Made by a program: the position numbers and the translations under genes. Below are positions 1 through 64,000 of a stretch of 64,000 nt of DNA, in pieces. A model generated the notes under the pieces. It made no database searches, was not told where the DNA came from, and saw only the letters and a list, made by a program, of their open reading frames with translations. Source of the DNA: Lytechinus pictus (taxonomy: Eukaryota); assembly GCF_037042905.1 (NCBI RefSeq), contig NC_087260.1:23436001-23500000 (forward strand), in the 5' to 3' direction. Position 1 is the stretch's first letter, and every line of letters begins with the position of its first letter.

Positions 1-1010
1 AAATTCTAAGCACTTTTTGTAATCGTGAAAAGGATAAGTATATAACTTAACAATTGATGCGATCGCGAAGCGCGAGCGAAAAAATCTGGACACTCTATTC
101 ATGTTTTGTAAATCATGAAAAGGGATGAGTAATTGGAAATTTCCCTACATTAATAATGCGAGCGCAAAGCGCGAGCAGACAATTTTTTATATTGTGATCT
201 TAAACTGGATAATGATTTAAATAGAGAAGAATCTGCGGATCTGAATAAACGCGTGTTTCAGATTTCGACCTAGTATGTATTCTTAATACCTTTCTTATCA
301 TGAAACTCAATAAAGCGAGTGCAAAGCGCGAGCTAAAAATATATGATATTCCCATCTAAAAAGGGTCAATTTAAGCTCTGTATTTCAAGCACTTTGTGGG
401 AAAATTGTGAGGTGGATAAGGAACATTAAAAAAAGAGCTGATATGTTTCATTAATATTACTTTGAGTCTTTATATAGGACCGGGACATTTTATAGGGACA
501 TTATGTCATCATATGAAAATGATGACTATCTTCCTATTTCTCTTCCTAAGCATTAAAGCGCGAAATCTGTTAATATTATGGCCTGAAAACTGGACGTTTA
601 AAGCACTTTTGTAATTATGATTAAGATGCATGATGAAATATCTTTCAACAATCAATGCGAGCGGAAATCGCGAGCCGAAATGTTTGATAAACTGTTATCA
701 AAATTGGGGATTTTGTGTTGTGAGGTGGATGTTTTGTATATTGAATTCAAAATTTGATATTCTAAGCTCCATATTGAGCAAGATATGTAAATCACCTACA
801 AGGCAATACGAGCGCGAAGCGCGAGCGAAAATTTTATATCACGACATGAAAGATTTTTTGTTATTATTTTCCAAGTCCTCCCCTCATCTTATTTTATTCA
901 CTCGTCTTCCTCCTCTTATGTTTCCCTTTTTCTCCTCTCTTTTCCCTTCTTTATCTTTTTTTTTCTTTCTTTCCCCTTTTTTTTTTGCTCCGCCAATAGG
1001 GGGATCCGCC
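1..1010. repeat. Degenerate minisatellite-like repeat element with recurring GCGAGCGCGAAGCGCGAGC core (right part of a probable non-autonomous DNA element)
   Basis: The core recurs near 58, 157, 316, 657 and 808 within degenerate ~100-bp units. The block ends in ...GGGGGATCCGCCT (~1008). The same family recurs at ~4944-5710, starting CAGGGACGGATCC. Confidence 0.6.
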
Positions 1011-1379
1011 TATGTACTATTACTACTACTTCTACTAAATGAAAATGGCATACAGATGGGGCCTATGGGCCCGCTAGAGTTTCATGACCAAAATAAAGGA
1101 GAGAAAGAAGATGAAGAGAAAATGATGATCTTGTTCTCAGCATACATAATGTGAAAATCAAACACAAAATTCGATTTTTGTATTGAAAATAAAAAAGTAT
1201 ATATTTTTGCTCTAAGCCCGACAAACGACCCTTTAATTGAATGCGGGAATCACTACATCAATAGGCTCTTCATATATCTATACAGCTGCATATTATGCCA
1301 TGCTAAAAGATATAAAAGACGCTAGGACGGGATTCGCACACGCATGATTCTCTGATTACAAGCTGAGAGTATTAATAAT

Positions 1380-1570
1380 AATAATGATAATACCCAGGGT
1401 AGCCACTTCAGTTCCGAAAACTGTTCTCCCAGCGGGCCCTGCTATTATTATTACCCCAGCTAAACTAGGCTACCGATTCAGGTGCACACAGCTTTTTTAG
1501 GAACCCATTTTCCTCACCTGGGTCGAGTGCAGCACATTGTGGATGAATTCATTCCTGAAGGAAACTAGAG
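1380..1570 (-). mobile_element. SINE fragment (tRNA-derived family also at 10385-10870 and 26460-27222)
   Basis: Shares the blocks TATTATTACCCCAGCT, CCCATTT(T/A)CCT and GAGTGCAGCACA with the other copies. Confidence 0.6.
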
Positions 1571-1625
1571 TCAGAAACACTTCACCACACACACATCCAT
1601 AGGCCTATACACACAAACAAGCACC

Positions 1626-1627
1626 CC

Positions 1628-1665
<38 letters not shown>
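1626..1665. repeat. (CA)n microsatellite
   Basis: Direct reading. Confidence 0.9.
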
Positions 1666-1667
<2 letters not shown>

Positions 1668-1692
1668 ATATAGGCTACATTTTATTGCATAC

Positions 1693-3660
1693 TCATGATT
1701 TTCCAGTTCTAGGAGGTTTTTGATGAACGTATTTTCATCATCAGAAAAGATGGAAGGAACATCTCCTCCGTAGGTGTCTCGGCAGATCTTTCTCGAATCT
1801 TCCACTATGGCATTTTTCTCTGGATGGACGTGGTAGCAGAACCCGGTATGTGGACTCAGGGAGCCTGAAGAGCAAAATGTTCCGCCTAGAATAAAAAAAA
1901 ATCAAGAATTACACAAAAGTTATTAGGGGTTTCTTTTTGGGAGGGGGCTGCTCGCGTGTGACGTCACAAATTAAATAATCTTTTTTTTTAAATCATATGT
2001 CGTTTGATATTTTATTGATGTTCATCAAACCTTCGCCAAATATGATCTCTACTTATATTATTTAAATTGACTAATCGTCAAAAGTGTGATATTTCCCTTT
2101 AAACCTGGTAGATTCCATGTACTATTCAAGACACACACCTGGCTGAAAATATCATGATTAGAAAAAAATCAGACAAACGAAACACTGAAAACTCCTACAG
2201 GGCTCTGTACAATCGGACAATGAATAACAAAGTAATGACATATAGAGCATTCTATTGTTTCTATGCACGGATGTCTTCATAAATTATTCAAAGTCATATC
2301 CCTACATATTCTTTTGTATTTTCTTTAATGTAATTATTAAAAAATTTGCACACCAAGCATGAAAAAATGACAGCTTATTTAACATTAAGATAATCATTGC
2401 TGCAACTTTTTTTTCCAAGTGAGGTAAATCATTTATTCATTTATTTTTTTTATCTATCTATCTATTTATCTAGCTATCTATTTATTCATTTATTTCACAA
2501 ATTAAAAAAGAGTAGACCAATCAGCGCAAACTTTTGTATTCTATTAGGGCACTTTAAAAAATACAATGCAAATATACAGATATATACAAAGAGAGTAGAC
2601 TTCAACTAGATAATTATGTATACAATAGATTTATTAAAAATGTTACAGAATAGAATATGTCTTTATTATTTATTTATTTGTTTATTTATTCATTTTATTT
2701 ATTTATCTATCTATCTATTTATTTCACATACACGTATGAAAAATATAAAATGATTATGATATCATGCAAAAACATGAAAAAGGAAGGGATGGACATCAGT
2801 CATCAGCCCGCCAAATGGAACTTTGGGTCGGCGGCATGTACATGTAACTGTTTAAAAAAAATAATGCTAAAGTTTAAAATGTAATTACTTCTTTAAATTT
2901 TCACCGTTTTGCTTGATGAATTATATATATTAATCTAGGCAAAATTATTTTAGCCCAGAGTATGCAGCTTGTTGTAAACTTTAAAAAGACTTTGTTAAAA
3001 AACAAAATTTCTTTGCATACTTCTTATATTCAAATTGACTTGTATATATAGACCCTAGATCATTTTTTAAACCACCATTGGATTGTTTTCAATGTAATAA
3101 ATTTATCCACACACATTTTAAAACAATCTCGGAACAAAATATGTTTTCAACATATTTTGTTCCGAGATTCTGTGTGGAGAAATTTATTACATTGAAAACA
3201 ATATAATGGTGGCTTAAAGATGAACTAGGGTCTACAAGTCAATTTATATAAAAAGTATGTAAACAAATTGTTGTCAGTTTAGTCATATTTATTAAAGAAA
3301 AAAGGATATTCGTTACCATGAGCTCTGCATGTACATTCTTGATGAGAAATTAGATGCTTATTTTCCACAGCAGCCTCTTCCATTTCTGAAGTCATATTTG
3401 TTTTATCATGTATGACAGTTCTCTCTCCCTCTCTTTTCTTTCTTTCTTTCTTTCTCACTTTTTCCAATTCTCCCCCTATTTTATCGCGCCTTTGGCATTT
3501 TCTTTTTTTCTTTTTTGCAAAGTGGAAATGGCGCTATTATACTAACATTATTATTGTCATAAAATAAAGACTAGATGCAAATAGTCATGTACTTACTGAC
3601 ATTCTTGTTGGTTAAAATTGCTCCCCAAATGAGAATAGTGATACACGCAATTGCTCTCAT
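1693..3660 (-). CDS. Secreted C-type lectin domain protein, 5' part (continues left, probably out of the window)
   Basis: Exon 3660-3597 encodes MRAIACITILIWGAILTNKNV (signal-peptide-like) and ends in a phase-1 GTAAGT donor. Exon 1885-1693 has a TTTTTTTATTCTAG acceptor and a GTATGC donor and continues in frame: SGTFCSSGSLSPHTGFCYHVHPEKNAIVEDSRKICRDTYGGDVPSIFSDDENTFIKNLL. This matches the CTLD N-terminal pattern C..G...CY...C...GG.L.SI.S..EN.FI. Confidence 0.75.
3001..3272. repeat. Foldback / long palindrome (degenerate MITE)
   Basis: The arms pair around ~3146, e.g. AATCTCGGAACAAAATATGTT / AACATATTTTGTTCCGAGATT and TAGACCCTAG / CTAGGGTCTA. Confidence 0.7.
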
Positions 3661-4278
3661 CTTCTTTTCCGATGATTCTTACTCAAATTAAATGATCTTC
3701 ATTGCTTGATACTAAACGATGTAGAGCAAAGATTAAATTGATGTCCATTCTCTTTGTGGTTGTGAGTTGAATAATGAACATCCTTTTCCATCGTTTAGCT
3801 CACTCGCATATCCCATCATGACCCTGTATCACAAAAGTTTGTGATCAATAGCAACTTGGAAGTAATTCTTCTGGTTGGTTTTCGGTTTGCCGAAGAGATC
3901 TTGATTAGCCATTCCTATTTTATGATAAATCGAGAGAGAGAAAAATATTGTGTAACATGACCCTGATATTCGCATCGGAGTATAATGAAATTTGTTTCGA
4001 TTGTGTTGTTATGGCGACAGGGTAAACATAATGGATTTATTGCAAAATTGCGACGAAAGATCGAAGTGAATAGATCGAAGAAACATTGATTAACCTTCCA
4101 GATAATAGCAATAACTGTGAAAAGCCGAATCCATGGCTTATGGAAAGAGCTAAGGAAACGTAAAGAAATGAAGTCTAAGGGGTTGAAAAGATTTTGGCAA
4201 AAGAAAATGGAAAATTAATCTATCAGTACACATCTAAAAGGAAGATATAGCCTAAGTTTCCTGAAAATGGTTGTTGAT

Positions 4279-4427
4279 NNNNNNNNNNNNNNNNNNNNNN
4301 NNNNNNNNNNNNNNNNNNNNNNNNNNNNNNNNNNNNNNNNNNNNNNNNNNNNNNNNNNNNNNNNNNNNNNNNNNNNNNNNNNNNNNNNNNNNNNNNNNNN
4401 NNNNNNNNNNNNNNNNNNNNNNNNNNN
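4279..4427. other. Assembly gap (N run)
   Basis: N characters. Confidence 1.
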
Positions 4428-4943
4428 AGGCCTCATTACTCAAATATACTGTCTCTCAAATGTATATGGTTTAATGGCTATTTTCCATTGCCATCTATAT
4501 ATTCTGTACATTTATTTTTTTTCTTTGCTAAATAAAATGATTCCCGTTTGAAATAATAAGAAACTTAAAAGAAAACGAAAAATCCTTCATAAAACATATT
4601 TCATGAATAAAACAAATCTTTAAACATTCTTGCCTTTTTTCCCTTGAACTTCTAAACCACTCATGTTTTGAGATAGCCGAAGAAAGCGCGTTGGGAGGTT
4701 TTTATATTATTAATATCGACCAGTTTTAATGATCTTTGTCATCCATCGATCCAAAAAGCATGAGAACGCAACATCTGCCCATTTTTTTAATTTATATTTT
4801 TTGACTTATAACATGTCTATATTATGAAAGGACAAGGCCTTTTACTTACTTTTTTTATCGTCGGCTACTCAAATCTACAAAAAGCATGGGCGTCAGCTTG
4901 GAGGGGGGACACAACAAAAATTATATTCAATTATATTGTTATA

Positions 4944-5710
4944 GCAGGGACGGATCCAACTTTCTCCAATGGGGTGGGTGGAAAAATATTTTCATCATTT
5001 TTTTTCCAGATCGGCTGATTTAAAGCTGTTTGTTGTTGGAGTTTGAAGGGGTATTCCAATAAAAGACCTAAATAAATAGTGCGGGGGAGAAGCGCAAGCT
5101 AGTGATTGACCTGAAGATTAACAATTCTGAGAAGGTTTTGTAATCATAAACAAGACTATGCGAACAGTAAAAATGAGTGCGAAGCGCACGAGCTGATATT
5201 TTTAAATATATAGGCTTCTGACCGGAAAGGGACCTGCTAAGGATCTTTTGCAGTGACTCATGTAGGTGATATATATCTCACCTATCCTTTAATGCGAGCG
5301 CAAAACGCCAGCTGAATGTTTTGACATTCCGACTAGAAAACAGGGAATTCTAAGCACTAGTTTTGTTATTATGAGCAGAATAAGTATCTAACTAAACAAT
5401 AAATACGAGCGCGAAGCGCCATGGCCCTCAAGTGGTGGTGCTGAAGCACCCAAAGATTTTCCTGAGGGGTGCGGCGTGTATTCTTCTCCATAGGCAAGCA
5501 CCCCCGGTAATTCAGGAAGGTGTAGAAAAATGAAGAAATGTAACCAAAATGACATTCATTTTGTGGTGAATTTTTTTCTCATTTTGCTTTTCAAATTTAC
5601 ACAAATTATACTCCCAGTAAAAAAAATTCCCAGTGCCCTGCGAAGCGCGAACTATATTTTTTTAATGTACTGACCTGAAAAGGGTCCTAAAGAGGATAGG
5701 CCCTACATAT
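4944..5710. repeat. Second copy of the GCGAGCGCGAAGCGC repeat family, interrupted by a MITE
   Basis: Cores near 5176, 5293 and 5406/5641. Confidence 0.55.
5420..5640. mobile_element. hAT-like MITE, 8-bp TSD
   Basis: Termini CATGGC...GCCCTG flanked by CGAAGCGC at 5412-5419 and 5641-5648. Confidence 0.7.
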
Positions 5711-6389
5711 ATATATCCCACCGATCAATAAATTTTTACTTAGGCCTATAATGGCACTGAAATGAGCTGTTTGTCTTTAAAGAAAATTATGAAGTGGATA
5801 CGTATAAAAATGCATGAATTATTCGAAAGCAAAATGCTATCTGAAATTTTGGAGATAGAGATACGTAATCGAATTACGTACATGAATCCGAAACTTGGGG
5901 GAAGGGGCATGGCCTATAGTGTCCCACACCCTTATTTTTTATTATTATTTTTTTTTTTTTGGGGGGGGGGGGACTTGTTCCCATCCAGTCTCTCTGAAGA
6001 CGCCCGTGACAAAGAAACTGAGAGTGAGAGGCCGGGGGCTAATTTGAAAGAAATTGTGTGTGTGTGGTAATGGTGTGTATATGAGCAGATCCAAATATGG
6101 GGTGGGGTTTTGTCCCCTGCCCCTGCCAAAATGAATAGAGAAAGAAATGATGAGATAAAATAGGTCCTGCTGCTAACTCATGCACCCCTGAAAGAAAGAG
6201 CCAGGGTTAGTGAAGGAATGATCCGGGGACAAAGGAGAACATTTAGCGTCCTTGCATATCCCCCAAAAGGTAAAGGTAAAACCTGTAAAAATCTCCTCGA
6301 GCATAGGGACCCCCGTTTTTTTTTTTTTTTTTCATTGCTACTCAACAGAAATATCAAAGTCTAACTCACAGACTATGACACAAGGAAAA

Positions 6390-6490
6390 AATTGACCAAT
6401 CAACGTTCGCGATTCGCGACGTGTCATCAAACAAAACATCCGCAGCATGCAGCTAGCTGCTGAACTGACGCGTCAAATTTGAATCGTGCC
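6390..6490 (+). promoter_or_regulatory. Putative cyclin B3 promoter: NF-Y CCAAT box plus CDE/CHR-like tandem
   Basis: GACCAATCA (CCAAT at 6396-6400), palindrome TGACGCGTCA at 6466-6475, and CGCGT-4nt-TTTGAA (CHR at 6478-6483). The region is CpG-rich and is followed by donor-like sites at 6550 and 6581. Confidence 0.6.
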
Positions 6491-6580
6491 AAAATTTAGT
6501 GAAAATTTCGGCCGTATGTGATGATGGCTCTACTCTGATTAAGGAGAAAGTAAGCTCAAATTGACACCCACATTCTGGAG
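6490..6580 (+). other. Putative non-coding exon 1 of cyclin B3
   Basis: Lies downstream of the promoter motifs and ends at GAG|GTAAAT (6581). The ATG-containing exon starts at acceptor TTGTTACAG|11011, so an upstream exon is required. Confidence 0.5.
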
Positions 6581-6972
6581 GTAAATATATTTATTTGTTT
6601 AAATGGTATTTTTCATTAAATTCATCGCACAAATTTGGAAAAGTGAGTGAGTTAATGCAACTGGCAACTGCACTGGCATGGTGCGTGTTAACTGTTAATA
6701 CAAATGGGGGTGTGCTGAACTGCGCGGTATACTATGAGACTATGAATGAATGAATGAATGAATGAATTAATTGAACGGGGGGGGGGTGACTAAAGTACCG
6801 TATATCGACATCGTGCAGGCATGCATTCAAATTCAACAACATCGTCATCAGTCAATTGGCATTCCTCAGATCAGCTTGCGCGGCTTCATCATGTTGTTTA
6901 AACTTTAATGTTAGCAAATTCTATTGAAAGATGAAAAATGTTGTAAGCAAATTAAAAAAGCAGGTCGATAAT

Positions 6973-7484
6973 TAACCCAGGGGCAGGGTCAGGGAGCTCC
7001 CGTCCGCGCAGCGGGCGGGAGCCCAGGCCAGGGGCTTACCGTGTATTTTACCATACTCACAGTCACGGGACTAGGGTGATTTATGGTCTAAATATTTCTC
7101 CAAATGAATTGTGAAAACAGAAATTATGCACTTACCACGATTATATGGATGAAGGTCTAACGAGTGGCAGTTTCCTGACATCTGGGCACAAACTGGAAAA
7201 GTTCTCTCCTTCTACCCCAGTCTCGATCGGCCATTTTGTTACAATTCATAACAAAAATGGCCGATCGAGACGGGGGTAGAAGGAGATAACTTTTCGTTTT
7301 TTGAGGTTCCAGTCTGTGCCCAGATGTCAGGAAACTGCCACTCGTTAGACCTTCATCCATATAATCGTGGTAAGTGCATAATTTCTGTTTTCACAATTCA
7401 TTTGGAGAAATATTTAGACCATAAATCACCCTAGTCCCGTGAGTATGGTAAAATACACGGTAAGCCCCTGGGCTCCCTGGGTTA
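6973..7484. mobile_element. 512-bp foldback non-autonomous DNA transposon, 9-bp TSD (Mutator- or AcademH-type)
   Basis: Termini TAACCCAGGG...CCCTGGGTTA, near-perfect arms of ~200 bp, and TSD GTCGATAAT at 6964-6972 and 7485-7493. Confidence 0.9.
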
Positions 7485-8454
7485 GTCGATAATTAGACAG
7501 GAATAACCGTCGTTTCTGGGGATTTATAAATTTTAATTTATATAACAATTTCTGACATTTTACTATCATCCCCATTTTATGATTGGTGAGTGAGCCAACG
7601 CAGTTCAGCAGAACAACCAAAATACAGAGACTGAAGCTTTTGGTCTAGTCGATAATAATGAGTTTCGCACAGGCCGACTTCAATTCAACTGTATTCTGCT
7701 TCCCCACCACTTTGCCTAAGCATGCCTAGAATATATCTAGCCCTCGGGCCTAGACAGCCGGCAGCCGTCTGTTTCAAGAAGTTTTTTAAAAGAAATTATT
7801 TCTCCTCGTACACAGACGGCTGAGCTGGCTCACGATCGTGGAGCCGCCAATAGGGGGCAAAATGCAAAAAAATTCCCCCGACGGAGCTCATCGATTTTTG
7901 TCTTTATTTCATAAAAAATATATAAAAAGAACTGGACCAAAATAAAGATTATTACATGTACGGTCTATTCGTTTTTGGCCTGCAATGCACCAAAACGGAA
8001 AAAAATAAACTTAAATAAAGGACAAAAAACAGTGACTTCACTTCCCTGGTTTATCTGAACTTAAGTCATAATACATAAACATACAGTTGTGTGGCCATTG
8101 AGTCCCTGTACAGAACGAGTTAGAACTTTGGTCTCTGTAATTGATGAGTGGAGCCAACGGAGTTTAGCAGAACAACCAATAAAACAGCTAGACCGAAGCT
8201 TTTGGTCTACATTTTACCTTGCTTGAGGACTCTGTGATTATATTTTATATTGATATATAATGCGTATGAAGGGGTTAAAAATATGTTAGTGTAAATATAT
8301 CAAAAATGAGAGGTTTCTTACCAGACCGATCTCATGTAGATCCCTTGATCCATTCGTAAACACCACAAATACAATAGGCTTGACCCTTGAACCACTTCGT
8401 TATGACGTAGCTTCGATAAGCGACGTTACAAAATGCTGTTTTGAAGAATTTTAC

Positions 8455-8581
8455 AAATTATTATTTAACAAATAATGAAATTTGAAACTTTATTATAAAT
8501 AGATATTATTATAAAAATAATAATTAATAATTATTTATAAATATAATCAAGTTTCAAATATTATTTGTTAAATAATAATTT
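8455..8581. repeat. AT-rich inverted repeat
   Basis: AAATTATTATTTAACAAATAAT pairs with ATTATTTGTTAAATAATAATTT. Confidence 0.6.
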
Positions 8582-8751
8582 TTATCTATAAATTAGGAGT
8601 CTTCAAGGCTACCCACCACTGCCACCAGATTCTGACTTCAGTAACAAAGTTAGAGGTGCTGGTCAGAAAATTGGGATCGTCCCAGTTTACAAGGACTGTC
8701 TCAGTTTTTCAAAGTTTTCTCCACACAAGAAATTTAGGAAAGTTCATTCAC

Positions 8752-10180
8752 CAGGGCCTGACCTTTACTTTTTTCTTAGGGAGCCAGCCGGGCTCCTCAA
8801 GCACTTTTTTAGGGAGCCCGCATGGGTTTTAAGGAGCCCAAGTTTATCCCTTTTTTTTGCATAATACTGGTCATTACCTATTAAAATATTGAAGCACACC
8901 ATCACGATTCTTTTTTGTTTAATAATCATCAGCACCAGTTGTATTTATTCAGGGTAAATCAGATTTTGACACCCCAACACACTTAGACACCGGTCACAAA
9001 CACATAAGTCAATGACTTTTTTGTTCATTTTTAATGCCCCCCCCCCCCCTCAAAAAAAAAAATTAAATTAAAAAAAGGAAATAAATTAAATACATAAACA
9101 AAATTGATTTTTTTTCATGCTGAATCATGGATGTGGGTTGGTGTGTGTTTGTGTGGGTGTGACTGTGCGGTGGACTTGGATATACATGTATATGTTAAAG
9201 AAATTAATTCATCATCTAATTTCTACTCCAAATATTGTGTTTATATCAGTACAAAAACCACACAGGCTAAGTATGTCACATGTAGGCACATGTTACATGT
9301 ACATGCATGTACCCTAACTTTTCCTGCAGTTCTTTGAAAACGCAGATCTCCACGAAAATTGCATTTTTCTATGGGGGAGTCTAAATTTGGTGTAAAAGTA
9401 TTCATCAATAACTTAAATATATATCACGATGAAGAAACCATCCAACTTTATTGGTAGTTTAAAAAAAAAACCTGAAATGTAAACTCTATCTGAAACAGAA
9501 AATCACCATCATTGAGGCCTTTACTGACGGAATTGTCCCCCAGAGCTCAGGCAGAGAGAGAGAGCTCCGACTTGCACAAGTGTCAGTGCGTGCGTGAGAA
9601 AAATCCGGCGTCCTCCTAAAATCAGATGTTGCCATGTTTGATGATTTACTGTCTGATATTTACCCTCTCCCTTGAAAAAATGAAACAAATAATTTTTCAG
9701 GAATAATTCACTACCGAGGTAAGTTATTTTGGATGTTAATAGGCGCCCTTTTGACAAGCAGAGCCGAAGTCTACATGACACAGAATCGTGATATCCCTAA
9801 GGGAAATGTATGCATTGGAAATTACACACGGCGTAAATGATAATGGACCCCTGTACATGCAACTGTTTCTCGCACCGGTGTAGCCCGATTCTTTTTTCCA
9901 TAGGTACCATGTGTGTGGAAAAACGTGGTACAGAAAAAAAGACGCAGCTAAGCAATTTGAAACTCGCTATTTTCGCTATTTTCAAGGTTTTTTATGATTT
10001 TGAAAACATAATTTAGACTTATAAAGCTTGGATTAGTGTGCTGGTAAGAAATTGCTTTTTTGGTGGCTGGTACTAGAAAATCTTAGGGAGCCCACCGGGC
10101 TTTTTCAATTACTTTCTAAGGAGCCCGCAGAGGTTTTAGGGAGCCTTTTGCCACCGGGCTCCCGCTAAAATCGAGCCCTG
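8752..10180. mobile_element. hAT-like non-autonomous element with apparent 5-bp TSD
   Basis: Termini CAGGGC...GCCCTG, TTCAC on both flanks (8747-8751 and 10181-10185), and subterminal (T)AGGGAGCCC repeats at both ends. Confidence 0.65.
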
Positions 10181-10204
10181 TTCACTTGTAGATCTCTAGA
10201 GGCC

Positions 10205-10260
10205 CAACCCAGGGAGCTCCGGCCTGCGAAAGAAGCGCCGGAGCTCCCTGGCCTGGGTTA
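10205..10260. mobile_element. Minimal hairpin derivative sharing termini with the 6973-7484 element
   Basis: AACCCAGGGAGCTCCGGC...GCCGGAGCTCCCTGGCCTGGGTTA; no TSD visible. Confidence 0.5.
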
Positions 10261-10472
10261 CTGTGTAGGCCTAGATCTAGACTAGTGTCAACTTGTAAGT
10301 GCCGACACCAACCAAGTGCGCAAGTCAATGTAAACATATCCGGTTTCAAAACTATAGATTATTTGAAGGCGGTAAATCATGAAAAACAGACAGGGTTGTG
10401 GGATTGAATCCCACCCATTGCATAATTTCCTTCAGTAAGATTTCAATCCACAGTGTGCTACAATCAACCCCG

Positions 10473-10780
10473 GGGGCCGTTTAATAAAGCTTTTCGTAAG
10501 TTAAGAGCGACTGGTGATCCCTTTTTGCGGTAAGTGGTATATTAAATTGGCGTTGGTTTAGAGCGTAAGAAGGGATCACCAGGGGTCCATTGCAGAAAGA
10601 GTTGCGTTTAAATGCAAGTCAAAAAATCAATCGCAAGTCCAAAATACGCACTGTTGATTGGATGAAAATTAAGTTGCGCATGATTTTTAGAGTTGCATTT
10701 GATTGCAACTCTTTCTGCAATGGGCCCCAGTCGTTCTTAAAGTCGCTCTTAACTTACGATTAGCTTTATGAAACACCCAC
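10473..10780. mobile_element. Harbinger-type MITE (outer), flanks CCG/CAG
   Basis: TIR GGGGCCGTTTAATAAAGCT..TCGTAAGTTAAGAGCGAC pairs with GTCGCTCTTAACTTACGA..AGCTTTATGAAACACCCAC. Confidence 0.75.
10583..10727. mobile_element. Harbinger-type MITE (inner), CAG TSD
   Basis: TIR GGGTCCATTGCAGAAAGAGTTGC pairs with GCAACTCTTTCTGCAATGGGCCC; CAG at 10580-10582 and 10728-10730. Confidence 0.85.
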
Positions 10781-11134
10781 CAGGTGAGGTAGATGGGTAC
10801 CCAGCAGGATTAATTCCTTGAATGCACCAAGTGTCTTTAGCAGCTCTAGAGAGCTAAATCCTGGGAAATATAGTGCGATTGGTCTTAGGGCTTTGGCCTG
10901 ATCAAGTTAAATTGCTGATCAATTTAGATGAAGAAGTGTGTGTTGGAGAACATAATTCTTAATCTCATAGAAGCTCATTTGATAATATATTTCTTATATT
11001 CTTGTTACAGCCTACTGCGTGGACCTGTACTAGTACATTTTAACATTGTTTGGGCAGTGCCTACGATAAACAAAGTGCATCGACCCAAACTGACTTTCGG
11101 GAAGTGATTTATTAATAACCATTTGCTGTTCATC

Positions 11135-14100
11135 ATGCCTCTCAATTTGAAAAGAAATGGAGTAGTTACAGCCCAGGTAAATACATTTTTGTTGAGTAAT
11201 ACTTTATACTTATGTACATTTTCATACATGGTAGGAATTTAAGAAAGATTCAAAGTTTGACTCCAAGCATAAAAACAGTTGATGCCATGATTTGGATTGT
11301 TATTTTCCAGGGAGAAATCAGAGATTCCAGTATTAAGAGATTTTCACACTTACATATATTTATTACCTCTCTTCAACTAATGTTTTATTTAGAAAAATGA
11401 CAAAATAAAAAAGGGCAATTATTATTGGCTCCATGCCATGATATATGTAACCATTTTTATATCAATTTTTCTTTTAAATCTCTATTAGATTCGAGAGGAC
11501 AAAGTTCCAATGATTACCAGGGCCAAGAGGAAGTCAAATGAAGTGATTGGAATACAGGGACCAAGTAAGAAGAGAGCGGCGTTTGGTGACATCACGAATG
11601 TAAGTAATGGGGATCATCTTGTGCAGTCAGTGATTTTTCACCAAAAGATGTTATAAGCTACTGAAAATCCTTATATCTGATTGGCTGGGAGCAAATTAGT
11701 CAACGTAAAACACTGAGAAAATCCTTTCATGGAATCCTCCCTTGATGATTTACATACTTTGTGTACGAAGTCTATGTTTATCAGTGTGTCTTCATAAATG
11801 AAATCCTCAAATCCAGATCAGGAATTCTTCAAAATCTCTGCATAGCATTGGATAGTAAACCGTGAGTGTTTGTACTTGTTCTTTCAAAAATCTACAATCA
11901 GCCAATCAGATTAAAGGATTTCAGTAGCTTGTGACTCCTTTTGTAAGGAGGTGGGAGAGTAGAGCACCATTTTACAGAAATTGATATTTACAATGGATTC
12001 TGCATTGCCTTGCTCATAGGGTCATTCCAATAATTGGAGAAGTTGTAATTTATCATATTCCAAAATTCAAATTAATTGTAAAAGCAAATGAAAAATATTA
12101 GCATAGCTGATGCATTTTATGTGTTTATCTGGTGACTGATATCGTTTTTTTTTTATAATCTTTTCTAGGCCTTCACCAGTAAAAATATTTTAGGGCAGCC
12201 CAAGAAAGGATTAGTGAAGAAGCCTCCTGTGAAATCCTCTATTCCGATCAAGGCCGTGTCAAAGGTCAAGGAGAATGTTACTAAAGACCATAGGGTACCT
12301 CCAGTGGAAACAGAGAAAGCTGTGACGACCATCTTGCCAGAAACCCTACCAAGTACAAGGTACAATACTTATAATAATCCCTTTTTCTCGAAGACCAAGT
12401 CCATCCCAACAATGTGTGGTTTTGAATGAATAATGAAAAATCAACCGAGTATTATGCCGATTATGTCATCAAATTCAAATATGAAATTTATGACATTTCA
12501 AAGTTGTAATTAATTTTTAAAATATGATTATTTGCAAGATCTGGTAGGTATGCTAATGAGCGAACCAATGGCATAACCCGCTATTCTCTGGAATACTGGA
12601 ATGTTGGATTTTTTTCCTCATGACAGCATGGTTTGATCCCTTCATTTTCATTCTAAAAATATTTTAAGCCATTGCTGTCCAGTCTGAAGAATGTTTAATC
12701 TCTTTCGTTCTCTTCCAGTGCCAAGGATACTGAATTTGTTGAATCAATGAACAAGAAGAATCTGGTTTCATCTCCCAGTGTTGAGATCAAAGATGCAGTA
12801 AGTATCACGCGTTAGTATGGACACTACAAGGCTTCCAGGTGTTTAGGCTCACTGGGTTAGTCTCTTTTAAATGAATATTTGGTTTATGAACAGTTCATCT
12901 TACCATGTAGACTGAGTAGCGTTCAGACCAAATGGATTTGAGAAGAAATGGGTATATTCTAATTGAAATTAAACAAAATGGTCAGTAGATGAATTGGTTG
13001 TAGACAAAGTATTAGGCCATGTAGGATGAGACCAAACAGAAAGAGAGAGTGGGTGTCAGCCTTTGATGCAGTTCAATAATTTATCATCATAGGAACTCAA
13101 TGTGCAGAATGGGAGGATGTTAATGAATTAACAGCATTTTTCCTCAAAGTGTCTAAACTTTCAATACAACCATGAATTTTGTTTTGATGTCTGATTTCAC
13201 ATGAACCTACATGTAATGTAGTGTAGTAAAGTATTATACTGTATTGTCAGTGCATGATTAAAACAACATATTACTTTTCACCCGACTTGAATATGCACCT
13301 GAACATGAAATGTGTTTGCATGTTATGTTCTGAAGGAATTCTGAAAGAATTTGCACAACCCGTTTTACACCTAGCAGGCTAGCTTCCAACATTTATCAAA
13401 TATTGGGTGTCCCTGTTCTGGGTAAGCTTTCATTTTCGCAAGAAATCACAGTAATTCAGTCATAAATAGGTATCTGTGTAGATAACTCCCCCCATGGGTA
13501 CAAGAAAAATCAAAGTGAAGCATTTTAAATTAAGTCCTTTTCTCTGATCTTATCCCAGGTTGCAGCCATCTCACTAGAATCTGATGAGGTAGAGGAAGAA
13601 CGGGTAATATCAGAGGAAGAGACAGAAGAGATTGAGGAGTACACAGACATTGATGCAGAGAACTTGGGTGATCCTAACCTAGCTCCGAATTATGCTGCAG
13701 ACATTTTCAAATACCTCAAAGAAAAGGAGGTAGGACCATCTTTGTTCAATTAATTTCAATTATATCAGGGACTCCTGCTGCAAAGTAGAATGGTAGATGG
13801 TTTCTTCTCTTTACAAATTTCTGTATTTTCACCGTTGCTGTTTTATATTATGAATATTTGATTATCACAGGGCATGTTGACCTATAGTCCAGTTTGGCTT
13901 CTTTGAGAGGGTCCGGGAAGCTATTATTTCTGAAGCTGAAGATAGAAGGATGCATACCTTACAACTTTAGCATCACTCCATTACACACAAACCCTGACAG
14001 AGGTGTAGTGGTGAGGGGTAGTATGCACAGTTTGCATTATTTAATATTACTTGCTAATAAGCCCAGCACACACTATGCAACGTGATAGCAGTAAGACCCG

Positions 14101-17100
14101 ATTGCAGCAAAATAGCAGAGTGCGTCAACCTGCAACACGCTGCAACTGTGATCCGATTGTTGCAGAAGAATCGCAGACCAAATCTTAGAACGACATGTTA
14201 AATCTTTCTGCGATTTCGCTGATTTCAGCTAATGAGATTTGTCCGAGACGAAGACGTCTTGCCCAAGTTGCTGCGCTGATGCATTGCAGACAATGTATGT
14301 GCAAAAGAAGAGGTGCCATGGAGATGCAGTGTGTTGCAGAGCTGTTGCAATGTGTGCCATTGCATCCCATAGTGTGCTGGGCTTTAGTCTCAGATCCCAC
14401 TTTTTTCTGATTTCTGACTTGATTGATTTATTTCCCATGTTTATTTTAGGAATCAAGTCAGATTGATGACTACTTCAGTAGACAGAAGGATATCACCCGT
14501 CACATGAGGTCTGTACTGGTTGATTGGCTTGTTGAAGTACAGGAGAACTTTGAACTCAATCATGAAACACTCTACCTAGCAGTCAAACTCACAGACATGT
14601 ACCTCGCAAAGTGCAAGATTGCCAAGGACCTACTGCAGCTCCTAGGAGCAGCCTCGCTTTTCATTGCCTGCAAATTTGATGTAAGTGAACTAGAGGTTGA
14701 TCAAAGTTGGTTACTGGGGAGCGTTTCATGAAAGGACTTGTCAGACGTTTTATCCGACAAGTCCCATTTTATCCGACAGTTACTATAGTAACAGTGCCTC
14801 TCAGCCAATCAGAATCGACGAAAGATGTCAGATCTGACAACTTGTCGGACAAAAATGTTGATGAAACGCTCCCCAGATTGGCAACTTGTTAGGATTTTTT
14901 TCAAGTATATATGTATTGTTTGCTGTGTAAAACTTGAAAAAAAATGTGAGGGCTGCTGAGAAGTCCACTTATTGTGCCTAGAGAATTAGATGCGCTATGT
15001 CACGGGCAGACGTGTTTGATGAATCAAGGGCATTTCAAGCAAGATAGCCCCCCCCCCTTTCTTTTTAATAGACTCGTTTTTGAAATCTGAATGAAGAGCT
15101 TTTCTATAGTGATTTTCACTAACAATTTGCTTTGAGCCAACCAGTTACACGGATATCTGTAGCTTATAACAAAATAGTCTGTGGACTTCACTGATCATTC
15201 ATTACATGAAATTCTCTACAGAAGGGTAAAAAAATGAAGTTGAGGGTGATTTACTGCCAACATTTTAAAAACTGCCCTTTTAATTACCAAATATCCATCA
15301 TAGATTGCTGGTATAAAAAAATGTCACTCGGTTTCGCATGTGGAGCATCTTTTTCAGTAAATCATTGATTAATTTGAAATTAATTTGCCAATGATAATCA
15401 TGAATACGTGCTGCCATTTTCTTGTTTTATAGGAGCGTATACCACCAGCCCTAGATGATTTCCTGTATATCTGTGATGATGCATACTCTAGGACACAGTT
15501 TACTGATATGGAGAGGAAAGTACTAAGGGTTGTCAACTTCTCTCTTGGTGTCCCACTCTCCTACAGATTCCTCAGAAGATATGCAAAGGTAATGATCAAT
15601 TCATCATCAGACAGAAATAGTCAATTGGTCTACACCTGTTTCATATCCTTTTCATTTGGTCTTATACCACATAGTCTAATCCTAGGTCATCTACATTTAC
15701 CTACCATTTTTGTCCATATAATTTCTATTCAGCCCATTGATCATTTGGTTAAATTTACAGTTAGGCTGTACCCATTTAGTGTCTGATATTCACTATGGTC
15801 CATCATCATTTAGTCTATATGGTTAGGCAAACTGTTTATGAACAGAATTTTCATTCACCAATATAACAAGTTCTAAGCTACATGTTAGACCAAGTGAAGT
15901 GAAGCCGAATGGCAATAAGACCTCTTTGATAGACTGAATGGGAGAAAATTGTTGTGTATCACTACTACTTTAATACAATAGTATGTATACATGTTTATGC
16001 ACATAAAAGCCGCTTTGCTATAGCCTATAGCCAGGATAACTATGCTGCAATATTAAGTGCTAAAAGGAGTCTGATAAAGAAAGTGTAATTAATCATTTTG
16101 TCATGTAATCTTCTCTTGATACAGTGTGCCCATGCTACCCTGGAGACTCTTACCCTAGCTAGGTTCATTCTAGAACTCTCATTAATGGAGAGTACATTCA
16201 TTACAATGGCTGATTCTCTCATAGCATCCTCTGCTCTCCTTCTAGCTTTCAGGATGAAAAGCAATGGCACTTGGGTAAGATATTCTTTTATAATTTCTAT
16301 TTTTTTCTCTGTCTCTCTGTCTCTTTCTACACCCTGTCTTGGAGTTGCCAACTAGTCCCGTTTTTCAGTTCAGAAAATTGAGAAGACTGATGGTTTCATG
16401 TAAAATACTGATTATATCTAAAGTTTCAGTTTTATGTGTTGTCCTTTGGTAATTATTTGAAAATACCAATTTCCTCACTAAAATGCTGAATTTCAGCATT
16501 TAGAATACCAAAATGTTTTTGTTCATATCAGCAGCTCTGCTCTTTCACTTTGCCAGACTTTACACATCATCTTCACACTTCGGATTTTTTGCTGTAATTT
16601 ATGATTTCAGATTGTCAAGTATTGAAAATGCTTCACATTTGTTTATTATGTTTTAGGATGCTACACTGAGACACTATTCAGGTTACAAGGAAGAAGATTT
16701 GAAGCAATGCATGTACCAGCTAAACTCAATGCTTAACAGAGAACCAAACAAACAACTTGCCACTGTCAGGAACAAGTACTCTCATCCGTAAGTTATACTT
16801 TGCTTCTTTCTTTCTCTTTCCATTATGTCAAGATCCTAATTGCCAATGATTTTTCATTTTTGTGGTATACATATCACAGAGCGGTCGAGAAATATTCTTG
16901 AACCATTGCAACTTTTCAGGCCGGAGATAAATTTTTTCTATTTATGTACAGAGTAATAATGGTTATATAGTTAATAATGTTCTGCCTGTTGGCAGTTCTT
17001 TTCAAGTGATTTAGGCCCTCTAATCAATGCTAATGTGATTCTTGGAGAATGCTTGGTGTCGGCCAAATGTCAGGCCAGGGAAAAGTAAGATGACGACTTT

Positions 17101-17371
17101 ACCATAAGGCAATTTACCTTTTGGGATTGTGTATCGTCTGCTGGTCATTAATCCTATTTTACTTTGAATCATTGACATCCAAATGATGTTGAATTCTCTG
17201 TCATGTCTGTGAACACTGATGAATGCCTTTAAAGTTGAATTTGTATGGATGATAATTCATCTGTAGGTTTTTAACTTTTTTTCTCTCTCTCTCTCTTTTT
17301 CTATCACTCACCGGTACAGTTTGTTCTATGAGGTAGCCAAGATCCCATGCATTGACCCGTTGGAGTTATGA
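11135..17371 (+). CDS. CCNB3: G2/mitotic-specific cyclin B3 (10 coding exons, ~437 aa)
   Basis: Exons 11135-11176, 11489-11599, 12169-12359, 12719-12797, 13559-13729, 14450-14680, 15433-15588, 16125-16274, 16657-16787 and 17320-17371; all introns are GT-AG and phase-compatible. Motifs: D-box RAAFGDITN; cyclin box MRSVLVDWLVEVQENFELNHETLYLAVKL; DDFLYICDDAY; PLSYRFLRRYAK; B3-typical C-terminus KYSHPLFYEVAKIP. Confidence 0.95.
14060..14383. mobile_element. Harbinger-type MITE in a cyclin B3 intron
   Basis: TIR AGCCCAGCACAC pairs with GTGTGCTGGGCT; internal TGCA-rich repeats; flanks ATA/TTA. Confidence 0.75.
14717..14873. mobile_element. Harbinger-type MITE, flanks CTG/CAG
   Basis: TIR GGGAGCGTTTCAT pairs with ATGAAACGCTCCC; internal GTCAGAC/TCCGACA repeats. 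Confidence 0.8.
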
Positions 17372-17722
17372 TGCAGTACCTAACTCAATGCCACCATCAT
17401 CTATCAAGAATCGCCGCCACCATCATCGTCATCACTGAGGTCATTCATGGTGATTGAATGACCAAGAAAAGCCTTTGCTATCAAGCCTCGGTCAGTGAAC
17501 CATCATTCCATGAAGAAAATAGTCTCATTTATAGAGTCAAAATCATTGAATTACAATCCATGTTCAGGGGTGTATCCAGCCAGAGTACTAAGAAACAACA
17601 CTTTTGATTGGCTGATGATTGTACATTATCGAAACATCCCTTGAAATGGTATTGTATCTAACTTGGCTGGATGTACCACTGATCCAGCCAAACCAGCTAT
17701 CATGTACAGTTACCAATTCCAG

Positions 17723-19737
17723 GGGCGGTATTCTGAAAACGTTCTTATCTTAATTTTGTTCTTATCTACGTCACGATCTCAAATTGGTATTCTGAAAACG
17801 TTCTTATCTTTTTCTTATCTTTTGTTCTTATCTTTTTCTTATCCTGCTAAACATCCTTTGCTGAGCGCGTAAATGTATTACTCGCGCATATAATACAAAA
17901 GCGCGCTAAAAAGATAAGAACAAAATGAAGATAAGTGGTATTCTGAAAACGTTCTTATCTTTTCTCTTTCTTATCTTTCACGATATTTATGATAATATTT
18001 AAGATAGCTAGAGGGTTATCACATCTCACGATGTCCGCGTTCTTTCTTGCTTAAAATCGATGGCCACTATTAGTAACAAGTACCCACAAGTATTCCTCCC
18101 ACCCTTTCTTTCATTCACCCTTTATTTTCCCGTCTCTTTTTTCTATCCCTTTTTTCTTTCTTTCTTTCTTTATTTATTTTCTCTTTTTCTTCCTTTCTAT
18201 CTGTCTGTCTTTCTTCCTTTCTATGTGTCTGTCTTTCTTTCTTTCTTTCTTTCTTTAAGTTTATCCCTCATTTATATCTTTTGTTTTATTCTTTTGAATC
18301 TTTTAATTTCTTTACTTTTCTTTTGCTTTGTTTCATTTATTCTTCATCTTTCTTCCATTTTTATTTTCCCTTTTCATTTTATCCCTTTCTTTCTTTTCTT
18401 GAATAAGTCTTTATTTCTGCTTTTATTCTTTCCCCTTTCTCTCTTCCTTTCCTCTTCTTTTCTTTTCATTTTTCTTTCTTCCGTCACATTTTTGTAATCT
18501 TTTTATTTCTTCCTTATGTTTTTCTTTCATTCTTTCGTCTTTATATGTGCTTTTCCTTTTTTCCCCTTTTTCTTTCTTTCTTCCCTTAATATTAATTTTT
18601 TCCCCTTATTTTTGTTTTCTTTTTTTTTCTTTTTATTTTTGGGTTCTTTTTTTTTTCTTTTTTCGTTCATTCGTTTGTTCTTTCTTTCATTTTTTTTATA
18701 TTTCTGCTTCCTGACACTCTTGTGTCTTATTTACTTTCTTTCTTGTGTTTTATTCTTTATTTCGCTTATTCTTTTTTCGTTCATTCTTTATTTACTCTTT
18801 CTTTACTTTCCTCTCTGTGTCTTTCTTCTATCAATTTAAAAAAACCTTTTTCTTTATTCTTTCCATTAATGTTTTTTCGTTTTCTTTTTTTATTCATTCT
18901 TCACTTTTCCTGACTTTTTATTTTCCCTTTTCGTTCCTTTTCTTTCTTTGAATTTTCCTTTCTTTCTTTTTGTCTTTCTGTAATCTTTATTTTTGCTTTA
19001 ATTTTCCTTTCACTTTTTTCTCTCTCATCTTTATTTCTTTGTTTCATTTTCCTTTTCCTCTCTTTTTATTCTTTTTTATTTTGTCCTTTACTTTTTTCCT
19101 TTAAGTTACTTTCTTTTCTTTCTTCATTTTTTCTTCCTCACTGTATCATTGATAATCGTTCTATTTTTTTCCCTTATTTTATTATTTTTTTATTTTTTTA
19201 TTTTTAAGTTCTTTTTGCTTGCTTACTTTCGTTTACTCTTTATTTCTTTCATTATTTTTTGCTTTGTTCCTTTCATCTTTTTTTTATTCCTGCTTCATTC
19301 TGACACATTTCTGTCTACTTACTTTCTTTCTTCATATTTTATTCTTTATTCGTACCTGCTTTATTTACTTTTTATCTTTACTTTCTTTCTTTCTTTATTT
19401 TGTGCACGTGTCTCGAAATAATAATCAGTCATTGCGTATAAAATTGCTATTTCGCGCAATGCGCCAGAAACAGTGTACGCAAGTACAGCGCCCATGATAT
19501 TCTCTTGACATAACGAACGCTTCTATTGGTTAAACTGCCAATATAAAGCGCATTTTGATTGGTAATATCCTAGAAATGGGCGTGTTGAAGATAAGAAGGA
19601 GGCAGTCCTTACAAAGATAAGAACGCGTTAAGAAGATTTTCAGAATACCGATTTGCAATGATTTTAGCGTCTTCTTATCTCAATGAGATAAGATAAAAGA
19701 TAAGAACAAAGATAAGAACGTTTTCAGAATACCACCC
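17723..19737. mobile_element. 2-kb non-autonomous Harbinger-type element with CAG TSD and a ~1.3-kb polypyrimidine core, in the probable cyclin B3 3'UTR
   Basis: TIR GGGCGGTATTCTGAAAACGTTCTTATCTT pairs with AAGATAAGAACGTTTTCAGAATACCACCC. CAG at 17720-17722 and 19738-19740. The TIR motif is repeated internally near 17786 and 17937. T/C-rich tract ~18100-19400. Confidence 0.9.
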
Positions 19738-22700
19738 CAGGACTCTACACATCTCTGTGTTTTAGGTCATGGGTTCTTATCATTGTGGAGAGAGGTACTT
19801 GTGTAGTCTTTGCTAGGCGTCAGATAGTGCCGAGATTTGGCCATTATGAATTGTTTTTATATTACTTCTTGGCTTTACCTTTACCTTTTTTGTCATTGGT
19901 GATGATGGTGCTAGAAAATTCAGCCTTTTCAATTCGTTTTGTAGTAATAATAAAGTTCTACTGGGTAGTCTTGTGAACCAAAGAAAATGGGTGAATTAGA
20001 GGTGAAACTGTTGTGTCGTACAGGATGCAAAGATGTCCCACACGACGCACAACATTTTCACCTCAAATCAACTACAGACAAAATATTTTGTTGGTTGCCA
20101 CTTTTTTCACAAGACTTTTCAGTAGTACTCTATGTTTTATACAAGGGTGTGAGAGTTCAGATTTTTATCTGATTTCAGATTTTTTGTTGTTTTGATTTTC
20201 AGCTTAATTTCAGCGTATATTTGGCCTTCCTCTGTACAAAAAGTATGGGAGCTCTTTCTATTTCAGCTTTTTTCAGATCTTTTTATTTGTGACCACTCAC
20301 ACCCCTGTTTATAATAGCCACAAAACAATTGAAGTTCCTTGTTTGTTTGGACAGCAGGTTGAAAAAGATGTTAAAATGGCTAATTTTTCTAGCATGGACA
20401 TGGAATGGAACTTTTGTTGAATGGAATCTCACACCTTTAATATATCGTTGTCTGGCTGGTAGAAGGACATTGGGACTTACCCCTACATCAATCCCATTTC
20501 TGATAGTCAGGCAGAAGGATGTTATCTCCCCTGCGCTAGCTGTACATTTTGTGCAGCGTGTGCTTGAGCTAACGCCCCTATGCCAGATGCACATGCAGCA
20601 AAATCATCGCACAGTGCCACAGCCAGGCAACAATATCTTATTAAAATCATGGTATTTGATCATGTTTGAGAAGGGTTTTCATTGATAATATTTGTCATTC
20701 TTAGTTATGACGAATATCAGGTGTCAATTTTACATTCAGACTGTTGGCGCACAATACTGCCCCTTCAGTGTGGAGAGTCCTGAAAATACAATGTACATAG
20801 ATGATGATGGGGGTGTTAAACCTCTTTTTTATCTAGAAATGTTTTTAAACACACGAACAGCTCAGAGAAAGCTAGGTTTTTTAGTTTGGGACATAAGTGG
20901 CAACATCCTTTTGCCCAGAAAGAGTTTTCTACAGGGATTAGGTAACACTCTGGAGCTGCCACCATTTTCATATTTACAGCCCTTTCTGAGCTGCCATTAA
21001 AATGTTCAAAGTAAAAAATAAAAAGATACAAGGTTTTACACTTAGTGACCAGATGGATTTCCACTCTATGATGAAAATGATGGCAGATGATTGCAGCTTT
21101 TTACCTCTTGTTTTGAGAGATTTTATGATAGATGATGAGGTATGTGTAATCAGTATTTTCATGATTCAGGTGCCAAGTCAGTAAACCATTGTATATGCAT
21201 TTATTTCATGGGCTTTCTTTGATTTTAAATGAAATTGTGGTCCTCTCATTCATTATCCCTTCGAAAAAATGTTTTATTAATCAGTGCTATGGAGATCGGC
21301 TAATACCTTCATAATTTTAAGGGGATGAATTCGTGAAATGATCTCCTCAGCTCAGGCAAAATTATGTTCATTGATATCTTTCGAATTACAAGACTTTCTG
21401 ATAATATAATGTAATTTTTGTTTAAAAGTTACCTCTGTATGCAATCATTGTATATAATTACAAAAGCACTCTGATCTCTCTTCCTCTTTCTATCTGTCTT
21501 TTCTTTTTTTCACATCTCCTCTCTTCCAACTTTTCTTCTTTTTTTTCCAAATAACTTGCTAAAAATCAAGCTTTTCTGATTAGTTGCTTTACAATGACTT
21601 GTACGTTCTATTCTCTTTGATTTTCCTTTTTAGATTAGCTTTATTTAATTTTCCATCAATTTATTTTGATATTTCAGTGCCCACATTGATTTATGAACGC
21701 TCTCTATTAATTATTTATTTTTATCATGAAAGGCGAAAATCAAAGAAGGGGTGTTATCAATTATGTCTGTCATTTATAAACTTACTAATAAACACAAACT
21801 ACAGTTCTTTTAATCTTGCACTTTTTAAGATTCTTTTATTGAACAGCAAACAGCATAAAACACAATTTAATCATTACCGATCATGAATTTTATTATGTAT
21901 CACATTTCTAATGAAATTTCTAATGCATATCTGCAAAGAGAAATTATGAAAACTGATATATCCGTTTATATATTCATTGTGCCTAACATCTTGTATAGAT
22001 TATATGTATAGTATGTTGTAAATATGATTAATTAGTAAGAGTATGAGAAATGTTTGTGAGTTGATATATGAATGAAGATATGTGACACATTACGTCACTC
22101 GTTTTACTTGGCTACAAGATAAATGTTGAAGAAATGCATTTCCAACTTGGCAATATTTTAATTTATCAATTTCAATCATTTGAATTTCCAATTTGCATTT
22201 ACAAAAAAAAAACAGGAAAATAAAAATGGTAAACATGATTGAAATGTACCAAAAAGACACATGTAATAATTTTTTGAATTGGTTGTTTTGGATAAGGGTT
22301 TTACTTTAATTGGGATTTAAACAGAATGAAAAAAAAAATAAATTTAACAGTTTGATTGTAATAATGATTTTATGCACACCTCGTACAGAAATATTCAATT
22401 AAACATCTGTATGTTGCAGGGCCCAGATGTCTGTCATGGGTCAAAAGTGCATGTACATTTGCTGTATTTTTAACAACTTTTTATAAAAATAATGAAATTT
22501 GTTTCAGACACTATTATTGAAACAATACCAATCCATTGACCATGATTTTATGAGTTAGTTTTTATGAATCTATTGGGAGAATATCTATTTAACTTTTTAA
22601 TTGAGAGATTTTCAATAATTCACTAACTTTTAGTAAGAAAAAAAAGAGTGATGACCAATCCATTACTTTTTGTAGTCTTTTATGAATAATCAGTCGGTAT

Positions 22701-23329
22701 CTCTCTTGAGTGCCCTAACAGACTTGATTAAAAGATTTTTAGCATTAAAAATTAGTTATATCCCATTTCTCTTTAATTCCATTAAGAATTGATCACCTTG
22801 AAATATTGCACTATTCAATTGACCATGGTATTTTCCTTGTCTCCATGAATTCTTGTTTAAAAACTCATTGGTAACTTATGGCATGATCCCATTGTACAGT
22901 GTATCATTAAAGTCAAATCAAAAGCAAGGGCGTGAAAGGGATGGAATCAAACATTGTCCTATTATACTATGCAATTTTCATGTTTCTTGAAAAAATAGTA
23001 CCAATATTTTTAAACAGATTTCAGTGGATGCAATAAGAGTCAATTTATTACATGATGGAACATGCAAAGGAAAATATAAGAAAACTACTGTATAAATTAT
23101 GTAAAGGAAAATGTAAAGTAGTACTAAATAGTGAGAGAAATAAAATTGTTGGGAACATAACTACTTGTCTTAAATATTTGACTTTTTTGAGTTTACAGTT
23201 TTGTATGTATGACAAAGTTTAGTCTTCTCCCTTTTCCCTAATCTTCCATCTATTTTTCTTTTTGTCACTCTCCTCCCACACTCCAATTCTGATGTTGAGA
23301 TGTGTATGAAAAAAAATGAAAGGAAGGGA

Positions 23330-23730
23330 TGTTGATACTAATAATGATGGCGATGATGATGAGGTACTGGTGATAACAATGGTGATGATGATGCAGTGAT
23401 GATTGATAAGATGATGACCACTATGGCCATGACTGATTGTGAGCGTGAAGATGATGGCAGTGGTAGTGATGACCTTCGGGATGATTCTGGCAGTGGTTAT
23501 GATCGTGGGGAATAGTGATAACAGGATGAGTTTGTAAAGTGATGATGATGATGACGATGATGATGACAACGATGATGATGATAATGGTGATGATGGTGGT
23601 GGTGCTAGTGGTTGAGATGATAATAGCAATGATGATGATCAGTAGTAGTTATGGTGGATGAAATTCTGATGGTGACGATAGTGGCAGCAGCATGATTGGG
23701 GTATAGTGATAACAGGATGAGTGTGAAAAG

Positions 23731-23761
<31 letters not shown>

Positions 23762-23770
23762 AGTGATAAG
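23330..23770. repeat. (GAT)n-rich low-complexity repeat with a duplicated block
   Basis: GATGAT runs; GTGATAACAGGATGAGT occurs at ~23516 and ~23706. Confidence 0.85.
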
Positions 23771-23879
23771 CGTTCCATGTTGAAATTGTTCTCTCTTTGA
23801 GATAGATAATTGTAATGCTTATATCGTAGGGGGCGCAATAACTATGCTCAAAATCTGTCTGCATCTCTGAAAGCTGAAA

Positions 23880-24440
23880 AATATTGAGAGGTGGTCACAC
23901 ATGCACCTGTTCGCATAAACTCGAGGAGGTATATTTTATCCGATGCGAAAGCAAGCCGCTCTTCTTCCGCCGGGCCTCTGGCAGATCAATTCGACCAAAC
24001 CGTCTAAAGCTAGCTAACAGGGGCTAACAGCTCGAATAAGGGAGTGAATTTGTGGTTTTCCAGTTGGGCATACCGGGACTCGGGAGTCACTGGTCGGTCT
24101 TTTTGGTGGATTACCTGCGGCGCGTGCTCGGCGTGTGGACTGTAAATAGTTCAGCGAGGAGTTATTTAAAGCGACTTCCGGGGTCCACTTTCAAGTTCCA
24201 CTTTCTCTAAAACATTACAGGTTACAGACTCTTTCGAAATTCGGTGGCTCTCTGGGAGTGTTTTTATTATAGCCGCTATCTGCAGGATATCAAGATTTGG
24301 TGAGTTATATTTTTATTTTAGCACCAAGTAAGAATTGTGTGTCCATTGTGTGGAGCTGCCGAACCCCCAAAGGTAATTTGATAGTGACCTCCCTGTCCCT
24401 TACCACGGGGGCGGGGCCGGCGTGCCATCCGTTGCTTTCC
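23880..24440 (+). promoter_or_regulatory. CpG-rich promoter / non-coding first exon, probably of LHFPL6
   Basis: Local CpG/GC enrichment, ETS-like ACTTCCGG (~24174), strong donor TG|GTGAGT at 24300 and GC box GGGGCGGGGC (~24407). The next + strand host coding sequence is LHFPL6. Confidence 0.5.
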
Positions 24441-25045
24441 CGGTACCTGTACCTTGTTCTGAGGATTCCCTGCTCAATTAACCACTAATATTAATCGGCT
24501 TTTTTTTTATAGATCATATGCGCAAGCTGATAAATCAATGAGGGTCTGTTGTTAAATCTGTTGAAATATTATTCATAAATTGCACTGTACATGTTTTCTC
24601 TCATTAAATTCTCTGGCTGTTCAAAAAGAAGAAGTATACTGTCTTGAATTGCCTTGTAATATATCACGTGTAATTTATTGTACTTACAAGTTACACATAG
24701 GATTTTGGGTTAATATTTTTTATTGACATATGATAATATCTTTTTTTTATTTCATTGAAATATATTTATTCAGGAAAACACAAGATCAGTATAAAAACCG
24801 TTTTACATGAAGGTCCTGAAAAGGTTAAAAAGTTGCATCAAAATTCAAAAATCAAAACTGATATAAGAATATGACCAGCTGCATAAAATAACCTTTAAAA
24901 AAGAAGAATGACAATGGCAGTACTTATTCATGCAATTTATTTTTATTATGACCATTACATTAACTATTGATAATCAAGATGGATGATGGTGATAATATGA
25001 AGATCATCATTGATGGTGGCAATGATCCTGGTGATGAGGATGATG

Positions 25046-25553
25046 NNNNNNNNNNNNNNNNNNNNNNNNNNNNNNNNNNNNNNNNNNNNNNNNNNNNNNN
25101 NNNNNNNNNNNNNNNNNNNNNNNNNNNNNNNNNNNNNNNNNNNNNNNNNNNNNNNNNNNNNNNNNNNNNNNNNNNNNNNNNNNNNNNNNNNNNNNNNNNN
25201 NNNNNNNNNNNNNNNNNNNNNNNNNNNNNNNNNNNNNNNNNNNNNNNNNNNNNNNNNNNNNNNNNNNNNNNNNNNNNNNNNNNNNNNNNNNNNNNNNNNN
25301 NNNNNNNNNNNNNNNNNNNNNNNNNNNNNNNNNNNNNNNNNNNNNNNNNNNNNNNNNNNNNNNNNNNNNNNNNNNNNNNNNNNNNNNNNNNNNNNNNNNN
25401 NNNNNNNNNNNNNNNNNNNNNNNNNNNNNNNNNNNNNNNNNNNNNNNNNNNNNNNNNNNNNNNNNNNNNNNNNNNNNNNNNNNNNNNNNNNNNNNNNNNN
25501 NNNNNNNNNNNNNNNNNNNNNNNNNNNNNNNNNNNNNNNNNNNNNNNNNNNNN
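25046..25553. other. Assembly gap (N run) within a GAT repeat
   Basis: N characters. Confidence 1.
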
Positions 25554-25773
25554 ATGATCATCATGATGGTAATGAGGAAGATGATGATGGGAGGGGGTCA
25601 ACCATGGTTCTGCTAGTGTACTGTAAAATATGATTTTAAACATACATATAAGGATCTTGAGCAACTTGATATATTTATTTCCATATATTTCTTTCCCATG
25701 AAAAAAAATGCATTTAAAATGTGCACTTCTAGAAAGAATATACAGGGCCACCAGGTTGAGGGTAGTGATAGAG

Positions 25774-26164
25774 CCTGGGGGAGTCAAATATATTGCTGTA
25801 CACACGCGTGACCAAAAACGTGTTTAAAGGGGTGTTTTTTCAGTTTTGGACCGGGCCGGCGCGTGCACTCGTTAAGGTTATCAAAAACACTGATTTTCAA
25901 AAATAAGGGTGGTTTGGAAAGACTGGTCAATGGTCAATTGCGGGGTATTTAAGGTATTTTTTTCCAAAAGCTTTTTTTTTTAAGACTAGCCAAACGTGTT
26001 TAGGGTATTTTTTTTTTCGCCGACAACTTGTTTAGGGGCCAAAAAGCTCGTGAAAATCTTGTTGGGTTATTTTGCACACAGAGAAAAACTCATTTAAGGG
26101 GTGTTTGGAAATCATTTGGCCACGCGTGTGTACATTAGTACATTTGACTGCCCCCCCTCCCGGA
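25774..26164. mobile_element. MITE with CC(C/T)GGG-type termini and 8-bp TSD (unclassified)
   Basis: TGATAGAG at 25766-25773 and 26165-26172. TIR AGTCAAAT..GTACACACGCGTG pairs with CACGCGTGTGTAC..ATTTGACT. Confidence 0.75.
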
Positions 26165-26459
26165 TGATAGAGGATCATAGAGACATTATAATGTGATGAA
26201 TTGTTTATCAGCAAATGTGTATAGTACAGGTACATGTAAGTGAGGTAAATTTTAAAGTTAAATCTATTGGGATGTAAAAATATGTTCTTAGGAGTAATTT
26301 GGCTTATCAAAAGAGAGGTTAATGATGAACACAATGTTTTCCATAATCTGGTGATGGTCTAAAAAAAGAAAGCTTTGAATATTCGACTTATATGGAAAGG
26401 TCGACTCGAATACCTTATTTTAAAAATTTAAGCCAGTTCACATAATGTGTTTACCAATA

Positions 26460-27222
26460 TAATAATAGGCAATCATAAAGCGCCATCTATCTAAAAGAAT
26501 GTATCCCGATGTGCATTGTTATTATTACCCCAGCTGTAGCTCAAGCTGCCTTTCAGCGCTCAGTGCATTTCAAGGAATTACTAAGTAAACCTGCCAGGTA
26601 CCCATTTACCTTATCTGGATTGAGTGCAGCACAATAGGTGGTTTCAAACCGCCTCGATCACAAGAATCCCCGTTAAATTACGAGAACTTTTTTAGGCTGA
26701 AAAATACCCATTAATTATTCCTGCATTCACACCGCCCTGAAACATACCCTTCGGGATAAGTTCCTGAAGTTACGAGCATGCGCAGTATGGTCTGATAAGC
26801 AGCAAGGCGCGAAATTCAAAATCACTAGCCCAGCAGCAACCCATGCACGGCGCCGCACCCAACGACACCCTGGGCTAAAAGTTCCCGTAATTTGCTTTCA
26901 GACCGCCAAAATACCCACGACCTTGGAAAAATCCCCGCGAAAGTTCTCGTAATTTCGCCAAGTACCTACTATTTATCGGGTATTTTCTTTCGGGGATATT
27001 ACGCGTAATTTGCTTTCAGACCGCCAAAATACCTGGTATTTTCTGATCGGGGTAAATTTCCCGATCAGAGAATACCTGGAACTGGCGAACTTCGAGGCGG
27101 TCTGAAACCACCTAATGAGGCTAAATTTCTTGCTGTTCAAGGAAAACACTCCATGGCTGCGATTCAAACCCACGTCCCTTTGATTGATTGAAAGACGTGA
27201 GTTGTAACCACTAGACCACTGT
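26460..27222 (-). mobile_element. SINE (tRNA-like head at right end) interrupted by a MITE
   Basis: On the minus strand the head reads CAGTGGTCTAGTGGTTA...GGTTTGAATCGCAGCC (A/B-box-like). The body matches the other SINE copies. Confidence 0.75.
26636..27113. mobile_element. MITE with 3-bp AAT TSD (PIF/Harbinger-related)
   Basis: TIR AGGTGGTTTCAAACCGCCTCGA pairs with TCGAGGCGGTCTGAAACCACCT. AAT at 26633-26635 and 27114-27116; removing the element plus one AAT restores SINE spacing. Confidence 0.85.
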
Positions 27223-28184
27223 ACCTTAATATTTAATGAAAAGGGGGATATAAACCCTAAAAGAGGAGTTTGCAAAATGTAATGAAAAAAACCCCAAAAG
27301 ACATACAAACCCTGCCAAATAGAACGAGTGTGCAAAAGAAATTGTCAAAGTCGATCTTCATTTGAATGTGTTTTTAACTTTTTTTTCACTGTCCACGTCG
27401 AAAAGAGAGATAACTCTGGTCCCCCTGCACAATAATCAAATTTATCAAATCCCTTTGAACCATCATGGCACGAACCATGAGAGTAATTGAATAATTGAAT
27501 GAAGACTCAGAGTCAATATCTAGCTGTAATTTAGACACTCCTTGGCTTGTATAATTGGATTAATGAATGAGATTTGATTTCTTTTGAGAGGCTTTTGGAC
27601 GAGAATATTCCAAGGTGCATGCATTGTAAATGCTCTATATTCAGTCGATTGTCAATGTACCTTCTATCAAGAAAGAGAAATGTGACTGAGAGAGTGAAAA
27701 TAGTCATCGCTGCCATAACACCTCAGGTTACAGGGTTTTAAGAAAGAAACCGTTATTTGGATATGACATTACGTGTAGTAAAAAAAAAATCAGAATCTTA
27801 GATACTATGTCTTGCACCCTAGTGGTGAAATCTGCATTGTTGACAAGATTTGAAGAAATTTACATTTTCGAAACTAGTCGCAAACCAGCATAAATATTTA
27901 AAGGTTTTTAATGATTTTAGGGAACAGTGCTCTAAATTTGCTTAAAATAAAAAACATTACCCCACACAAAAGACAAAGAGGGAATATATATATGTACTGT
28001 AGAAAGCTGATTATATCACCATTTCCTATTGATTCAGGTCATCCCATGATGTATGTTGTTATTTTCATCTAATCATTGTTTCATTATATAGTGCAAAAAA
28101 TCTGAATGCTATTGCTCCAATAGTGATGTTTTAATTTCCCTGTGTTGTTGTTGTTGGTTGGCAACAGATGGAGATAGAATTAAG

Positions 28185-30297
28185 CAGGGTTGTAATAAAA
28201 AACGTTTTTTATTAAAAAAAACAAATAAAACGTTTTTTATTGTTTTAAAACGTTTTAAATCGTTTTAAAACGTTTTTTTCCAACGAACGTTGTAATTTTC
28301 TGTAAATCAATTAAATTGTACACTTAATACAGTATGATTTAAGCTCTTGATGTTTTAAATACATTTTTGGAGTAAGTAAGAGATTACTACAATTTTTTTT
28401 TCCCCCAAAATTAATACTAAATCAAGGAAATTGAATGCCGAAAAAGTAAGTTGACATTTCATAAGTTTATTCCTCATACATATGATGTAGTCTCAGGGTT
28501 TTTTGAGACTTGTCAATCTAGGGGGTGAGAAGAATTCACACAATGTAAGAAAATGACATGATCTATAGACTATAGGCTTTCAAAGCTTAATTTCATTTAC
28601 TCAATACGCTTTATTTCATTTGAATCAATTATACCAATTTTAAGTAATAATAATAATAAAAGTCCGCTTTAATATAGTGCTTAATACATCGGAACAATGT
28701 GTTTAAGTGCTTTAAAGATTTATTATTACCCCAGTCATCAGATTCAATCAGTCATTCCCGCACACTATGTATGCACATCCTCCACTCCCTGGGTAGTATT
28801 CCAGTCAGTCGCCAGTGAGGCGCACACAGTACTGGACAAGCTACAATGACTTTTACATCCTACCGGGTACCCATAGGTGCATGAAATACAACATTGGGTA
28901 TAAATCTATAAATATTAGGCCCTTGAACTGCTGATTTCTTTAATTGAGGAATTCTGATCAAATTGTTTTTTTAATGTTTGTTTTAACTGTTTTTGGTTTT
29001 TTTACATATTTCTTATCTACAGTTTTGTGGTTACTTTGGGGTTTTTTTTATCGTTTTTTTAAATGGAAATTATTGGCAATAATTTTTCAATCATTAACAA
29101 AAAGTACAAATATTGATACAGATAAAAATGTTGGCAAAAAATTTCCATTGGCTTTATACATGAAATCACGATATTGAGCAATTCTGGTCTGACATGCACT
29201 TGTGTAATATCATGGAGCTATTTAATGTGGAGAGCTCCAAGGTAATATCATAACCGCATATCCATGCATGTATCCCAAATATAGTCTTGAACAATATGGC
29301 GTGGCCCTGTTGTGCTTATGGATTTTTCATGAAAATTTTAAGGGGGCCATTATGGTCCCCTGGGAGTGTTAGGGTTAAAGTTCAAGTCCACCCCAGAAAA
29401 ATGTTGATTTGAATCAGTAGAAAAAATTCAAACAAGCATAATGCTGAAAATTTCATCGAAATCGGATGTAAAATAAGAAAGCTATGAGTATGACATTTTA
29501 AAGTTTCGCTTATTTTTCACAAAACATTTATAACAACTCAGTGATGTGCAAATGAGAGAGTTGATAATGTCCCTCACTATTTCTTTTTTTTTTTTTTAAT
29601 TGTTTGAACAATACAATATTTAAATATTTACAGATTTGATAATAATGACCAACTTGACTGAACCAAAAAAATGTTAAAACAATGGTAGTTCCACACATGT
29701 TCAGGGAGGTAAAAAAGGTTTGCTAGCTGATTATCTTATACTGAATTAAATTACTTTTCTTCATCTTTACGAAGCGCAAAGTTTCACCTACTTTTGTGTG
29801 TACCTCAAGGTTACAATGTCAGTTATACAGTCTATTTGCAAAATATTATTATGTTTGTGCAACACTTCCATTTCATTCAAGTACTACTATTACATATTTG
29901 AGCTCATTTTAAATAGTGTTTCTTTCCCTGTCTAAAAGTGAGCACAACACTCAGATGTTTGTTAAAATGAGAATATTCTTAAATATGGATTGATTTGCAC
30001 AATTGAACAGGAGGAAAGGAACATGACAAAGCAATGGAGAAAGGGAGAATAAGGGGGGAAAGAGAGAGTAGAAAAATAGTGGTGTTGAAAAAGAGATTTA
30101 GTTACAAGAAAATAATAAACCACTTAAGAAATAAAAGTATAAAAAATAAATTAATGTAAAATCACATCCATGCATATTAATAACACACAAGTCTATGAGG
30201 TGTTTTAAAACACGTTTTTTTTGTAAAAAAAACGGGTGTTTTAAAACGCGTTTTAAAACATGTTTTAAAACGCACCGTTTAAAACGCGCCAACCCTG
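28185..30297. mobile_element. 2.1-kb non-autonomous hAT element, 8-bp TSD, with nested SINE and truncated TTAA-MITE fragments
   Basis: Termini CAGGGTTG...CAACCCTG; GAATTAAG at 28177-28184 and 30298-30305; subterminal GTTTTAAAAC arrays at both ends. Confidence 0.88.
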
Positions 30298-30878
30298 GAA
30301 TTAAGAATATAAAAAATATAGGCCTACCTTGCTACTTTGCATTCCATCATCATACTGTCGAAGCAGTTATTATTTCAAAATATCAAATTTCAGGATTGTA
30401 TTCATCCAGAAGCCTTCTTAGGTAAAAGTTTTCATTTATAGTAAAAAAAAAAAAACCCAGTGCCATTTTCCAGAGTGTTTGGCAAATGTGGATACTGGTG
30501 ATTGCAGCCCTATTTGATGCTTGGCTGATATCTGATTGGCCAAACATTTGTAATCATAGGCCAACAGGACTCTCAATACAGATGAAGAATGATCTAAAGA
30601 GAAAGAGAGTGAAAGGTAGACAAATAAATCTGGAGAAATAAGGGATGAGGGAGAAAGAGGTTGTCAGAGAAAGATAACTTTAGAGAAAAGCAGGGGATGA
30701 GGATATTGAAGACTATTGTTATTTGACCTTTTTGTGCTGATTGTGTACTACTTGGCATAAAAAAACCCACATTTTTAAAACATTTTTGGGGAGGTACTTT
30801 GAATCAATATTTTTCATAGGTCACTTTCATTTAGTCCTAGTATACAGCAAGGCATTTAGCGCAGCATGAAACCTTTAA

Positions 30879-31476
30879 AGGACAAGTCCACCCCAACAAA
30901 AAGTTGATTTGAAGAAAAAGAGAAAAATCCAACAAGCATAACACTGAAAATTTCATCAAAATCGGATGTAGAATAAGAAAGTTATGACATTTTTAAGTTT
31001 TGCTTAATTTCACAAAACAGTTATGCACATCCTGGTCGGCATGCAAATGAGGGAACTGATGACATCACTCATTCACAATTTCTTTTATATTTTATTATAT
31101 GAAATATGAAATATTCAAATTTTCTCCTCATTTTCCTATGAAACAAATTTTTATTCATCCCTGAACATGTGGTATTACCATTGTTATAACATTTTATGGT
31201 TCAGTTAAGTTGGTCCTTAATGTCAAATTGGTAAAAAATTAAATATTTTATGATTCAAACAATAAAAAACAAAAGAAATAGTGAGTGATGGACATCATTG
31301 ACTCTCATTTGCATGTCACTAAGTTGTATTAGAACTGTTTTTTGAAAAATAAGCGAAACTTCAAAATGTCATAACTTTCTTAATTTTCATCCAATTTCGA
31401 TGAAATTTTTAGCATTATACTTGTTTGATTTTTTTCTCTTGATTCAAATCAACATTTTCTGGGGTGGACTTGACCT
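30879..31476. mobile_element. Kolobok-like MITE, TTAA TSD
   Basis: TTAA|AGGACAAGTCCACCCC...GGGGTGGACTTGACCT|TTAA with long imperfect TIRs. Partial copies at ~29379, ~31680 and ~33670. Confidence 0.85.
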
Positions 31477-32185
31477 TTAACTTCATCTCTGTTAACCTGT
31501 CATAACATTAGGAAAGTAATGATAGATGGCAACTGTCTTAGTCCACCCCCTGTAGAGTGATAACTTGAGTTGCAAAGATGCATTTACACCAGTTGATATG
31601 TTCATGAATTAGTGATAATTCCTAAGTATTATGCAGGGAAATGCATGCTATTACAAAAAAGACCCATAAAATCCTGAAAAGGGAAGTCTACTCCAATAGA
31701 ATGTTGATTTAAATGGACAAATTAAACGAGCATCATATGATGCTGAAAATTTCATCAAATTTAATGTAAAATAAGTAAATACAAAAATTATTTTTGTCAT
31801 ACATGTACCTTTTATTAGTCAATTTTGATGAGATTTTCAGTGTTAGGCTTGTTTGATAGTCATCTTTGTTCGAATCAAATTTTGTTTCTAAAGGTGAATT
31901 CCCCTTCAAAGTTTGGTTGGTTTACATTCAGTTAATTTTTCTGTGTTCAACTTGATTTTAGGCTGGATTACAACTTTTAGAGGCTTGCATGTCTCTCTCA
32001 CAAAGAAAGCAGAATAGCTTTCAATGTGTACCTTAGGACAGTGTAAATAGCACAAGACAGTGGGAAATGTTATTTCCCTTATTAAATCTGTAATGTTGAA
32101 AGTAAAGTGCAGTGTATTCAGCTTCATGCCATGTATTCCCATGTGATCCACAAAACAAATCCCATCCAATACCTTGTTCTCTGTA

Positions 32186-33004
32186 CAGTGCGTCCCAGAA
32201 AAAACGAAACCGAGATTTAGCGATGATTTATCATAACTTAATCACAAATAAAATAGAAAAATGACCTACCAATGTAAAGCTTAGAATCTCTTCTTTCATC
32301 TGGTATTACTTAGATTATTCCTCATTCACGCATGATTGAGCAAAAACAATTCGAAGAAAGGATGCCAAAAACTCATTTGGCGGGGGGTATCTGAATTTCA
32401 AGAAGAAAATCACATGACTAAAAAGTTCAATATCTTCTCTTTTCTTTGATACCTAAATTACAGAAAATGGTCAAGTAGTAAAAAAGTTATGATCCCTCGA
32501 AACAATGCTTGTATTTCCATAATTTCATTAAATAAACGTGTTTTCACCGGTTTCCCACAGAAGCTATCGCACGGTAACAAAAGACTTAATGCATGGCTGA
32601 TCGTCAACAAAACGGAGTGTCGAGTGAGTTTGAACGCTAGCCTGTAAAACCTCTTCATTTTATGAAATTATTGAAATTCAAGCGTTATTTCAAATAACCA
32701 GAACTTTGTTATTTCTTGACCATTTTCTGTAATTGAGGTATCAAATTAAAGAGCAGATATTGAACTTTTTAAAAATGTGGTTTTCTTTTTAAAACCCAGA
32801 TACGGCCCGCCAAGTGACTTTTTGGTATCCCATTTTCAAATTGTCTTTGCTCACTCATGCTTGAATGAGAAATAATCTAAGTAATTTCAGATGAAAAAGG
32901 AGATTATAAGCTTTAAAATGGTAGGTCATTTGTCTATTGTATTTGCGATTAAGTTATGATAAATCATCGATAAATCTCGGTTTCGTTTTTTGTGGGACGC
33001 ACTG
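32186..33004. mobile_element. Tc1/mariner-type MITE, TA TSD, long TIRs
   Basis: TA|CAGTGCGTCCCAGAAAAAACGAAACCGAGATTTA...TAAATCTCGGTTTCGTTTTTTGTGGGACGCACTG|TA; the arms pair for ~300 bp. Confidence 0.9.
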
Positions 33005-36000
33005 TATGGTGATGTGGATCCCTGTACAGTGTACTCTGGTAACTGGAGAAAAAAAACGTTTGGTGTAGTGTACATGCAGATTCTATTTTAAATCAGGCTG
33101 CTTTTCTTTTTTTTAAGTAAATTTATTTATTTTATTTGATTGTAACTTTTATTTAAATCTACACTGATTGTACAGCCAAGTGCCAAGACCTATTGATTGG
33201 CCTTGGATATTGATGTAAAAATGTGTCCTCTAGAAAATGGCTTTGTCCTAAAAATGTTGAAGTTTAAAGCCCGCTGGAACACAACAAAAGTACACAGTGA
33301 ACGTAGGCATGACAGGCACAGACATCTTTGTAAAGCTTTGCAGTGCTTGTTCACTAAGGTTTGGTGTTTGGTGTAGGGCTGCAGTGATGAAAATATGTTT
33401 AGTGTGAACAGACCCAGTAATGTATGAAAATGAAAAATGTAAATCAAGTTTACATGTCAAATCTCTCATAGGAATATCCTGGTGTGCCAGATATAAGCGC
33501 TTTGTGTACATTTCTAGCATACCAACTGTTTGGACCTCCATCACATTCGGCCAATCGCAAGGCAAAGATCAACTCCCCTCGAACTCTGATAGTAGTCTGG
33601 CATTTCTGACTAGATGAAGGTTTCACAGATATTTTTCGCTCGTTGGCACATAAAGGGTAGGGGGAGTTAATGACAAGTCTACCCCAACAAAGAGTCGATT
33701 TGAAGAAAAAGAGACAAATCCAAAACGCTAAACACTGAAAATTTGATCAAAATCTGATGTTAAGTAAGAAAGAGCACATTTTTAAGTTTCGCTTCGTTTC
33801 GTAAAATAGTTGTATGCACTTTTTCCTAGAAATTTACATTGGTGCTGTCTGTTGTTGACCAGACATTTACACACACCACGATAATGCTTCAGGTTGCTAT
33901 AAGGTTCCTTGTCCAGATTCCATGTGTTTGTTGTAAATGTCATGTAATTCCTATCACTCTAGTCTGACATTGGTAGACTATCTCACCAAGGGAACAAGCA
34001 CCAGGAGGCAAAAATAGCAAAAAGGTATTGAGGCCAAGACTACCAGGAATAGACTCTCCTCTTACTTTCCCCTCTGGTCCTAAAACCTACAGCCGTCTAC
34101 CGGTCCCTCTCATCCATGATTGGTCCAGTCCGCCCCTCTGGAGGAGTAGAAGAAATCTTATACCAAGGCGGGGTGTTTGCTTGCATCATCATCGGCATCA
34201 ATACCGGTCCTGAGAGTCTGTCTCCATTACACAAAAGACGCTAGCTGGTTACCAATACTAGCATCACTACATCCTCTCTGCTACCACTGGCCGAACTCGC
34301 TCCCTGGTATGTCGCAGCATGGACCCTCTTGCCATTGGTACTGATGTACTGGTATAACCGTCTGCTATATGTGATTTGTGTTGGACTGTGATAATTCACA
34401 AGTGCAGTATGGATCATTCTCCATCTATTCAAGGAATGCACTAGATTTGGTGGATTTTGCATCTTTGTTTAATACATATGAAGGATTCCCACATTAAGTG
34501 GCATTTTTCAGGAACCTTTACTCTGGATTATACGGATTTACAGTATCAGAGCTCATCCATTACTCAATAAAGTTGGCATCTATTGTCTTTGGATCTACCT
34601 GTCTTTCTGGCTTGCAAGCATCTTGCGTTTATTTTGATAATCACATGGTATATTGTCACTGCAGATCTTACTGTACCATATGTCTTTGTCTTTGTCTTTG
34701 AAACAAAGATCAGTCTGCATTTGACATCTCTGAGTCAAAAAGACATGGAAGGATAATGAAATTTTCCTTTGCACTTCTTTTTAATTTCTCTGCCATTTTT
34801 GCTAAAATGTTTCATTTCAAAACATTTACCTCCAAACTCCAAAGTAAATGTATGCCTTTACATTTAATATTACCAATGTTTGAATGCTCTTTGGGCTTTT
34901 TGTAATGCTAGGTTTGAAGGGCGAACCTCTTGTTTATAGTGATATGAGCATTTAAATTCATTCTGACTGAGCGATAGCACACCTGTGTACAGGTGGATAC
35001 CCCAGGCTCCTTTTGTTATTTCATATGATTCTGTATATTTACCTTCAAGATTGAAGTAAAAGAGATTTGTGGCCCTCTTTCCAGATCTACATTGCTTTAT
35101 GTGCTTCTTTGTGGGAATATTTATTGGACATTTTAATTCAATGCTTTTCGCTGCAAGACAGTAATACTTGGCAAGATATCTGAACATGGCCTCTGGTGTG
35201 ATGATAGATGTTGACCCATTATACCAAGATAATTAATCTCATCATCTCAATGCCTTCCAGCCAGGGCTCAATAGATTAGGCTGGATGATTGAGTATTGCC
35301 AATCTATGGAATGCTATAGGTAGCACTCTTCTGCTATCGTATGAAGGGTTCATTGTCAAATTGATGTCTTCATTAGACACACTAAGCAACTGATAGCATA
35401 CCTTGAACTAACTTTGAATTGAAACCTTTAATCTCATCTTCATGATGTGGAAGAATGATGACTGTGTCAAATTAAAAGGGCCATTAGAGCCCATTTGAAG
35501 ACAAAATTAAGATTGGAGCCTAAATTTTAATATTAACAGATATTTGTTTGCACTACACTTCCCCATTTGTGCCAAATTGTCTCAATTTGTTCTCAATTAA
35601 TTTGTATTTTACTTATTAGGGCTCACTCAGAGCTTGATAAAACACAAAAGCAAAAGACCCTTGAAAGCATATTTGCATCTGGTATGTTGAATGGAATATA
35701 ACGCATCTTGCATCTTTCATAGCTGGTTCTCTTTTCATTTTTGAAGTTGATATGTTGCACTGAACATGGTCAAGCTCTGATGCTATCACCCCCATCGGCT
35801 ATCCCTTTGATGTCTGTTTGGTAATCTCAGAGATAACATTAATCTATACAAGTGTACCAAAACCCCCTCTAGTATGCCATTATCAGCTTTACAGTGTAGC
35901 AGTTATCTGTTATTGATTGTTGATATAGGACTTGCTGCAAGGCTGTGATGGTGTTCAGATGCACCAAGAGGGACATTCTGAAAAGCGGTTTGAAAAGATT

Positions 36001-36448
36001 TTGTTTGAAATCAATGTTATTTAGGAAGTTGATAAACAGCTTTCTTTACTTGGTCCATTCATTGGTACTGAGTGAAGGTTGGTAAGTATACTCAAGAGGT
36101 CTACATGTACCTTTCAAATATTGGAGCAGTGCTCTTTCCTTAATACTAAGTCCTACTTTTGACAGTTTATATGCATGTCCAATACATAGGCCTACATGCT
36201 TCCTTGATATCTCTTCATGAACACTTAGTATAAAGTTTATTTCAGAAAGCTTTATGCGAATGCAATGTGATAGTTTCTAATATTAAAAAAAATCTTGTTT
36301 TATGGAATGGGTAGTATCCCACCGCTGCCACAAAATCTATAAAAGAAAGAAAAACTTTGGGTTTTGGAGGCAAATTGAACACTTAACCTAATCCAGCATG
36401 AAAAATATACCCAGCTAATAAGTGGACAATCATATTTTATTTACTTAT

Positions 36449-36825
36449 TTCCATTTCGTCTAATGCCAAATTCGTCCAATTGCCAACTTTTCTACTATCA
36501 TTTGGTCTACCATCAGTTTGTCCACTTTCCACATGGTTTAATTGCCATTTTGTCCAATCACTCCAATGGCAATTTAGTCTAATAAACAGTTGATCCAATA
36601 GCCATTTAGTCCATATACCATTTGGTCTAAATGGACTAAGTGTTAATTACAAGTGCAAAATGAATGACAATGAAATTAGTCAACTGGTTATGAGACGAAA
36701 TGGTCATAGACTAATGGTGATTAGACAAGGTGATGATCGGACCAAGTGGTTATTGGACCAAAATCACCAAATGGTTGTTAGACGAAATGTTGATGGACGG
36801 AATGGCATTAGCATGAATGGAATTA
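36449..36825. repeat. Foldback repeat built of 15-16-bp units (TAGACCAAATGG-like), split by the Harbinger and resuming at 46662-46712
   Basis: CCATTTGGTCTA units on the left arm and TAGACnAAnTGG units on the right arm. Related remnants at ~12890-13040 and ~15620-15940. Confidence 0.75.
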
Positions 36826-37133
36826 GACCCCTGTTACACATGCGTCGGCTTTCAAAGCCGGCCCCGGAGGCGGCCTCACGCCTGCAATTTGAAGCCGCCT
36901 CAAAATCATCAAACCCCTGTTACACATAGTCTCGGGCCCGCAATTTTGCGTCTACACATAGGCCGGCCTCACGTCGCCTTTTCACGAGCTGACGTTGGGG
37001 CGCACTTCATGTAAACAAACGCTTAATATTTTCGCGCGGTTTGCAGGTCTTTTTAATTGCATTGGATCTCATCGACATCGCGACCGATCCGTACACATAT
37101 CTTACCTCCATATTTTGTTTATATAATTGCATT

Positions 37134-38981
37134 ATGAAGGTTAAGAATATCGTAACTATTATTTCTGATCGAAGGAGGGAATTTCGACGTGCTCAAAAAA
37201 GGCGATTCCGGGAGTTTGAAGCACGTCGTCGGCGAGTACGGTACTATTTTTTGTTATGTGCTATAACGTTTGCCTGCACCGTGGAAAGGAGTGTGTGGAT
37301 GAAGGAGCGATCTGGACATTTCTGGGAGAGGATAGTGGAAGGGAGATTCACGGCAAGAGATTTTCGTGAAAATTTCCGTGTGAACAAGTCGACATTTGAT
37401 TTTCTGTGTGGTGAGCTAGCACCGGCTATTCGTCGCCAAAACACACGATGGCGTAAAGCAGTTTGTGTCAGAAAGAGAGTTGCCATAACTCTGTGGCGTT
37501 TATCCACAAACTGCGAGTATCGAACAATCGGGCATCTTTTTGGGGTAGCGAGATGTACCGCCAATGTCATCGTCAACGACACCTGCCTTGTAATTGTACA
37601 AGAACTAATGAGAAGATATATTACCTTTCCTTCTGGAGATAGATTACGGGCAACTGTTCAGGGGTTCGAGGACATGGGGTTTCCCCAAGTTGCAGGTGCC
37701 ATTGATGGAACCCATATCCCTATAATTGGACCTGTTAATTACCATGCTGATTATCATAATCGAAAGGGATGGTACTCTGTCATTCTCCAGGCAGTTTGTG
37801 ACCATAAGTACATGTTCACAGATATCATGGTAGGATGGCCAGGACGCTGCCACGATGCCCGGGTGCTGGCAAACTCTTCTTTTCACCGAAGAGCGGAAAA
37901 TGGAGAACTGCTTCCAAATGTACGTTTACTTTTAAATCTAATTTATAAAACTTGAATTAAATTTCATTTTATTATTAAAGATTTAAGCCACAAAAGATTA
38001 TGATAGACTACAATCATTTAAAATCTCATAGATCTACAAGTCAATAGTAACATGCACATTTCATTTTTTTAAAGGGATAATATAAACAAAGGATTTAAAA
38101 CAATAAATAAACCTAGAGAAATCAAGCCTAGAATAAGGGTAGATCTTCTTTTAAAATTTCATAAGTAATAATAGGCTACCATTAGTTTGCTCCACCTATT
38201 CATCTAAAAACACTGAGGTTTGTGTGATTTTGATATTTCATCAGCAGGGCCATAGCCAGTGTTTGATGTTTGGGGGGCACATACATGTAATTGATCAACG
38301 TCCTGGGGAGGGGTCTATAAGGATGGGTGTGTGATCTTGGGGGGGGGGGGGGGCACGTGCCCCCCCCCCCCCTGGCTACGGGCCTGCATGTTCATCAGCA
38401 TGATCAATGTGTATTTTAATGAATTAATTTTAATATATATTTTTCTAAACATCTTCATGATATTAAAATAGACCTCTACTTAGTATTGATGTTATTAATA
38501 TTATTAAATGATTATATTTCATTATTATCATTTTCAATACATTGTTTTTGACCAGATGACAAGAAACATCAATGGCCAAGATGTTCCGCTGATGATACTT
38601 GGGGACCCTGCCTACCCACTGCTGCCATGGCTAATGAAAGGTTTTGCCGATAATGGTCGTCTGACTGAAGATCAGACTAACTTTAACTACAGGCTCAGCA
38701 GGGCGAGAATGGTCATCGAAGGTAGTTTTGGTAGACTGAAGGGGCGATGGAGATGCTTATTGAAGCGCAATGACAGCGCTCTTGAGAACGTAACTAATAT
38801 TGTTGGAGCGTGTTGTACCTTGCATAACCTTTGTCAGATGCAGTCCGATGAGCCAGATGACGAGTGGCTTGATGTTGCTCATGAATTACGAGAGTTTCAG
38901 CCACCTTGTCCTTTGCCAAATCAAAGGCCTGCACCATCAGCATCTGTAGTGCGTGATGCTCTTGTTCAGTATGTTAGGTAA
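37134..38981 (+). CDS. PIF/Harbinger DDE transposase (HARBI1-like, DDE_Tnp_4), 2 exons, ~403 aa
   Basis: Exons 37134-37919 (AAT|GTACGT) and 38556-38981 (TTTTGACCAG|ATG), phase 0. Motifs: [24 protein letters not shown] (HTH region), [68 protein letters not shown]. No internal stops. The start codon is inferred. Confidence 0.93.
38245..38386. mobile_element. Small hAT-like MITE nested in the transposase intron
   Basis: CAGGGCCATAGCCAG...CTGGCTACGGGCCTG. TTCATCAG at 38237-38244 and again at 38391-38398 after 4 extra bases. Confidence 0.65.
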
Positions 38982-40502
38982 CTTTTTTTATGCATTTCTT
39001 CAACCACTGTTAATGATATTCCACAGGTGTAAACAGAGCCTCAAATGAACTCATTCATTCGGTTAGTCAATGACCCCCCCCCCCCCCCCCAACCCCCGCC
39101 CTCATGATTGAAAATGTTATGTAGCCTCTGTTTTGTAATGTAAAACAGTTATCAAGAATAGAGTTTTCTCTCTTGGACATTTCTCTTTGTTTTTCCTTTT
39201 TAATTATTAATTTATGTTAATCATTCATAATAGACTATTGAGAAAATGCAAATCTGTTATTTTTTTATAATCCATTTTAAAGTAGATGGTTGGCCTTTTT
39301 GTAATGAATAATCTTTTTTTTTTTTAATAATATGCTTTTATTTCACCAAGTCATTTGTTTCATATTTTACTATACAGAGTGATGAAAAAGTAGTAAATTT
39401 AAGGTAGGCCTATGGCAGATAAGATTATCAGGGCCAGAAGATTGTCAATTAATTAGAATGATTTTTTTTTCTTCTTTGTATCAGTCTCTTTCCCAATCCA
39501 TGGATACAGTAAGACTGGGTTTATGTTATTGTCAACCATAGCTGGGGGCTTTAGGTATGCATAGCAGAGGTTAATGTATGCACTGACATAGCAATGCATC
39601 TGACCAGTAGCATAGCACACTGCAATCTTCTTTTCATCTTGTGTTTCTTCCCTGTTATGACTGACATAAGTTTAAGTGTTTTAAAACCGAATATTCAAAT
39701 TCAAATTCATTTGCCTATATGATCTACAAGTGATGAACACATTTTAACCATCTTATCCTGTGCCCATTCAAAAGCCAGTTTTGTGTTATGTTATTTCATT
39801 TGAGGTAAAATGCAGTTGTATTGTTATTTTTTCAAGCAAATATAGTGCCAGAAGCATTATTTTTTTTCTTGTTGTCCATGTGACTTTCTTGCTATTTCAT
39901 CAATGCGATAATTTATATCAATCATTAATCTTAAAAGATGCACTTTAAACTTGACACCAGCATGCCTCATCATGGGAAGATGAATTAATTTTGTTTAGGG
40001 TTATGTAGGTCAAAGGACACAGAGGTTAATACACATGAAACATTACCTATTTGTAGTTCTTTTATCATAATATCTTGTACTATTTGCTTCTTGTATTCAA
40101 TGTGCTAACAAGTATTCATTTGGAGAGGAATTTCAAACAAAGGTTACAGAGGTAAATGTATAATGTATATAAAACAATACCAGATAAACATGATTTATCT
40201 TCAAACCCATGTGGATAAGTAGTAATTGCTTGGGGGCAGGCGCAAGTGGTCATTATCTCTTTAGCTATGTGATTATATTGGATTGTATTCAACCACTATG
40301 AAATAGCTGTTTTGTACATATATGTCGTTTTTTCTTCTCTAACCACTTTTAGTTCAAAATTGTTAGGTATTTTCTGTGTATATGTTAAATACAACATGCC
40401 TCCGATAATGAATAAAAAGAAGAAAAAACATCAAGAATTCAGCTAAGGGTCTATCCTATTATTTCTGTATTATAACACTCTAAAAGCAAACCAATCTAAA
40501 TT

Positions 40503-40627
40503 GGAATCAAATGGGGACATATTTGTTTCTATTCTTATTTAGAATAGATTCTATTCATCTTTTTCCTTCAGATTCTCTTCAATTCTGAGAATTTGAATAG
40601 AAACTAATATGTCCCCATTTGATTCCT
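40503..40627. repeat. Inverted repeat between the convergent 3' ends of the two Harbinger genes
   Basis: GGAATCAAATGGGGACATATT.GTTTCTATTC pairs with GAATAGAAAC.AATATGTCCCCATTTGATTCC. Confidence 0.75.
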
Positions 40628-41692
40628 ATTCATATTTGATTAGTTTGTTTAGAAAACACATTAAGTACATGTCAGTGGCAGACACAGAAATCTTGGGGGG
40701 GGGGGGGGGGTACCCCAGGTGTTATAGTTTGTCTTGTTGATGTCCATTTTTTTCTGGGGGGGGGGGGGGCTGGAACATGTATCATTGTCCATTTAACATT
40801 GTAGAATCAAAAGGTAATATTTTTTATTTAAAAAAAATTTAAACAAATTATGAAGTATAAAGATACAGAATTTAAACAAAAAGTTTCATAGTACATGTAC
40901 CAAAAAGGCAATTTAGGTCACTATATTACAACATTATTTTGACTGACATGGGGTGTAATATAGAATTTTGTTGGGCCTGTAAATGCTTAAATATTCCAAG
41001 AGGGACTATTTTTCTGCAAAGCATGTAGTGTTTGGAAAATGTGATGTTTTCCAAAGAGGAGAAATTAATACCCGAGATGCCAAGATATGTTATCTTTCAA
41101 CTCTTGCAAGATGACATATGGCACCTCTATTATTATATTCTCTTAGGATTAAATCACACTTTCCTTGACTCTATAAGCTTTGCAAATACATGTATATATA
41201 AGATAGTCTTTTTTGTTAAAGAGCCGATTTGCTTTGAACGATCAAAATAACATCCATATTTTGTTTGCATTGTTTCGCAAATCCCCATGAAAAGCATGCT
41301 CAGCCAATCATTTGACTGGATCTAGGTAGACAATGTATTAACAGAGGTAAAGGTATAGGGTTAGGTCACACATGCAATCAGGCAAGAAGACTGGAAATAT
41401 ACCAAACAAATTATTTATTATTCAGAGAATAATGAACACGTACATAAAAAGTAAAACATAAAAGTGCAATATTTGCATAATGCATTCACAAAGTGCAATT
41501 TTCTTTACATAGTAACTGAAAAGTTATAAAATATACCACAATTATGTCCTGAGTTTAAATTAGTTGGCACTATCGAAAGGCAGACTTTGGTAACGTTTTA
41601 TTGCCAATATACAGTTTCTTTCTTAATAAATACAAAGAAAAGGGGGGAAAAGTTTTTGAAAAGTACTGCAAATGCAATGATGACAAACAAAA

Positions 41693-42660
41693 ATGTAGAC
41701 ATGTGTGATAAAATAGCAAATAGACTTTGAAACTTTGTGTGAATGCATATGTATATAACCCATCTTATACATGTAATTGCAAGATAACAAGTACTGACAA
41801 AAACAAACAGTTAAAAAATATAATACTTTACACTTTCAAGTTGTGACTCAACTTTCTTTGGCAATATCACATTGGTACAAAATGAGGGTTGGCAGCGTTT
41901 GATATAGATCTTATTTAAGAACAATAAAACATAGTCATTTGAAAGGTATGTATATAATAGAAGATCAAAATAAAAATGGAATGTTTATATATATATACTG
42001 TATATGTACAAAAGTTCACATGTAGAAATGTGTGCTTAAATAGCAAACAGACTTTGTAACTTTGTGTGAATGCATATACCTGTTTTATACATGTACAGAA
42101 ATTGCAAGATAACAAGTACTAACAAAAAGAGCAGTTAAAAAATATAATACTTTACACTTTCAAGTTGTGACTCAACTTTCTTTGGCAATATCAAATTGGT
42201 ACAAAATGAGGGCTGGCAGCATTTGATATAGATCTTATTTAAGAACAATAAAACAGTCATTCGAAAAGGTATGTATATAATAGAAGACAAAATAAAAATG
42301 GAATGTTTATATATACTGTAGATGTACAAAAGTTCACATGTAGAAATGTGTGCTTAAATAGCAAATAGACTTTGTAACTTTGTGTGAATGCATATGTATA
42401 TAACCTGTTTTATACATGTACAGTAATTGCAAGATAACAGGTACTGACAAAAATGAGCAGTAAAAAGATATAATACTTTACACTTTCAAGTTGTGACTCA
42501 ACTTTCTTTGGCAATATCAAATTGGTACAAAATGAGGGTTGGCAGCGGTTGATATAGATCTTATTTAAGAACAACAATAAAACATAGTCCATTCAAAAGT
42601 TATGCATAGAATAGAAGAAAAAATAAAAATGAATGTTTATATACAGATGTACAAAAGTTC
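41693..42660. repeat. Three tandem ~320-bp units in the putative 3'UTR of the Myb-like gene
   Basis: Units start at ~41693, ~42020 and ~42338. Each contains TACTTTACACTTTCAAGTTGTGACTCAACTTTCTTTGGCAATATCA. Confidence 0.9.
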
Positions 42661-43020
42661 CAATAGCAAGTAAATGGTTACTTGATGTAAAAAAGAACTA
42701 CATAAAAACAAAGTTATATGTTTATAAAAATCTATAAGTGCTAAGAACAAAAAGTACTAACATCTACAATTTACATGTAAATTCCCTTGCCCTTGGCAAT
42801 GATTCTGGCAGCACTGAGATGGATGGCTAAGTAAAAACAAGGGTTTCAGCATGGCAAGAGTACAGGTGAATGATATGCAGCAACAAGTACTGAGGAAAGA
42901 AATTGTGATGAACAAAAATCCTGAAAAGTGTCATCTCATATGACAAATACATGTTTACCACCGTGGGAATTCCAAACACACACACTCCTCCACTTGAAGA
43001 ATGCATTATGTTTGTAACAA

Positions 43021-44676
43021 TTACAGTGGAGTGTAATCGTGATTGTAGGGCCAGGAATTTGGAGACCGCTCTGGACCGGACTGGGAGTTGTTTCCCTGTT
43101 GCTGCCACATTGAAGTTGACGACTGCCGCATACCAGCCATTAAGGCCTGAAGCATTTGGAGTTGATGCTGTCTATCACGTTCTTTTTCTTGCTCTCTATG
43201 CTCCCTCTCTTCTCTTCTCCTCCTCTCCTTCTCCTCTAGTTTTTTTTCTTCAGTACGCTGTGCCTTCATTAGGAGCTCACGCTCCCACTCCATTTGGCGC
43301 TGCATGAACCGATCCTCCCTAGCATTGAAGGCATTTGTACTGTCCTCCTCCAGTGTCTTTATCTCCTTGGCTATCAGTCCGAAGGACTCCTGCAGCTTTG
43401 ATTTCTTCCGCTTTTCCCCTGTTATGAAGTAGGTAGTATAAAATACATCGTAAATAAAAAAAAATCAATCAAATGTGATAGCGGTAAGAAAGGTATACAA
43501 TCATTTTATTTCTTTCAACTTGTTACACACATACTTTTCTGTATTTGACATAAGGCATGCAATATCACACTTCTAATAGCTAATACAACAAATCAAGTGA
43601 GAAAACCTTGAGTTGCAAAAAAAAATCATACTGCATGAAAGCAACATCAACGGGATGTAAAAGGCCCCTTTTCTTGAAAATTTGCTGAATCGAATTCAAA
43701 TATCATATGAACTATAAATAAGCAAATGTATGGAAACAATCTGTTTATATTACCAGTTGCCTTACGTCCATTAGCAGATGATGTTGAAGGTCCCTCTAGA
43801 TCCTCCGGTGGAAAATTGCCAACTAAAGAAAATGAGGGATAGAAAAGCGATTACAATAAGTGACTACAATAATAAACATTTCATTTTTATGCATAAAATG
43901 AAGGGGAACTAATTTTTATGTTGTTATGTGTCACTGAAGTAAAAACATTTTAAAACAAAGGCTAACTTTCAATACATTTTTATTTTATTAAATTCAAATC
44001 AGTTCCTTTCATATTACTCAGTATAAAATGATACATCAAGACAATATAATGATACCAATAATGTTTATTTTAAATGCTCACACTGAGAGGGTAAGAGCCA
44101 AAAAGGATTAGTCTTTATAATTACACATGTATATACAAATAAACATGTATATGTGATTACAAATGAAAAAAGGAAGAGGAATCCTTTACCCAATTCTGTT
44201 GGTGCTTCCACATCATTTTCCTCCAGTTCATCATCCGTTATACTTCTATCTTCTTCGGCTCCATCCTCCTCCTCCTCTCTCGGCAGTGAATCAGAGTCCA
44301 CCGAGTCTAGCGACTCAGATTGATCCTCCTCCTCTGGTTGCGACGCCAGAATGGCAACTGGTGCAGTCTCTGGTCTGCCCCCAAAGATCTCCTGCAGTTC
44401 GCTATAGAATTTACATGTAATTCTCCCCCTGCCTGATCGATTGTTATTGTCCTCCGTCTTTCGGAAGGACGCTCTTAGTTGTTTAATTTTCCGCTTGATT
44501 TGGTCCTCTGCCCTTTCGAACCCCCTTTCTTTCATCAATTGGCATATCTTACGAAATACCGTTTTGTTCCTTACTGTGCCATCCATCTGTTCTTGAATGT
44601 TTTTCTCCCGCCAAATATTCAGGAGGCACAGCGTCTCCACATCTTCCCACAGACTCCCTCTCCCTGTTGGTGCCAT
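43021..44676 (-). CDS. Harbinger Myb/SANT-like (trihelix, Myb_DNA-bind_4-like) DNA-binding protein, 3 coding exons, ~317 aa
   Basis: Exons 44676-44190, 43822-43754 and 43418-43021 (GT-AG, phase 1/1, 954 nt). N-terminal WEDVETLCLLNIW...RNKTVFRKI...GFERAEDQIKRKIKQL...CKFYSELQEIFG, then an acidic linker, KRKKSK (NLS-like) and an E/R-rich coiled coil. An acceptor sits just upstream of the ATG (exon starts at 44682); a probable non-coding exon has its donor at 46352. Confidence 0.9.
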
Positions 44677-47600
44677 TTTGATCTAAAATGAGAGAACAAA
44701 TACAAATACAAATTAATAATGGTAACCACAAAGATTACGATGTGGTAAAATTATTATATAAAATTATGTGTAACATCTATTAATCACCTTTTAGGATTTT
44801 TGATCTTGTCAACAACTTCTCTTGTCAGGGGACAGTTGACATGAATATCATCAAAAATTCAAATTTAATGATTCAGATTGATCGACCACCTAGATATATG
44901 AAGGCCCTTCTCCCCCTGCTATGTAACATTTGATGATCGATGGACAAATTATTCCGCTAAAGTTCCATATGTACCCATCACTAAAATTGAATAAAACAAT
45001 TGAAAAATATGGGTATGACTTAGAATGACATAACTAATATAAATAAAGTATACAAAATATGGGAAATCACTTTCTAAAATAACTATCTAGAAATCCATAT
45101 AGTATACAAAATATGGGAAATAATATTCTAAAAATCTATCAAGTCCATCAAGATAAACTCCTACAGCTCGGCAACTAACACGTGGCCAGCCGCTGATCTC
45201 TGAATACCGGTGGAAGAAGAACTTATTCATACTTTATTTACAAGTTTCTTTTGTTATCATATCACGTGTTAATCTGTTAATGTATACAATTTTTAATACA
45301 ATTTGCTTCTAGTGATAATTTTAGAGACGGTTTAATGATCATTTAGAGATGGTAGGCCTAGAGTGTTAATTATAGAGACAGTTAATACTATAATAGTAAG
45401 GTACGCAGAGTCTGTTACAGCTAGGGTTAGGGTTCGCAGACCCCGGCGTCCATCCTAGAGTACGCGGCCTCCTGATGACTTTGGTTGGTTAGGGATAGGA
45501 CTTCGAAGTTAGAGTTGTGTATATTATTGTACTGTAATCTGTATTAACATTGTTTTATGCACTCACCGCTAGAATCTACTTATTTTAGTCTACTTCTTTT
45601 TTGTGGGGATTTTACAGGCAGACACTATTTTATATGTAGATCTAGACCCTACTCATTTGTTTCAATGTCTAGCGACATATTTCATGTCCAATTTCTGACT
45701 ATGTGCGACTCCGACTGAGTGGATTATTGGCATTTGAAATAATTAATGGCAATTGTCTAGTTTCATGTCTCATGGCCTGGCCTGCCCCTGGCCATGCCTT
45801 CAAAATCAAAGTTAAATACTTCATCAAGTTCATGCCTCATGATCATGATGACTTTGTTTGAGGCATAAGATGATGTATTAACTCTGACAGTCTGACTCCG
45901 AGTCTGATGATGATGAGTCATAATTTCATAATCATATGAGAAAAATTATGACGGCTCATGATGTATGGCACTCCTGTCCAGGCTATTGTTTTTAGTCTGT
46001 CTATTAGTATTGATAAATTATCATCGCCAACAAAAAAATAATGATCATTCTTCAGATGGTGCAATCACAGTAGCGATGTATTTAAAAACATCGAAATAAA
46101 CAGGAAATGATCAGACGATCGAAAATCATAATTCCCAAACCCACAGAAATATAGGGATGGGACTGAATTACAAGTCACCATCACTCATCAGTTCTGTTCG
46201 GAGAAAATACCAGGAATAAACGGTTTAAACTTTTAGCCCACCAGTACAGAATATGTCGTGTCTTAGTGCAGGCTGCTGGATATGAGGAAATTAAAATTTA
46301 AAGCAATAAATGATGAAAAACAATGTAATTTTACGCTCGGGGCGAGGCTTACCTATAATATATACTGCATGCCTGGTCCAAATGGCAAAAGCGCGCCCGG
46401 CCGATGCATTGTTGATGATGACAGGTCGCGTCACTTCCGCTTATAAGCCGGCGCCGAGTCCACTTTGGTGTTACACCTACCGATTGCGGGACTGAGTCCG
46501 GACTCGGGCCGGCCTCAAACCACATCCAGAGGTGGACTGAGTCCACCTGGCCTCAGTCCGGCCTCAGTCCGGCTTTTCAAAAAAAGTTGATGTTACACAT
46601 ACGTCGAGCCGCCTCCGGGGCCGGCCTCAGTCCACTTGCAAACGTATGTGTAACAGGGGTCTAAGACCATTTGGTGAGTGGACGAGTTGGCAGTAGACAA
46701 ATTGGCAATTCACAACCATTGGCTTGATGTGAACCAGGGACAGAAATCTTGGAAAAACATGGTTTAATTTTAGGTTAGAACACACACCCATACACTGATA
46801 CAGTATGTATTACCATGCGTTACTTGGGGTGTGTCTACATTTGTCAGATCTGTCAGTGACACTGGGGGGCTTTATTTCTATCTGGAGGTGATGAATATGG
46901 CCATGTTATTGACCTGCAGAAATATTTCTTTAGGGAAAACTTCATAACTGCTTCTTGTTGAGATGTTTGTGGTTCACAATCTCCTACTATTATGGTACTA
47001 TTTTGAAGTACATGTTGGCATTGTGTATGTGTCAGGGATACTTCTAAGGATGTTCTTGAAAGGTTATTGCTCTACTGGGACCAGAGAAAGTCTTCAAAAG
47101 TTATATTTCCTTGCTTGCCCAAAATCACAAAGATACATAAAATGTGGCTATCATAGCCTACATGTATGTGTACAGTGAGGCACATAACTTTGACAACCAT
47201 ATATATGCCTGTATTATGCCTACTATTCCCTGTGTCATTCCTTACTACATTGGATAGGGTCCATGATTTGATCCAGCAGTAGGATTACACTCTTGGATTA
47301 TCTGCACATTCAGGTCTTCTCTGCAGTTTAAAATCACAGTAGGACAATGAAGGGTTATCTGCATCTCTTTTGAAATATCGTTTTGGAATCTGTATTATGA
47401 ATTAAATCAAGTTTTGATTTGTTTGAAAGAGTGACTCGTTGAAGTAAATACAGCTAGAGGACATTCTTCTACTAGAATGGTGAAGGTGATTGGTTTGTCA
47501 GTTCTTGATAATTGCAATAATCTTCAAAAGCTGGATATTTACATTGATCTTGTATCTTAAAGTCTTTATACCTGCCTGTTTTGGATGATTTCATAAATGA

Positions 47601-50012
47601 CAAGGTATTTGATTAAAATCAGCACGTAGAACATTTAGCCCTACACGTACATGTTCAGTTTTGAAGAGTGTTGCAATATATGCCAAACTTTCGAGTCAAT
47701 CAATTTGTTCAAGTATATTTTGAGGAATCTGTGAATCATTTGAATTTGGTTCTGTCTTTTGATTAGTCTGCCAGATGATTGAAACATTGTTTAATCTATA
47801 TCTATAGATATGAAAGTTTACATTAGATGATAGATGTTCAAGTTGACAGGAACTGAGAATAAACTTTTCTTTCAAAATGGGAGGTCAATGACCCCTTATT
47901 ATTATAGCATGGTTCTTCTTAATCCTACATGTAATTCAAATGTAAATTTTTCTACAAAATATTTTCACTGGGCTCAGTTGCCTCAGTATTTCCTGAAAAA
48001 TTAAGTTGGTTCAGTATTTCCGGACATCTTTGTCTTGCTTTGTTCCAGTTGGTAGGGTTATTTTAACAAGCAAACCTAACAAAGAAACAAAAGATTAGGA
48101 ACAATGATTATTATTCAGTTAGATTACTTGGATAATTCTGTTCTAATAACACAAGAGAAAGGGAAGTAATTGTTGTTTGGAAGAATTGATTTGTCATTCA
48201 TTGGAAGGATTTAAAAGCAGAAGACATGTCTATCGATTTTAAGAGACATGTTTATTGATTTTGTAATTGTGCGAAGATATTTCTTGAGAATATAGGTAGT
48301 TAAATGCTTACATCCTCCTGCCATTTTTAGGATCCTGATTCTGTATTCTTTTCAAGAGTTTCTTTTAATTGAAATATACATTTACAGAATTTTGCACCAA
48401 GCAATTTGATAGTTATTGATCAAGAGGCAATTATTTGCCAGGAATGCCATACCAGTACTTAAAGAAGAAAAATGTTAATCAACAGACAAGTGAGAAAGGG
48501 AATTTAAGGGATTTTTTAGACGACTAAGCCTGAACGACTGGATAATATCTGTACTACTACTTATTCTTGAATTTATTGATTTTAGTTTTAAGCATAACTG
48601 AAGTCAAATATTTTTTTCATTTTTAAGAGGAAGTAGATATCTTTTTATTCCTTTTTAAATATTTTTTTAATGAAAATTCAAAAGGCATAGAGTTGATCGA
48701 TCAATAATTCCATTGAATGTGATTTCCAATATACAGCGTACTGTTAGATAAAATCTCACTTTTTATGAATGTTTTTTTAGATGAATGGTAGAATTTCTGC
48801 TGAAGCATGCACCAGTAATTTTAATTCAAGTTGCCATTAGTTAGGGCATGTAAAACATTTCTTGAATAAGGGAGGCATGGTTTTCAGAAGGAAGTTGAAC
48901 TTAAAGAAGAGGGAAGAATATGAGGAGGTAAATGTGTAGGTAATCCATTTTAAGTACAGCAGGAATTTGAAAGAGGGAAAGATGGGAGGGGGTACAGAGG
49001 ACAAGTCTGTATAGTACCATGGACAATTTAAGATGCAGCTCAAAGGGGGTATTAGATCCCTTACCTACCTCTTGCTAGCTACTAGTCTTTTGAGGTCTTT
49101 AGACTTATTATCCGTTTCTAGCAAGTGTTGTGTCAAACTAGTAACAATCGTTCTGGCAATGAGGTTTTCCGGTTTTGTATAATGTCTTTTCATATGGCAA
49201 TTGTGGCCTACGGATATAAAGTTGACCACATGGTGTCTTTTGACTTTTCGATGTCAGCTTCAATATTTCAGCTATTGGATTACACCAACAACAGGGGAGA
49301 AATGGTGGTGGTACTGGTAGGAATTTGAAGGATCAAAATCCGGAACAGAATCATTTTATTTTGCACTTCCACATTGTGTCTATCTAGCTCCTTGAAACAA
49401 AATTGGTATTGTTATTATGATTCTGTCTGAAATTGTTGATGATTAGCAAACTATTGGTTGATAGATATTCTGGACACATATTCACCATTGCATTCATTGA
49501 TCGTTTATTATTTTTAGTCTTGCATATTATGGCATGAATAAGAAGGAGTGTCAATTTATTGTGATCCTACACAAAACTTTCTGAAATGAAGTGAATTTGA
49601 GGATGAGGCAATTGCGATTTGTGGTCATCTGACTTTCAAGTGTTCTGAGCAGGACTAGTGATTCTGTTCTTATTTTATTTTATTCACCCGGACAGATGAG
49701 GAAATTTTGGAAAGCAGCAGTAATTATTTGTATGGATTCATCATATTGTGACATAACTAACTTATATGTTTTTTAAACTAAGTGATCAGCAAGAGTAACA
49801 TCACTGATGAAGAAGAGCTTCAATGTTATTGGCATGATTGCAAAGATTATGCATCTTCAAACATAAGGAGCAGACTCTTACTATCCTCACTCTTGAGGAA
49901 ATGTGATGCAGATCTACACTAGTAACATTCAGCCATGACTTTTTCATCATGATAAAGACTTTTTGAAAGTGTACTTTTGTAAGAAGCAATCAGAGAAAGC
50001 GCATCACTCATC

Positions 50013-50077
50013 ATGGATACGACACGTTACACCTATAACAGCATTGGCCGCACACATGGTTATCCTATTTCAATGCG
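50013..50077 (+). CDS. Putative upstream coding exon of LHFPL6 (MDTTRYTYNSIGRTHGYPISM)
   Basis: ATCATGG start context and a CG|GTAAGT donor in phase 2, which matches the phase needed by acceptor 63255|63256. Confidence 0.5.
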
Positions 50078-52562
50078 GTAAGTTTTTGAAGGGGTTTCAG
50101 ATTATCACATGGAATAAGAAAAGAAATTGAATTGCGTTATTCACGAAATGGTTTGGAAATTTAGTTTGTACATAGGTCGGGGTAGAGAGAATTTCTCAAG
50201 AGAGTCACTTGACACTTTTTCAACTAAGGTCATTGGAGAAGGTCTAGATTGATGTTCCTTTACTGAGTTTCTGATGTTTATTATTGTTTCCATTCTTAAT
50301 ATTGCCATATCTAGGCCATCATGTCATGTTATATTTGGTTATCATGTAAATATTACCCATTTTACTATCAGTTTTCCTACATGTAGGTAGGCCAATAGTG
50401 TTGCCCAAGTATGTGCATGAATAATATAGATTTTTTCCCCTTTTTGGGGGGATGTGTAGTTGAAGAACTACTAGAAATATCAAAAGAATATTTGTTTGGG
50501 TAGGCCCATTGTTTTCATTTTTGATTGGAGAAAAAGTGTATACACATCAAAGAAGGTTTTACAAATGCTTTTATATTTTATTATTGTTTTATTGAATGGT
50601 TTATTTCAAATATACTCTGAAAATAGCAGCCAAAAGGCTGAATTACATTCATTGTATAAATGGTATATACAGGCATATTAAAAAATATATAAAACTTAAC
50701 TAAAATAGGCAAACATCAAAATGAAATTGTTCTACAAAATAATTATACATATATGAAATTAATGGAAATACCCAGCATATGCCAAGAAAGTCGAGGTAGA
50801 ACAAAGTAGTGAGAACATGTTAGAAAGAAAGAGTGAAATAAGAGGATGAGAGGGAGACAGGAGGAATGAAGAAAAAGAAGTTGGGTATTTAACTACGATG
50901 GAAAAAATTATCAGAAATAGTAATTAATGCAAAAAATGGTAAATTAAGGAAGAAACAAATTAGATTGTGACATTTTTAAGTTAGTGCAACTAAAGGAATT
51001 CGGAGCACTTCAACAAATTACGGAAATGAAATCTAGAATAACATTATTTGGCATTGTTTTGACATTCAGGAGCTGTTTATGTATGAAATAAGTATGAAAT
51101 TATCCAGGTAGGTATATACATGATTTGTCATAATGAAATGATATTATTAATGCTATGAATTTCTTAATATTTTCATGAGTTTAAATGCTAGTTAGCTGCC
51201 AATAATGATTTTAGTTGCTTGCCATATTATTATTGGTAATATTCTGACCATGGAGCTATATGATTTAAGACATTTTTGTGTGTTTTCAGCTTCTTGGTTT
51301 AGCAGAGCATTGAGTTGTAAAAGCTTAATCGGAAGTCAGACTGGAAGCAGGTTAAGTTATTTTGTTCGTCAAGCAAAACCCACTTGACTAATTCCCAAGA
51401 TTCCGTTCCCATCTTCCTATCCCTCTTGGCTGCTTGCATTATACCTTTCTATCTTCTTTATATTATTATTGATTAAAGCGATGTTCCCTACTTTTACATG
51501 GTATATCGGTGTCATAATTTATGTTCCATCCCAGGCCTCTATGCTTCTGCAGCATATAGTCTTGGTCAAGGTCTTTTAGGGAATTATATCAATAATATAC
51601 CCTCAACATGAGGCGAGCCTTTCTCTATTTCCCAGCCGTTCAATCAACGTGCTATTTATAAGACAGTTCATTGACTCGCCTGTGTTACTACGCTCAATTA
51701 ATGACGATCTATGGTTGACACCGAAGTGGTCGGACCCTCAAGCCGTTGGATAGTGCATGAATATATCCCACGTTCTCGTCACTGAATTCTTATTCTCAGC
51801 TATGCACGTAATAATCTTGTAGACCGTCAAGTTTACTTTTAGTGCCTTAAAACTACACTCACTTATGACATGGAATTAAAATATATTAGCTGTGAATAAT
51901 GACCTGTCAAACTCTCAATGTTATTTGAATCATAAAGATTTAATTTTGAATTTCAAAAGGATTTAAAATTCAAATCATTAAACTTGGAATTTATACTTTT
52001 ACATATTTTATCAAAACCCAATGTTCAGCTTGTCACTATATATTCACAGTTGATCTAGATTTTTTTTAATCCTTGAAATTTAGAGAGTAGACAAGATAAT
52101 GTTCCCACATTAGATTATCCTCATATAACATGACATCAAACTTCAAACAAAATGTTTTGAATTATTCTTTGAATGTAGAGATTAGTGGTCTGTTGCAGTT
52201 GATTAATAAAGTAAAATAATCAATCGAAAATCAAATTTTGTTTGCGTTTATGCTTAAAAATTAAGATTTTGTCACCAAATTGAATAATATTGTGTGGTTT
52301 TTCTGCATGAATATTTTGCCCCTTGCTGTCAAAAGGGGCAATTTTAATTATAATGTGATTGTGCTCATTTTACACAAGAAAATAGCATAGCCCAGTTAGG
52401 CTACCAATCGTCCTACCAGCACACCCGAGATACAGGATTGGCCCTACAGAAGGCTGTCTGGTTTTCTCCCATGATTTTCCAAGTGGGGGGGGGGGGGGGG
52501 GGGAGAGAAAATAAGAAGAAAATATGTGAAAGGAGAAAGAAGAACATCTAAAGCTCCATTTT

Positions 52563-52858
52563 TGGTAACATGTGTGACCAAAATTATGAGGAAAAAATTA
52601 GTTTTTGAATTTTATATGAATACAATTTTTTTTTGAGATTTATAATTAATTAAACTTTCAAAATCATGCTTCTGTGTGACCCACTTCTTTTGACCTCTGA
52701 CCTTCAACATGCATATTGGACACAGAAAAATGTATTTCTAAATGATAGCTGACTAAACATGTTAATGTGATATAACCTTTGAATTGATCTCTTAAATTGT
52801 TGAATTTATAACTAATTAAAGTCAAGATTTGTCATAATTTCGGTCACACACGTGACCA
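52563..52858. mobile_element. Degenerate TIR element
   Basis: GGTAACATGTGTGACCAAAATTATGA pairs with TCATAATTTCGGTCACACACGTGACC; TSD not resolved. Confidence 0.55.
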
Positions 52859-54475
52859 AGAATTGCCCTATAACAGAAAATCTCATGTTTTACTGTTTAT
52901 TATCACTGTAATTTAATTGAGAACAAAAGAGATTGCCTTGCCCCTCCCCTCCCTATCCCCCCAATCAATATCCTGGCTCTGTATACCTGCCTAGATTGCC
53001 CCGGAAACCAGCACCTTGTTCATACACCTGTCCTCTCACCGGATGTCTTGCCAAATACAAATTCTTCTGATTGTACCATCAAGAGATATTGGTTTGCTTC
53101 GAATGCTTCATTAAAGGTGGAGTGCTCTAGAAATGTTCTTGCTGATCCATAACGATCTACATAAAGATACTACACAGAAGGATGATATTTTCCATAGGTG
53201 TATTGCCGCATCCCTCTCGTTATTCTAGCTACTCTGATTCAGCAGCACATATATACATGTAGCCTACTAGAGACAGGATCAAGATTTTCTTCTGAATATC
53301 TATACTTGAAACATATTGCCTTGTAGTGGGAGAGGCTCCGTATTGGATATTTTTACTAGTTTATCAGCTACGACTACAATATTGATCTGAGAACCTAAAT
53401 TTCAAACTCAAGTAATGTATGTATGAGGAAAATTGATGAAGAAGTATGTCTAATTCCCCAGCCATTGTAAATCATCATTTTTTCCTATTCATATCATAAT
53501 TTTTGTTTATATTTATCTACCAGGCGTTTCAAAGATTGTATTATATTCCATCACGTTATATCTTCTTATAACATATTACAAGTTTATTATTTGTATTTAT
53601 TCAATTCAATTATTCAATTCAATTCAATTTCATTTATTCACCATATAATTTAAATGCAAAATAACATACAAATATAAATGTGTACATGTAGCAGAAAATA
53701 AAAACAACAAATAAATACAATTATACATTCATGTAATAAATCAATATATGGTATGAGGCAACCCAAAAGATTAAAAGATTAAAATCCTGTAGGCAGGTGC
53801 CCCTTTATACAAAATTTATAATATTCAAGTGCAATTTTATCAATTCACACCATAAATTTGCTTTGTTGTTCTAGGTAATTCTCAGTAAATGTAATTTATT
53901 AATACCTTTTAATACAGGATAATAAAGATTCTTGTGGTGAATATTCAATAACGGTAAATATTTATTTTTAAGAATGGATAAACTCACACAAGTATTTTAA
54001 TCTCAAGCATCAAAGATTTGCCCTCACTTTCTCTGTTAAAAATAGCATGAGCACCTGCTTTTAGGGTCTATATTGACATAACCTTTTATTAAAATATCAA
54101 ACTTAGTTTAAACGGTCATGAGGGTAGAAATCGGACCGTTGTTGCCATTCTGACATCTTGCTTTTCTACCACTTGTTAGCCATACCACATTAGTGACACC
54201 TCTTATATTCAGTAGATTGGCACCTTTAATCCAGGATGCTACGTGCATTATTGACTGATATTTAGCTTTACGCAAGAGAGGTGAAGGGAAATAAACGGTG
54301 CAGATGTCGCATGAGGGGTTCGCCATGCTACCGCTACATGTCTGCCTGTCCCATTGAGACTCTGCCTAATTCATGGGTGCGCATAACGGTGGTAGAAAAT
54401 AATTGCTCAAACAGCAAATTATGCAATTTGATCTATCTGCCCTTATTTAAAGGGAATGACTGATTGATTAATTAA

Positions 54476-55062
54476 AGGAGAATGAAACCTTGAAACCAGC
54501 TGAATCCATATCAAAGAGAAAAATCAAAGAAACGTATTGTTGAAAGTTTGAGGAAGATTGAATGAATAATAAGAAAGTTATGAGCATTTGAATATTGAGA
54601 TCACTAATGCCATGTAGATCCTCCCGTTGGCAATGCGACCAAGATCTGTGATGTCACACACGTACAACTCCCTCATTACTTTAGTACTTATTTCACTTAT
54701 ATTCTCACTTTTGTTTATAGAGTCTATCACAAGGTGAGGTGTTCTCTTTATGAGAGGACAAGTACAGAGGTTTCACAACATTATATCATTGATGAATCGT
54801 TTGTCTTATGATTAGAATGAGCAAAAAGAGATGTTTTGGGGTATATTTTCAGTGTCCAAAAGGGAAGAGTTGTTCATCTGTGACATCATAGATCTTGGTC
54901 GCATTGCCAATGGGAGGATCTCCATAGCATTAGTGATCTCGACATTCAAATGCTCATAAGTCTTCTATTGCTAGTCCTATTTTACTCAAACTTTTGTTGA
55001 TCTTATTCTTTGATTTTTCTGCTTTCACAAAAGCTAACTTGCTCCAAGAGTTACATTCTCCT
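54476..55062. mobile_element. Kolobok-like MITE, TTAA TSD
   Basis: TTAA|AGGAGAATG...CATTCTCCT|TTAA; internal inverted TTGGCAATGCGACCAAGATCT / AGATCTTGGTCGCATTGCCAA. Confidence 0.85.
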
Positions 55063-56314
55063 TTAACAATATGTTATTTGAATATTTTCTTGGTTGATTT
55101 TATGATCCAATAAGCTCACCATTCAATATAACTTGCAATACACCCAATATGCATCTATGCCTTTCCATAACTTGCTTTATTTGTTATGGCTGGTGTATTG
55201 AATTGTCTAGTTTCAATGAAATATTGGATATAACTTCATGTACACTCCATATGGAGTCTTGCAAGAGGAATAATAATTGGTTGTTTTTACAGGTTTCCCA
55301 TCCCTGCCACTCGTTATTGATAACAACTGAAACATATTTAATTTATTCATTAGAATTATCAATTTATTAGGACCCATTCATTGTCAAAGAAGATGTTCAA
55401 TGTTTTATTGATGATTGACATACATACCAGTATAATTTGATTTTAATTGTAGTAAAATATATATTTTATAACATCCATCACCATTTAACAAAGTTCCATT
55501 AACAAAAAATATTTTTTCTCTCTCACTTTTAAGTTTTATCATTTAATTGCCCCTGTTATGGCCATTACAAATATCTCCTAAAGAAACTCAGTTAATTTGG
55601 TGTCTGTTATAACAATGGTTACTTGGTATTGTTTGTTCAAACACAATATAATGTTGCAAATGAAAATTCTAATCTACTCACTTGACCGTAAATTTTGCAA
55701 CTTTTTTAGATGGTCTAATGGGTGGGATGTGGGCTTTAATGTACACCATATGAAAACAGATGATGATGATTGATGGCAAAGATTGTAATTCAAAGTCAGA
55801 GATTTTCATCAATCTTTCAATTTATTATTTTTTCATTAAAATTTCTAACTCTGAATTCTTTCTTTCAAAGAGAAGAGATAGAGAGGTAAATTGTGATTTT
55901 ATCTTGATGGATGGTGGAGATAAACCTTCATCTGCTTTGCCCAGGTCATCATGGTGAATAATCAAGAGGGGGAGGGGCGAGAAGGAAGGAAGAGAGATGA
56001 AATAAAAGCATGATGAGAGATGATGATATAATTGGTGTCATTTGATATAATTTCTTTGATGCTATCGATTGACACCAGCCCCCCCCCCTTCCACCTGTAG
56101 ATCCGTGAAAAGCTAGATCAATAAAAGGATAAATGTGATTGATGATGATTGATATCTATTGACAGCTCTTTGGTAATTGGAACCATAACAATCCAATGAA
56201 TGGTGGTTTCGCTTTTCACTTCAGTCTGAAGTTTATTATCATATCTTGGAATGATCGCTATTTGCAGTTTTTGCTCCTCTGTGCTCAGCTTGGGACTGTA
56301 CATGTGCAATTTAA

Positions 56315-56787
56315 AGGGAGTGTTCTCCCTGACATAAGTTTATTGTAAAAATAGGAGAAAAATAATAAAAAATAGTAGTGAAGATTAGAGGAAAATCTAT
56401 CAAAGATTTAAAAGAGTTCTTATCATTTTAATGTTTTGATTTGTGATGTCACATGCAAGCAGCTTCACAGGTATCATGAATAAAAAAAAATGTCATTTTC
56501 TAAAAAAAAAATGAAAATGGGATTTAGTCAGCATGCAGACAATACTTCACACCCATTTCTGAAAGAAGAAATCTTTTAGCCATGAACCATAAAAAATTGA
56601 TATTTATACATTTTATATATGAATAACCTATGGGGCAGCTCCTCTGTGACATCACAAATTGCAAAATTAAAATTCTGATAATTTTTAAAAATCTTTGATG
56701 GATTTTCCTCAAATCCTTTACCAATATTTTTGATTATTTTTTTCTGCTATTTTCACAATAAACTTTTTGTCAGGGTGAACTTCCCCT
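56315..56787. mobile_element. Kolobok-like MITE, TTAA TSD
   Basis: TTAA|AGGGAGTGTTCTCCCTGACA...TGTCAGGGTGAACTTCCCCT|TTAA. Confidence 0.8.
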
Positions 56788-59700
56788 TTAAATGACTGGA
56801 AATTTAATTCATAATCATTTGTCATCTAACATTGTTGCACAAACTGACAAAGTCAAAGCCAGGCAAGCAGGCAATAAAAGCTCAAGTTACGCTAAGAATA
56901 AGTGCCAAATCACAAGGTTATGCACGGTAAGTTGCAATTGTGCACAGCTACTTTTCGTGGTGGAATGTTTGGAGCGTGCCTGTAGAGTTAATTTGTGCAT
57001 ACGCTGTTATGCAGACAGCTTGGTAGAGCAGAAAAGCTATTAGTTTACTCATATTTGCATGAGTGCCTGGTGAATCCATCCAGAGATGACATGTGAATGG
57101 AATTTAAGCCGAATACACGCCAAGATTTTGGCCCGTTATTTCCCGTTGTAGTTCTTGCTCCCCTATTTATCTTATTCATGGCTATTCACCTATTAACCCT
57201 CTCTCCCTTTCTCTCTCTCTCATTTCCCCATCTTTACAATTCTTCAACTCAGAGTGCTCGTACAATTAGTTTGATTTATTAAAGGCCGCATTCTTTTTTT
57301 TTCTCTCTCTCTCTTTCTCTCTCTCTTTGAGTTTTTTTTTTTTTTTTTTGCTAGTGCAGTGTATTCTGTACTACTATAAACAGTCATCGTTAAACTATGT
57401 AGTCCTCTGTACAGGGTAGTGATATGTTTTAGAACTTTAGCTGGTGTTGTAAGAAAACACAAATTTTTTGACTGGGACTCAATTATATTTGAGGTTCACC
57501 ATTTTGACTATCCATCCACGATCCAGTTGAAGAACTGGGGAGGTTTTTTGAGGTATTTCCTTATGAAGGAGGGGTATAAGCCTTTTGTTAGATTCAGATT
57601 AAAGTTGTATTGCTCTGCAGGTATGAATAGTTAAATTGTATGCTATAGAGTGCACCAAGGAGCTTCCAACAGGAGCTCCTTGAGTGCACTCACTGAAAAC
57701 TATAATCACGGTAATAATCAGTGCAAAATTTACTCAACACGCTCTTCGAATGTTTTGTAGTAGGTATGCATGTAGATGTATATCGGAATAGGATAACAAG
57801 TTTTATGAAAATATTGGCCTACAGACACCGTTTGTGTACAGGTGCATGTAATTTGGGAACAATGTGACTTTGAAAATGAAATTAGAGATACATACATGGC
57901 TGACAGATAATATTCAAATAGACTATTTCAAGTGTGCAGACCTGTGACTGAAGTAATAAGCTCTTCATTTAACCAAGGATATGACAGATTTTTTTTTTTT
58001 TTTGGGGGGGGAGGGATATACTCATTCATTTATTTATAAATGCATCAATGATCAAAGCTGAATTCAGACAATGATCTTCATTTTTTTGCAAATTATACCA
58101 GAAGAAGAGGTTACTAGTACAAAATTGACTATTATCCAATGATCGAGTTGCTATTTAAAAAAGGCCTCTTTCTTTTGTGTCATTTAATTTGTTTCATTAG
58201 TTGGAAATCATAGGAAGGGGGTCGGGTGACTCCACACCTATTTCACCATTCTTTTGTTGATCTCGAAACCAGGGGGGAGGAGAGGGACATTGGTCACTAC
58301 CATTAGCATCCCCTCCCCCTACCCCCCCCCCCCCCCCATCTCAAGGCCATGACTCGGGGAAAGATTGTACAATTAAAGTACTTGAGAAATGCATTAGATA
58401 TACCCTGAGAAAAGTGGCATCTTAATTTTATATCCAATTACCTGAGGTTGAGCATTGAATAGGGCCTTGAGGATGATGCATGTAAATGAAATGAAATCTT
58501 TCATGACTGTAATGACTATTAATGGACCTGCATCATGTCAGTGCATAACAATGAAATCATTACTATTTAGATTTGCTATCCAACTTCCAAGGATTCCTGT
58601 GTCGACCTTAAAACAGGTCTTCTGCACTACACTTAATATGTGCCTGTATGTTGTGCATTAATCTTACTTGCCAGCTCACTAAATTTGAAGCATGCTAGGT
58701 GTAGGACTTTCCATGCAATCATCATGCTTTAATAATATCTTTAAAAAAATTCTGGTGTAATTACTAATCATAAAACTACATTTCATTTAATAAATGTTTT
58801 ATTAAACCTTAACGATTAATTTTTTAATTTCAAAAGATTCAAATCAAATCTATAAAGTTTTCAAATTCAGTTTCGCAAGGTCTATGTTCAGCCGCTCACA
58901 TTTCACAGCCAATATTGATTTATATCAAATCCTTGCAGTTAAGAGTGTACATAGGCAATTTTTCAAAATAAAGAATACAGCAAAAAGTTTATTCTGAACT
59001 GAAATCTGTCAAGGCTGCGTTTCTTCAAATGACAACTCTGCACATTTCCTTTCCATCCTCAACTATTAATAACCCCATCCTCCCATTCTGAAAGCCAGCA
59101 AAAGTCAAAAGAAAATTCTTCTGTAAAGCTGTTTTATTGATTGTTTGCATTGCGATCAATAGATGTGTTTTGTAATGGCAATCAATTATTGATGAGGTTT
59201 ATTGAGGATAGGATCATCTGTCAAGGACCGGTGACGGTGTGTTCATACCCTCCTTCAGTTCATGTTGCATTACCATTTCAATTTTAAGATATGGTGAGAT
59301 ATTAAGTTGACTGTGTATGTGTTTGCTCAAAAGAAATGTATCCAAAGGAAACAGAAAGTAAAAGGAAAATTTACTTTCAGTTAGCAAAATGACTACTCGG
59401 TTCACTTCAAGTATTTGTGTTTTTGGGGAGGGAGAAAGGGGCACTCATTGGGAGAAAAGATTTTCAGAGGAGTTTTCATGGTATAGAAGAATGGTGATTA
59501 CGGGGTATACTCAAACAATTTCATTAATTTTATTTTTATGAGTAGAAGCTTAAAAAAGCTTTCGATGACAGGCCTATCATTTTGAACCATAGTTAAATCT
59601 AACAAGCAAGTACCATTTTTAACTGGCTATGAAACATCAAAGCAAACATCCATTTCATAAAGTGTGAATACACGCTTCCTGGTAGAGAGGATCGGGGTAT

Positions 59701-60025
59701 ATTTGTATGTTTTGTTGTCATTTAAGAAACGTTGTTTGGGCAGGAAAGTGTCACAAACTTGATTTGGTTGCCTGAACGGTTTAACCATTGTATGTTTCTA
59801 TGGAATGTCAATCAGACAGGCAGTTTTACAGTGATGGGGAGAAGACTTGGCTATCTGTAAGTTTGTACATCTGAGTTTTGTCAGTATTCAACTATTTCAA
59901 AATCTAGGCCTGATTTACATAATTAGGCCCTACATGTATGCTTTAGTCTAATTTTCTTATTGCACTCTACATGTACACCCGCACTGAACTGGTGGGGGTA
60001 AGATGTGCAGTTTTAATTTCAGTTA

Positions 60026-60440
60026 AGGCGACTGCACACCTTTCGATTGGTCTGCGACCCGATTTCAGAATAAAATGTAGTAGAATTTGATGCTAACATT
60101 GAGACTTGGAATATCTTACTGTGTAATGTTCTAAATCATCATACGAATACCTATGTTCAAATCTGTGACTATGCTATCATCCTTCTTAGAATAAAAGCGA
60201 ATTTAATATCTAGTCGTAATGACGTCATAGCAGTCGTATGATTGGCTACGATTTGAAACTAATTTGGCCTTTACTCCGAAATAAAGGCTTGCAATCTTTC
60301 AAAATGGTTATATTAGTATTTGTTCAATTAATTTAAACCTCAAATAAAATGATAAGTTCCATTCACATTTTCAGAAAATGAGCAGAATGCGATTTGTTCC
60401 AAAATCGGATCGCGAACAGTCGTAAGGTGTGCGGTGGCCT
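60026..60440. mobile_element. MITE, probably Harbinger-type (flanks TTA/TAA; a TTAA TSD is the alternative reading)
   Basis: TIR AGGCGACTGCACACCTTTCGA pairs with TCGTAAGGTGTGCGGTGGCCT. Confidence 0.75.
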
Positions 60441-61147
60441 TAAAACACCATTCTATAAGTAAAGAAAATCTTCTGTAATTGGTAATTTTTTAATTACTGT
60501 TTATTGTTATAGTAAGAGTAGAATAGAGATAAAATCAGATGCAGATTTATCTTCAAGTTAATTTTCCTGGTCGCAACATAGGCCTACATAATTTTACTCT
60601 TACAGAATACACTGGTTGAAGGAAAAAAATGGTGAACAATTTTTGCCAAAATTTAAGATTTTGGTGTTCATTCATTTTGGCCTGTCCTAAAGCTATTGTT
60701 TTTCTCTCTAAAATCATATCACTTAGTTAAATAATACTACACCATAAAGTACTAGATAATGATCATAAATTTCTATAGCGGCCCTTTTCAGAACCTGCAT
60801 TTAATATAAATACTGTACTATGTGATGCCATTTCTGCTCAGCATAGGAGATATCCTACAGATAATGTAGGCTATAAATCCCAGGCTTTGCGAGGAGGGCC
60901 CTTGTAATGTGTGGTTTATGGTTACTGTTGATCTGTCTGTGTTTATAATCTGTCAATGTTTTTAATGATGTGGGTAGCAAAACTGTCACATGGTTACAGA
61001 CAGGCAAACCAAACTCATATGTCTTGAGATTGAGAAAGTGGAGATGTTAGCTTTACAACACATATAACTAACCAGACTCAGGTAGGGGGGGCTAATATTA
61101 CCCCCTTCAATAGTTCTTGCCCTTTTCTTTTGAATATTATTATTTTA

Positions 61148-62209
61148 AGGCCAAGTCCACCCCAATAAATTGATTTGAACAACTATAGAGAGAAAAAAAA
61201 ATAACACAAAATTCCATCAAAATTGGATGTCGACAGATACATGTATGAAAGTTATGAGCTTTTTGCTTATTTTCACAAAACAGTTAATAGGCCTATAATT
61301 ATTCACAACAGTATGCAAAGAAGAATCCAATGATGTAACACACTATCTATTTCAGTACCGGGTATTTCTAATTTCTAGATTCATTTTGTTGTAAAAAAAT
61401 GAAATTTTTAAACAAGAATAATGTTTTATTGAGTTGTCAGACTCAATTGGCACTCCGTTGTCATAAACTTCCTGTATCTTTGTTTGTTATACATGAACGC
61501 ATGATTATATCCTGCATCTTGCTTGTAATTTTGTGTTCTATATCAATTTACCAAGTAGCCTTCATACTGACCCCCTATGCTGGAACGTCTGCCCCCTAGC
61601 ATGGCAAACCCCAAAATAGAAACGATTCCAATCATTACCTGACCTCACATTTAAGTGAAAGTCCATGTCAAATTGATTTTGTAACCAATTTTCTTATGTT
61701 TATCATTTCTATGGCCAATCTTATTTCTATAATGTGTAAGGTAAGTGTGTGAATAGACAGCAAATTAAATGGAATTGGTTTTTTTTTCTCTATTTTTTAA
61801 AGAAAGAAATTGATTAAAGAGGTATTATTAAGAAATAGAAATGAGGTCATGAAATAGTAAAGTAGATACTTCAAGTGTAACCTATAATCGTTCAAGTTTT
61901 TTACCTTTGTTTTTTTAAACCAACTCCTCAATGAATGATATCATTACTATTACTCTCTAGATTGTTTTCAGAAAATAAAAGGATTAAAAGAAAAAGATTA
62001 TGGTTTACCTTTTTGAAGGAACTAAAATCTACTTATCTCAATTGATAATACAAAAAAATAGGACAATAAAGGAAGACATATATAATATGCTTACTTTATA
62101 TTATTTTGGAAATCTAGGAAACCCTACGATGTAATGTCTACTGATTTTTTTTTAAAATAAATGCCCTTTTATGGGTGAAAGGAAAAATACATCAGTTTAG
62201 ACTTGCCCT
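61148..62209. mobile_element. Degenerate Kolobok-like element of the 30879 family
   Basis: AGGCCAAGTCCACCCCAA at the left end and GACTTGCCCT|TTAA at the right end. Confidence 0.5.
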
Positions 62210-62824
62210 TTAAGATGAATCTAGTCGACATCTGGTATTGATTTACTTTCAGTCCAACCTAAACTTGACTGTGGGCATCTTTCATCATTTAGATGACAAA
62301 CTCGACGCGCTGTGGGTGTTCTTATAACACCTAGCCAGAAATTTCCTGGCCTCCGGAAGAAAAGATTGAATTGATTTTCCCATTTGTGCTCTTTTTGGTT
62401 GTCTAATTATACTGTAAAAGTGAGAAGTGTAAAATATACCCCTTTCATAATGAGCCCTTCCCTGTTGAAGTTAAGTAAGTGGTAAAGATGGTGAAAACAT
62501 CCCTGTTGAACTTACTTTCAGAATGGATGAGAGTTTTGCTTGTTGGAGTAAATGCAGTGAAGTACATGGTTAACCTGTTTAAAAGGGGCAGCATATGATT
62601 ATATACAGGTATGGTAAAATGCACAAGGCAAATCCATCGTAGTGACCCTAAGATGGCTAGTATAGGCTTATTCAATTTTAATGAGTGTGAAATATTTTCA
62701 TTGTTTTGGTTTTAAAATTTGTTATGAACAAATGACATTGGCAAGGAACACAAACAATATTACCTTTCATAAAGACTGTAATCCTGTCTCTGAATGTTCA
62801 GTCATCAGCCAGAGTATATTCTTA

Positions 62825-63212
62825 TACCCCTTTCACAAACCCATCCTCCAATTATCCGCCTTTAGAAGAGTAATGCGGATAATTCAATAAAAATTGCATT
62901 CACAAACTCAGAAAATAATCCGCACTATTTTTTTACGAGCGCCCGACCTGAAAAAGGCGGATAATTATCATGGCAACTGCACACGCCCCCTCCGATGGGG
63001 TTGTGTTGGAAAAGGGTGACCTTTTGTGACCGCACCATGGCAATTATCCACATTACTTTGGAAATGCGTTCACAAAGCCAAATCTGGTCCCGATGCTGCT
63101 AATATGCGGATAATTGCAGCATCGAAATAATGTGGATAACTCTGGTCCCGCTCCGATTTTACAACCAAATTATGCGGATATTATCCGCATAATTGGGTTT
63201 GTGAAAGGGGTA
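62825..63212. mobile_element. Harbinger-type MITE, flanks TTA/TCA
   Basis: TIR TACCCCTTTCACAAACCCA pairs with TGGGTTTGTGAAAGGGGTA; internal ATTATCCGC/GCGGATAAT repeats. Confidence 0.85.
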
Positions 63213-63255
63213 TCAGAAGATCCAACAAAGATTTGTTTTTTTCTTTTGACTGCAG

Positions 63256-63770
63256 ATCACTAGAACCAGGAACATACATCAAACGTTCAGCCACTAGTCT
63301 TGCTTCCAGCCATCGCTGTGGAACCATTGGGGCAGGCAGCCACGCCGGCCTTGCGAGCCGAGACCGCATCGGGACCAACCAGACCACCATGACCATATCC
63401 TTTGGTCTCACAGCCGTTGGCATTCTCTGGTCTATCGTCTCAATCATAGCAACGATGGCCTCCTCTATCGGCCTCTTTATGCCTTACTGGATGCGTGGCC
63501 ATATGTTCAATGGAACTCTTCCCGTCCATTTCGGTGTCTTCCGTCGGTGTAACTACCCGACAGCGCCCAACAACTACGTCTTTGACTGTGGACATTATAC
63601 AACCTTTGGGGACATACCCACGTTGACGTGGAAGATTTGTACCATAGTAATTGGACTTGCTTGTATTTCATCTATGTTTGTTGGACTAACGTCATTGTTA
63701 GCGTGCTGTATGAGAGACTTGGTCACGCGGAAAGTTGGAAAAGTTTGTGGAGTTATTCAATTCATTGCAG
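63256..63770 (+). CDS. LHFPL6: LHFPL tetraspan subfamily member 6 (LHFP) homolog, main N-terminal coding exon (gene continues beyond the window)
   Basis: Acceptor TTTTGACTGCAG|63256, donor GCAG|GTAAGT at 63771, internal ATG at 63389. GLTAVGILW...GLFMPYW...FGVFRRCNYP...CGHYTTFGDIP...WKICTIVIG...CCMRDLVTRKVGKVCGVIQFIAG parallels vertebrate LHFP as I recall it (GFFMPYW, FGTFRRCSYP, WRICTIVTG, GGIQFLGG). Confidence 0.88.
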
Positions 63771-64000
63771 GTAAGTTTCGTCTAAAAGTAGCGATTATTT
63801 TCTGTAGTGTTTTGAAAATTTTGAATTTGGACATGGTCTGCAATGAGGCTGAATCACCTGTTCTTAGTATTCTAGAAAGAAAATATACATTTTACAAAAT
63901 TTTGCATGCCGGCCCCCTCCATTATGGCAATAATTTATGAGTAGGTATGTATGAACATTAGGATAAAATTTTTACTTCAAGTGCCTAACAAGTTTTATTC

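Follow-up and report, generated by a model that had tools for sequence, protein, structure and literature searches.

Does the segment at positions 36826-46661 of the window (the whole 64-kb stretch of Lytechinus pictus DNA analysed here) constitute an intact two-gene Harbinger transposon, as the earlier note claimed, and does its family still move? Very probably the segment is a copy of an autonomous cut-and-paste element whose PIF/Harbinger family is very young in L. pictus. The 9.8-kb element is a new family member of a well-known transposon type, and it is complete: terminal inverted repeats (TIRs) that match at 19 of 20 positions enclose a two-exon DDE_Tnp_4 transposase gene on the + strand and, convergent with it on the - strand, a Myb/trihelix gene of three exons. 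The claimed TIRs, genes, catalytic motifs and poly(A) signals are all present. The 64-kb window, which has runs of N at 4279-4427 and 25046-25553, contains no second copy or fragment of the element, and a search of positions 36000-47500 against Rfam gave no match.

Ends and subterminal regions

The ends of the element, its flanking triplets and its non-genic repeats are as follows.

36823..36825, unstranded: left flanking triplet TTA, target site duplication (TSD), discordant with the right triplet
36826..36845, + strand: left TIR, 19/20 identical to the right TIR
36846..37010, + strand: left subterminal region with repeated motifs (copy of the TIR core at 36912; CGGCCTCA at 36871 and 36964)
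41693..42660, unstranded: internal tandem repeat of period 324, approximately 3 units, in the presumed 3' UTR of the Myb gene
46500..46641, + strand: right subterminal region (CGGCCTCA at 46510, 46559 and 46622; an extra GTTACACAT at 46592)
46642..46661, - strand: right TIR, 20 nt, 19/20 identical to the left TIR
46662..46664, unstranded: right flanking triplet TAA, TSD, discordant with the left triplet

The 20-nt TIRs are short, as is usual for PIF/Harbinger elements, and the ends are identical in all 11 copies that were read from the genome; the sole mismatch between the two TIRs (G at 36842 versus A in the right TIR) recurs in all 11, and is thus a feature of the family rather than a sign of decay. 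The 16-nt core of the TIR occurs only at the two ends and in the one subterminal copy at 36912 (0.06 expected by chance). The motif CGGCCTCA is found five times within the terminal 300 bp and nowhere in the interior, and the right subterminal region also contains an 11-nt repeat of 2.3 units (46549-46573). These repeated subterminal motifs are candidate binding sites of the Myb protein. By analogy with Ping/Pong/mPing and with Harbinger3_DR of zebrafish, which was rebuilt from dead copies, the Myb protein would bind them and recruit the transposase, which, as in other members of the superfamily, would cut at the border of TIR and TWA and insert the element elsewhere. That transposition requires both proteins and that excision is precise is on record for the superfamily, Ping/Pong included (PMC2836001). 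Most of the 9.8-kb length is made up of UTRs, the threefold 324-bp repeat and a small repeat nested in the transposase intron. The suggestion that the element could drive MITEs goes beyond the evidence, as approximately 160 kb of L. pictus DNA from elsewhere contains no element with the TIRs of this family.

Transposase gene

The transposase gene has the following parts.

37030..37037, + strand: E2F-like site TTTCGCGC, 97 nt 5' of the transposase ATG
37134..37919, + strand: exon 1, coding part, 262 codons (ATG at 37134; DUF8040/HTH region and first half of DDE_Tnp_4)
37920..38555, + strand: intron, 636 nt, GT..AG
38247..38386, unstranded: nested MITE-like small repeat in the intron (inverted ends of 13 nt around a G15-CACGTG-C13 core)
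38556..38981, + strand: exon 2, coding part, 141 codons and stop (second half of DDE_Tnp_4)
38982..40420, + strand: 3' UTR, with its sole AATAAA at 40411-40416

The two exons encode a transposase of 403 codons, and the Pfam profile DDE_Tnp_4 is split across the two exon ORFs (profile positions 1-69, E 7.6e-14; positions 76-158, E 4.7e-19). The protein is of the PIF/Harbinger type with intact D, D and E: exon 1 carries D191 (in IDGTH) and D241 (in HDARV), and exon 2 carries GDPAY and the catalytic E (in VIE). Aligned with a 444-aa relative (P0004), exon 1 ends at residue 299 and the third residue of exon 2 falls at residue 302; the alignment is contiguous, so both exons abut without loss. Long-term constraint on the protein is indicated by a dN/dS of 0.22 versus relatives that are 87% identical in DNA. 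Every copy contains the nested repeat of the intron, and all runs cover this repeat at very high depth.

A word search with exon 1 found the closest transposases outside L. pictus among ENA and Logan contigs (84-88% identity), followed by Diadema (67%) and Antedon (57%), and no outside relative above 88%. The nearest three (L001-L003) share exon 1 only, at 87% DNA identity and with a stop present, and are uninformative on the ends of the family. No solved structure matches exon 1 in a structure search, and a collection of 15 billion proteins holds no exact match to the exon ORFs of the window; genomic ORFs that run into introns differ from gene-caller records. NCBI annotation of the transposase in L. 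pictus is scant, amounting to one 193-aa fragment and one chimera of 893 aa, which says nothing for or against present silence of the family.

Myb/trihelix partner gene

The convergent gene consists of three exons, listed here in the order of transcription.

44190..44676, - strand: exon 1 (trihelix-like Myb_DNA-bind_4 domain and acidic stretch)
43754..43822, - strand: exon 2, 69 nt, equal to part of an NCBI protein
43021..43418, - strand: exon 3 (coiled coil, charged tail; stop included)

Exon 1 matches Pfam Myb_DNA-bind_4 (E 4.2e-18) and, in line with this, has a distant similarity to the plant GT-1 trihelix domain (PDB 2ebi and 2jmw; weak, E 8e-4, residues 7-91). The element therefore encodes a Myb/SANT/trihelix-like DNA-binding protein, the second gene of PIF/Harbinger. 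Intron 1 has its GT donor at 44189-44188, intron 2 starts with GT, and both end with AG. Translated separately, the three exons equal the 317-aa "trichohyalin-like" L. pictus protein of NCBI (P0121) residue for residue, an identity that bears out the stop-free three-exon model proposed previously. The poly(A) signals listed with that model were also found (40411 on the + strand; 41414 and 41597 on the - strand), and a further AATAAA lies at 40823-40828 on the - strand. The "trichohyalin-like" gene models of L. pictus are genes of a transposon. Two odd L. pictus gene models (P0123 and P0127) are missing from the genes recorded in the contig collection.

Copies in the genome

In assembly GCA_037042905.1, 13 places encode the protein P0121, and a two-residue variant (P0128) marks a 14th; with at least 14 loci carrying the element, a single fixed copy, named in the earlier note as a finding that would speak against a young element, is excluded. 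Eleven of these loci, the window's own (L010) included, were read, and all 11 copies are complete from end to end, have their limits precisely at the TIRs, lie between different flanks on different chromosomes, and hold both genes intact together. By megablast, the element of the window is 99.75-100% identical over 9.84 kb to 10 loci (its own among them), with every match ending at the TIRs. An alignment of 10 copies, 98 kb of sequence altogether, has substitutions in nine columns, all of them singletons, none coding and none private to the window copy; the remaining differences are homopolymer lengths and three small indels. Copy L014 differs by three substitutions and has one fewer unit of the 324-period repeat. 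Divergence among the copies read thus amounts to about one substitution per copy or less, and the inference that the element is young and potentially mobile, drawn earlier from a single locus, is strongly supported.

Because the flanks differ from copy to copy and every copy has triplets of its own, the copies evidently arose by transposition rather than duplication. A collapsed or duplicated assembly also yields near-identical long repeats, but origin of the copies by segmental duplication or assembly artefact is very improbable and is already contradicted by the precise end of similarity at the TIRs in all copies, by unrelated flanks on different chromosomes with a separate 3-bp duplication for each copy, by the private singleton differences among copies, and by contigs of independent runs that break exactly at the end of the element (36826 and 36825). 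HARBI1 and NAIF1 are a co-domesticated PIF/Harbinger pair, and co-domestication of such pairs has occurred repeatedly (PMC9710019); retention by the host of a transposase/Myb pair that is old, fixed or domesticated is nevertheless an extremely improbable explanation, already contradicted by intact TIRs and duplications and by at least 14 dispersed identical copies with no conserved host position. Judged by these genomic copies, the L. pictus family has moved in the very recent past, and it may still move today; the window copy has everything known to be needed for this.

Target sites and duplications

The duplications span 3 bp, as in PIF/Harbinger elements, where TWA is the usual form, and are perfect in seven of the 11 copies (TAA four times; TTA, ATA and TAT once each). 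Of the four discordant pairs, three differ at the centre base only and one (L009) is shifted. The window copy, for which a perfect duplication had been supposed, is one of the discordant cases, with TTA on the left versus TAA on the right. Including the neighbouring bases, the target has the form WC/TWA/GW (position -1 is C in 9/11 and position +1 is G in 6/11, while W occupies -2 in 10/11 and +2 in 11/11), which is suggestive, from 11 sites, of an extended, roughly palindromic preference around TWA.

Two other readings of the duplication were rejected. If the duplication were 2 bp (TA) and the element began with A and ended with T, copies with perfect 3-bp duplications would no longer be perfect; as to a 7-bp duplication (TWAGACC) of the window copy, the GACC on the right side is part of the flank satellite, other monomers of which run across the insertion point (loose ends at 36811). 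The left flank of the window copy is an abundant satellite, which masks any empty alleles in the reads that cover this end.

Outside their TSDs, the discordant copies show differences at no more than about 7 sites in 100,000. To our knowledge, carry-over of the donor TWA has been demonstrated only for engineered mPing/Pong in plants. There the element takes the adjacent TWA along when it is excised (PMC11254759), and the same behaviour would account for the discordant duplications of L. pictus. These could be the natural trace of a seamless reaction like that of piggyBac, by which the TWA overhang of the donor enters the new site together with the excised element.

Transcription

In public run X1, a 1628-nt contig joins 36826-37919 to 38556-39089 with no differences at depth 27, confirming the transposase intron predicted at 37920-38555, the unique part of which (38088-38286) has depth 0 in the same run; the library type of X1 is unrecorded, and it is read as RNA only because of this spliced contig. 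Contig depth in X1 drops from 66 to 3.7 at about 40418, near the AATAAA of the transposase gene, and contigs over the Myb 3' region have depth 39. Support for the Myb mRNA thus comes from the NCBI gene model, the sequence and the X1 contigs over its 3' region, with the introns taken from the model and not from reads. In the stranded raw RNA run X22, the first mate maps only to the - strand, which corresponds to + sense in most stranded libraries, and therefore to transposase-sense RNA; depth in the intron is similar to that in exon 1, so part of this RNA is unspliced.

Copies may be intact simply for want of decay time, if the family burst very recently and is now silent because the host blocks its movement. 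This explanation is possible, if rather unlikely. It draws on the low depth (2-9 over 36894-39679) and the lack of any spliced read in the single raw-read run X22, and host silencing, by piRNA for example, could already have stopped the family. Against it stand the spliced, full-coding transposase contig and the Myb contigs of X1, the absence of coding changes in 10 copies, and the presence of 61-88% of the words of the element in runs of several studies.

One run labelled as another organism, without the flank satellite, contains pieces that match the transposase region with 100% identity, as well as a relative of the left 180 bp at very high copy number. These pieces could reflect recent horizontal transfer to that species and a MITE burst within it. 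The most far-reaching interpretation, that the family is transposing in L. pictus now, that its copies record the mechanism in vivo, including carry-over of the donor TWA, and that it may have been transferred horizontally, is tentative.

Comparison with known systems

The closest parallel is to the naturally active Ping/Pong (with mPing) of rice, which likewise combines a DDE transposase gene and a second gene, the Myb-like ORF1, with short TIRs and TWA 3-bp duplications; its extended palindromic target preference has a suggestive counterpart in the 11 sites of L. pictus. Unlike Ping/Pong (approximately 5 kb), the L. pictus element has an animal host, convergent genes, introns in both genes, a length of 9.8 kb and no abundant MITE partner seen so far, and it is known here from sequence and transcripts. 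The Harbingers of Strongylocentrotus purpuratus and Hemicentrotus pulcherrimus and Harbinger-Snek of sea kraits (PMC8437027), likened by description rather than by sequence, similarly encode a transposase as well as a Myb-like protein, form young multi-copy families, and are transcribed over both genes. Harbinger-1M_cIno of Caenorhabditis inopinata (bioRxiv 10.64898/2026.05.26.728016) and zebrafish Harbinger3_DR are also animal systems in which the DDE transposase needs a DNA-binding partner. In Harbinger-1M_cIno the two functions lie on separate elements, with one intact transposase locus, whereas the L. pictus element carries both genes together.

Significance

Few animal Harbingers are naturally intact, combine both genes in a single element and exist in many identical copies; the active PIF/Harbinger members studied best are found in plants, and the vertebrate reference element is reconstructed. 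L. pictus can be reared, bred and genetically edited in the laboratory. A complete, expressed urchin family would offer a natural system for two-protein transposition in an animal, would allow ongoing insertional mutation to be measured, and is a possible source of transgenesis vectors.

Structure of the element and its two genes

The transposon is 9,836 bp long and ends in inverted repeats of 20 nt with 19 matching positions, the single mismatch being identical in all copies read and therefore not a product of decay. Within the 64-kb window, the 16-nt core of the repeats is confined to the two ends and one further site, 86 nt in from the left end (0.06 matches expected by chance).

Features of the Harbinger element of Lytechinus pictus
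36826-46661: whole element
37134 (ATG) to 37919, + strand: transposase exon 1, 262 codons
37920-38555, + strand: transposase intron, GT..AG
38247-38386: MITE-like palindromic repeat in the transposase intron, 140 nt, G15-CACGTG-C13, 13-nt inverted ends
38556-38981, + strand: transposase exon 2, 141 codons
41693-42660: tandem repeat, 324-bp x3
43418-43021, - strand: Myb exon 3
43822-43754, - strand: Myb exon 2
44676-44190, - strand: Myb exon 1

The Pfam domain DDE_Tnp_4 is split into two halves, one per transposase exon, and all the catalytic motifs listed in the earlier note were found in the exon pieces. Aligned with each exon separately, a 444-aa crinoid relative (P0004) is matched by exon 1 up to residue 299 and again by exon 2 from residues 300-302; thus, no residues are missing at the junction. 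Exon 1 has a dN/dS of 0.22 (versus relatives with 87% DNA identity), as expected of a lineage that persisted by transposing. The closest outside relative, on ENA contig L001 (1838-3914), is 87% identical in DNA and has exon 1 in two copies; the contig further contains tandem repeats of ~122-bp period, predicted as a series of 41-aa ORFs. An E2F-type site (TTTCGCGC, 37030-37037) is located 97 nt upstream of the transposase ATG; none was found upstream of the Myb gene.

The partner gene encodes a Myb_DNA-bind_4 domain in exon 1, which also weakly matches plant GT-1 trihelix structures. A word search matched an NCBI protein of 317 aa from Lytechinus pictus, named "trichohyalin-like" (accessions including XP_054760858.2), which the three exon pieces reproduce when each is translated separately, so that the three-exon model proposed from sequence alone coincides with that of NCBI. 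The introns (367 and 335 nt) both end in AG, and GT stands at the start of intron 2 and of intron 1. NCBI models elsewhere make the transposase part of a host gene, with DDE_Tnp_4 fused to Ax_dynein_light in an 893-aa product (locus L007, 15697-21656), or show it as a 193-aa fragment (locus L013, 15697-16998), and they name the Myb gene 'trichohyalin-like'. These host-gene models on copies of the element are transposon genes.

Copy number and age

Assembly GCA_037042905.1 has 13 loci encoding the exact 317-aa protein and one further locus for a two-residue variant. Copies were compared at 11 loci, one of which (L010, CM073241.1) matches the copy in the window without a difference, flanks included, and is that same copy; the other ten lie on different chromosomes or at different positions, and their similarity to the window element starts and stops at the terminal inverted repeats. 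An alignment of 10 copies (about 98 kb in total) contains nine substitution columns, every one a singleton; in one copy, three adjacent columns lie next to a run of G. Both coding sequences are free of substitutions, and the window copy has none of its own. Otherwise the copies differ in G/C homopolymer lengths and by three small indels. The eleventh copy (L014), compared apart, has three substitutions and one 324-bp repeat unit fewer. The differences form a star-like pattern and number about seven over 98 kb, so the burst must be extremely recent at any plausible mutation rate.

An assembly graph breaks where the same element runs into different neighbours, so the contigs that start at the element edge in two public sequencing runs (X1 at 36826, the first base of the repeat; X9 DNA at 36825) are independent signs of many flanks. 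The earlier description of the element as young is upheld by the number of encoding loci, the near-identity of the copies and the abrupt end of similarity.

The few structural differences between copies are located in internal repeats: the unit lost from L014 belongs to the 324-bp array (41693-42660), and L009 has an 11-bp deletion at 46549-46573, within 11-nt subterminal repeat units. Such differences indicate slippage or unequal exchange after the burst.

Target sites

Perfect 3-bp duplications flank seven of the 11 copies (TAA in four; TTA, ATA and TAT). The triplet is preceded by C in 9/11 copies and followed by G in 6/11, and the next bases outward are W (A or T) in 10/11 and 11/11, giving a suggestive WC|TWA|GW pattern over 11 sites, which resembles the extended palindromic target preference of PIF and mPing (PMC2836001).

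The other four duplications are discordant: TTA/TAA in the window copy (TTA at 36823-36825, TAA at 46662-46664, a TWA pair differing at the centre base), and TAA/TTA, TAA/TCA and TAT/ATA among L004, L005 and L009. Discordance is limited to the centre base in three of the four. Point mutation is rejected as the source, since elsewhere there are about 7e-5 differences per site, far too few for 3-4 changes in 66 flanking bases. In mPing/Pong, the excised element carries the donor's TWA along (PMC11254759). A donor TWA overhang would pair with a target triplet of different centre base, and the mismatch would be resolved independently at each end of the element, leaving discordant pairs; the discordant duplications among these 11 sites fit such carry-over.

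The window copy is inserted within a short-period satellite. In other monomers, reads and contigs pass from the left flank directly into right-flank-like sequence (loose ends at 36811), so both flanks were contiguous before insertion. The satellite (36297-36825, and from 46665 onward) is degenerate, with units of 16 nt detected. Runs from organisms A and B contain it in very high abundance, and RNA reads show it on both strands.

Expression

Reads and contigs were examined over 35700-41650. In X1 (from organism A, with no library type recorded), a contig of 1,628 nt joins 36826-37919 to 38556-39089 without a difference, removing the transposase intron exactly as predicted, and where the intron is unique in sequence (38088-38286), depth is 0; thus, X1 behaves as RNA. 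Sampled words of the element are present in X1 at a fraction of 0.88, close to the roughly 0.87 of the element that remains without its three introns, a weak check consistent with RNA. Around 40418, just past the sole AATAAA of the transposase 3' region (40411), X1 contig depth falls from 66 to 3.7. A second contig (depth 39) extends from 40701 to beyond 41650, past both Myb poly(A) signals named in the earlier note, and a third - strand AATAAA is present at 40823-40828; these three sites are therefore candidate signals for the Myb 3' end.

X22 consists of raw, stranded, rRNA-depleted RNA reads of organism A, 6% of which were read. Reads cover 36894-39679 at depth 2-9, with the first mate almost exclusively on the - strand, which in most stranded libraries denotes + sense RNA; by that convention the RNA is transposase sense. 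No spliced reads were reported in the 6% read, and the depth of the transposase intron is about equal to that of exon 1, so part of this RNA is unspliced.

Element length, internal repeats and MITEs

Coding sequence accounts for 2,166 nt of the element (22%). The remainder includes at least 308 nt of 5' leader, a transposase 3' UTR of 1.4 kb, three introns and roughly 2 kb lying upstream of the Myb start codon. These non-coding parts and the internal repeats are common to all copies and therefore belong to the family's master sequence. The palindromic repeat of the transposase intron has very high depth in all four runs, and its homopolymer lengths differ between copies; related G/C-run pieces are located at 39071-39093 and 40690-40770.

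The initial reading as an intact, young, two-gene Harbinger is supported; its claims of unusual length and of a possible role in driving MITEs are not supported. Outside the full-length copies, 280 kb of L. pictus sequence, which is a small sample, yielded no match to the 16-nt core of the inverted repeat at <=3 mismatches.

Summed contig depth in run X10 (organism C) is close to 100,000 over a relative of the left 180 bp (36830-37006), which shows about six fixed differences. Pieces 100% identical to the element cover 37012-38920 at depth 60-190 in this run, and over the 3' non-coding part its depth is 3-16. The flank satellite, abundant in organisms A and B, is nearly absent from X10, so organism C is probably another species. 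Its identical pieces and high-depth left end could reflect a MITE-like burst, horizontal transfer, close kinship or contamination.

Implications

Harbingers are already known from sea urchins (PMC8437027), and an active one has been described in a nematode (bioRxiv 10.64898/2026.05.26.728016). The L. pictus element has every structural hallmark examined for an autonomous PIF/Harbinger transposon. Active animal Harbingers are few, and this element, with putative two-protein dependence, precise excision and present mobility, makes a good candidate for one active in nature.
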